Source: Utricularia gibba
Taxonomy: Eukaryota > Plantae > Magnoliophyta
NCBI GenBank assembly: GCA_002189035.1
Contig: NEEC01000009.1
Coordinates: 2,108,001 to 2,172,000 of the forward strand
Direction of reading: 5' to 3'
Length of the DNA stretch: 64,000 bases
Shown here: positions 1-64,000 of the stretch, piece by piece
Numbering within the stretch: position 1 is the first letter of the stretch
Layout: each line of letters begins with the position of its first letter
Made by a program: the position numbers and the translations under genes
The notes under the pieces: model-generated
What the model was told of the DNA's origin: nothing
The model's database searches: none
What the model saw: only the letters and a program-made list of their open reading frames with translations

Positions 1-252
1 TATTATGTGATAATAATATTATTTTGTTAATATAAAAAAGGAGTAATCGTGGATCACCAAAATATTGATGGAAAGAATAGAAAAATAATAAAAGATAGTA
101 AATGGGGGGATACAGCTGGAGCTCGCTCAACTATAATTGATGGATGAATGGCAGTGCAGGGCTGGGCGTGTGCAGGGCTAGTAGAGAACATAATGGGAGC
201 TACCACTCCCGCCAGCTGGAACCCAGAAATTAATTATTAATAATCCATTTTC

Positions 253-276
253 ATTATTATTATTATTATTATTATT
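253..276. repeat. (ATT)8 microsatellite
   Basis: Eight perfect ATT copies read directly from the sequence. Confidence 0.95.
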
Positions 277-976
277 AGTAAGAGAAGAATAAGAATTAGG
301 GTATCTTTGATATTAATTCAAAAAATAACTTCAAATAATTGATTTTAGAAACGTTTCAGTTTTTTTTAGAGCATGAATACCTCAGTTTCTAAAAAAATCG
401 AAACATTTCATTATTTTAATTTTAACTCCATGTAAAACAGAATCAATTCTAGAAATAATTCTACTAAAGCAGAAACTATACACGAAACAGACTCTTAATA
501 TATTTTTTTCCAGTAGCATTAGCAATTGAGGGGCATGCATGCAGTTGAGCCAAGGGATCAAGGTGTCACGTCAGATGTCAAACCGGATTAAGTCCTTACC
601 TAACTACGCTTCATGTCGCTGTCTACCGACTCCACCCCCATTCCTTTTATTTATTTATTAATTTATTATTAGTAGTAGTATTATTATTGTTTTGTTTTAA
701 TTTTAGACGCAAATATAACTGGATAAAGTTTGGGAGATTGTAGTGAAGTAATTAAAGTGCGAGATTAATTAAAACTGGTCAGAATTTCCAAATCAGTTGC
801 GTACGATTTCTGTGACGTGGTGAAAGAAACAAAGAGAATAACGATTTGATTTTTCTTTATTTCTTTTTTATTTTGTGTAGACGATTTCAGAATATCATCA
901 TCGGCGCTACGAATTCCATAATAGTATTAACAGAGTAGTATTTTTTTTAAATAAAGAATGTTTTCCAAAAAATAAC

Positions 977-1463
977 CTACTCCGGAATCATGGTGAGATT
1001 GGGGCGATCTTCCCCGTCGGGAGGAGGAGCCGCTGGTGCGCCGACGTCCGGATCTACTGGCGGCGCTCACGATTCTCGCATTCCTGGAGGATGCTGCGTC
1101 GAGGGGGAACACGAGGTCCTTGCGGCGACATCCGCATTTATCGCTGCGGTTAGCTAGGGCGGCGCTGGCTTTGACGGCCAATGCGGCCATCTCCCCGGCG
1201 TCGAGGCGGTGGCGCAGCCGATTGAGAGGCAGCTCGAAGTAAAGCTGCCCAGGCTGTAACTCCTCGTCGTCGCGGACGGCGGAAATCACGTCGTCGAAAT
1301 CCATTTCGTCGGAATTGCAGATGAAGCACCCGGGATTCTTCTGCACCACGTAGGATGCCCGTACAGGGCACGAAAACTCCAGCAATCTCCCGTCGTGGAG
1401 TATCAGTTTCGCGGTGGTGGCCACCGCCGCCGCATCGGCGTCGCATGAGCTACAGTTTCCCAT
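977..1463 (-). CDS. PADRE / DUF4228 family protein, single exon; C-terminus probably frameshifted in this assembly
   Basis: Starts MGNCSSC (Gly2 plus Cys, acylation-type N-terminus) and has the family core 'AKLILHDGRLLEF...CFICNSDEMDFDD...ELQPGQLYFELP...MAALAVKASAAL'. The ORF track runs to 927, but adding one base to each of the C4 (1012-1015) and G4 (1001-1004) runs gives a family-typical end 'RRGKIAPNLTMIPE*' with TAG at 977-979 (162 aa). Confidence 0.88.
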
Positions 1464-3689
1464 CGCAAAATCAAGAAAAGATCGATCAGTGCGCCCCTAG
1501 CTCCACTCTCCCCCCGTATGCGTGTTGCAGTACGCGTTTTCCGGATCGAAGAGAGTGACACGTCAGCAGGCGGGGGTGAAAACCGAAAGGTGAAAGAAAG
1601 GCTGGAAGCAACGCATATCGTTTGGGCGGTATTTATGTACTCCGGGGAGGCTGCGGGTTGCCAGCCTGTAAGGTCCGGATGACAGCCTGGCTTTTGAGAG
1701 ACGGAATTACCCATATCGACCACTCCTCTTCCTCCTAATCTCACCCATCCCATCACTATCTCCTTTACAAAAAAAAAAAAGATTTCTAAAACGTCTTTGT
1801 ATATATAATTCTGAAAAAAAATGAAGTGGGGAGTTTTTCAATTATTTCTAAATTTGATAACAAAATTATTTATAGATTATGATTCAGTATGCGCTCATTT
1901 ACAATGCCAGTGAATTAGATTATAGATTTTGAAAATATCACAACATTTATAATATTTTTTTTATAAAAAAACTATCATTAAAATGATCAATTTTTCGATT
2001 ATTGTGTGCATGGAGGGGACCATGTTGGTGACTTGAGTTCAGGGGCTATTCATTAGTGTCAGCTACTAAGATTAGTAGCTTATTTTCAACATTTTTGTGC
2101 AATAACCTAATCAAACATCACATCACAATAAATCTCCACCCCCCTTCAAGACAGAGGACAGGCAGCACCACTCAAAACAAAATTACAAAAAAACACAAAA
2201 ATTTGATATGTGTTCAAAAATGATCATCCTATATGTATTTTTTTCATCTAAATAACCCAAAATTTGTGGGCTTTCTCTCTCTTATATATGAGATCAATAA
2301 TTTTATATTAATGATGATGAAGATAAGCCATTTACCAAGATCCGAGTCGGACACGTGGTGATTGGGATGAGGGAGGTGATGGTGAAGTAAATGCAGGAAT
2401 TGAATTGGGGTTTGAGAAAGAGGGGAGAAGGGGGCTGGGATTAAGCTTAAACTAATCATCTCACTTTACTCAATTAACCGCGTGTGTGCTGGGGAGGCAT
2501 CGCGGTAGGGGCCCCCCGCCCCCCCATTTACCTTTCTATAATAAAATCACACGTAGCCTCTATTCCTTAACACATCATATGTTATACGTGTCTATTGATA
2601 CGTGTTTTGAGTGTTTTGGTATAATGATCCATTGTCACATGTGTGAAATTAATCTTATATAAGAGATTACATAATTCATGTTTTATTTCGTAGAACATGA
2701 TTTCATTTCAAGAAAAAGTTACAAAAATATTGAACTTGGAAATCAATGGAGGGAGGTTGACGTGGAGCGACTGGAGTGGTTGGAGGTTCAGAGTCAGGGT
2801 TGGGTACGGTGGTGTCTCCGTCAGACCAGAAACAGAATGAGTCATCCATCGCTCCACGCCCCATGCCTGCTGTCCAAACCAACACGAGAACAGGGAAATG
2901 GGGAAAAAAGCGTGAGGTGGCATGGGTGAATTAGAAATCTGGGTATAAAAAAATTAATATAAATTTTTTAATTTAGTATATGATATAAAGTATAGAAGTG
3001 ACTATTTTTATAAATGACTAGAGGTGGCATAAGAGGCATCCTTCCTTGCACGTGGCGCATTATCCAAGGAATTTCGGACACCCAAAAAAATATGCATTTA
3101 TTTCTTGAATTATTTAATAATTGGTATGGTCCGAACACATACATGTTAATAAATGAGCGGTGGATGACGCGTCCCCATGGGATGGATGTATGTGTTCAAG
3201 TTATGCAACCTCCGCGACAAAATTGTTCCTACTCTAGAAAAGGGTAAATCTGTCCAATGCGGGGGTTTAGATGAGGTTCCCCTTTCTACTAACATATGAA
3301 TCAAACTTGGATTTAAGTGGTTTGCCCAGATTGGACACAGTTTCATCCCCATACGCAATTCTGTGGGGGGGGGGGGTGGGATTTGAGTGATTTGGTCACA
3401 GAAAAATGGGTGATTTTGGAGCTTCGTGGAAGCTTCTTCCATGGCCTCCACCCCACATGGTGGCCCTCTGAGAGAAGGAAGCGCCACCTGTCCGGTTGGA
3501 TCCGCCACTTGCAATGGGTCTGCTCGTGCGGGGCTGTCTGTCTGCTGCTGCTAAGAGGCCTGCACCAATTGGGATATCATCAAGATGACATGTCATTCAT
3601 TGGGTGGACTGGAGGAAGACAACAAATAGGATCTCTAGGGATTGAGTTCTGGATGTTCTCTTCGTTTCTGTACAATGACATGGGCTGGG

Positions 3690-4928
3690 CTACGCCGCTA
3701 TGAAGGTCCAGAGGTTGAAGAGAGCCGAGGCGAAGGATAAGAGCCAGGACATGAACGCCATTGCTGCAGAGAGTTGGAACCTCGCGCACAGTTTCGGGTG
3801 GCAGAGTGCTCTGGAGTCGACGAGGAGGCTCGACACGCCGGCGCTCGAGCTCGATGCGGCCAGCGAGAGGAGCGCTAGGACCCAGTCTCCGACCACAACC
3901 ATCAGAAGCATTCCCGGTTTGGCGTTCGCAGGGCGCCTGATGAAGATAGAGGCCACGTCGAAGGCTCCCAGTGTGAAGCTCCATGGGACAATCAACCCCA
4001 TGATGGTTACCAGGAAACTGAAAGACATGAAAGAATCAACAGATGAAAAGGAGTTCAGATTTACTTATACACACAAAACCCAGTTCGATCCTGAGTTTAC
4101 AGTGAAAGTGGTATCACATTACCAACAAGACAAGAATGTAAATCCTAGTAACGCAATCAATCATATACCAAGTAGGAAAACTTGATCTGGAGTATGATAA
4201 CAAGAGCTTTCTGATCCAACAGACTATCACTGTTTGTCATCTACATAGTGAATGCATGCTTGAATGGACTAAACAGATAGAGTTCAAATCCAATACATTG
4301 AAGTATTGTCAACAGACAAGTATGAAGATCCTAAACACTTGTTCATCATCAGAATTCAAACCCCACTTGTGCTGTTACCCAGCACAAGCATTTCTGAGGT
4401 TTTTTTTGTGAACTAAATCATCAGTTACACCAATATAAATCTCCAATGACATAAACAGCAAGCGAACCAAAAGTACCCAAATACAGAACATCAGTTGGGA
4501 TGCAACTTAGTTAACGCTGATCCATCATCACTATAAACGACAGCAGATGCTATGAGTTGCATCAAAAAGTAACCAAAAATCCCTTTACCCCTTGTCATAT
4601 TTCTTCACTAGAATGGACTTGGACCCCATGAAAATATGACCATCAACCAACTTTATGGTGAAATGGCAAGATAAAGGTTTTAACCATGAAAAACACATGA
4701 AACTCAATTGAAAAGTAAGCAACCGCATCTGCAGTAAACGGCAGCACCATTCCGAATCTTAAATTTCTCCAAATAAAGAAAAGTAAATTACCAGAAGGAA
4801 GTATAGTTGTAGAACTCAACGGTCAAACACATGAACAGCAGTGACGCAACAGCAGCTCCAGCCTGAAGAACTCTCAAACACAAGCTTGCGCTTGTTCCCA
4901 TGGACGCTGAGAATTCATCCATCATCAT
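3690..4928 (-). CDS. CASP-like protein, subfamily 5C (four-TM MARVEL-like)
   Basis: Exons 4928-4792 and 4017-3690 with GT/AG ends; 465 nt = 154 aa: MMMDEFSASMGTSASLCLRVLQ...FYNYTSFC|FLVTIMGLIVPWSF...VVVGDWVLALLSLAASSSSAGV...CARFQLSAAMAFMSW. These are CASPL5 motifs. Confidence 0.9.
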
Positions 4929-5741
4929 CCTCCGATCTTTTTATTCACCGAATATATTCAACGAACGAGGCTCTTGGGTTTCCGTAGTTGTGATCATCGC
5001 AAGACTGATTCTCAACAAAGCATAAACATCAGGGAAAATGAAAAAGCAGCGAGAGAGGAATTTCCTCTCTGGGTAGGCGATAAAAATTCTGAAGTTCAGG
5101 TTTCTCGAGAAGAAAATCGATGATGGTGGAGTAGGTGGTTATGACGGAAACGGGGGTCTGCTGAGTCAAGAGTCATATTCAAGAAACTTCAAATCCTATT
5201 TTTTAATACACATTCAGAAACAGCTAACCATCTACCCCGCTTTCCGACGGAGCTGTCACTCATAAACACGAAGGTCACCTGATCCCTGGACGGTGCGATT
5301 ACGATCATGGTTTTGCGGATGGCTTTGCGGACTGTAAATTCCTGCGATCGCGGCGTTGCGGTCTCTATCCCTGCCTGATACAAGAAAGTGGTACGCCAAC
5401 TGTTCGATACAATGTCCAGTCGAGGCTTTTTGCATGTTTCCAATTTTGAATATCGTGAAAACTGGTACTTGTAAGAGGTCTATGGACTTGACGGTAGAAA
5501 TGGGTTGGTATCAGGAATAGTGGATTTACTCCTTTTCATTTGGATCGTTATCAAGGGATTTATTGGGGGTATTCACAATTTCGCTCAAGGTTCATGTTCC
5601 GGGGAGATCAAATCTAGTCGGATTGAGAAGGATGAACACCTTGATCCTCATAAGAAAGTAGTAGTATGTGGAACAATTACATCATCATAGGCAGAAAGTG
5701 CTCTGGTTCAATTACCCCATACTCAAAACAAGTATTGCAGA

Positions 5742-6898
<1,157 letters not shown>

Positions 6899-7713
6899 TG
6901 TGATTCGTTCGGGAATGGATCGAAGAGGATGAAGAAATAATGGCGACGGTTTTTGGACGCGGGAAGGGATAAGGTCAGTGGGATAAGCTGGATTTTGATT
7001 GGTCCCTGTGGCTTCTATTACACGTGGCAATAATCTTATCTCCCGCAGATTTTGAAGAAATAATTATCGATCACCCCAAGCATTTCATAAATACTCACTT
7101 TCGTCCCTAAAGGTTTTGAAACACCAAAATCAACCCCGAAAGTTTTAGAAAATTGGTTTTTGAGGGATTTCAAAATAAGCGGTCCAAAAGCTTGACCGAG
7201 TCACGGAAGATCAAATGTGGAAAGACTATGTTACCCCTGTGGCGTCCGGGACAGGAAGCGTCACGTGACCTTTGCATGTCAGGGAATTTCGTTTTCTTTA
7301 AAAGAAAATATTAATTTTAATATAAGATAAAAAAAAGGGGAAATGCGAAAAACGAGATGTCCAACACTACGCCGCACTGAAAACTTCATCGTCTTCCTTC
7401 ACTTTTCCTTTTGCCTCCCACGCGAACTCGTTTCTCTGCTTTGGGTTTCGTCCATACGCTTCCTTCTCTCTTCCCCTGTCCTTCAAATTCTTCCGTATCT
7501 TCGAAATACGTTGCCTGGCTGAAGTTTTGCCGGAGCTTTTGGGAGAATCGACCTCTTTCCGTGTACCTGATGGCTACGTTTGGTTACCTGCGAATCATGC
7601 TTCTTCTTGCCTGCCGCTGCGCTCAGTTTGCTGACTTTCCATGTTTTAGGTGAATGCGAAGTGGGTTTTGAAATTTGAAGGGTTTCTTTTTTGCTTTTTA
7701 TTTGGGAACGGAG

Positions 7714-10700
7714 ATGGGGTTGGAGTTCGCTGCTCTTGTGGAAGATGGGGTCGAGTATTCGTTCGCAGTGGAATATGATGGGCCACCCATTACACAGGAG
7801 CTGCCGCGGGCGGTGCCTATTGATGTGAATCGGATTCCTGTGGCGTCTATTGTTTCTCCGATTCATACTTCGGGGAAACTCTCTCTCCCTGTTGTGCAAC
7901 CGATTGCTGCTTCTGATATACGGGGCAAGAAGTTGGCTAGAGATTTGAGGTTAAGCTCCTCTTCGGTTGAGTTATTGACGGTATCCCCAACTTCTGTAAT
8001 TCCATTTGAGACGCGGAACAATGAGGTGAGCGAGGGGTCTTATAGCAAGGAACTTGGTTTAGGAACTGAACCAAGTGTTTCCCCTAACTCTCTTTCTAAT
8101 ACCGGAGAGAGGGAGCCGGAAAATAGTGTTGGTAATGAGGTTTGTGGTTTGCCATCTGATTTAAGTAGTGATTTTGAGCACTGCAGTGGTACTGGTGACT
8201 GCGTAAATAAGAAAAGAAGTTGTTTTGTGAGTCAAGATCGCTCATGTGAACTTGTGGGTGCCATTGGAAGTTCTGATGCTCTTGGATCTTCTGATAGCTT
8301 TGACAAATCAAGGGAATGTTCAGGAAGTTTGCATAAGTCAAGGACTTCGAGTGACTTGAAAGACAGAGTGGATTTTAGTGAATCCAATCGGACTGACTGG
8401 AGTGCAGGTTACCTTTCCTCTACAGTTTCTTATCGTCATTTTGTAGATGGGCACTTTGATTCTAGTCGTGAGGTCAAGCGCGGAACTTCTGTAAAATTTT
8501 GTGATATTCAATCAGATGATGAATACAATGTAGAGGAGTTTGGTAGATCAGAATCTGCGGTTGTTAGAGCTAAGAAACCATCTGCTGTTAAAGTCAAGAA
8601 GGGAGCATGTTACCGGTGTTTTAAAGGAAACAGATTATCTGAAAAGGAGGTGTGCTTGGTTTGTGATGCTAAATACTGCTCTACTTGTGTTCTCAGAGCG
8701 ATGGGGTCTATGCCAGAGGGTAGAAAGTGTGTGACTTGTATTGGACATCCCATTAATGAGTCAAAGCGAGGCGATCTAGGAAAATGCTCGCGAATGCTAA
8801 GGAGATTGCTAAATGACCTCGAGGTTCAACAAATTATGAAGGCCGAGAAAATGTGTGATGTGAACCAATTGCCTCCTGAGTGCATTTGTATTAATGGTAG
8901 GACTCTACTCCATGAAGAGTTGATCATACTGCAGAGCTGCCCCAATCCACCAAAAAAGTTGAAACCAGGAAATTATTGGTATGACAAAGTATCAGGTCTT
9001 TGGGGAAAGGTAGGTTTTGATTTTTTAGTCACTATGAATCAGTTATAGTATGCCCTTTATGCTGTGAGTGATTTTTAAATTAACTATAGGAAGGACAGAA
9101 GCCCTCTCAACTTATAACACCCCACTTGAACGTCGGTGGTCCTATTAAATCTGATGCCAGCAACGGAAATGCTGAAGTCTATATCAATGGTCGCGAGATC
9201 ACAAAAGTGGAGCTCCGCATGTTAAAGGTTTATTCCTGGTTGGAAAATGCTTGTGGTTGAAGAATTTATTTTATTGCATTTGTATGTTACAGCTCTTTTC
9301 TTTTTAATGTACAGCTAGCTGGTGTTGAGTGTGCTGGAAAACCACATTTTTGGGTTAATGACGATGGTTCATACCAAGAAGAGGGACAGAAAACTACGAA
9401 AGGATATCTCTGGGGCAAGGTTTGGCTTCTGAAACTTTTGATCATGATCTTCTGCCAAAATATTTTTTCTTGAATATATATGGATTTTGGCATATCTCAT
9501 ACCACTATGTTGATGTGTTACTGTTCAGGCTGGGACAAAGCTGCTTTGTGCTATACTTTCTCTGCCAATACCTTCCAGATCACCCCATTCTGGTGAAGAA
9601 CATGTGTGTAGCATAACTAGTCGAAGTTTACGAGATTATATTGAATTCAAATCCATTCAGAAAATTCTGTTGATGGGTTCGAGTGGATCTGGAACGAGTG
9701 CCATTTTCAAGCAGGTTACCTTGAAAGCCAGACTCATTGTGTGTATGCACTGTATCTTATTTATTAGATGACCCTTTTCATCTCTCTCTCTCTCTCTTTT
9801 TTTGTTTTATTAGGCTAAAATTCTTTACAAAGAGATACCTTTCCCTGATGATGAGCTTGAGCAACTCAAGTTACTGATCCAGAGCCATGTTTATAGCTAC
9901 ATTGCACTACTTCTAGAGGGCCGTGAGCTTTTTGAAGAAGAACATTTGAAGCATTTGGAGCAAAACAAATTGACTGATGGCTCAGTTTCTGAAGGTGTGA
10001 ATTTGTTTTCCTTTCCAAACTGTATGGATAAACGTATATTTAGTACGTCATTGTATAAATCTCTCAGGGGTTCTCAAGTTCTTTTGCAATAATGGATTCT
10101 AATCGTGAATAATCTGAGTTTGTTTTCATATTGGTGTTCACAGGTCAGCTTGAAGGCGATGTCGAAGGGACACCCTATGCATTGAGTCCACGTTTGAAGG
10201 CATTCTCAGACTGGCTCCTTAAAACCATGGCATCTGGTACTCTGGAGGCTATCTTCCCTGCTGCTAGTCGAGAATATGCTCCATTAGTTGAGGTATTATG
10301 GAGTGATGCTGGATTCCAGGCAACCTACATGCGGAGAAATGAATTGAGTCACCTCCCAAGTACTGCAAGTTACTTTCTGGAGCGGGTAATGAGGCTGCGA
10401 CCATTTTTTTTCATGATACTTTTATTTAGCTCGAGAAGTAAATTTGAAAACTGTTTTTCTCTTTCAGGCGGTCGAGATATTGAAACCAGATTATATTCCA
10501 TCGGATATGGACATCCTCCTTGCCGAGCATGTTACCCCATTTAATGGGCTCTCATGCATGGACTTTTCATTTCCTCAATATGATGATGATATTGATAGCC
10601 AGGATCTTCATGATGCCCAGCAAAGGTAGGTTTCTACCATAAGTTTTGAGAAATTTCTTTTGCGAATTAAGATCATCTTCTCTTCAACATTTTCCCCAAC

Positions 10701-11291
10701 AACTGCAGATTTCAACTGATTCTATTACAAGCAAACGGCTCTGGAGAAAACTGCAAGTGGCTTCAAATGTTTGAAGATGTTCGATTGGTTATTTTCTGCA
10801 TTTCCTTGGATGACTACCACCAGCCTGTTGTGGATGGTGATGGGAAGGTTGTCAACAAGATGCTGCTGAGCAAAAAGCTTTTCGAGAACCTGGTCACTCA
10901 CCCCACATTCGAGCATATGGACTTTCTTCTACTGTTGAGCAAATATGACTTGTTCGAGAAGACGATCGAGCAAATTCCCTTGAGTTGTTGCAGTTGGTTT
11001 GATGATTTTCAGCCTGTGATGAGCCTTAACCGATCCTCCAGCTCCAATTCTGCAGTCCCAACTTTAGGAGAATTGGGTCTTCATTACATTGGTAAGAAGT
11101 TCAAACGGCTTTACTCAGCTCTTTCGGATCGAAAGCTGTACATATCGCCTGTAAAGGGCTTGGAGCGGAACAGCGTAGACAATGCAATGAGGTATGCACG
11201 GGACATTCTTAGTTGGGATGAAGATAAGCCTAACTTTGGTTTGGGTGATTACTCTGTTTACAGTGCTGAGGCAAGTTCATTTTCACACTGA
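7714..11291 (+). CDS. XLG: Extra-large GTP-binding protein (XLG1/XLG2-like)
   Basis: Eight exons: 7714-9009, 9090-9227, 9315-9419, 9529-9714, 9814-9994, 10144-10385, 10468-10625, 10709-11291 (2889 nt = 962 aa, all GT/AG). N-terminal '[19 protein letters not shown]', Cys-rich 'CYRCFKG...[32 protein letters not shown]', G-alpha P-loop '[15 protein letters not shown]', '[10 protein letters not shown]'. Confidence 0.95.
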
Positions 11292-11728
11292 ATATGTACA
11301 GATGTTGTATGTGAATGAATAGACACGATCCAGTGATGATTGTAAGCCTGTGAGATGCAGTTGTGCAGTTACATTAAGAGTTACATTGACAGGTTCCATT
11401 GTCATCTGTTTGGAGATGTTTACAACAAAGCTTCTAGATCTGCACTTTCTCCTCGCAAACAACTTGTTAGCACATCAAAAAAGCAATGAGTTTTCAAATT
11501 CCAGGGTTGAAGAGTTTTTTTCATAAGAGTGCAACATAACAAGGACGACTTTAACTGAAGAAAAACCAGTAACTGAACTATAAAATAAAAAGGCAGATTC
11601 GGCTGCATGTCTTCGTTGTCATCTTGAACTTTAACTCCTTTATCTTCCTTGTGATTCTCTTCAGCTAGTAGCGTGAGACTCGTTTGGTTTTTCATCTCGC
11701 TTTCTTTCACCATTCCTTCTCGGTTTTT

Positions 11729-12387
11729 TCAGACAAAACCATTTTTGGCTAATGATTTAGCCCTGTTTTTGCCTCCTGGAAACCGGTGTGCATAACTACG
11801 AAAGCTTTCATCAGAAGTAGAAGCAATGGATGTTTCAACGGAATATTCATCATCATCAACACCCACAACCTTGGTCGTAGCTAAATTATCTCCCAAGTAT
11901 ACAACAGAATCATCATTCTTCTCTGATTTCACCGAACTCCAATCACTACCATCACTCTGGTAGTGATAGTCAACTTCTGTTGCCGAGGGGTCACAAATAT
12001 GAACTCGGAAAACGAAGTCTCCCTCGTAAACGAAAATCAGAAAATTCATATAACCAATAGAGTACCTATCAGTGAAATCCACCCACCCTTTGTCCAACCA
12101 GTGTTCTCCATTAGAGAAGGATACTGCCACCTTAAATGATGATGGTCCACTAGGTACCTTGAGTAACACCATTTCCCCCAAAACCAGTTTATTTCTTCGT
12201 ATGAACTCTTTCGGGATTCCCTGCAAACACAAAAGGCATGATTTTAACATCAGAAATACCCCAAGCAATGAAAAACATAATCTGTACTCGTTAAGGATCA
12301 GAGGCCTACGAGTTTATTTGATCCGGGTTCATAGATGATCTTGAAGAAGTTGGGATTTAAATCCACCCTACTGCTACAAGGAGGCAT
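11729..12387 (-). CDS. B3-domain (REM/VRN1-like) DNA-binding protein, single B3 domain, possibly truncated
   Basis: Exons 12387-12310 (MPPCSSRVDLNPNFFKIIYEPGSNKL) and 12220-11729 (GIPKEFIRR...LLKVPSG..FKVAV...HWLDKGWVDFTDRYSIGYMNFLIFVYEGDFVFRVHICD); 189 aa. The same frame stays open to 11420 after the TGA. Confidence 0.82.
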
Positions 12388-12983
12388 TTGAGTGAAAGAA
12401 ACCAAATCAACGTGTTGAAGAAACACTCCTTTTCTCTTTACTATGGAAGTGCTCCATACCAACAGATTCGTACTTCACAAAAATGGTTATGGCTAGCTTA
12501 ACTTTACACAATAAGTGTGATGAAAGCCTCTGAATAGATAGAGACAAATGTAACATGATTACATACTACATCCTCATGTAAGGCCTCATGCAATCTTGGT
12601 GATATACAAGAAGACTGGCAATTTCAGTTACAGAAACTTCTTTTTGGGTAGAAAAAAAGAAACTCTATTCTAAGAAACCAAATTTACGACTAAAATCCTC
12701 AAGATGATGCAATAGGCGATGAAGTACGATCCATGCTGGTATGCGAACCAATTTAAAAAATATTCTTCGTGCTATTGCTAATAGAAAGTCCATGATGATA
12801 ATTCCTTTGCTTTTGCTCACACCATCACTCTTCAAACCTGTTACGGATAAACCTTTCCCACGAATGCGATCACTACGGTGGCCAAAAGTGAAACGGCGAT
12901 CGCGAGTATTTCCAGTCGTCGGACTTCGGCGGCATAACAACGATTTCCCAGATTCTGAAGAAACAAACAAAAAGAAAAATTTC

Positions 12984-13074
12984 AGCCCATGGGCCTATTT
13001 GTTGATTCAGAAATCTAGACCATGTGAGGTGGTCCTCATGGGCCCACTAGTGGGCCATCTTGAAATGAAGCCCA
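12984..13074. promoter_or_regulatory. Cluster of six site II (TGGGCY/RGCCCA, TCP-type) motifs including a perfect 16-bp palindrome
   Basis: AGCCCA 12984, TGGGCC 12990, TGGGCC 13039, GGCCCA 13041, TGGGCC 13051, AGCCCA 13069; GGCCCACTAGTGGGCC at 13041-13056 is self-complementary. Confidence 0.65.
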
Positions 13075-13586
13075 GTTCTTCTCGAGGAGAAAGAAATTTG
13101 AAGCCTAATTTAGTCCATGATCGGAGCTGAAGAGCTTCACCGATGGCGGCTTCCGGCGAATATGGTGGGATTCCAGGTAATGGCTGCTTCGATTCGTTAC
13201 GCGATGGAGGTTTTGAGAAAAAAGAGTCTTGTGACCCACAAATCATTGCTTCGAATAGGTGTGTAAAGCCCAATGCATGTTTTCCTTCTTTTCAGTTCTG
13301 AGATCTTTACCTAGAAACTGTCGTCTCCTTTGTTCTGTACTCGCTTTAAAATTATGTCCATTGCCCATACCCTGCTGACCTTCTCCAGAATTTCGGTTTT
13401 CTTCCGTTGGTGCAGTTTCGTGTTGGTTTGTGTTGTGGGTTTGCTTTGGACAGGAGACATTTCGATCTGGAGCCAGTTTTTAGATGGGAAACAGAAGTGG
13501 ATACATCACAGAGAAGCAAAAAAAATACAGTGAAACTTGATCTCTGAAGATGTAGCCAAAACTGTGATAGTATTGCATTTCAGGGA

Positions 13587-14431
13587 CTAAGCAAGGTAGA
13601 AGATATCATCAGTCATCAGAAGAATGTACTGCAAGATCCTCAGAGGCATGTCCTTGAAAACCAGGGGAGGAAACTTAAGCTCTCTAACCCTAGTTGAAGC
13701 CTCTCTTGACATTTTGCTCACACCCACCTTCCTGTACAAATAGACATCTCTCTTTGACATCCTTTTACAGCCACTGTAAGTTGTGAAAAGAGTCCATCCC
13801 CTTCCAAGCATAGCCTTAGAAAACCCATCCATTGACTCAATTCTTTCACCAGTGTGGGTAGCAAAGAGTGAGAGTGAAGTGCAGTACCAGTTATTATTCC
13901 TCAATGTCTCATTTTTCTCAACTGGGCTGCGGTTTTTCCTCAAGAAAGCCAGCTTGAAGTACCCCCTTGACAGATTGACGAACAGTCGGAGGTGGGAAAG
14001 TGAAGCCGTGGCGAAAGAAGGAAACGGGAGTGGAACGGCGTCGCTTGGCAAGGACCAAGTACACAGAGATGAAGTAGAGAAAGAAAACGTTGGGAGCTGT
14101 GAAGAAGAAGAAGCAGAAGATTCACATAAGAAGAGTGAAGATGAGGAGGATGAAGTCGAGTTTGGCCACGAAAATACGATGTGCGATAAAGATGGGTTGG
14201 GTTGGAGGTCCATCCCGAGGTCTCTGGAAATGGAAGCGAGCCGATACGTGTCTCGAACGAACTCCAGCGTCGGAGTGAAGATTATCAAGGGAACTCTGGT
14301 TCTGGAACCAGTGATTCCGATGGGGTTTGGTCATCTTCGTCGAGATCATCGCGGTGGATGTGGAAGGAAAAGGGGTTCGTGGAAACCCGGCTACCGGAAA
14401 CCAAAGAGCGAACCAGTTTCAGAGGAAACAT
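13587..14431 (-). CDS. Uncharacterised conserved plant protein (single exon); 1-nt frameshift near 14289
   Basis: ATG at 14431 gives MFPLKLVRSLVSG...DDLDEDDQ...PEFP. Adding one base at TTC CC[+]T TG joins it to LIIFTPTLEFVRDTYRLASISRDLGMDLQPNPSLSHIVFSWP...VRELKFPPLVFKDMPLRILQYILLMTDDIFYLA* (846 nt = 281 aa). I recall these N- and C-terminal blocks from unannotated angiosperm proteins; not verified. Confidence 0.75.
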
Positions 14432-15676
14432 CCCGGCAACCTGTTACAGTGGGGGAGGGAGAAAGAAAGACAGCAGCCGCAGGCGCTTTGCAGTGTTGCC
14501 TTCTTCGCATTTGCATATTCTATTTTCCAAACTATACATATGAAGCCTAGAAATCATCTGAAATAATATTTTGCTATGCATGCAGGTGCAAGACATTACA
14601 GAGGAAGAGTACGGAAACCGGGATGGATTATCAGACCATTGAAATGAAAACCAAAGATAGGAAGAGTGGGGTGAGGAAAGTCATTCTTACCCTCCGTCTT
14701 CACATGGCAGAGACCAGCGATCCATGACGTGCACAAAAGCCGGACCAGATTCCGTGGGCTTTTGTCCCGACGTGACCTCTGGAATCGTCTCGGGTTCTTG
14801 ACACCAGGGCCGCCCTTGGCATCATGACTAGCTTGACACGTGGCCAGGCCAATCAGTATCACCTTTCTGCATCTGTTTCTTTAACATAATTAACTGGGCT
14901 CTCTCTACGGATGTGTGTGTGAACCAGGCTGGGGGGGCACCCCGCGGCGATTATTGACGTGCGCCTATTTTTTTTTGAATTGGTCTCCTGGAATGGCTGC
15001 GGCTGCTCCTCTCACGTTATGGGTACAGGGAACTGTTGCGAGACTGCGTAAAGTTATGATCTTTGTGTGCTCATCACATATGTGTGCCTGCTTGTACCAT
15101 CCTTCAACAAGGGATGCTCAGGATTGTGCTGAATTGGGAGATGTGGGATGCCATTGCGTTCTGGTCGAAGCACGGAATCCTATCCCGTTAGAGGAGCAGG
15201 TACAGCAGCCTTCCTTCTTACTTTGGGAATGGCGATAGTTAGTTTTATCATTGTCCTGTGTGTGGTATGCAGGGGTGTGAAAAGTTTCGATAGTACTCAT
15301 TCATATTCTCTTGTTCTGTGTGACAAAAGAACTAATAAATCTTACATAGTGTGATGTTACAAAGTGCAAGGCCTTATGCTTCAATCTTATAGGGTCAGAG
15401 ACATGGTCACAGCGGCGGCGCCTGAGTCTGACCACAAGATATCATGAACAAGTAAGGCGAACCTATCAAGCCCGACGTTTTTGACTAAAACTCATCATTC
15501 TAGAACTAGCATTAACTGATTCCTAGGTGCAAAACTGAAAGATCTGAGCATCATCGCTGATGTTTATTCTCCGGGGCTTCATGATGATTCATTGATTGGT
15601 GAACCAAGAATCCACTTCTCTGCAACTTAGAGCCAAGCGGAGTTTGATTCCATCCCACTCCCAATCCCATGTTTGA

Positions 15677-16765
15677 TTAGAAAGGCTTCTGCATATAAGC
15701 AAACATGTCTTGGAAAAGAGGGAGCTGATCATTGTACGACATCTGCGATCCAAAAATTTCATCTTGAAATCCATCCAGGTAATTGACCTGCAAATCTAGA
15801 GTACTCTCAAATTCAGACCACTTTGGCTCACTTTGTACCTCCTTGAACTCTGCGGATGGTGCATGCTCGGAGCTACTGGAGTATGTGTTCAGTTTGGGCA
15901 GAGAATCCGACGTTTCAAAATGAAAGGACTCGTTCTTGGGTCGGGTTAAAAGTGTTTGAGGAGCCTGAAGCAGGGGTGATGGATTTATGACTCCATTATT
16001 ATACTGGTGGTACAACTCCATGTTTGGCTTCTGCTCTTCACTATCAGAAAGCTGCAGCTCTCTCTGATTGACGCTGCTGCTGTTTTGATTGTTGTAAATC
16101 TCTAGAGTTCCTTTCTTATTGTATATTCGGCATAGAACCCAGTCATCAAGCTGCCATATTTAGTACAAACATCAGCAACAATCCCAGATTGAAATCAAAG
16201 AACGACTGAATAAGAGTAGAGTTGGTACGTACTCTCAAATTGGTTCTCTTCCCAGCAGATCTATCCACGTTAGCCAAACGGTATTCGTGCATAATCCAAT
16301 TGGTTTTGAAGCCTTTGGGAGCTTTTCCGGCGTAAAAAACAAGCGCCTTTTTTATTCCCAGAGTCTTTGGTTTCCCAACCGGCTTATCAGCTCCGGTGGC
16401 TTTCCAATATCCAGTTCCGGCCGCCCTGTTCGGTCGTGAACCATTCGGATACTTCCGGTCTCTGGGTGAGAAGAAATACCACTCCTTTTCACCGTAAAGC
16501 GCAAACCCTGCAACAGAATCGAAAGGTCAAACCAAAACTCCCACAAAAACAAATTCATCCTCCCAATAACAGAAAAGATTGTTCCAATTACCAGGAAGCT
16601 CCCAGGGATCAAATCTATAGAGATCAATTTCCGCAATTACGGGCGCCTCAATCTTCTGCCCGGCGCACTTCCGGCAAAGGTAATGCTCCACTAGCTCTTC
16701 ATCCGTGGGATGAAACCTGAACCCCGCCGGCAAATTCAACTGCTGCGACTGCGATACCCCTTCAT
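15677..16765 (-). CDS. ATAF1: NAC transcription factor, ATAF subfamily; 1-nt frameshift just after the start codon
   Basis: Exons 16765-16592, 16507-16233, 16150-15677. [91 protein letters not shown], the ATAF motif EVQSEPKW and the end [11 protein letters not shown]. One extra G in the run at 16757-16760 gives [15 protein letters not shown] (924 nt = 307 aa). The symbol marks the subfamily; orthology is unverified. Confidence 0.92.
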
Positions 16766-16812
16766 TTTTTTTCTTTTTTCCCGTCTCCCAACCAAAGAAA
16801 CCCTTACTACCC

Positions 16813-16845
16813 CTTCTTCTTCTTCTTCTTCTTCTTCTTCTTCTT
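16813..16845. repeat. (CTT)11 microsatellite in the NAC 5' leader
   Basis: Eleven perfect CTT copies 48 bp upstream of the NAC ATG (GAA repeat on the sense strand). Confidence 0.95.
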
Positions 16846-17431
16846 TCACTGCACGCGTGCAACCAGAACGAAGATTTTTCAGGGGCGGGGAGTCCGTTTT
16901 ATAGCCCAAGCCTGTGGATGCGGACAAATTACAACACGTGGGTCATTGCATTTTCTGCTACTAAACGTGTTGCCTCTGTGTGGACCCCAGTCAAAATGTC
17001 ATTTGATTATTCAACGCTTATCTTAACTTTTAATTACAGATTTTACCCCTTTACATTTATTTCCATTAGACCAAACGCTTGAATTCCTCCCCATCTCTAC
17101 GACCGACATATGTGTTGCCATTGCTGGGCACCAAATCCCTAGGCCCTTCTTCTTCAACCTTCCTACACTATTAAAAATTCCTCAGGAAAAAAAACCCTAA
17201 AATCCTCACTCCAGAAGCATGCTTTGATCCAAGTGAAAAAACGAGGTGGGATTTAACTATTTTACAAATAAATACTTTTTTCTTTGAAAATTTTTTTGTA
17301 TCTATGCAAAAAGCGGTTACTTTTAGTCTTTTTTTTTTTATTATTGTTTAAATAGATTATGTGAATTTTTATTTGATAGGGGGAAATTGGGAGTAGGGGG
17401 GGCTAGGGTGGGGAGGGTATCAAGTGGGGGC

Positions 17432-17454
17432 GACGTCAATCGCGCGCCACGTGG
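17432..17454. promoter_or_regulatory. ACGT/CGCG cis-element cluster upstream of the NAC gene (C-box, CAMTA-type CGCG, G-box/ABRE)
   Basis: GACGTC 17432-17437, CGCGCG 17441-17446 and GCCACGTGG 17446-17454 within 23 bp, about 670 bp upstream of a gene from a stress-inducible subfamily. Function is inferred. Confidence 0.5.
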
Positions 17455-19069
17455 ACGGTAGGAAAGAGGGGAACTAAAAAAAAAACGTCAGTGCTTACGC
17501 CAAAGTCGGGCGTCGGCTTGTGAGTCAAAGCGGGTTGAGGGCGAGAATCGTGTGCGCGCCGGCCCAGGGTATGCCAAGGACATCATCCTCAGCCAATCCC
17601 CATCATCCGCGTCGGATTTCCAGCTTTCCACACAGAGCTGGGCCGGGGGCTACTCCTCTATTCCCAACCCAATCTCCGCCATCGGATCCGGAGTCACGCC
17701 GCGATTCGATTCGATTCGATCGGTATCCATAAATTCATTTTAAATGGATTTATCAATTCAAGATATTCACTTTCTTCCCGCCTCCGCAGACGCGAACCAG
17801 AAGCAAAAAACGGGGCCGGGGCTAACCCGACTGCGCAGTTAGGGTTGGGGATGGTGGGTCGGGCCGGGTCGGATGGATGGGACCAAGTGAAGGCCCGTTT
17901 AAATACACCCTTCTTCCTCTCTCTATCCCTCTCCCCGCGGCCCGGGTGCATGCTTGTGCTTCAATTCAATGCGTGGGCTGCAAGCTAATATCCCCATATT
18001 ATTTTATTCCGTTTTTTTGGAAAATTATATGAATGTTCAAGCAACAGCAAAACATGTCTTCACCCTTATTTTCAATCCTTGAAAAATCTGTGAATTGTTT
18101 GCACAAGCGATTCGTGTTTTGAAATATTTAATCGTGATTAAATCGTTTATTTTTTTAAAAAATTGGTCATATGATATAAATAAAAATACTTAACCACTTG
18201 TGGATTGAAACCCTTTTTTTTGTTGCGCTTTTGTTTTTCACCTCACGTTTCGTTTTCCTCCCTATCTTTTGTGTATGGGTTTCAATCACCAAGAAAAAGC
18301 ATGGTTTTTTTTTTGTCTTAAAATATTAAATAGTACGAAAATATTTGATAAATTGACGGAGTAAAATTGTTAAATTAAACATGTATTTGAAATCAAAAGC
18401 TTTAAATGACACACAAGCGGCTCAACTCCTCATTTTTATTTATTTTATAAATATTTCATTTCATTAATTGCGACTGATGCTTCTGGTTTCCTACCTCAGG
18501 TTCCATTACAGCGATCTTTTTATATTATTTTATTATTTTGATTTTAAATGTTGTGGATCCACAAATTGTATCATATTGTTGTTATTATTTTAAATAATAA
18601 CATATTTTCCAGGCTGTAAATCGTAGGAGTAAGTGATGGGGTCTCTTTCTGGTGCATTTAAAATACTCGTAGTTTGATGTTGCTGGGTGAAGGCGAACCC
18701 TTGATCTCATCTAACGGCTGCGATTCTCCGGATTTGATCACCATAATCTAACCGTACATCCCGCCGATGCCGTACACGGAGATGGATTCTCCTCACATTA
18801 TTTACTATACTGACAATTTTTCTACTCACATTTTTTACCACATGTAATCTATATATTAATGATAAATTTAATATATTGCACTAAGACAGGCGTATGCATA
18901 GTACAGCTTTGTCGGCACTCAGCGTGGTGGCCCCCCACTCGGATTACTATCTCAACGGCGTCGTTTACTTCTTCTTTTATTACCCTTTTCTTTTCTTTTT
19001 TTTATTTTTCAAGATAACGTCATATATGAAGCCACTATCCACTTAAAAGTTACAAAGCATTAGAATCCG

Positions 19070-19096
19070 AATAATAATAATAATAATAATAATAAT
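19070..19096. repeat. (AAT)9 microsatellite
   Basis: Nine perfect AAT copies. Confidence 0.95.
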
Positions 19097-19836
19097 TCAA
19101 TAACGTGAAGCATGGCGTTTCCGTTCTATAAATAGCACGAGTTCTTTTGTGTTTTTTGTTTACTATTTTAGTATGTACTCTCCCGCCACGTCCAATTAAC
19201 CAGTCTTTTTCTCTCCCCCCTCGTTCTAATTGTGGGGTGGTGGTCCCGATCTCGATCATTTATTTTTAATATAAATATTACATAAAATGAAATTTAGATT
19301 CATAAAAAATCCTTGGATTTGAACAAGTCCCGTGATGGTACAACAGGGCTTAGTGTACGGTTTTCTTATTTTAATATAATACTGAAAATAAATTTAATAG
19401 TAGCTTGCCCCTAGGGAATGCGGACAAATTAATGAGATGGATTGAACTTGGACAGAAAAACGTACTTGTCTGTAGGTGGACATGTGGTCCCCTTCCTAGA
19501 AACTTCCGCGTTCTTATCCTAAAATGCACATATAATTCACATTCTAACATTAAAATATATTGTAATTTGACGCCAGTGTATCCTTATCAGCATATCCTGA
19601 AGATTTTTGTGTGGGTCCCCAGGAGTTTCAAATATTTGGGCGAGAAGAACAATTTAAAAATATATATTTACTTTTATTTTTTTGTATTTTAATCAGGTAT
19701 TTATGAGATTGTAAGTCAAGGCCTATTAGAGAAGCCCAACAGTAAAAGCCCAGAAACTGCCGGACCGTACGGGGGGGGGGGGGTAAATACAGTATTATTT
19801 CTTTTTGTTTTTTTTTTTTTTCCTAAACCCGCTGCG

Positions 19837-20810
19837 ATGGCTTTCACTGCTTTGCGTGTCCTCGTTTTCCAAAATCGCTCTCTGGTCCTCTCGTCACCTT
19901 GTCGGATCTCGCCAAGGCATCAACTGCATTCTCCTCCCCGTGCGGCTTCCTCGATTTCCTTCGGCTTGCTCCGATCAAAGGCGTCGCCGCCGATTAGTGG
20001 TTTGGAAAGAAGGGGTTTCAATATTTCGTTACTCGGGTTAATTCTATCCGTTGCCGGTCCATTGTTTTTCTCCCGAGCTGTGGCTTCGCAGCTTGAGGAA
20101 CTCGATCGATACAGTGATGCTAAACAGGGGTTCACCCTCCTTGTACCCTCTTCTTGGAATAAGGTTTAAGCCGTATCCCTACCGTATAAATGTGAAGCGT
20201 GATATCGTCTTTATGGTTTTATTCCAGCTGTAATTTCTTCAGGTGGATAAGGCAGGGGCTACTGTTTTGTTCGAGGATTCAAACAAGAAAGCCAACAATA
20301 TTGGTGTAGTTGTAAATCCAGCTCGGATTTCTAGTCTTGGAGAATTTGGAAATCCTCAGTTTGTTGCTGACAAGCTTATCGAAGCAGAGAGGCGAAAGGT
20401 CTGAGTCCTACTCTGTTTCATCTTTTATGTGAGTGTCTGCTGTTGATTGAGTCTTCTGATACTGAGGGGAAAGTTAATGTGCCCTGAAAGCAGATATCGC
20501 AAGACTGAATTGATCATGGTGGGGTTAAAGTTCAAGCATCTTGTGTGATTTGCAGGATGGAACAAAAGAAGCAGAGGTGATCTCGGTTTCTGAGAGGAGG
20601 AGCGACAATGGCGTGCAAGTATACGAGTTTGAGTACACTGTGGACAGCACGAGAGGAGGATTGAAGAGGGTCTTCTCTGCTGCGTTTGCACAGTCAATGA
20701 AGCTCTACCTCTTGAACATTTCTTATTCCGATAGCCCTGAGAATCCTCTGGATGTTACAAAGAGAGGAATGCTCCTACAGGTGATGCATTCATTTGACGC
20801 TGCTTCATGA
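19837..20810 (+). CDS. PPD2: PsbP domain-containing protein 2, thylakoid lumen
   Basis: Exons 19837-20163, 20243-20398, 20556-20810 (245 aa). Twin-Arg Tat signal (ERRGF...AVA), then RYSDAKQGFTLLVPSSWNKVDKAGATVLFE...NNIGVVVNP...LGEFGNPQFVADKLIEAERRK...VYEFEYTVDSTRGGLKRVFSAAF. Site II-like AGCCCA motifs lie upstream at about 19734 and 19747. Confidence 0.93.
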
Positions 20811-21096
20811 ACGAGGGGCCTTATCCACCCTTCTTTCCTCGTACCATTCTTTGATTCAGAGACATGGAAATACCAAAAGCAAACTGAATACTCAGCTATT
20901 TATTTCCAGCAAATGTCTTCGGGAAACAAGAGGCATAGAACGATTGATTGATGAACCATGAAACCGTTCTGGAAACATAAACCCTATTACATTTGTCTCT
21001 ATATCTCAGAGGACATCAATCAGCAACTAGTATGAGATGCTGAATGAAGCAGCAAAAGCACTGATCTTCAGTGGCAGTTCAGAGTTCAGAGGTGTA

Positions 21097-23711
21097 TCAA
21101 ATCTTCATTCTCTTAGTGTCACCACTCTCAGGGACATTAAGATCATTCCCATTTTCTCCGTATTCTGCTGGAACAGGGTGTGGATGCCGATGCCGCTGTG
21201 AGGGGGAAAAAAGGGAGAAGAAACCATTCAGTTCACAGGATTGGTACAGTGTCGTAATACATGGTGCTGGAGGTAAATCTTACATTCTCATTGGGCACAA
21301 CTGCGTATCTCTCAGTCGGGCAGATCCCTGATTTTTCTGGCATTATGAACACGCATTTAGTGAGCATGACAAGAATACTAAAGCAGTGAAACCGCACTTC
21401 AAACCTGAAGATATCTCAGCTCGCGAGGCATCTATGTACTGTCCGCTTGATCCATCCAAGCTCAAAGCTTCTATGATCTTCGGAAGATTTCTGCCAAGCA
21501 GCACGAGTTTTACGCATTTTGGTTCCATTGTATCAGTCCCTCTTGTGAATTGAGGATATAGAACTCACCGGTCGACGCAGTCACCGTGACCGAGCTGACC
21601 ATTTGTGCCCCTTCCCCATGAAAACACATTTTGCCTTTCAGTGACAGCAAGTGTGTGCCTCCAACCACATGCGATGTTTACTACTCTCTGATCTCATTTA
21701 AGATTTTTATCAGTTGAAATCCATGAAGGCAACTCTTTCTAAGGGAAAGTGAGAAGTTACAGCACCTGATCAAATGGGAACTTAACCTGCTGTGGTGAGC
21801 AATGATCTACATTGTCACCAACTCCGACTTGTCCAAACTTCATTCAAAACAAGTGTGGTTTTACCATTCCCCTCAAAAAAAGGTAAAATGAGAATGTGTG
21901 AACAAAAATTAACCACTAACCTTGTTCCAGCCCCAACCAAAAAGTTTACCATCCGCTGTCACTGCCATTGTGTGTCTCCAGCCTCCTGAAATCTGGAAAA
22001 CAAAAAATTGTTCGTTGAAGAATCAGATAATGAGCTAGCATTCGCATGTTCAAAGCATCAAACACACTGTTAATGTACTTGAGAAATCTCATGTCCCTGC
22101 AAAGACTCGAGCTTGTGTGGTATTAGATGATCTTCAAAATCCCCATGTCCCAGCTGACCATACTTGCTCCACCCGTAGGTAAACACACTACCAGATGCTG
22201 AGACTGAAATTGTATGCCGCCAACCGCATGCTACCAGAACCATCTTTTCTCCCTGCATCAAGCATTATCACGATGCTGTGGTGCAGAAAAAGACTATTCG
22301 TGGAGTATCATAGATCTAGTTGCCAAACACAGTCATAGGCAACCTTCGAGATGAGAGTATTAACAAACCTGAACAGATGTAACTTTTTCAGGAACCAAGC
22401 GATCAGCTCTGTCGCCTACTCCCAGGTTACCATATCTACCCCACCCCCATCCATAAAGCTCACCGTCTTCTGTTACAGCAGCTGTATGTTCTGCACCGGC
22501 AGCCACCATCTTCACTGCAATACCCTACATGCAACCGAAATGTCCATCCAACTCTCTATGTAATGATCATTGTTATCACCACTCAAACACTCCTTCTCTT
22601 CATGGTACAGATTGAGTGAAGCAAAGGCACCTAAAACTTTGGAATTCAAGAACTGTAAATACCTCGAAAGATTCAATCTTCCTAGGCACTAGAGAATCCT
22701 CTGTACTCCCAAGTCCTAGTTGACCATTTTGGTTCCTCCCCCAACTGCATTGCAGCAAAGGAAAATAGGATCACATGTTTTCAATACCAAGATGTAAATC
22801 AGAAGTTTGTAACATCTTACCTTCGAACTTCACCATCCATTGTCACTGCCAAACAATGGCAATCCCCACATGCGATTTGCTTTATCTTCAGGCCCTGTAA
22901 CGCCTTAATTGGTTGAGGGGAAAACAAGTCACTTGAATTTCCATGCCCTAGCCTCCCAAAATCACCCCTGCAGAATCTTGGAAATGAGAAATAATCTACA
23001 CATAATTAACGAACATGAGGCAATCAATGCATTGCATTAAGCGAAATTACCAGCCCCAGCTATAAACTTGCAGTTGTGATTCTGAAAAAGCGGTTGTATG
23101 ATCAGCTCCGCAAATGACGGCAACGATTTCTTGTCCATCAAGTGCAGTTAACTGAGTCGGGGAAAGCAGATCCTCAGCATCTCCATGCCCCAATTGACCA
23201 TCCTCTCCCCTCCCCCAAGAGCAAACCACGTTACCAGCTGCATTACATTATGTGATCCATCTAAGATCCGTCTTACCTCTCACACACTTTTCAAAAACAA
23301 TGCTGATTTTGAAGGGAATTTGATGCAAGACACTACATGGATCATGTGAAACAATTGACGAAATAACCTGAGATCGCGGGATACTCCTGAATCCCCGTAA
23401 AGGAAAGAGTGAGAAAAGGAAACGTGGAACACTCTCGTCTAATGACAAAAAAATAAAAAAAAAATGCAAAAAGAAACTTCAGCTAGATTTACCATGAGAA
23501 CAAAATCCCAAATGATAAAGCAGCAGATCAAGAAGTTTCAGAGGCACTTTGTCGAACATGTAGGAGACCGAATGAAGAAAAACAACTACTTACAAAGAAG
23601 CGCAACGGAATGACTTGCACCGGCTGAGATGAGTAGCACACGGCGTATGGGACCAGTAACTGCTTCGCTTCCACTACTGCTGCCAGCCTGCGTCACCTCC
23701 ACTCCCGCCAT
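21097..23711 (-). CDS. UVR8: UV-B photoreceptor UVR8 (RCC1-repeat beta-propeller)
   Basis: Twelve exons: 23711-23594, 23237-23051, 22967-22821, 22744-22663, 22524-22369, 22252-22079, 21992-21921, 21837-21766, 21687-21569, 21490-21405, 21336-21284, 21195-21097 (1365 nt = 454 aa). [28 protein letters not shown], all three GWRHT motifs (Trp triad) and the C27 VP motif 'ERYAVVP' are intact. Confidence 0.97.
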
Positions 23712-25069
23712 CTATGTACGTACCCTGAGCTCACTCACAACAGAGGAAAAAAGAAAAGCAGGAGAGTGGAGAAAGATGGGATTTTTATTTTGTGGGTAGA
23801 TGGGTGGATAGATGAGTGGAAAATGAAAGAGATCTGTCCTCCGATTGCATCCAATGAATACACACACACACACACAAACTCTACCGGCGCGCAAAAAAGC
23901 GCAGAGGATATCCTCTGTCACAGTGAACCTACAATAATTGTTAATTTGTCCGTCCCGTTGATCTGCGTTGGTTGCGTTGCCTTCCTCCCAGCTAGCCAGA
24001 GCTAGACTAGCCACGCCAGACCAGGCCATAAAAGCTTCTAGAAATCGGGTAAATTCCAATGGCAGATATGCAAAACCCGGATTACCCAGTGGCGTTTTAG
24101 GCAATGCATCCTTCAGATTTTGAATGAATGTGCCCTGACCTCCTGACCTGCCCCCCTGGCTGTCCGGGAACTGAACCTGAAATTGCCCTGCACCGACCGA
24201 CCTCCCCTCACACCCACTTTTCCGGCCGGTCATTCTATCCTGACACACACAGCTTCAACTTGCATCGATTGTCCTTCACCTGCCTGCGGACTGACTCATT
24301 TTGGTTCCACAATTTTCTCTTACAAGAGGTGTTGGACGCAATTCACTAGATAATAACTTGAAACAAGGTCAGTTCTTTCTGATGCTTCGTGTAGACAAGA
24401 GCACCTCTAAATTTGTGTTAGAGCACTGACATCATTTTTTATTTGTCAGACAACACTTTTTTAGAAAGTGTTGGTGCAGGGCACCTGTTTCATTTCTCAA
24501 AATTATATTAATACTGAAATTTAGTTTTAATAATTTATTATAAGTATTATAAATAATTCAAATTTTATAAAACTAAAAATACAAAAAATAGGTATTATTT
24601 GTGAGCATTTTTAATTAATTTTATTATAAATTTGTTGTCTAAGTTTTCAAAAATTGGAAAAATTATTAATAGAGAAATTGTTTTGAAGATCTAATTTCAA
24701 AAGAAATTACAATATATCTAATTTGTACAATTTAATAAAATAATATTACAATAAAAAATAAAATAAGAATTTCATATTCAAATAACCAAATACCTATCTA
24801 AAAGTATTCATATCTATCTATAAGTTTAATTCAAATTGCATTATAGGAATTAGAAAAAAAAAGATTCTTTTGAATCATTATTATTATTCAATATTAATTC
24901 AATTAATAAAAAATTGATGAAAAATATTGTTTAACAAAAGTTTGATTTGTTTTAATTTAACATGAGTACATAGGAATTTTAAAATTAAATTAAATTAATT
25001 TTTTAATTTAAAATTTTTATTTAATCATTTTAAATTAAAAAAAATAAAATAAATCTAAAGGTGTCAATA

Positions 25070-25269
25070 AGCAGTAAAGAATAATGCTCATTCAATTAAA
25101 TATAATGGTTTACTTAAATAAACAATAAAGAACAATACTTATTTAATAATAAAGGGTAAAGAATAACATCTATTAAATAATAAATATTAAAGAATAATAT
25201 TTACTCAATAATAAAGGATAAAGAATAACTCTTATTCAAAAATAAAGGGTAAATAATAATACTCATTTT
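25070..25269. repeat. Degenerate ~31-bp AT-rich minisatellite inside the MULE (5-6 copies)
   Basis: Units start at 25120, 25151, 25182, 25213 and 25244 (e.g. AAAGGGTAAAGAATAACATCTATTAAATAAT, AAAGGATAAAGAATAACTCTTATTCAAAAAT), with an offset copy near 25070; shared core TAAAGAATAA. Confidence 0.8.
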
Positions 25270-25626
25270 AATCTAACAGTTATTCAAACAATCAAATTAA
25301 ATATTCATGTGACTTATATATATAAACCATGATTAATGTTATACAAAATTTATTTACATTCAACACTTGATAGATAAAAAAAAATACATATCTTCTTTTC
25401 AAGTTGTTTTATATTTTTTTTATAAAAGTTTTTAAGAAAAAAACAAACTATTCATAGTTTTTTTTGTGGCTTTTATGTTGCCATATCCCAAGGTCCCTTT
25501 AAGGGCTTACCTACGCCTTTTATGTGCAAATTCTTGTTGAACACATGAAAATAAAAGGCCATGCAACGAAATGGTTCCGTAGCCTACCCACTGAATCCTT
25601 TTTTTTTTCTTTGGAACAGCCTGGTT

Positions 25627-25792
25627 ATGCATGGACCTGGAATGACTATGCATAGATCAACCCTATTTGTTTGATCCGTTCTAGTGACAGCATTCCCATT
25701 TTTATTATCACTTCCGGTACTAGTAGGGGCAATTACCATGTTATTAACTGATCGAAACTTTAATACAACTTTTTTTGATCCTACTAAAGGGG
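25627..25792 (+). pseudogene. cox1: Nuclear copy (NUMT) of a mitochondrial cox1 fragment
   Basis: Translates as [54 protein letters not shown]. This matches the conserved COX1 segment [54 protein letters not shown], with TGA in place of Trp. Confidence 0.93.
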
Positions 25793-25921
25793 TTAATGGC
25801 TCAATTTATTATGAAATATTTGGTATTTATTCCAAATAATACATTGATATTGCTTCAATGTTTCATTTATTTTAAACAGTACAATTTATACAACAATATG
25901 AAAATAAATATGATAAATGTT

Positions 25922-28900
25922 TCATTTTCTGAAGTTACGAAATCCACCGAAAAATCTATCCAATATGGAAACAGCTTCTTTTGAAGTAGGTTTATTGCTA
26001 GACCTTGTTCTAGTTGAAGGTTGAGAGAACTCTTGTGGATACGAAATAGAATGTCTCGCGGGAATTCGTCCTCTATAGTTATTAGGCTCTCCTCCAAAGT
26101 AATTTGAATTTTTTCCATAAAAACTTGATTGTCTATAAGTACTTGGATTTCCTTCTTCAAGATTTGATGGCATCAATATCATATCACGACTTTGAGGTGA
26201 TGAACGCTCTTCTAAACCATGATGAACATACTCTTGTTCAGCAGGAGTCTCTGTAGTTGTTTTACGTGGTTTTTGTACTCCAACAGAATGACATCCTTTA
26301 CGATTTTGAAAATCAACAGCACCCTGATAATGTGATGTCTTCTTATGGCCAACCCTTGTACTTTCATATTCAAGATCAACATGAAGTGTAAAACCAGCAG
26401 ATGGCCAATATGACTTATCTCGACAAGGGTGAACCTCATATGCATAAGTTTTCTCCATAAAACAAGTATGATAAAACTGACTTGCCCTTGTTCTTGGATT
26501 TATATTAAATTCATGACAAGCCTACAATAAGATATTGTGTTAGATATAAAAAATAAAATATAGATTAATATAAAACATACACTTTGTGCATAAAGGCATG
26601 TAAGAGATTCTGTTTGCCAAAATCCACAGTCACATGTTCCATTTCGTATGTTTACTCTAAAAGTAGTAGAATTATGAATTCCCATCTCAGTAACATTGCA
26701 CTCCATGTTTCGATCATTATATCTTTTGCAAAGAAGGTTTTGAACTTGTTCCTTGTGATGCTTGTAAACTTGTTGAATTTTTTCTGCAAAATATTTTCTT
26801 TGTGCATGATACTTAGTAGCTCTCTCTTTGCCTTTCTCAAAATAATAAAGCTCTTTTTCAAATGTGACCTGCATAATCATTTAGTTATTTATATTTAATC
26901 TCATAATGATGGTTGAAATAAGAAAATAAACCTTTGCAATAGCAGTAGGAGGAAGGTGTCGAGTTCCTTTGAGTACACCATTTAATGCCTCCACATGATT
27001 TGTCGTCATGATGGTTTTTCTTCACAAACATAAATATGTTAGGAAATTAATTTAGAATTTTAAAATGTATTAAAAATTACATACCTGTCTCCATTATCGT
27101 AAACTAATGTCCACAATTCAACGGGTATATCCATCATATATTTATATGCTCCGGGACATGAATCATAAACCGCTTGCATTCTTTCTAAGAATTCTTTTTC
27201 TGTTCATGCGACAATAGCAGACCATATGAGATCCTTAATCCGCGATGTAGACTTCTTTTTGTTGTATTTCAAGCAATTACTCCTTAAATGATATAGGCAC
27301 CATTTATGATTCCCAAGAGGAGGACTAAACTTTGGAATTTTCCCATAAGCAACTACTAAACCTGAGCCTCGGTCACTTATGATACATACTTGACGTTCAC
27401 GAACAACATGAATATCAAGATTCTTTAAAAACCATTTCCAAGATGAACCTGATTCTGAAGGCACACACCCATATACCACAGGTAATATATGCTTATTTGC
27501 ATCAATAGCTATTGCAGCCAATAATACATACTTATAACCACCGTAGAGATGCGTTGCGTCAACACAAAGCACTGGTCTGCAATATTTAAAAGCTTCTATA
27601 GCAAATCCAAAAGCCCAGAAAACATATTTTAGGAGTTGTCTCCCTTTAGCATCTATATTATTCTCAAAATTCACAATAGTACCCGGATTTTGCCGTTTCA
27701 CCTCTTCAAGATAATTTGGTAACTCTGCACATGAATCATCCCATGAACCATATTGCAACTCATATGACTTAGTCAAAGCCATCCATGCTTGCCAATAAGA
27801 AATTGTAAACTTATACTCTCTTTTGATATAAGCTTGAATTGCTCTAGCTGTTATCTTCGCATTTGTATCCAATATAAGATGGATGATGATTCGAGGAGCA
27901 ATGAAATCAGATGTCAAGTTAACATGCTTTTTAGCCAAAGAGTTTCTTATCTCACATGTATGTGGCCCATTGTATGAAGAAATCTTCCATGTGCATGTTC
28001 ATTTTTGTAGCCCTGTATTCAAAGACCAAGAACAATTTGGTTGCAGACATTTAACAGCATAAAGTGAATTATTTCCTCTTCGTAATATATACTCCCTTTT
28101 GACGTTGATATTGTATAATTTCACAGCATCCTTCAAAACTTGCTTGTCTTTAAAATGCATGTCAATTGATAGCTCTTTTGAATCTTCATTATAGTAATTC
28201 ATTGAATAGTCACTTTGCATAGCTGCATCCTGCCACATTTCTGGTGGTGAGGATGGTTCATCTTCTTGTGATTCATATTCAGGAATCTCTTCTTCAACAT
28301 CTGCTAATATATTAGAGGCACTATCTGCATGCATTTCATCTGAGTAATCATGATCAGTTGGTATATATGTCGGGTCATCTTCATCAGTGTTAACCTCATC
28401 ATAATGTTTGAAAGCTGATAAAAAAAACATGGAATATTTATTAAATACTGAAAAAAATATTTTAACCTTATAAAAATGCAAATCTAATCATTTTCTAGTG
28501 TTGGTTGTTGATAAGCCGTTGAAAAACCAAAATTAGGATCAAATGGATCAAAGTTGTCATTATAGTTGATATCTCTATTTGTGTTTTGATTCTCGAAATA
28601 TGGAGTATTCAAATTATATTCATCACTTGAAATTTTGAAATTGTAAATGTTGACAAATTATATGTAAAAAAAATAAATTTGAAATAATTAAATAATTACC
28701 ATGCTAATTAGAAGAAGAAGGAAAACCCGAACTTTCCGTATCAATATAAAGTTCAATACTCGAATCCTTGTTATGTGACATTAACAACAAATCCGTATTT
28801 GTAAGCGAAACATAGCTAATATTACTTGTATTTGCGTCGAAGAATTTGGCGGTGATCCGAATTGAATATAAATTAGGATTTATATTCAATTCTCTATAAA

Positions 28901-29030
28901 TATTCCTGAGCAATTCTCTACAATAATAATGCTTATCGAATTTCAATCATATTGCATGTACCCGGTATGAAGATCATTGATAAAAGAACCTCCAAAGAAC
29001 AACTTCAGAGTAACTTAGCCATTAATTGAG
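25922..29030 (-). pseudogene. MuDR/MULE transposase pseudogene
   Basis: Fragments in order: N-terminal 'LFFGGSF..Y' and PB1-like piece (about 29000-28704); MuDR domain 'HFKDKQVLKDAVKLYNI...VKCLQPNCSWSL' ending at an in-frame TGA (27999-28001) before 'TWKISSYNGPHTC'; DDE domain 'CRPVLCVDATHLYG...IISDRGSGL...HKWCLYHLRSN'; a 1-nt frameshift at about 27205; 'MTTNHVEALNGVLK' (about 26960-27010); degenerate SWIM 'CDCGFWQTESLTCLYA' (His lost); 'YAYEVHP...YWP' tail. Confidence 0.92.
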
Positions 29031-30312
29031 CAACTAAAATAATGAATGATTTATCAATGAACGCCTTCAAGGCTTTTATAGACAAAATATAGAATAACTT
29101 TGAAAATAGGAAATGTATTTTCATGATACCAAGCAAAGTAAAGAATATTTGTATTGAAATGTTATGTTTATTTTTTGGAAAAATGTCATACAAGCCGTTA
29201 AACATGAGAATTGTTTTCATTTTTGCCATCAAATTTGTTTTGTTTCACTAATATCATTAAATATATAAAAACTTCATTATTAATTGTAATAAAAAATGGT
29301 TTATTTGATTTGTCCAAACGGTTTGTAACTAAGTCTTATTTTTTACCATTTATTATTTAATAACTAAGTTGCTATTCAAATATTAAATTTTTTTTATTGT
29401 TATTTAAAACTTTGACATTAAATTTATATACAAATTACTTAAAAAACGTTATAGCAATAAATCTTTACAAATAAGACTTTTATTGATTATGTAAAATGTT
29501 AATAATTATTTTTTTTAAAACACATTAAAAAAATATAAATGAAAACAGGTGCCCTGCACCAAATACTTTTCCAAGTATTGCTATGTGATAAAGAGAAAGA
29601 GGTGTGAGGTGCCTAATCCCAAATTCAGCCCAAGAGCACTGCTTTTGTAAGCTTCATTCACACCTAACAACAATTGCTTCTCTTGGTAAATGGGAATCCC
29701 CACCACTTGCTCTCTCTTCACCAATTTGTGTGTGGCGTGGCTGGCGCACATATTCGGGAAAAAAGGCAGCCCCCACTTGCAGGAAGGAGGGACACGTCAG
29801 GGCAAAGCATTCATGGGGTGTAGGGCACCCACTTCATCCTCGGCAGCGCTGACCCCACCGCATCCCATCCTGCCCTAAATAATATTACTTATAATTTCCT
29901 TATTTTAAATAAAGAATCAAATTTCCCAGGAAAAAAAAACAAATATTGTATAATTAAATAATATATCTTTGTTTTTAATTGTTAATAATCTCAACCACTT
30001 TCTTACACGTGTTAGAAATTAGGTACAATGCTAATCCAATGATTCAAGCACGTGATTTATGAGACCATGGTTCCAGAACTCTCCAGAGTCATCGCGTAAG
30101 ATTTCGTCAGCAAAGACCAACCCCATATTCTACTTTCATTTTTTGAGACGAAACCCATAAGCCAAAATGAGTCCATGGATTCATGCATTGCACTGAAGCA
30201 AGACAATCTTCCATTCAAGCTACATTTCATTTCATTGCATCTCATGGAGGAGGTGGATTTGGGTTTGTGGGCAAGCAAAATCTGGGTAAAACACACAAGG
30301 AACTTCCTGGGT

Positions 30313-33300
30313 TTAGGAAATCTTGATCCGCCAGTTGTTTGAAATTTGGAGGCCAGGCTTGCGGATGGTGGGAGCGGTTGAGCTTGAGCTTCCCAGGAAT
30401 GTAACAGGCCCCGTCACGATGTTCACCTTCCGATTATCAGGCTCCACAACCGCTGTTTTTGGTTTACTGGACAATCCAAGAAGAATGATTCTGTCGATGC
30501 TGCAGGGGGAGGTGAATCTCCCAAGGCCGGTGTTGGAGGAAGACAGCACTCCGTTGGCGAATGTGAAATGGAGATGGAGATAGGCACCCTTTTGGAATTC
30601 GAAGCTCTTCCCATCGTCGATGTAGAGCTCGCCTTCTGCTGCATTCGAGCTGTTGAGCGCTACCACCTGAAAAAATGCATTCCGGCGTACAAATTTAACT
30701 GCCCTGATTCTCCGGGATATGGAAGTTTTGAGGCTTACCAGTGTGTAGGGATCATTTTCCATTTGTGTGGAGCTTCGTCTGAACCGATCCTTGCGAGGTA
30801 TGATGGTACCTGCACGTTGGAAGCTTGGTATCCTGTCTTGTAAAGCTTCCAGAGTATGAGTTGCTCCTCCCTTATACGTAGTTCCAGTCCTCAGGTCGTA
30901 CCAAGGCTCGATACCAGGAAGATAGACCGAGACATGCTTCGCTCGCTGGGTTATCATTGAGCATAAAAAGAAGAGAAATCAATCTACTTGAGGAAGACGA
31001 GCATCAGTGCAAGAATAAAGAATGCAAGGCTTGGTAAAGGGAGGAGCACCTCGGTGTATATCCCCTGAACCAGAAGACTGTTTCCGACCATAAATGCCTC
31101 ATCGTTGCTGAATGTTTTTTCATCCAACGGAAATTCCATCCAAAGAGGGCGAGCCACTGGAATCCCAGTAGCATTTGCCTCTCTGAATAATGTATAAAAA
31201 TAGGGTACCAACATATATCTTACATGTATAGCATCGCGGATAAGTACTGTGTTCTCTTCCCTGCAACCAAAGTATCATGTCAAAGTCCAAAAAAAAAAGC
31301 AGCAAAATGGCCTTAAGGTTCATGGCAACTCGAGATGAATAGTGTTTTTATGTCAAAACACATGGCTGTGATTTATGTTCAGTAAACATTCAACTTTCCA
31401 TGCTCAAAAGTGATGGAAACATGAATTGTATGGTACCCGAATAACCAAGGTTCTCGCCGTTTTGTGTCATGATGAGCATGTGCTCTAAAGAAGGGATAGT
31501 AGGCTCCCAGCTGATACCAACGAATCAGCAACTCAGTGTTAGGATTACCAAAAAACCCACCAACATCAGCACCTGTGAAGGATAAATAAAAATGGGTGCG
31601 TCTATTGGAACACGTGAACGAGATGATACGACGATAGAAAATTTACTGACCAGAGAATGACAACCCAGTGAGGCCAAGAGATAAAATCATAGGAACAGAA
31701 ACTCTCAAGTGTTCCCACTCTGCAGTGTTATCTCCAGTCCAAACTGCTCCATATCGTTGGGTTCCAGGGAAAAATGCTCTGGATAGGACAAAGGGTCGAT
31801 CCCTTCCCTCCCCCCGCTTAAGAAGTCCATCAGCCGTAGCCATGTGGAAGTAGTAGCCATAGGCATTGTGAAGCTCCCGATGCTCAGCATCTCCATAGTG
31901 TAAAGCATCTCTTGGCATTGACACCTGAATGATGGTAAAATGTTTTTGTCAGAGAAGCGTCAAATCACATAATTTTGAAGAAGGCTCATTGCTCAAAAGC
32001 TCTTATGAATGCTTGCATCACCAAATAATTACTGTTGTTATACAGGTGAAGGAAAAAAGTTAATAACTTTCAATATCCAAATATATAGGTGCAGATCATC
32101 TATTAACACATCAATGTTGGCAAAGGAAACAAATTGTAAACTTAATTTAACTTTAAGGGTATTCCTGTGAATTTATCTAATTGCACAAATTCAGGCTCTC
32201 TACAGACGTCAAATGATAGCCAGATTGATCGCAAGTGCCATAAGGGTAAAAAAAAAAAAACACGAGGAAGTTCCGTCTGTGATTTCACGCCAGCCTCAGA
32301 AAAGTTATGCACCCAAAAAAAGATAGAAAACCAACAATAAAAATACAATAACCATGCATTAAGATTGTTACACAGTTAAAAAAAAAAAAAACTGACATTA
32401 GTTTCCATAGCATGCACTATCTATACAATCTGCATCATCCATGACACAGTCCGCCAAAAATTAATTCTCCCAGAAACAAAACGCCAGAAACTATGGAACA
32501 AAAAAAACGTTATTATTTACCTCTGGACCATTGAACACTGAAGGTTCATTCATATCATTCCAGATGTACAAGGACGATGTGGAACCAACATAATTCTTAT
32601 ATGAGAATTTCTCTGCCCACCAAGACCTAATTTCTGGATTGACAACGTCCAAGTAAGATGAGGAGCCAGGCCAGCACCACCCATCAAAGTCATTGCCACT
32701 TGAGTCCTTTACATAGAATCGTTTTTCTGTAGCCTCCTTATGTATGAAATATGAATCATCTCGCTTAATGTGAGGATCCACGATTGTCACCATATGCCTA
32801 CCTTTGTCAGCCAACTTCCTCTGCATCTCTTCTGGGTTTGGGAATAAAAGCTTGTCCCAGGTAAAATACCTTTTCCCATCAGTATGATCAATATCAAGCC
32901 ACAGGACATCATAGGGAATGTTGTACTCATCGAATTTGGCATCAACATTACTGACATCCTCCTCATCCCTATAATTCCACCTGCACTGATGGTAGGCAGT
33001 GGCAAACAACTGAGGCATGGCTGGTGCTCCTGTCACAGTAGTATACTGCCTAACTACATCTTTTGGTCCAGGACCAACAAAAAAGAAGGCATCCACCACA
33101 CCAGCCTCACTCATCCACAAGGTGTCAATCCTTTTCTGACTAGAAGGCAACTTTAAAACTGATTCGGATTCATTATCCCAACCTGAACCTAAAACATCTA
33201 TCTGCATTTCAGCTGCATTCAACCAGAAAAACCCTGAACTACCTCGGGACTTACCATGAGATAACATAAATGGAATACTCCCATAAAGACCAAAAGGCGA

Positions 33301-34098
33301 GTCATGTATGTATTCAAAAACATCAAGATTAAAAAGCCTGTAAGGTTCTGAATGCTCAAGCTCAGGTCCCCTGGTTGGCTTTAGCGCCAGGCTACTTGCA
33401 TGTTCCGGGATACCATAAACAAAATCAGCATCATAAAATGAGACATCAAAGCTAATACTCTGTGGTCCGTATGGCCTTTTATCAGTATGACTCCTAAATC
33501 TCTCCTCCCAATCTTCATCTTCCTTTTTCTCCCTTAAATGTTCGAAATCAAACAAACCATTTGAATTCAAAGACAACACCTTTTTGCCATTTCTACCTCT
33601 CTCCCTAACAAAAACCTCGAAAGGATTATGCCTAATCGCACCCTCATACCCATCAGAAAGATAAAACGTCGACAAGGTACCGGATCCATCCTCATTGGTC
33701 TCTTCTTCCAATCTCTGAAGCCACAGCTTTGTACCCAGAAACTCAGGTACAATGACATCAGGCACCTCAAATCTTTTCTTGTGTGGCCCTAAACTTTGGT
33801 CCTCATCTATTCTCAGTCTCATCACCCCATCCTGGTAAGCCGATAGACTGAGAACTAAAGGCTTCGCAGGAATCTCCTCGCTCTCCAAATTTTCCCGATT
33901 GCTCTCTAGCTTTGCCACAAGATCGCCATCGGCGATGGCGACATGGGTGACCACCAATGGGCAGGAACCGGGCTTCCGCGAACGGGCACGCTTGCAAAAT
34001 GGGGTTTGATTGCAGTTCCTGAACTCGTCTTTTTTCCAAGAGAAACCGTAGTCAACGAACAAACAGAGAATCAAAAAGAGGTAGAGAGCCTTTCCCAT
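30313..34098 (-). CDS. RSW3: ER glucosidase II alpha subunit (GH31)
   Basis: Exons 34098-32521, 31924-31651, 31572-31437, 31260-31050, 30945-30739, 30666-30313 (2760 nt = 919 aa). Signal peptide, [19 protein letters not shown], catalytic [11 protein letters not shown] and [33 protein letters not shown]. Confidence 0.96.
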
Positions 34099-34374
34099 GA
34101 CGTTTGCTGCCCGATCGCTATAGAGATCTCAGCATCGAATCATACATTGTAGCAGCAGCGGCCAAGAAATGCTGTTCCCATTGGCGGATGTGGGAAGAGA
34201 GGCTCGAAGTGTGAATTGAAGGTTCAACTGCGAACTTATTTAACAAAAATGGCGAGACTTAAAAATGATTTTGAGGAAAAGGGTTTCCACTTTCCAATAT
34301 ATCCGACAGTTTGGGGGTGAAATATCTGAGTGTTGATTAGCTGAGTGATCGTACTCCTCCCGAGATTACGGCGA

Positions 34375-36800
34375 ATGGCCGTTTCAGTGTCTGGATTCTC
34401 TGCCTTCGCAGCGCTTTCACCGTTCTTGTTCAAGAAGTCGAGTCTTCTTATGCCGTACGTCGAATTTCCTCTGCACCCGACATCATTGAAAGGAGGTTGT
34501 GGATGCACTTCCTTATCTTGCTATGCGGCGGCAAAGCAGCAGAAGAGTAGCGCGCCGCCGGCGACGAATAAGAAGCGGAGACCCAGTGGCAGAAATAGTA
34601 ACAAAGGTGTGGTTCAGGATTTTGAGAGAGAAAGGCGCCGTAGGGTCGATGATAGTTTGGAAGTGTTGGAATCGCCATCGCAATCGTCTCGTTCGTCGTA
34701 CACGCCACTGCCTCTGCCGAAACCCCCGGCTGGGTTCTTGTTAGATGAACAAGGGAAAGTTATTAAGGTTTCGGACAGGCGCATTGCAATGATTGTGAGT
34801 CCACCTTTATCTAGCGAAAGACGCAACTTTTATCTAGGGCATGAGTAGAGCTTGTTGAACATCAAAGTTCTTGTTTCTGGCTAAGTGTTTTTTGGGAGTA
34901 TTCCCATTTTTTACCCACAAAGGACATACTTTTCATTTAGTTTGGAGGCAGTAATATTGAATTTCGAATGTTGACTCGAGTGTTATTTCACTTATTGGCA
35001 TGCGGTCTTTAATATATTTGCCTGTGTAGTCCCATTATGTTTTCTGATAGATCAGTTTTAGGTTGATTCTACAAATAACTCCCCACTGGAGTGCGTCATC
35101 AGGCGAGTTTTTACAAATTCACATGGGGATGAATGCTTGCTACTTTGCCCAGTTGATACGTAAGTTGTATTTTGTTGATGCCATCTTTATATGTTTGCAT
35201 TCTGGTTACTAATTGTAAAGGGATGTAACTATTTTCAGGCCTGTTCAGATTCTAAAGAGTGTCAACGTTGAAGGATGGTCCGCGGTAAGTAATCACTCAT
35301 CTTGCTAAGGTCTTTATATGGAACCTTCGAATAATATCTGTATAGACTTGAGTGCTTGGAGAATCATTCACATCAATTACTGAGAGATACAATATTTAAC
35401 ATATTGGTCTGTATAGGGAATGTAACACAGACCCAATACAATTTGTTTTGGATCGGATACACCCTTGCTAAATGATAGAATTTGTACAAGAGAAGTAGGT
35501 GATAAGAGATGAACGAACAAGAACATTGTAGAATACATCTTTCGTATGTACTATCTGTCTGATGACTGGAATATAATTAGAATACTTGTATGGGGCTACA
35601 TAGAACTAGTGTATTTTATGATGGTTCAATTCTTGCATTTGTAAGTAGAACCCTCTACTGTCGCACATAAGTTGAAATTCTTTGAAGTTTTTTTTTTTTT
35701 TTCCTACTTTTTAGATCAGTGATGAAGAAGTTGAGGCCATCCTTCCGTCTGCGGCATATGCATTAGCCAAAATACATATGCATCTCATATGCAGTGGGTA
35801 AGGCATGTGTAAGGCATTTCTATCAAATACTCATGCTATCAAGTATTTCTTTCATGTAATAATGTGCTATGGGATGTTCTCTGCTTCAGGTTTTGTTATA
35901 CAGCTCGAGGAGGTTTTTGCTACTCCGAGGATGATGTATTCGAATTTCATATTGGTACAACTTTTCTTCACTTTTTTATGATCATGCAACAGTGCCACTT
36001 CAGGTTGATGACTGTGTTTAGTACCCAATTCACTTTGTGCAGATAGCGGCGAAGATGTTGATGGCTTGCCAACAGAAGTGATCGAAATCACATGCTTTCA
36101 TATGGTACGACACTAGAATTTTAATGCTGAACTTAATTCCACTGCATGTTTGAAGACTACTTTGGAAAGAAACGCTTGTTTTCTGTTTGCTTGTGTTTGT
36201 TTTATGTTGCCTTCATTTAAAGATGCTTCTGTTCCCTGGAGCATTCTGTCTCTGAGCAAACATCAAATTACTTGCAAGCGCTGGCATATGACATGCCAAC
36301 CAGAAGGAATGTATGCCCTTTTTTTTTTTTTTTTATCTGATCTCCTTACTGTCCTGCAGGATGGTTCTCACTACATGATTTATACACCTTCTGATCCTCT
36401 TCTCTTTGTCGCAATTCGGGTGAAAGATTCTGAACCATGTGGTTGTTTTCATCTCACATGTTTTTTAGGTTGCTTATTTACATCATTTTCACTCTGATAT
36501 TACAGGATAAATCTGGCGCATTACAGATAGCAGACGATGTAAGTAAAACTCAAAAACTTGCTTGACTTAAGATTTCAAGTAGATTATTTAGGCGAAGCAT
36601 CAATTAACAGGAACTATTGGAAGACCCTGCTGTAATCAGTGCCATAGACGAGGAGACAGAATTCAATGCACTAGTGGTTCGTTCTGTCATCTATGTTTGG
36701 TCTACCGCTTATGGCTAAGCAACACATTTTTTATTGGTGATTCTCTGGTAAGCAGGAAGAAGAGGCTGTTCTCCTGGATTCATTAATGGGAAAAAGGTGA
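34375..36800 (+). CDS. DUF3727-family protein, probably plastid-targeted
   Basis: Ten exons: 34375-34794, 35062-35159, 35239-35284, 35715-35797, 35890-35954, 36043-36104, 36360-36419, 36506-36538, 36611-36676, 36756-36800 (978 nt = 325 aa). Ser-rich transit-like N-terminus; 'LECVIRR...LLLCPVDTPVQI' and 'YMIYTPSDPLLFVA' resemble the cyanobacterial DUF3727 motifs as I recall them. Confidence 0.85.
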
Positions 36801-37006
36801 TCACATTCACAACGTTGCACTTTCCATATCTAGAGGCCGCGTGTGTGTTTATAGTTAAATGGCTCGCTGTTGATTCTCTGCTTTTGTATCTATCTCCTTG
36901 TTGCTAGATTCCGTTGACAGATAGAAGATGTTTTGTCATATGGATTTCCTATCGCAGATTTGTGGAAATTTTCTCATGCAAGTAGAATTGAATGATTCTT
37001 AGTGCT

Positions 37007-38717
37007 TTACAAATGCACAAGGTTTTCCTTCAGTAAGGCTCGAGTTTTTTGATCTGGACTGAGGCCACTTTCACACATCCTAGTGTACAGTTTTCTTGCT
37101 GAATTCATCTCCTTCTTCAAGCACAAACCTTGAATTGCGACATTGTAAAGCAGTTCATTGGACGTTGGCTGCAACAAGGAAAATGGCAGAAAATGTTAGT
37201 GAGGGAAGGAAAAAAACATTATTAAAGCAAACACAGCTGATTACATCAAGGATGCTCTCCAGTTCACTCCACAGGGAACCCCAGATGCACATTCTTATTA
37301 GAGGCAACAAAGTAAATGAATCTGGGGTGTGTTTCTGTTGAAGCATGTGATAGTAAACTTGCAATGCTGCCATTGGTTCCTTGGCGACCTCACATGCTCC
37401 GATGGCGAGGTTATAAGATGTAACCGTAGCACAGATTCCGGATGTTTCCATTTCCCACAACAGTTGCACTGCTCTCTCCCATAGCCCCAACCTCTGGCAT
37501 GAAACCAGACATGTATTGTACACATGCAGATTCAAGACATTTTTTTGCTGCTTGCTGATGCTGTCGAAGATTTGAAGTGCATCAGAACAGCGATCAACGC
37601 GGTTCAATGCAACAAGGAGTGCATTCCAAGAGTATGCATCTGGGGTATGACCAAATGACCTGATCAGATCATAGGCCTCAAATGTTTTATCTAATTGATC
37701 TGTTTTCCCAAGCATGCTGATCAAGGCATTGCAGGTTGTAAGGGAGGGCTTCATTCTTCTATCCAGAAAGGCTTGAAGAACACCTAGTGCCATATCACAC
37801 TTTCCTTCCCTAGAGCATGCTCCAATTACAGCTTGCATAACATCAGCACAAGGGTTTACTCCATTTCGAACCATCTCACTATACGCATCCAGCGCAAGTT
37901 CGTTCTGATCACAGCGCACAAAGATGCAGACCAGAAGCCGGTATGTTATAGCACTTCCCACAATGCTTTTCTCTTGCATTGTTCTCCATATTCTTTCAGC
38001 ATGAGACCAGTTATTGACTTTCCCAAATACCCCTATCATTGTGTTAAAAACAACCAAATCCATGTGTTTCTTGGTTTTGCTGTTTCTTTCTGCTTCTTCA
38101 AACATACTTAGTGCAGATTGGCATCCCTGAGAATGGGCCACTGCTTTCAAAATCAGGCTGTAACTATGCCCTGTGATGATGTCTCTTGACTTCATGAACT
38201 GGAATACAGTCAAAGCATCATCTACTCTTTTATTCCTTATGAGGCAAGCGAGAAGGGAATTGCAAGCATGCGAATCAGGCTGCAGGCCTGAAAACATCAT
38301 CGATCTATGCAACGCCAATGCACTTCTAACTTTGTTACATCTGCTGAGCTCCAAGATCCTTCTTGATAACACCTTTTCATCCCTTTCTTCTAAGCAAAAT
38401 ATCTCATTTTCATTCCACGCCCTTGAATCCTGTACTTCTTCTGTGGATGATTTGGACTCAAAGCTTTGATTTCCATGGTTAGACTTACATGGTGAAAAGG
38501 TTTCTGGGATTCTTATTTTCGAAGCTGCTGATGAATTCCTCAACCCCTCTGACAACGCCGCAGGTACATAGCCATGAGTTTTGTGAATGCGACGAATGGA
38601 AGTTGCTGAGCAACTAAGGTACTGGATATGGGTTCTGTAAAAAAATGGATTTTGATGGGTGCTCGTGCTTATGGAACCAGAGAAACATGGTTGGCTGCCG
38701 AGCATCTCCAGCATCAT
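37007..38717 (-). CDS. P-type pentatricopeptide repeat protein (EMB2076/At3g29290-like)
   Basis: Exons 38717-37245 and 37168-37007 (544 aa). Tandem 35-aa repeats such as HACNSLLACLIRNKRVDDALTVFQFM, VVFNTMIGVFGKVNNWSHAERIWRTM, TTCNALISMLGKTDQLDKTFEAYDLI and YSWNALLVALNR. Confidence 0.93.
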
Positions 38718-38944
38718 CTCATCTCCCCAAGAAGAGTCCCCAGATGATTCAACACTGACTCTGAAAAAAAAGAATTTGAAACTTTTTTACCTTCGAGAAA
38801 TGGGTTTAAGTAATTTAATGGATGCCGGAGATCCAAAAAGCCGAAGCCAAGATCTTTTACCCCGAACGGTGTCGTTCTGATGAGTCGACCTAAAATTCAC
38901 AAAAACCCAGAGGAGGTTCAAGCGAGTTGAAGAAGAAGAAGAAG

Positions 38945-39842
38945 ATGAAAGTAGTTCGGGAGGGCGTGGCGTCGATAGCCCTTTTACCTAATGGATCAAT
39001 TTCAGGTCATTTTATACAGCTTCCGGAGTCGATATGCTTCGGCCTACATGGCTCTGGTATTTCATCCTTCAACTTTTCACATACATCTGGGGTTTTGTTA
39101 ATATGATCCTACGAAGAAACACAGCCACGTTTTTTGGTCAGCAAATCTTTAAACCTGCTCCCCGTTCCTTGTGTTTTTAAGAGCTGTATTGCGAACGAGA
39201 ATGCAGTAGAGGGGAAGACTACCGGTTGATCAAGCTGACGGTAACAGATTATAATGTTAGTACTCAGTGTTGCTCTTGGTTAGCTTACACTCGCATTTAC
39301 CATTTACTAAAAGCATAGTTTTACAGAGCAAGAAGGAGAAAGAAGTAGTGGTAGAATGCAGAGGCCATGATGCTGCCAAATTCTGCAGCCCAGACCATGC
39401 TCATGGGTAAGTAACGAAAGTCCTTTATTACCAACTGGTTACAGGATAAGTCTTACTTCCTAATCCCACGTGGGAAGATGAACAGAGGAGGAAGAAGAAG
39501 ACATGAGAACATTTTGACCCTATATATGTGTTGTATTTTTGAATCCAACAAGCAGTTGGGAGAAGGAAGTTGTGAGTATGGTGGAGAAGCATCAAGAGGG
39601 GGATGTGTCGGTTTCTTTTCAGTGTGACACTCTGAAGGCTGATCAAGTAGCTGAGGAACATCTCAAGAAATTCATGCCCAAATTAGTTGGGATGGATGCT
39701 GTAGGTAATTTCGAATGTTTCATTTGAACAATGGAAAATCATATAATTCACATCAACTGGTGATCATTCTACTGATTTTGTCTTCACAGTTAACATTGGC
39801 CCTATGAAGATCATTGGATTGGATTTCGATGCAGAAATCTGA
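38945..39842 (+). CDS. Uncharacterised conserved plant protein (155 aa), missed by the ORF track
   Basis: Five GT/AG exons: 38945-39056, 39182-39255, 39327-39406, 39556-39704, 39790-39842 (468 nt, phases all consistent): MKVVREGVASIALLPNGSISGHFIQLPESICFGLHGS-ELYCERECSRGEDYRLIKLTVTDYN-SKKEKEVVVECRGHDAAKFCSPDHAHG-WEKEVV...FMPKLVGMDAV-VNIGPMKIIGLDFDAEI*. Confidence 0.85.
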
Positions 39843-40107
39843 TAAGGAGAAGCACAGGCGCTGAGTGAATGACCTGTTTTAACTTCATATGTAAGCCACC
39901 ATACTCGAGCTTTTCCATAAGATTATGTCCAGACTGCGTGCATCTTCAACTCTTTGAACAAAAGAATGACTAGATTTCAAAGCACCGGTGGTGGAGTTTT
40001 TTTTTTTTTTTTTTTTTTTCTCATGCATGTATGTCATCCATGGCTTCATCAGATAAGCTGGTTCTAGGAAAGAAATCTATATTGTATATTCAGAGTTTTG
40101 GCAAGCA

Positions 40108-41416
40108 CTACACCGACTTCCGGTGGAAAAAATTAGTGGCGATGTTCACAGCATTCTTGTTATGGCGGAGATAGAACTCTGCAAGGAGGATTTGCCTCTG
40201 TTGCGGTGTTAGATCACCATGTGTACCCTACATCACAAAACCAGAAATAGGATCAACAAAATGCATTGGAATCCAGATACCGATGTTAAGGTCAGGTGAG
40301 CGAGCAACTACCATGCGCAGGGTTCTGTCATAGACGGCATGGTGCATGAGAAGCCCCGCAGCTACAGAAACATTGAAAGAGTCGACCATCCCTCGCATGG
40401 GGATACTGCATCGCAAATCTGATAACTCCAGAGCATCTTTGCTTATGCCCCTGATAGTTAATGCCATTCAAGAACAGGCTCATGGTAATAATGCATGGTT
40501 GCTGCTGTTTAACTCTACATTAATTGGAACTAAGGACAGACCTGTGTTCATTGCCGACAACTATAGCTGTGGGACAACACCAGTTGATGTCATATGCTGA
40601 AACCTGGTGAAAGAGTACCAGAAACTTGTAGGAGATCTAACTACTCTGTTATATGAAGCAGGGTTAGTGGAAGCTTATGTATACCGCATCACCACCGAGA
40701 CTAGCCACAACGATTCTGTATCCCCGTGCTTTGAGAACATCATAGCATTCTTGGACAGAATTCCATAGTTCTATATCCAACCATTTCTCAGCGCCCATGC
40801 TCACATGACGATTATCTCTGTATCTGCGGTCACAGCACTGTTTTGCTTCAGTTTTAAGCATGACATAGCTTAAGAGTGTTATGTTTCTGTTTGAGTTCAC
40901 CTCAAAAAATCTAAAAACAAACCTTCTGGAGCCGTTGTAGGATACAACATGGACAGATTGAATCCCAAGCGCATCAGCAGACCTGAAAGCAGCTGAAATG
41001 TTCCCAAAGTCACTCAATCCTTCAACCACCAAGCACACCGAGTAGCTACGATTGTTCACCGCATTCCTGAGCCTGTCTCTACGTGAATCCATTAAATAAG
41101 AGCCCATGGCTTCCAGTATGTCACCACTGTTCAAACTCACATTCTCCCCTTTCCATCTATCCAGGTAAGGGAACCAAGGATGAACATCACCATCCCTGTC
41201 ACATGGCAACTCACGCCGCTCCATTTTCATTAATCTTGAAATGTCATCCTTGTTTTTGTCAAGTAATCCTTCTACCGTGTCATTGCAGCAATCAGAGTCA
41301 CTCTCATCGTCATGAGCCACCGTACAATCCAACATATCTGGCGAAACAGCAGTAGCTCGCTGACCCCCGAATCTCCTTGTTGCAGGAAAGAGGAGCTGGT
41401 AGGGCTTGATCCTCAT
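40108..41416 (-). CDS. SpoU/TrmH (SPOUT) tRNA/rRNA 2'-O-methyltransferase
   Basis: Exons 41416-40923, 40823-40685, 40603-40542, 40450-40312, 40227-40108 (317 aa). SPOUT motifs 'LVVEGLSDFGNISAAFRSADALG', 'AIVVGNEHRGIS' and 'IPMRGMVDSFNVSVAAG'. Confidence 0.93.
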
Positions 41417-43000
41417 AACTATATTGTCAACCAAATGACTTCATAACCAAGAACATTGAAGATATAGTGAAATTCACATCTCACTTACCTGAATGAGATG
41501 TCGAAGTGTATGAGAGACGACATAGAGAAGGTGAGCTGCAAATCGGAGCTCGGAGCTCTAGACATGATAGTAAAGACACATGAAATAGGGCTTTCCCCAC
41601 CCTCATCTGCATTGAAGAGTTCAGTACGTGTCACAAACCAAAACAAGCTAGAAATCAGGGAATGTGATATCGAGCTTCCAGACACATATGCCAATCCATT
41701 GAAACATCTGACCTTTAATTCGCAATTGCTATACTTCAATGATGTTTAAACAATATTTCGATCTCTAATTCTTGCAGAAACACAAAATGATCACAAAAGA
41801 AACACAATGGTATACAACATCATAACCAAATATTCTTTTAGTGCCCGACCAAATGTGTTTCCTGAAGTTTTCTTATACCTCACCATTTATACTCCTGCAT
41901 AAATTTCATTTCCGAGCGCCTCCTAAGAACCTATTTCAAGCCTTCTAAGCAAACCAAATAAGCCAGCATTTATTTAAAAGCTAATAGGTGATACGGAAAT
42001 TTATGAAAACCTTACTCAATATTGAAATTCATCAACTAGACATGACAAATGGCTGAAACTAGACAAGGGTCTTTCAACCCCAAAAGGAAAAACTGGTCAA
42101 ACACAGCAAAAATCGAAATTTACGTAACAGCAGCAGACAACCATTTTTGCAGTAAAACTCTGGTATGCTTCGGTACATTCACCCCCTTTACCCGGCTCTT
42201 CTAAATTCTCCTTGATTAGTCTAGTGTTAAGCAATCCCTTAATTATGTTGTCCAGTCAAGAAGGCAACAAAAATCCTCGACTGCTGGACAATGAAAGTGT
42301 GGTAAAATTAAACTACACCATGATGTTGTTCAGCTATCTACCACAGCCCGTTCTCCTGGTAGAATCATAATTGGAGTTCCGAATCTGAAGCCCAAAAACT
42401 TTTAATCTACATCCTAAAATCATGGCTAAGTAATTCCGCAAAATAGATGAAAGAACACCTATTTTTTACTCACCTCCTTAGTTTCTTCCAAGCACTCATA
42501 TCTTATTTCTTTCTCCTGTCTTCGTCACCGTTCGCTTTCTTCGTTGACGTCAAGTCTTCCTTGAGTACGGCCGCGCAGGGTGGACTCAACTCACGGAATC
42601 GGATAAGCTCATGTTTTCAATCTCCGTTGAACCCCGCCGGACGACCCGTGACCCCGGGAATGCTTCCGGGTTTAAAGACGCCGGGTCAATGTTTGTTTTT
42701 TCGCAAGCCCAAATTAGAATTAGGGCAAACTAGAAACGAATTTGGATGTTTGATTTGTGGTTGTCCCACGGTGGCTCTAATTTGGGGATAAAATTAGGTT
42801 TTATTTCGTAAAAGCTTCCGTCACCAAGCAAACTCACTCATGTTCTTCAAGAACTACAGTGAGAACATCTGAAGACAAGCAAGCGTTCAGGTAAACTTGG
42901 AATCTGGCTCAGGACATCACCTATGCTGAGTTGAACACTAATTTACATCAATTCAAGAATGCAGATTTCATGGGTTGGTTTCAGCTGCTCACCAATTGTT

Positions 43001-45526
43001 TCAGCATTTTATGGGAAATGCAGCATAACCATTAAGGCATCTTTGTCTTGGCAGCCGCCTTGTCCTCTTTCCCCACCCTGTTAAACTCCTTTCCTGGGGT
43101 TGCCAAAGGGGCTGCTGTGGTGCACGGGATGACCCAATGAGCTTTCTTTTTGATGGTGTTTCTGGAGTGATCATCCGTTTTCTTCCTCGGCCATTCTTTG
43201 CTGTCCCCCGTTGTGATAAACTCGACTGCCAAGCTTTTCCTTGAGCTTTCATAAGCTCATCAAAGGATTGAAGATCCTCTGCTACTTGAACACGGGATAA
43301 TGTAACCATGCCAGGGAGTATGTCTCTCTGGAAGTCTTTTCTTGGCTTCCCTCTCCTTGACTGCCTTCCTGTTCTAGTTGAGATGTTGTCACTGCCCTTG
43401 TCATCATCGAAGATAACCGGCTGATAATCGTAGTTCTTTCCTTTGCAGTCTTCAAGCTTCAGTGTCATGAACTCGAAATGATCCATCCCTTCAGGGATCG
43501 ATTCTTTGCCAACTTGAGTTGATCCCGTTTCGCTGAACTCGGAAAAAATGAGTTCAGCAAACCATTTGAGATCGTGGCTCGATTCATCTTCTGGAAGAGA
43601 ACTGGCTTTATCATGCACTAACCCTTGTCCTTGGTGCAGTGAGAAGGCAATTAACGCTTCAGCTGCACGTCTGTCGAACTCTTCCTCACACATTTCTGCT
43701 TCTTTGGGAGACACATCTGCATCAAATTCATGAACCACAGGAGCCTCCAAATCTATCTCTGTGGTTGCGATTTTGACTATGGTTGTAATACAGTTTTGCA
43801 CCGGAGAATGTTCCTCATCCAATGACAAGTTCAAATCAATCTGATGCCTCATATCACGTGTACAAGTATTCGACAGTTGAGCATCTTCACAGGCAAAAGC
43901 AGATATGCAGCCGTTGGTTGGCTCTTTCTCGGAGTGTTTATTTGCTTGTGTTTCAATCCTATCAGAAATCGAGGCATTTTCAGTCGCCATCATCAAGTCA
44001 TGATGCTTCTCAAGACCAACCTCAGTGCTTGGAGCAGCATTTTGAGCTGGGATTCCATTGTGGAGATCCATGTTCTCCGGCTCAGTTTTCTTGAAAAAAC
44101 TATGTTTACAGTGCTGTAAAGATTCCAGGTTCATGAAGTAAGAGCTCTCCATTCCTTTTGTCACATCATCACGTTCATTCAACTTTCTGAGGAACCAAGG
44201 CAAGTTTTCAGCAGGCTTTGACTTGAAGTGATATGAATTCTCATCATAGTTTTTTCGACCATGTTCCTTGTGATGCGCAATGCTGAACAAGTTTGATCCA
44301 TCTGAAGAATTAAAAGACCGTGAGGCAAGACAGTGATTTCCTTGATTATTTCCATCCTTCGTGTTGTTCATCAGCATACCAGGCACAACATTCTTAGACA
44401 CTTCATGATGTTCAGAAATTTCAACTCCAAATAATTTCCTTTTCTGGATTGACACAGGTTGGCCTTCCCCCGCTAGTCTAGGTTCAGCATTTTGAGATCG
44501 ATGAGACGCAGATGACCTGCCAGGAAAGAACTCTCCTACACGTCTTTGATCCATCCATGTATTTTTCTCTGAATGTAAGCAATGAGACTGAAGTGAGCAC
44601 AAACAGCACATCAGAGTAACAGAAAGCTATTTAAATGCACTCATGATTAGCCTGCAGATACATGAAACAACCAACGACACAACACAAAGTCACATGCTAA
44701 CCAGAAACGTTGCAGGGCAGATGCACTTGAGTACGTTCTTTACCCTGCATGGTGAAGCTTGCTGAATTCTCCCAATTCGTTACCGCCATAGGATTCTGTG
44801 AAAAACCTTTTGAAACTAGATCAAGAGTCAGAGCCTTCGCATAACATGGTGATCTACGAATCGTATGAAGAGACAATTCAATGTCTCCATCGTAAGAGGC
44901 CTGAGGCACTGCTGGGAATTTTTCATGGACCAGATGTCTATCACTTCCTCTCCTTACCTCATCCATCAATTCTTTCTGTCTTTCATAAAGACGGTGAAGC
45001 TCCAGAAGCTGAACAGAGCAAGAAGCATGGCATGATGAGCATCGAAAGACGAAAACTGGGTAAAGAAATCAAAGCTTCACATTACCTGATTTCTAAATAC
45101 CATTTCATGATCAAGAATTTTCTCCCTTATCTTCAAGCAATCATGCCCTGAAAAGCCTCTTCTGAAAACCCACGATGAGAATGAACCAATATTCTGGCCA
45201 TTCATCGCCTGATTCTCGTGATAGAAGGCCATTATACCATTATCCTTGATTCCTCAAGATTAATCAACAGCAGGAAGATTGTATTGTCTTGTAGTTTAGT
45301 TCCTATAGATTGGCTGAACCAACAAGGAGAACAAAAATCATGCCCGAAATTCTACTGAACTTACATCAGAGAAAGATACGTGTAACTAACAATTTTTGTG
45401 CATGAAAATTACAGGAAAAATGAAAGAAAAATCTTCAGTTTCTACAGGGACTTGCCAAGTTGACTCAAAGTCATTGATACGTAGAGTTCATCTTCCATAA
45501 CCAGATACGAATCCAAGCATACCCAT
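43001..45526 (-). CDS. DUF863 family protein; 1-nt frameshift within 45235-45253
   Basis: Model: 45526-45523 (ATG G), 45302-45086, 45008-44958, 44587-43001; 619 aa after +1 nt. N-terminal 'MGTK...ILDHEMVFRNQLLELHRLYERQKELM' and C-terminal 'KDFQRDILPGMVTLSR..V.EDLQ.FDELMKA.G..W' and 'LTGWGKRTRRLPRQRC' are DUF863 hallmarks. The exon 3/4 boundary is uncertain. Confidence 0.85.
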
Positions 45527-47168
45527 TTCCCAAATCACACAAGTAATATACTTGTCAGAGTAGAAAATCACATGACGAAGAAGAAGAAGAAGAAGGTTGT
45601 TTCTCAGTAGAATGATCTAATGTAAACTCATGAAGAACCAAGAAATGGCGAAAACTGAATAAAGTTAGACCCAGTTCCAGCTCCAGCAAAACAGAGTGAA
45701 AAAGGAAGAGAAAATCGCCGGCGGTATAAAGAACACCCAGAATTCGGCTCAGGCTAAAGAAAATAAATAAATAAATAAATAAAGCGCCAAAAGCTTACCC
45801 AGAAAAGGAGAATCCATTTCTGGATCAAACTAGACGTTTAGAGTGGAAAGAGATCCAGGGCAAGAAGGATCTCTCTCTCTCCCCCTCTCTCGCTCCTTGT
45901 ACACAAAAAACATGAAGAAGGAGAAGAAGGGCTTGGATATTTTGTCCGCATGTGCGTGGGCTCACCATATCTTCTTCCTCCACATTCTCGGAATCAAAAA
46001 TCATATCTTTCCCATAACAAGGTTGGGCTTCACAGTATTTCAGGAAAAACCAACCAACAGCAACAGCAATAATAGATATACATAAAAAATCTACGGTAAG
46101 AAAGTAGATCACAGATGAAGATTTTCTTGGCTTTTAGTGAGTGAAGAAGGCAGCGGCATTGATGGCACCTCACCCTTCCTCCTCAATCCCTTTCCGGCTC
46201 CCCATATTATTACAGGTACTATCCCCATCCCAGAATCCGATATCAACTTCCATCAGAAATGAGAATCAGCAATACAAGTGCATGATTTAACACAAGAATT
46301 CCGATCTTCGTCCCTCCTCAATATTGGATTACTCTGTTTTGGACCCCAAAATGGCTTCTTCTGTACGGTCGTGTCAGTCAACTCGTGTAAATTATTCAAT
46401 TATTAAAAATGAATAATAAATAAATGCACGTCGCTTACGCGGTTCGATTTCGTCGTACAATCAGACCCCATCTATTAAAAAAGCATTAACTCCACAAAAA
46501 AAAAGAAAAAATCAGTATAGTATACGATATGGGGTGTAATATAATTTTGATCATATTATATAATAGAGAAAGATAACTTTTATAAATGATCAAATAAAAT
46601 ATGAATAGAAATTAAATTTTTAAAAACCATAGAATAATTAATTAATTTTATAATGCAGAAGAGATTCAGATTGCACACTAAACACTACAGCATTGTCTGT
46701 CGCATCAGGCTTCTTGCTCCCACAAATAATGTACAGAAGAGAGACCAGCAACAAATCATGCCAAGAATCAACAACCAGGATGGAGATGGAGAGACGAAAA
46801 TGACATCAATAGGCAAACCTGAAAAATCCCCAAGTTGCTTTCTTAAGATTCGAGACAGTTTGGAAAAACTCATGCACACTTCTGGTGTGGTTAGAGGAAT
46901 GGAGAAGTTTGTTCTTACATGGGAGTCTGGATGCGCAATCACCATTCATGTTGTCAACAAGTTTTTTAACAAGCAGGCCGGCCATCCATCCTCTGTACAG
47001 CTTCATCACTGATGCCTGAATGCAGAATTAGATCATAGGATCAAGAGGAGCGGTAAAGTAAACGAGAAAAGAAACAGAATGTGCACAAAACTGTACCCCA
47101 TGCAGCGAAATCTGCTGTACTGTTCATTGAAAATGCAGTAAAACCAAAAATAGCAGTTCATTTGTACC

Positions 47169-50100
47169 TCATATATCTGCCTTTTGTTTTTTGCCAGCAA
47201 CAATCTGGGATATGTGTAGGCCTCTGCTAAACGCTTGGTTAAAGAGAATCCGAGTCTGCATGTTTTGGAAGCCAGGAAGCCATGACAGAACGGCCACAGG
47301 AGCCATAACAATGACTCCAAACATAATTTCATACAGTCGAGCAACAGAGATAACAGTATCCCAAAGCCTTGTTCTTTGCAGCAGGGGTCGAAGGACTTGT
47401 GCTACCGATATTAGCCCCAGCCAGTGGGGACAAAGGCCAACAAGCTGGTAAATATATCCAGAAACTGAAACGAAGTGAATTCAAGCAGGGCAACTATGAC
47501 AATAATTGCCAGAATAACAAAAAGGAACTGAACCAAGCGATAGTAAATGTGCTCCTTGGCTGCATACTTTTCACGAGCATATGCTATTATGAGAAAAAGG
47601 ACAAGAACCACAACCACATAGATCCATGAAAACAAGTAAACAGCAATGCTCCTGCTTCCAGATGCAATCCCAATTGATATACAACTCCATATTGAAAGAA
47701 GAAGAAACGGAGGACCAAAATGATTTCTAAAAGTTTCCCCCAAAGGCCAGTGTTCCTCAGATGGTCCTGTTCCTCATACCACCACTTTTCCCAGCTTTGT
47801 TCTGCTTTCACAAAGACGCCACCTTTATACCATATCCAGTTCATGAATTCCTCGAAATCATAAACAGTTTTCAGCCAGTCAAACCCCAAAGGATTGAAGA
47901 CAAATGGTCCCAAAATCCAGGAGACCACCAAAAACCAACTGGAAATTGTCAACGCAATGTAAACAAATGTTCCTCTAGCCACTGGACTGTAAGAAGCATA
48001 AACAGTGAGTATCAACCCCAGCTCAATCGCCTTAACAAAATGACTTCGGGCATACAGCCTATAGTTCTCAGAAAAGCTTTTGTGTTGCACCACAAAACCT
48101 CGGCCAGTTGCACGGTACTTAGCACCACCGTGCAAAATAGTTCTACCAAAATAATGACCACGAGTCCCCATGGAGAATGTATAAAACACAGACGATAGCT
48201 GAAGTTGCATTGTGATAAAGTCCCAGATAGCATTCATGAATCCATGCTCAAGAGAGTTTTCAACGACCATTGGCAAAGCAGTAAAGAAACCAAGCTGGAT
48301 GATGAACTGCTGATTCAAGATAGCACCAAGCGCCCTGTTATTATTGACATTGGCCATAGCAGAGCCCTCAACGCCACTCAATGCCAGATATAGTCGTCCC
48401 CAAAGAAATGCATAAACGGTGATGACGATCATCATTGTATTGAAGAAAAACCCCACCGTAGTGTAAAAGAAAGATAGCATTCGAAAAAAGTCAAGCCTAT
48501 GACCCAACCTATACACATCACGGCTGAGCACTTGCTCGCCATTCCCACTTGCAACTTTTGCTTCAAACATAGATATTTGGTTCAAGCCAACATCTCTTCC
48601 CTTTCCAACTTGGATGTACTCATGATGTGTCACATTCCCCCTCTTAATGTGCAATTAAATCCAGCAAAAATGTCCTCACTTATATTAATAACTCTGGAAG
48701 CTTTGCTCAAACCTCCACGAGTCAAAAACCAAAACCTGTCAAACACATCTGGGTGTCCATAGTGCATTCGAATTTTCAATGGATTGGCCAAAACACGTTG
48801 GCCCAAGGTCACAAAGCTTGTTTCCTGTGCAGACATGAACCAAGCAAGTGACGATACAGAACCTGTAAAAATGTTCTCCCTAACTCCCAAAATAGTAGGT
48901 TTCCTGATACCATAGGGAACCTTAAATTCCTCTAAAAGATTCCGCATTTTCAGAGCCTCCTCAAAGTAGTTGTCTTGGTTCATATCAATGGTTTGCACAG
49001 CATCTCCCTTGTGAAAATAATGGCATGGTTCTGGTTCTCAGGTTTTCCCTCTCCAAGCTTCAAAGGGCCAGGTAATTTGACCCGGTATATCTCGACCTCC
49101 CTCTCCAGCTTCTGATCATATTTCACAAGAACAGAATAATACTCTTTCTCATCCCTTCTGGATGTCACTTCATCAACATAGGCAACACGAAGGGCTTCAT
49201 TATTTTTCATCAATTGGAGAATCTCTTCTGCACGAGGATCCTTTTTGGCCTTTTGCGAACCATAGATCTGGCATGCAACCACATAAGTAAACTTCATCAA
49301 AGCTGTTCCACGCTCATGACCTTTGAAAAAGACACTGACTGAACTACTTGCTCTACTCAATGCTCTTGAAGGTAATCTATCTGAGCTGGTGCCATCCATG
49401 TTTTCCCCATGCCTAATGAAACCCATTTGCTGAAATTCTTCCCTCAAGTCCATCTCTGAAGCAGAATCCAGGAATGCCAGCATCTCAAGCGCACGATAAT
49501 AGTACATCATGCCCCTTACTGTGCGAGCAAGAGTTTGACCTCGGTATGAAGCCCACAGCCTTAGATCTCTCAGCCTATCTGACCAGAGTTCCCGCTCACT
49601 CTTCACCCCTTCTCGGCGCATTCTTTCTAAGAAGTTTCTCCAGTCACTAGCATAGATGGTTTGCAGGTAGTACAAAATTGAAATTCCGTCTTCATTTTCT
49701 GTTCTGAGTTGCTCTTTACTGTACAAGACATCTTCACTGTAGTAGGGTGTCAAGACACTGAACGCCAGCATCTTCTCAACTTGTGGTGCATGAGGCATAT
49801 TCATGAACAAAGAATTGCTGAAGAATGCAATTCTACGTCTTGCCTCGAGATTTTCTGGAACCTCCTGCATTGAATCTCGAGAGGTAAGAATGGTATGTAA
49901 GCGCCTCACCTGGCGATAAAAAACCTCATTACTTGCAGGGGGTAAGTCAAAAGCATTCAAAAACAGCAGGTTTTCACCGGAAACGGCCTGCTGAGGAACC
50001 AGGCCATCCTCTTTCAACTGGTTGTTGTCTCTATGATCCCCAAGGAAATCCCGAATAGCAACCTCATACAGGGCCTGAAGTGCATTCACAACCTTGTTAG

Positions 50101-52488
50101 CATCCTTTTCAGGCTTGAGAACAGCATTAAGAAGGTGAACCAACTTTTCATGAATCTTTGGGAGAGCAGTCAATTTGTAGTTTCTGGTGAACTTCTCCAT
50201 CTGTATCCATTGCTCAATTTCTTGGAAAAACTTTCTGATTATGGAGCGCTCCTCTGAGTCATATTTCACAATTGCCAGTAAAAAGTGTTTCAAACTGTCA
50301 TATGCTTCAATGATAGCACATCGTCTGTACTCAGACTTGGAGATCTTATACCAGAGCCACTTGTCAGGAGCATCAACCAACTCTTTAGCCTGGCTGAGAG
50401 CAAGCAAAAGCTCATTACAGAGAAGCAAGCATGGCCACTGAATCACTCTAATCTCCCAGTCACTTTTGGGATCTTTCTTATCACTTTGAGGCAACTCTAA
50501 AAGCTCAACCTCGCGATCAGAGACGATGTCTTCCTCCCTAAAGTTATATATTACCTCGTTCCATATCAATGCAAATTTATGAGCCTCCACCTGGTTGGAT
50601 TCAAGCTTTTTGAATGGTCGCCCCAGTCCATATCTGATCTTCATTCGATTCAATGCATCCCTGATCCTGTTCTTAAGGGTTCCCCTGGCATTCAGTGACT
50701 GCTCCTCAGGCATAAGATTAAACTGAATAGCACTTGCAAAAAATTGAAATCTCAACCTCAAATGATGTATGTTCCGGATTTCACCCAAGTGCTGAAACAA
50801 ACCAACTGTGGCACCAACAAAAGAGGAGTAAATAGAATACCATATCTGGATATCCATCAGGTATATCAGCACCACAGGGAGCCACAGGAGGCCAACTGCA
50901 AACCGATTGCTATTACGAAAGAACTCAAACCACTCATAATTCACATTTCGGAGATTGAGTAAAGCCCTTGTGGGGCCTATCAGAGGCCTAATCTGCATGA
51001 AGTAACTAAAAGAAAACTTTGTTGCAAGCACCAGTATCCAGAAAAGAGAATACTTCACATTGTCGATGAGACCTTCCCTTAGCCCTCGACCCACATAAAT
51101 CCTACTTTGGAACCACCAAGACAGCATGTAGAATATCTTCCAGTTTGTGTTCTCTAAGAAGTTTCGAATCCATGGCAGAATAAATAGTGCCAACGCCAAA
51201 AGTTCGGGAGCTATAAACACCAACCCCACCACAAGAAAATTTACCAGTCTCGCATTCGCAGCTCGTGACCATCCCCTGTCACTATTTCTCTGATTCCATA
51301 TTCTACTATAAAACACGCTAAACACCACAATCCACCCTGCTGCAACCACAGACTTTAAAATCATCCTCAACCCCTGCATCTTAGTCTCTCTTGAAACCAA
51401 ACTGTACTGTGTTCCAACATCCAATATTGACTGCAAGAATCTCAATGCGCTCCATGTGAAAAACACGGTCAAGCATCTAACCTGAACATCCCTATTGCCC
51501 AAAGCTTGCCAGGGATACGCAGTACCCTCCCATGCCACGATGAATGCCAACTGGAGAAACAAAATCAACATGATCCACAACTTATCGAAACTCCGGTATA
51601 GATTCCAAAATGACCTTTGCTCCACATACCCAGTCTTGCCCACCTTCTTTCCCTTACTCCCAGTCACAAAGAAGTTGCTCCCGGTATCAATAGGCCAGTT
51701 CAACTTCTCAAAACATCTCTTAGTCCAAAAGTACTCGTTTATGTCATCATAATTCCGCCAGGCAGAATGCGGGGCTGTCCCATTTTTACTGTTATCAACC
51801 TCAGCCTTAATAATGTCATATATTGGCTTCACAATCTGGTTCAAGAAAGCATTCTCCCCGGAGATAGAAGGCAAAAACGGCCTTCCTGTGTTCTCATCCA
51901 TATAGTCCTCCAAAATCTTATTCATTTCCATAGCCATATTATGAAAAATATAGCAAATGCATTCAGGGACAAACCTCAGATTAGCAGCCTCCCCCAAATA
52001 AGCAAGTAGAGTGACACGTACAGGAGCTCACGCCGGTGATCTGACGGGGAATTCCGTGAATGAGAGTTCGAAAGCCAAATATTCGACCTAAGATTCAAGT
52101 AGGAGCACCAATTGGAATAATTCTTCAACAGCTTCTTACGGAAGCGGCGGAGAACTGAAGGTTCAAGAGTGTCGATGTTTTCAGGCGGCGGAGAAAGCCG
52201 CATCTGAGCGTTGGCCAGGTGGAGCACGATGTGCTCCCTCTGGTTACTCACATTAGAATCTTGGAACCCGAAGAACAAGGCCAGCCAGTCAAGCAGATCA
52301 TAGTGGGGCCTCCACGGCGCAAAAGGGGGTCGCCGGAGGTCACCAACCGAGCGGAGTGCGGCAGCGGCGGCCCTCACCTCGGGAAAACGGAGAGAAGGGT
52401 GGTCGGCGACGAGGTCATGGACGGGTATAATGTTATAGACTTCATTCCCGTCGTCAACTCGCGGCGGAATAGGGCGGCGCAGATCCAT
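47169..52488 (-). CDS. CALS12: Callose synthase 12 (GSL5/PMR4-type), intronless here, split by five 1-nt frameshifts
   Basis: N-terminus YNIIPVHDLVADHPSLRFPEVRAAAAAL...HYDLLDWLALFFGFQ; glucan synthase core GEGKPENQNHAIIFTRG, QTIDMNQDNYFEEALKMRNLL, SEDIFAGFN, YIQVGKGRDVGLNQI, QVLSRD. Span 5320 nt plus 5 restored G = 5325 nt = 1774 aa, the expected size. Confidence 0.96.
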
Positions 52489-52974
52489 TCCAGCATTAAA
52501 GAAAATCCAAGGATTCCCAGATCTACGAATTTCCTGAAGAAAATCCCCGAAGCAGCACGCGGTAACGAAGTTTCGGCGACGGGCTTCCTTCCACTGTTCA
52601 GATTTTCAAACGGCTATGGCGGATTCGGACTGGAAACTCCAGATAACAAAAAAAAAAAAAAAGTAAAAATACAGCTTACACCTCGAGTGGGACCTACTAA
52701 ATTAAAATAATGTTCAATTAATTACTAAAAAAACTTAAGCTTTTAAATCTAGACAAATAATAGTAACATGCATTGAGAGGAGGATGAGCAGCCGGGCGCC
52801 CAAAGTCAAAGTCGTTCCCATATGAGATATCTAATATTTATAATTTTACATTTTTTTTTATTTCTGATCTATCTTTTTAAAACATCATTTATTCTTAAAT
52901 TATTACATAACAAGAATATTTAATTTTAAAATTATTATATTCTTTCGATAATGAATATTTATCTAACATATTTA

Positions 52975-53177
52975 GGGTTTGTTTGTTTAATGATTTAGAT
53001 TTTCATGAATTTAAATTATTTGAGTTTAGATAAATCCAAATATGTAAATATAAAAATATTCATATACTGCTTACTTAAATACATATACTTATGTATAAGG
53101 ATAATATATGAATATAATTATATCAAATAATCATTCTACCTATTTAATTGGTATAATTATACATACGAACCAAACAA
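52975..53177. mobile_element. Possible degenerate Tourist/PIF-like MITE
   Basis: AT-rich 200-bp block. TTGTTTGTTT near the left end (after TTA GGG) is 9/10 complementary to AACCAAACAA at 53168-53177. No clean TSD. Confidence 0.3.
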
Positions 53178-53871
53178 TACAATTTTATTAACTTCATTAT
53201 AAACCAATCTTATATTTTCATATGAAACAAGGCTTTACACTTTTCCTTTTCCTTGTATGGGAAGTCACACAAGTGTGTGGGGTTTGGGGGGGCATGGCAG
53301 GATGGCAACATGCGTTGAATGGGTCGCTTAACCACCCCCAACTGTCTCTTGTCTCATCTTTAGATTTTGAAACCCTCTCCACCTCCATGACGCCTTCGCT
53401 TATTTAAATCAACAACACAACACATGAAAATAATAGACCAATCAAGTTTTGTCGTGGAAACATCTGCATCCATGAATAACGATGGCATCAGATTCTGATA
53501 GAGAGAGAGGGTTGCTAACCAACCCCTAACCCTCCTCCCTTCCCTTCCATCCCGTATTTAAAAACCATAAATTCCACAATTGGGATTAAAAAGAATGATG
53601 ACGTAAGTCTTATACTAGAGCTTGGGAATAAAACGCGAGTTACCGGAGCGCGTGGGTTGAAACGGTCCACGTGAAGGTACGACGTCGTTTGGTCCAGCTG
53701 GCACCCACACGCAGACGCCGCACACGAGTCGCGTGTCCGATTTCACGAAATCTGCTGCCCGCGCAGAATCCTCCCGGCGCCGTACCCGGGATCCTCACGG
53801 TTGAGATTTTGCAGACCAAACGTTATTATTTTCTTAAATCAAATAAAATAACCTTTTTTCTTTGATTATAT

Positions 53872-54198
53872 CCTCCATTCCGAAATGAATTTTGTACATG
53901 AATAAATTATATCAGAAATAATAAATGGTATATAAAAAAGTACTATATGACAGTATAATTTTATTCTATCACTTCTCTTTTCATTATTTTATTCTATATG
54001 TATGATAATTTATCTTGATTATAATTTATCTTATATATCAAACATTCTATTTTTTTCTCATTTAATTATTTTCATTTATTTTCTCTACCAAACACACTCT
54101 AAGAATAAGATTGTTGTTGGGCTTAATTTCAGATAATTATTTTTAAAAAATAAAATTCACTTATATAATAATAAAATTGCAATTTTCAAGAATGGAGG
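53872..54198. mobile_element. Possible Stowaway-like MITE
   Basis: Perfect 9-bp terminal inverted repeat CCTCCATTC (53872-53880) / GAATGGAGG (54190-54198), resembling the Stowaway CTCCCTCCGTTC consensus. Subterminal ATGAATTT/AAATTCAC pair, AT-rich interior, TA on the left only. Confidence 0.45.
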
Positions 54199-54464
54199 TG
54201 GAAACACCAGCTGTGTCCAGCGCATACCCTTAACACATATACTAATAACTATTTGTAGAAAATAAACGAAGAAACGAAACAGCGTTGACCTAATTAATTA
54301 TATGCGGCAAAAGTATTTTCATTTTTATATTCTTCGTAATTCTGCCAAGTAAACTCTCGATCATGTTATATACACCAAATAAATCAATTTCATTTCATTT
54401 GATTTAGCCTTTATTTTATTTATAAGGAGCAGCAGCAGGGGAAGCCCTCCTTCCCCACGAGAGA

Positions 54465-54845
54465 ATGGAGCTGCTTACTTCATCCCGCTCCCGCTGCTTT
54501 CGCGCACACAGACATGGAGCCAAGACCAAGCCCAAAATCCGGATCATACACATCTTCGCCCCGGAGATCATCAAGACCGACGCCGCCAACTTCCGGGAGC
54601 TCGTCCAGCGCCTCACCGGGAAACCAGCGGCGGAGGATATGATCGCCACCAAGCGGAGGGAGCCGCCTACCCGGGTCCTGCGTGCAACCAAGAGGACGAG
54701 GGGCGCTGCCGTGCCGGAGAGAGTCAAGGAGGAGATGTGGGCGGAGAGCTGCTTCCTTGCCAGCTTCCCAGACGGGTTCATGGAGAACCTGGACGGGTTC
54801 CCTTTCGTAGAAGGTAGTGTTCATGTGCCTACCGGAGGCTTCTAA
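54465..54845 (+). CDS. VQ motif-containing protein (single exon, 126 aa)
   Basis: KPKIRIIHIFAPEIIKTDAANFRELVQRLTGKP contains the FxxxVQxLTG motif. TATA-like TTTATAAG at about 54418-54425. Confidence 0.93.
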   Translation: MELLTSSRSRCFRAHRHGAKTKPKIRIIHIFAPEIIKTDAANFRELVQRLTGKPAAEDMIATKRREPPTRVLRATKRTRGAAVPERVKEEMWAESCFLASFPDGFMENLDGFPFVEGSVHVPTGGF

Positions 54846-55415
54846 ACCCCTCCCTCACCTTCGGGTTGACGATAAGCTTTTCTTGATTTTGCTCATGGTG
54901 AACTGTGATGTGAAGGGAAGTTTCACCCGTACATTATTGTAAAAGTAAATTTAATTTTCACAATCATATGATATGATATTATATCTTTTGTCGATATCGA
55001 CCGCCTGTACTAAATCCCATTTATTCACTTTGTGAGAATTTTTTACCATCGGAAAACGGATGAAACCGTATTTGAAACGCGATCCCCGATCAGCAGAAGG
55101 CGGGGGAGCGACGGAGTTCGGGAACGCAATCGTCACGATCCCCCCCTAGCGGCGGGGCCGGAAACGGAACGAAAGGAAAAACAGTACTTCGGATAGATAT
55201 AGATATATTGAAAATCTCATTTTAGTTCATGTTCGGTTTCCACGCCACAGTTTTCTGTCAACATTTCAAGTCTCCAAAGTCTTTTTGAGTATGACCCTTT
55301 CAAGGGCAGAATCCAAGGTGAATAAATGGTGTTCGAGATGACAGTAACTAACCATGGGTTCATGCCAACAGGTTTCGGAGATGATACATGAGCTCGTGCA
55401 TCGCTGGATCAAGCT

Positions 55416-57129
55416 TCAAAGACCAAATCCAAAAACAGCCCGGATCCTGTGGAAGATATGGTCTCTCCATCCCCTTTCAGTGTTCTCAACAACAGAAGCA
55501 TTACCATACCTGAGGCAATTTTCACATTATCATCATTTTTCCCAATTGCTCACCCTTCGTCTCAAAAAAACCAAGTTAACAATGAGCAACAAGTCTACTA
55601 ACCTGTCTTCCTCTGGAATATCGGTGTGCGTGAGCTTGATGTGTGTGATGCCAGATTCAGGCTCCTCGAAAACAAGGCGGACCTGCATGATCAATCACAT
55701 ATATGGGAATGATCAACCTACAGGCTCTAGCATAGCTACCACCCCATCCATGGTGGTGGTTGCATCTATACCTGTGTAAACTCACCAACTGTATGCAACC
55801 GAAAGAGCGAAAAAAATAGAAGACCATATTGAGAAACTACATTAAACCACTTACTAAGTTCACCATTTGTATTTCAGCAAACCAAAATGACACTCACTAA
55901 TCCTCTGACACTGAAGATTTATTTATTTTTTTTTTGTCAATGGGATTAGATCATATGCTCCACTTCCACGTGGAATGTGTACCAACTCAAGAGTGCATTG
56001 AGGCTGCTCTTTTCTTAACCCCGTTAAGAAAGCCTCAATACCAATTCTGACTTCGTTGATCATTTAAACAAGCCCACAGAAGCCAACCTCCCACGCAGTT
56101 CAGTGACAAAAAATCATGAAAAACTGTGTAACAACTGAATGTAGAACGAAAAATTGAATTCCAGCACATGACAAGGAGGTCAATGTTATTCACAGTCATG
56201 GCTAAACAGCAATATGGTAAGAAATAAAAACAATAAAAGCTAGAGAATGCATATACCTTTGAAACAATGCCATCAGGCCAGCTCCCGAATCTCCATTGCT
56301 GAACAATCAATTTTCCTTCTTCCAGCTCCAAATTTTTCCCCGTGACAGACCCATCAAAAATGCTAAAGTCTCCTCCAACCTCCTTACTAATCTTCGCGTT
56401 GCTTTGAGTAAACCCCTTCCACCTGTTTTCATCCAGAAGAATCTCATACAGATCCCTCGCTCTGCAACTGAACTTTTCACTCAGTGTTATACTCTTAAAT
56501 CCCTCTTTTTTCTTATCTTCCTTCTTCTTCACCTCCTTCGACCCTGCATTGTTACTCGAAGCAACAGACCCAGAAACCGATTTCTTCTCCGTTACCTTCT
56601 TCACTTGCAAATCGTCCTTTGCAGGACCTCCTTCCGCCATTGCAGATACATACTGCCTGATTTTCTCAAACACAAACGGCTTCCCTTTAGCAACAAACGC
56701 TTCCTTCAATCGTCTCCCAACAGGCCCATCATCATTTATAGTAACCCTCATTTCAGGATCCTCCCCTGCATTCTCAACAGAGATATACGGTACTTCAACC
56801 GAGCCCTCGGTGGCCAGTATCACCCCGCCACCCTCGGAATCCGTGGTCTTCGCCTCGTACGATAAAATCAAATTCAGCTCATACCCAGGAATTATCTTCC
56901 CTTTACGAATATTAACATAGGCCTCGCCCTCCAACTTTTCTACATTCTTAATCTTAATGTAGAGATTACCTTCGCCGGAAAGAATGGGCTTTTCGGCGAG
57001 CAGATTGCTCAGGAACTTCCGCGACCAGTCGAGGCAATCGGTCTCCGCCCAGTGCCAATTGTGCACATTGATGCCGTCAGGGCGTTCCTCCACGATCCAT
57101 CGCTTGTCGCCTTCTCCCATCTTCGCCAT
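55416..57129 (-). CDS. AHA1: Activator of Hsp90 ATPase (AHA1)
   Basis: Exons 57129-56257, 55682-55603, 55509-55416 (348 aa). MAKMGEGDKRWIVEERPDGINVHNWHWAE, AYVNIRKGKIIPGYE and the AHSA1/START-like C-domain FDGSVTG...IVQQWRFGSWPDG...NTERGWRDHIFHRIRAVFGFGL*. Confidence 0.95.
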
Positions 57130-57972
57130 CTTTAACACTAGTCGTCAAAGGATGAAGCTTCTCAGAGGTAAACCAGCGAAAAATTGCCCAAGGGCGTTCT
57201 TCAGCAAAACAACAGGGTTTCGAATCTTCTGGGTTCCGAAGTCTCTAGAATCTTCACTTCCCTGCGGGAGCTTCAGTTTATTATTATGACCATTATTGTA
57301 AAACACAAAGTTATATATTTTAAAATGTTTTATCAATGTCTTAATAATCTGAAATAGCTTAACGCACCTCATACCTACAAGGCTACAACCAGAAGTGTTT
57401 GATCTAATGAACTACTCAGTTCAAAAGAGAAAAAAGAAATTATTTATGCAATAAGCAGTAGAACACTTCTCAGAATCACACATCAAAATTCTGGGGAGAT
57501 GAAGAAACAGCAGTAGTTTTGAAACCGCAATCAATCTCTACAACATCAATAGCACAAAGTCAAGTCCAAGGTCCTAAGTTCACTAAGACCAGACAGAAGG
57601 CTTCTGCAAGATAGTGTTGATCTAAACGAGCCAACTTTACATTCTGGAGCAGGAAACCATCAGACTGTGCTTCAGATACGATGGGGAGGAACTTCAAAGA
57701 AGACTGGAGAGGGTAAAAGAAACTCACATTGCAGAGTTGAGGGCGCCCATCCTTTATTCTTTCAGCTTCAAGGAACACTAACTAATTCAACTTCAGTATG
57801 ACAAAGATGGTTTTATGATCCAAGGGCTCTCGCAGGGAAGGTACGTACACCTGGAAAAATAAAATAAACGGGTGGAATGATCTATAATCATTACATTTAC
57901 TGGTATAGTTTTTCACTATACCAGTAAAGAGCCTGATGGGTGGGAGAGAAATTCAGCACACACCTATCCTGG

Positions 57973-58809
57973 TTACCGTCTATTCTTTGGTTTGCAGCGA
58001 AATTGAGCTAAAAGGGGTAGATGATCTGATGACCATTCAGGAGATGGAAGAGCAGTGTATTTTCGCAACCGATCTTCATCCAAGATCTCTAAAAGAGACT
58101 CCACGGTTAAGATATCAGCTGCTAAAAAAAGAAGTGGATTCAGAATCTCAATAGTAAAATCCAGAAAAATATGTACGGGTAATAAGACCATCAATTTGTA
58201 CCTGAGTAAAATATGTAATCAGAAGTACCGATGAAATCTCTTGTGCAATTTGTAAAACGAGGTTCATTAGTAGTAGGATCGGTTTTCTTTCTTTGCTCTA
58301 AGGCAAGAAGGCTACCAGCTCTGGCAAAGGACGAGTAGGCACTAATCTGGAATTCAGAACCTCTTGGACAAACAATGTCAGTTTGGTATCTCACTATTTC
58401 TCCTAAAAGATTTTGCTTGCGATACGTCCAAGAAAGAGCCCAAGATGCGCAATAGCTATATTGTTCACCTGTAGCATAGATATCAAATAGGATGTTGTAG
58501 GACAGGACAGTAAACGTCCCTCCAGAAGAGACATGAGTATCCAACCAGAAATTGAAGATTTCACCATAAAACCAGAAAATATGACTTTGACGTAGAGTAA
58601 AGAACAAGCCATCAGGGCGCTTCACTACATGCTGAGAAACACAAGACACAAATCACTTATATCTCAGGAAATATCCACCAACAGGATTCAACTCAGAAAT
58701 ATCGCCGCTGATAACAGAGCCATCAGGCCGCTTCACTAGAACATACGGCGTTAACTCACCCCACAATTGGTATCTCGGACGGCAGGTACACCCGATGCAC
58801 GCTCAGCAT
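57973..58809 (-). pseudogene. CCR4 deadenylase (CCR4-1/2-like EEP family) relic with two large internal deletions
   Basis: Start MLSVHRVYLPSEIPIVG, then a 2-nt frameshift at about 58757 to ELTPYVLVKRPDG...FLRYK. It jumps to FTVLSYNIL..YAT.E.YSYCASWALSW.YRKQNLLGEIVRYQTDIVC, jumps again (58345-58365) to SAYSSFAR...EPRFTNCTRDFIGTSDYIFYS, then intron 58201-58119 and the last exon ALPSPEWSSDHLPLLAQFRC. The catalytic LQE motif is broken. Confidence 0.85.
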
Positions 58810-59271
58810 TTCTCTCTCACCCGTTCCAATCGTATTCCCGCCCGCTCCTTTCCTCCAATTTGTCAATGAACACCCACGATTCAAGAATCATCTGTCATGG
58901 AAACGCGCCGTATCCGCCAACACCAGCGCACAGTGCTCCTTCCAGAATCCTTCCCCGCTCCAAATATTGAAAACAAAAAGCCCGGTTTTGAACAAGAAGA
59001 TTCCCCGCAAATCAAAATGGAATGGCGAACCAGCTCCGCCGGAAGACCAATTCGACAACTAACTAAAAAAGCCGTTGCTGTTCGGGATCAACAGCCCGAG
59101 TTTACTTACGCTAAGATTAATTAATTTAAGAAATAAAAAGCACAAATTAACCATTTAAATAAATTAAACGCCTTAGTTACTGAATTTCAATAATTAATCA
59201 TAAATATCTGAATAAAATAACCATATATATATATATGTCTAATCATAATTTAAGCAGTCAACGAGAGTCAA

Positions 59272-59322
59272 CTGGGCCAAGAACAGAACTTGGGCCCATG
59301 AAGTGGCTTGTAGTGAGGCCCA
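59272..59322. promoter_or_regulatory. Site II (TGGGCC/GGCCCA) cluster upstream of the CCR4 relic
   Basis: TGGGCC at 59272 and 59291, and GGCCCA at 59293 and 59317, about 470-510 bp upstream of the relic ATG. Confidence 0.5.
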
Positions 59323-60021
59323 ACTCTCCCCCACATTTTACATTTTACTTACAAAAATATATTTTTAAACCAGGTGGAGTTCAAATTTGTCTTTTCCTCT
59401 TTCAATTAATAAAATTATTTTTATTCCTCGTACGTTGATGTCTTGAAAAATTTCTTCAAGTTCTTTAATTATTTCAAAATATTAGTATTTTGCATTGTGC
59501 AAAATGGGAATTAAAAAGTATTTTTGTTCTTACATTATTTTTTAAAATGTTATTTTGAATAAATACAAGCGATGATATTCAATCAGTTTCAGTCATTTGA
59601 TTCCAAGTGTTAGAACTATCTTGTGTGTTTCCCGGTGCTTCTCTTAAGGCGAGATATGTTAACATACAAATACAAACCAGACATATCAAAGAAGACGATA
59701 GATGCATCCAAATCCAACTTCTGCTTTGGACTCATCCATCCACAGGGGCCGGCCCCTGAGCTCAGACACAACAATGCAATTGAAAGAGAAGTACCCATAG
59801 AGCAAGTGGCCTCAGCACAAATGTGCAACTGGAAACATCCCCCCCAGATGCTGAAATCCCATCAACATTGCCTAACACACAGTCGCCAAAATCGTTCGGA
59901 AGTAGTCGTCTAGTCGAGTTCATCGCCACGTGAAATACGCCTCTAGGGCATACAACCCCGACCCTTATCAGGGATAGCTTTTTTTTGCATGGTATGAAAT
60001 GAATCTGTAGAAAAATGGACA

Positions 60022-60743
60022 TCAAAGATGGAGGTCGAGGCTCAAGTGATCTTGATTGGTGGGCTTGGATTTGTAGCCAAACTGGATCTGGGAAGCGGCT
60101 CCCATTGCTGATTTGAGCTGATCATCTCTTGGTGTGACTACGGGAGAAGCATGGGGAGCTTGGATTTGCCACATGGCTAGTGGGCTGCCGTTGATTGGTT
60201 GCCTCTGGCTGTAAGGATTGTAGAACCAAGCATTGGAGCCATAGGTGTTGGTGGTGGTGCTACTGTTCCATGGATGATGATGATGATAAGCCATGGGGAA
60301 ATTGGGGGTTGCTCCAATTCTTCCATAGTTGTTCATCATGCTGCAGAAGCCTGCAGCCTCAGACATCATGGCTGATTGGAGGTGGGCTCGCTTCGCGTGC
60401 TGGCGCTCGCGTTTGTGTGCGTTTTGATGTCCTCCAAGAGCTTGAGAAGTAGGGAAGTTTCTGCAGCAGTAGTGGCACTCAAACTTCCTGCTGCTGCTGT
60501 CTTCATTGACACCTCCTGCTTTAGTATTGTTGCTCCCTTCACCATCTTGAACATTGCTGCTGTTTTCAGTCGACTGATCGGAAAGATCATTGGACATAAC
60601 AGCGGCGGCGCCGCCTCCAAATTCCTTCCCAAACAGACGGATGGCTCCAGCCTTGTCCTTGGCGGGGAGGGACGGATGAAGGGTAGTTGAGAGAAGGAGC
60701 TTACATTCATGAAGTCATGAGTTTCTCTATCTGCTTTTTCCAT
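60022..60743 (-). CDS. Single C2H2 zinc finger protein, GIS/ZFP8-like, with C-terminal EAR motif; 1-nt frameshift at 60664-60667
   Basis: MEKADRETHDFMNVSSFSQLPFIRP joins AKDKAGAIRLFGKEFGG after +1 C. RKFECHYCCRNFPTSQALGGHQNAHKRERQHAKR (QALGGH finger) and terminal DHLSLDLHL (EAR). 723 nt = 240 aa. Confidence 0.93.
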
Positions 60744-62498
60744 AGAAGAGAGGAAGAGGGGGCTTTGGCTTTAGTCTAGTGGTTTTCTGTTTATCCTGAA
60801 AGAGAGTGAGGAAGAGGGAAGTTGCAGTTGGAAGTGGGAAAAGAGAGGGGAGATTTGGGAATATTAAAGTATGAGGAAGAGATCTGTCATCGGTATGAGT
60901 TGTGTTGTGGGTCCTAGAAATGGAGTGTTTGAGAGATAGATCCATGGATCAACATTCAAAACCAACACCCATAGTATAGATCAGCCAACAAAAGGAGTCA
61001 CTTTCTTCTTTATAATGTTCATGCTCAATTCTACTTCTTCACAAAACATCTCTTCCAACTTGCTCTAATTCTTAATTAAGAGCAGCATCAAGGTGGAGTG
61101 TGTTGAAATACAAAATTCGATGGATCTAGTATACGTGAATTCTAAATACACAATAAACATAAATCATTATAATGATACATAATATCTTATATATTTAATT
61201 ATTTTACTTTTATTTACAAATTAAATTACTTGTTCTAATAGAATGAATTGAAAAAGGTAGGCATCAGCCCTTGTCAGGTTGAAGAATGAATTAGGAATCC
61301 CACATGGCCCTTGTCATGTGGAGGGTTGCATTTCATGATCCTTTTCTGCCCATTGGATCTCCTCCTTGCTCTCCCTACCCCTTGAAGAGTTAGGACCAGG
61401 AGCAAGTACTCATTTGCCACTTACTAAAACAACAACAGCATGGCGTTGGCATCTGCATAAGTTCCCATTGTGAAGTGGTCCTCCAGCTGCCGGCTCCACC
61501 AAAACCTAAAATCACACTACTTAAGAAGTACTTACTACACCTTACTGTGTTGTCTGATTTCCAAATCTGTGTATTCTGTGACCTCTTGGTGGCATTCTCC
61601 AAGGCAAAAGAAACAGAACTTAGTAGTCAAACCTGAAACTGAATGCCTGAAACCCTCCTTCTCATTTACTAATACATATGAGGAGCATTAAATTTCCCTT
61701 AATGAAGAGGTGTAATCATCTTGTACTACATTTCACTTTGTCTCCCTCCTTTCTCTCTATTCCCAACCCATTCTTTCTTCTTGCCCCTTCTCTGCTCCCA
61801 CTGTCGCTCATGTTCCTTGGATGTGTCACGGTATCAAAAAGCAAAAGATCAGCTTTTTAACACACCAGATCCCAATACTTAGGCTAGCGTTTTGGCTTCT
61901 TCTAGCGCAATATTCTTGACATGAAATGGGCTGGAATCAGGGTTTTGCTAATTCAGAATCCGATCACGTTTGGGGGAGGTTAAAAGGCAGCAGACGGAAG
62001 TTGCTAAAAATACACGTCTTTCGTCTCCGACTCAGAAACAATGAAGCATATTCCAGGTTGGGTTAGAGGTGGCCGCTGGGGATCCACCGGTGCTGAATCT
62101 CTGCATTTACTGGTGGTCGGAGGGAGTAGAGTAAATGTGCGTATGGTGATAGTCATGGGTGCTGCGCTTTGACCGATCTTTTCTGCGTTGTATTTTTGCG
62201 GTAAATCGAGGAGCAATGTCTCTTTCGAGGTTTTGTTCATCAAATTCACTTGGTTCTGAGTGGAGGGGGAGACCCAGTTTTCTGATGAAACCGCTACCAC
62301 CACCATCTTCTTCCTTTTCCGCCATTAACAGCTCGATGCGTCGACATCATCAGATGCTGGCAGTAGGGGACCGAGAAATAAAAACCCGCCTTCAATTTCT
62401 ACCTGAATTATTCCATCATTTATTATTATTACATGAATATTTTCCAATCAAACAATCCAAACCCAGGCCTAGTTGCTCCATTTTTCAGCTTACTACTC

Positions 62499-62550
62499 AT
62501 CCCACATCGAATGTTAAACAAAATAATCTTTGCTCATGCCGTTATAAATA
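62499..62550 (+). promoter_or_regulatory. Plant snRNA-type promoter: USE plus TATA box with Pol II spacing
   Basis: ATCCCACATCG at 62499-62509 is a perfect match to the RTCCCACATCG USE consensus. TATAAATA at 62543-62550 follows after a 33-bp spacer (about 32-36 bp in Pol II snRNA genes, about 24 bp in Pol III genes). Confidence 0.75.
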
Positions 62551-62574
62551 CCCCGCGATTTCAATTTCTGCTTG

Positions 62575-62860
62575 ACATCTGGATTTCCTTTTCCTTTCTT
62601 GTATTGTAGTAGAAGCGGTAAATGGAGGAAACAGAGTCGCTATTGGGATGGCTATGATGGGTGAGTAAGAGGAGTGGGTGGCAGGGTCATTCTCGTCACA
62701 AAATTGTTCCCCTTACTTCCTTTTCAGACAAGGTGGACTGAATACGATACTGCGTGTTCGTAAGCGTGCATCGTATATCAACACCCCCCCTTCGCTATTC
62801 CACAATTTCACTTTCACCCCCATCCCCTGCTCTACTATTACTACTGCTACAAATAAGACA
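62575..62860 (+). ncRNA. Candidate structured non-coding RNA of unknown family downstream of the USE-TATA promoter
   Basis: Predicted +1 near A62575 (TATA at -32, USE at -76). No ORF longer than 11 codons from an ATG in the first 170 nt. Manual folding gives five consecutive hairpins over 62578-62776, or an alternative long foldback pairing 62597-62686 with 62788-62858. The 3' end is not defined. Confidence 0.45.
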
Positions 62861-64000
62861 TGATATGATTTAATTGATATCCATAAATGAGATGTGGTTT
62901 AAATTTACAATAAACAACATTCTTCAAATCTCAAATAAGGTCTCATGATGAGATGTTTAAATTTATTCTATATTAAATACGAGTAAAATTAATTTACATA
63001 AAAAATAGATAATTTAGAAAACATGAGGGTATTTTGTAGAGAATCTTATTAAAGAAATGGTAATTTATCACGTGTTTGATATAAAATGAGCGTATTTTGA
63101 TAGATTGATAAATGAAATATTCTTGACTCTGATAGAATGTGAAAGATTGGTTTATGCTAAATAACACATGTGAATCTCATATTTAATATTATGGATTAAA
63201 TATCAAATAATACAAATTCATGTATGGTATGGGTTTAATTAATCTTATGATAAAAAAAATCTGTATATTCAATTATCTTTAAAATTAAATTATAGAATTT
63301 ATTTTAGACAGTAACATATAAAAATAAATAATATTCTTTAGATTGAAAAAAGGGGTAGTAATGAGGTATATCACATACTTGCAGATTTGGATGAATATTT
63401 TTGTGACCAAGTGTTTGTGAAGATGGTGAGCCCCGCCATGTCTCTCTACCACCTTCTCTGGGCGATGGTCTTCCCATCAACACTTAGACAAAAGATGAGT
63501 GTCTTAGAGAATCATTCAACGTTAATTTCAGGTCCACTTGGACCCCAACATGCTCAATTACTACAATCACTTCACTTAATACCAATTCCAGGTTGACTCA
63601 TGCATTTTTGAACATGCATGTGAGAAAATTATTCATCTTTAATATTAATTTTTTTATTTAATCTATGTAAGAAAGAAATTGAGAAATTTTAGTAGTGGTA
63701 AGGGTGCACCAGATAGTGTTACACCCTATGGGAGAACTGTTTATAATTTGTGATATATGTGCCTATTTAGTTCTTAAATGTTCCAGAAAATTGTATACAA
63801 TACATATTATTTAAACTTTATGGTATATCGTTATTTTATATTTGAAAATAAACAAATATTTATAATAAAAAATTATAATTTGTGTGAGTGGGAAAAGAAT
63901 GGGGGGAAAAATGAATAAAAAAAGAGCAGGAAAGGGTAAATGTGTCAGTACCTCAAAAACAACCCTTTTAGGACCACAAAAAGTCACTGGTCCATCAGCA

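Follow-up and report, generated by a model that had tools for sequence, protein, structure and literature searches.

A candidate orphan snRNA-type promoter in the upstream region of a ZFP8/GIS-type gene of Utricularia gibba

Background

The plant U-snRNA genes transcribed by RNA polymerase II (U1, U2, U4, U5, U11, U12 and U4atac) share an upstream sequence element (USE; RTCCCACATCG) and a TATA box about 33 bp further on. The same two promoter elements are found in the plant Pol III type-3 genes (U6, U3, 7SL, MRP and telomerase RNA/AtR8), among which telomerase RNA is about 250-300 nt long and poorly conserved in sequence. To our knowledge, the USE is all but confined to genes of the snRNA type, with the trans-species MIRNA loci of Cuscuta as the one reported exception.

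With Pol II, 66-67 bp separate the USE from the start, and with Pol III the distance is 54-55 bp (bioRxiv 10.1101/2022.07.06.498962); in the interface-induced MIRNA loci of Cuscuta campestris a perfect USE precedes a non-snRNA locus (bioRxiv 10.1101/2022.07.06.498962). The plant snRNA 3'-box consensus is CA(N)3-10AGTNNAA (PMC5079582); in the same source, which cites Connelly and Filipowicz (1993), 3' processing of plant snRNAs is described as independent of the snRNA promoter.

A locus with this promoter layout is described here from Utricularia gibba, in a 64,000-nt window (the whole stretch of DNA that was analysed, to which all positions refer unless a related locus is named). A first-pass annotation had proposed a new structured, snRNA-like RNA gene downstream of the promoter. 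With a probability of about one half, we read the site as an orphan Pol II core promoter of the snRNA type, specific to this lineage and lying over ordinary intergenic DNA, in the approximately 3-kb upstream regulatory region of a ZFP8/GIS-type gene.

Promoter elements

Direct reading of the sequence confirmed the perfect USE and the TATA box noted at first pass, with a gap of exactly 33 bp between them (Table 1). The USE agrees with RTCCCACATCG and lies at the distance of approximately 70-80 bp before the start that is characteristic of plant Pol II U-snRNA genes, while the TATA box follows it at about four helical turns, as in those genes. The transcription start was placed as listed in Table 1 because of the published Pol II USE-to-start distance. 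By the published distances, the positions of the start and of the pyrimidine tract fit a plant Pol II core promoter, and the Pol II layout that had been proposed (USE, TATA box, spacing and a plausible start) holds as a whole.

The layout of Pol III type-3 genes is a different one, with approximately 23-25 bp between USE and TATA box and no internal run of four or more T residues. Here the gap is 33 bp, and TTTT occurs both within the pyrimidine tract, approximately 15 nt after the predicted start, and at 62721-62724, two runs that would stop Pol III early. With the first of them so close to the predicted start, an extended product of Pol III is not what one would expect.

Table 1. Positions of the promoter elements, the neighbouring gene, the conserved sequences and the possible transcript features (L numbers designate individual ZFP8 loci of other Lamiales)
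Feature	Position	Strand	Remarks
USE ATCCCACATCG	62499-62509	+	Perfect plant snRNA upstream sequence element; direct sequence reading
TATA box TATAAATA	62543-62550	+	33 bp after USE, Pol II-type spacing
Predicted transcription start	62575-62577	+	A 62575 or CA 62576-62577; 66-68 bp after USE
Pyrimidine tract with TTTT at 62589-62592	62584-62599	+	Immediately past predicted start
GT-AG intron-like segment GTGAGTAA...CTTTTCAG	62661-62727	+	67 nt; 52% A+T
AATAAA	62909-62914	+	Possible poly(A) signal if the transcript is mRNA-like; role inferred
ZFP8/GIS-type C2H2 zinc-finger gene	60022-60743	-	Pfam zf-C2H2_6; top matches Lamiales ZFP8/GIS, ~50% identity
Collinear anchor nearer ZFP8	61385-61410	.	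Matches Paulownia L001 7593-7568, 88% over 26 nt; order kept with block
Conserved non-coding block, ~45-60 nt	62701-62760	.	Core CAAGGTGGACTGAAT at 62729-62743; blastn and pattern matches
Collinear anchor further out (CATGCATGTGAG-type)	63612-63625	.	Exact 13-14-mers, L001 3209-3197, L003 2447-2434
Strongly conserved block, ~110-400 nt	L001 4324-4644; L005 287-677; L004 5049-5160; L003 2732-2896; L009 ~1200-1290

The frequency with which such a pair should arise by chance was estimated from a first-order Markov model of the window together with the frequency of TATAWAW boxes measured in it. For a perfect 11-mer USE with such a box 31-36 bp further on, the expectation is approximately 0.26 occurrences per 100 Mb of DNA of the window's composition, and 0.56 if a 10-mer USE is accepted. 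The pair is improbable at one locus; by this estimate, about one chance pair would be expected when an entire plant genome is searched. The TATA-box word TATAAATA itself is present in 13 copies in the 64,000-nt window, counting both strands. Perfect USE 10-mers were found twice in the window (0.077 expected), and USE-like 10-mers with at most one mismatch were mildly over-represented, with eight copies against 2.9 expected.

The second perfect USE 10-mer, AATCCCACATCG, is located at 6519-6528 on the plus strand, and no TATA box was found 20-40 bp downstream of it. It sits between two ORFs of a minus-strand gene for PsbO, the manganese-stabilising protein (Pfam MSP, E 1e-77), most likely in an intron, and is an apparent example of a USE arisen by chance.

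These figures bear directly on the main rival of the preferred reading, namely that a fortuitous USE 11-mer and a TATA box happen to stand together, silent, in the AT-rich intergenic DNA upstream of ZFP8. The expectation of about one chance pair in a genome scan, the solitary USE of the PsbO intron in the same window and the excess of USE-like 10-mers all speak for pure coincidence. Against it, the agreement at 11 of 11 USE positions and 8 of 8 positions of TATAAATA, combined with a gap of exactly 33 bp, is jointly about ten times rarer than the loose estimate given above, and the start and pyrimidine tract fit as well. We regard coincidence as rather unlikely, while taking it more seriously than any other rival.

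The ZFP8/GIS locus and its conserved sequences

The USE-TATA site lies 1.8-2.1 kb upstream of the ZFP8/GIS-type gene and points away from it. The first exon of a gene for AHA1 (activator of Hsp90 ATPase) was located at 56035-57138 on the minus strand. The best protein identities to Lamiales relatives were approximately 50-56% for ZFP8 and 80-81% for AHA1, and in Handroanthus both genes are carried on one 135-kb contig, which indicates that the neighbourhood is syntenic across Lamiales.

In the window the ZFP8/GIS gene is broken into two overlapping frames (60366-60743 and 60022-60597). RNA-like contigs from the same species have additional letters at 60663 (+G), 60757 (+G), 60608 (+CGC) and 60021 (+T), and by frame arithmetic the G at 60663 joins both ZFP8 frames. 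The window probably contains small assembly indels or represents a variant allele, and exact spacings elsewhere in it may consequently be one base off.

The window was compared with ten ZFP8 loci of nine Lamiales species, taken with 10 kb of flanking DNA on either side: Paulownia (two loci), Erythranthe, Primulina, Buddleja, Andrographis, Salvia, Handroanthus, Sesamum and Striga. The syntenic search suggested at first pass gave a negative answer, since none of the ten loci had a USE (allowing one mismatch) with a TATA box in the ZFP8 upstream region, and no homologue of the proposed RNA body, from which covariation could have been assessed, was present in any of them. Judged against these ten Lamiales loci, the Utricularia gibba genome alone has the USE-TATA pair and, apart from the block described below, the "RNA body". 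That the promoter is unconserved in all ten is a further point in favour of coincidence.

One part of the interval is conserved. The non-coding block at 62701-62760 was found in five of the ten loci, from four species (both Paulownia loci, Primulina, Buddleja and Sesamum), with a shared core, CAAGGTGGAYTGAAT, preceded by TTGTTCC and a pyrimidine run. In all five it lies on the upstream side of ZFP8, with its relative orientation unchanged. The block takes in the 3' arm of the third hairpin that was proposed at first pass, together with the "intron acceptor" and the beginning of "exon 2". Three anchors, the block included, are collinear between the window and L001, and two (the block and the 63612 anchor) between the window and L003; each match of the 63612-63625 anchor is weak on its own. 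Among themselves, the other Lamiales have at least ten collinear conserved blocks upstream of ZFP8. Because these blocks and anchors are collinear, the interval is considered to be part of a conserved ZFP8 regulatory landscape. With its order and orientation kept in several families, the block has the properties of a conserved non-coding sequence of the ZFP8/GIS gene.

Two other identities of the block in the other Lamiales were considered and rejected. As a miRNA or structured RNA it reached a consensus fold of only -16 kcal/mol, in which the main hairpin has 13 pairs, and it had no Rfam match; as a small peptide gene, on either strand, it had start codons and frames that vary between species.

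In Paulownia, Buddleja, Primulina and Sesamum, a strongly conserved block of approximately 110-400 nt was observed in the ZFP8 upstream region, and Paulownia and Primulina are 84% identical over 112 nt of it. The block had no gene call, no Rfam match and only a weak consensus fold; an open frame (...FFIGNISFNPPCLKER...) is kept on the ZFP8 strand, and its start codons are inconsistent.

Transcript evidence and the intron-like segment

Four sets of RNA-like contigs bearing the same species label were aligned to 60000-64000. The contigs covered only the ZFP8 gene (60000-60811), at 99% identity or more, and none was found between 60940 and 64000 in these four small sets, whose library type is unrecorded and which, if poly(A)-selected, could miss an RNA of this kind. 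A single run search likewise found no RNA run containing the stretch. The gap in contig coverage speaks against abundant polyadenylated RNA from this region in the material sampled and is compatible with a short or non-polyadenylated RNA. The lack of an RNA contig over the region is also what coincidence would predict.

A GT-AG intron-like segment coinciding with the third hairpin had been pointed out at first pass and was verified: the GT is at 62661 and the AG at 62726-62727, and both splice sites have good words. The segment is, at 52% A+T, less AT-rich than the "exon 1" before it (58%), which is unusual for a dicot intron, and the "intron" is doubtful because it is not AU-rich. Of the five related loci with the conserved block, four read CAA at the acceptor AG.

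If the segment were a true intron, 62577-62660 (84 nt) could be an untranslated alternative first exon, spliced from the donor at 62661 to a plus-strand gene past the end of the window. The strong donor (GG/GTGAGT), the pyrimidine-rich leader and the lack of a long ORF would suit such an exon. Nevertheless, from 62860 to 64000 there is no coding exon and no Pfam match on either strand, the exon is untouched by any RNA contig, and the collinear ZFP8 anchors reach as far as 63625, all of which makes this arrangement improbable.

Coding on the plus strand was rejected, as the spliced and unspliced forms hold only ORFs of 8-11 codons from an ATG, and an open frame of approximately 73 codons, which has no ATG, gave no Pfam match. 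On the opposite strand from the USE, and 175 bp from it, a 72-codon ATG ORF (62107-62325, minus strand) terminates in the donor-like word GTAAAT. Pfam, the Atlas and the RNA contigs all gave no support for this ORF, which is probably not a gene; a bidirectional promoter shared with a minus-strand gene is therefore unsupported.

Repeats and mobile elements

A USE-TATA pair could also have been left behind by a mobile element, for example as the solo LTR of a TRIM, or by a duplicated snRNA gene together with its promoter. No second copy of any part of 61000-64000 was present within the window, the one TG...CA frame that was tried is flanked by TTACA and TGATA without a matching 5-bp duplication, and no snRNA remnant was detected at E<=10. 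On these results from the window, a relic of either kind is considered very unlikely.

RNA gene signals and secondary structure

The search of Rfam agreed with the first-pass view that no known family is represented: no relevant match was obtained at gathering scores in the whole window or at E<=10 in 62400-63100, where the only hits (mir-204, SNORA61 and SNORD75, all of 13-14 bits) are noise. Known snRNA covariance models gave no match at the gathering score or at E<=10. The sole RNA family match in the window at gathering scores was a snoJ33 C/D-box snoRNA (Rfam RF00315, 75 bits) at 49442-49521 on the minus strand.

An Sm site and a telomere-type template had both been reported as lacking, and neither was found on closer search. 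No RAUUUUGR-type site occurs in 62560-63380, the sole loose match being at 63384, and no template word for six telomere repeat types was present even with one mismatch. In addition, the plant 3' box had no match in 62560-63400. Two snoRNA identities were rejected by eye: for a C/D snoRNA, the boxes AUGAUGG (62651) and CUGA (62737) lack a terminal stem, and for an H/ACA snoRNA the AGACAA fits the H box but no in-register ACA box exists in the window or its relatives.

The claim of a structured RNA depended on a series of hand-folded stems. The pairings TCTG/CAGA, TTTCCTTT/GGAGGAAA, TTTCT/AGAAG, GAGTAAG/CTTACTT and ATACGAT/ATCGTAT can indeed be read in the sequence, and most of them recur in the predicted sub-folds, but they do not go beyond chance. 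In a comparison with shuffled sequences, which had been named beforehand as a check capable of refuting the structure, the 286-nt segment folded at z -1.62 on the plus strand and -0.31 on the minus strand, neither being significant, and 13 of 200 shuffles folded as well as the plus strand. Five sub-regions gave z values of -1.00, -1.58, -0.88, +0.59 and -0.47, that of -1.58 belonging to the region of the third hairpin (62661-62727). Over this range, -1.62 to +0.59, the stable and conserved secondary structure of a plant Pol II U-snRNA is lacking. The UUCG loop said to cap the last hairpin was not reproduced, the predicted fold of 62740-62778 having a CGUA loop instead. The suspicion, voiced with the original proposal, that purine/pyrimidine skew inflates the pairing proved to be well founded: a purine-rich tract at approximately 62640-62690 faces a pyrimidine-rich one at approximately 62780-62830. 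The apparent stems reflect the pairing of these purine-rich and pyrimidine-rich halves and not selection for structure.

Taken together, these results leave little of the first-pass proposal of a new structured snRNA-like non-coding RNA, of approximately 290 nt and made by Pol II from the USE promoter. In its favour, the promoter is laid out as in plant Pol II snRNA genes, and the G-U-rich stems work only on the plus strand, which also has the lower of the two z values. On the other hand, neither the whole segment nor any part of it folds significantly, the Sm site, 3' box and Rfam relative are missing, the ten syntenic loci offer no homologue and hence no covariation, and the sole conserved piece is a DNA-level block that is promoterless in other species. 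Such an RNA is therefore highly unlikely.

A MIRNA-like foldback, either miR482/2118-like or USE-driven, can be dismissed as scarcely credible: USE-driven MIRNA loci do exist in Cuscuta campestris (bioRxiv 10.1101/2022.07.06.498962) and the two skewed halves are able to pair, but the longest inverted arms measure 14 nt (79% complementarity) and 12 nt (83%), so that the duplex falls far short of 21 nt, no miRNA family scores above noise, and in the Cuscuta loci the start lies approximately 55 bp after the USE and the terminators are T runs, where this locus has Pol II spacing.

Proposed interpretation

The preferred reading thus remains that of an orphan snRNA-type core promoter. The DNA downstream of it is species-specific intergenic sequence together with one conserved non-coding block of the ZFP8 landscape, and is not the body of an snRNA-like gene.

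From the promoter elements and the sequence words beyond them we infer how the locus would behave if it is active. If the promoter fires, SNAPc and TBP would recruit Pol II to it. The product would be short, unstructured, non-coding and mRNA-like, with an 84-nt pyrimidine-rich first exon and perhaps the 67-nt intron. Transcription might end past the AATAAA at 62909, and the RNA, with nothing beyond the very short ORFs described above, would probably be unstable. Handling in the manner of an mRNA is proposed because plant snRNA promoters are uncoupled from 3'-box processing and no 3' box is present here. The 1993 work of Connelly and Filipowicz reportedly found that a USE promoter can yield mRNA-type RNA.

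More speculatively, Utricularia gibba may have a set of non-snRNA units, mRNA-like or non-coding, that are driven by USE-TATA pairs with Pol II spacing. This locus would be one of them, and a species-specific non-coding transcript running from approximately 62577 through the Lamiales-conserved block could influence ZFP8 expression. We consider this wider proposal unlikely.

Comparison with known systems

With the failure of the structured-RNA reading a tempting false lead is removed, and a deeply conserved non-coding block has been defined upstream of ZFP8/GIS-type regulators of trichomes and epidermis in Lamiales. In this the locus resembles the conserved non-coding sequences found upstream of developmental transcription-factor genes, as the block and its two anchors share order and orientation across Lamiales families. 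The block explains part of the interval only, and the genome-specific USE-TATA pair is not explained by it.

Compared with the plant Pol II U-snRNA genes, the locus has the same USE, TATA position and predicted start distance, whereas the snRNA body, Sm site, 3' box and stable fold of those genes are missing and the unit is unconserved and single-copy in the window. The Pol III type-3 genes use the same two elements, and telomerase RNA is similar in length to the RNA that had been proposed and likewise poorly conserved; here, in contrast, the spacing is one helical turn too long, a TTTT comes early and there is no telomere-template word.

The nearest parallel for a perfect USE before a non-snRNA locus is provided by the interface-induced MIRNA loci of Cuscuta campestris. 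In those loci, which form a large family, the spacing is U6-like, the terminators are T runs and the hairpins are those of true miRNAs, whereas the present one has Pol II spacing, no hairpin and no known family. If the USE-TATA pair does serve non-snRNA units in Utricularia gibba, SNAPc-dependent transcription would extend beyond the snRNAs in this lineage, and the locus would stand as a counterpart, at Pol II spacing, to the USE-driven MIRNA loci that Cuscuta has at Pol III spacing.
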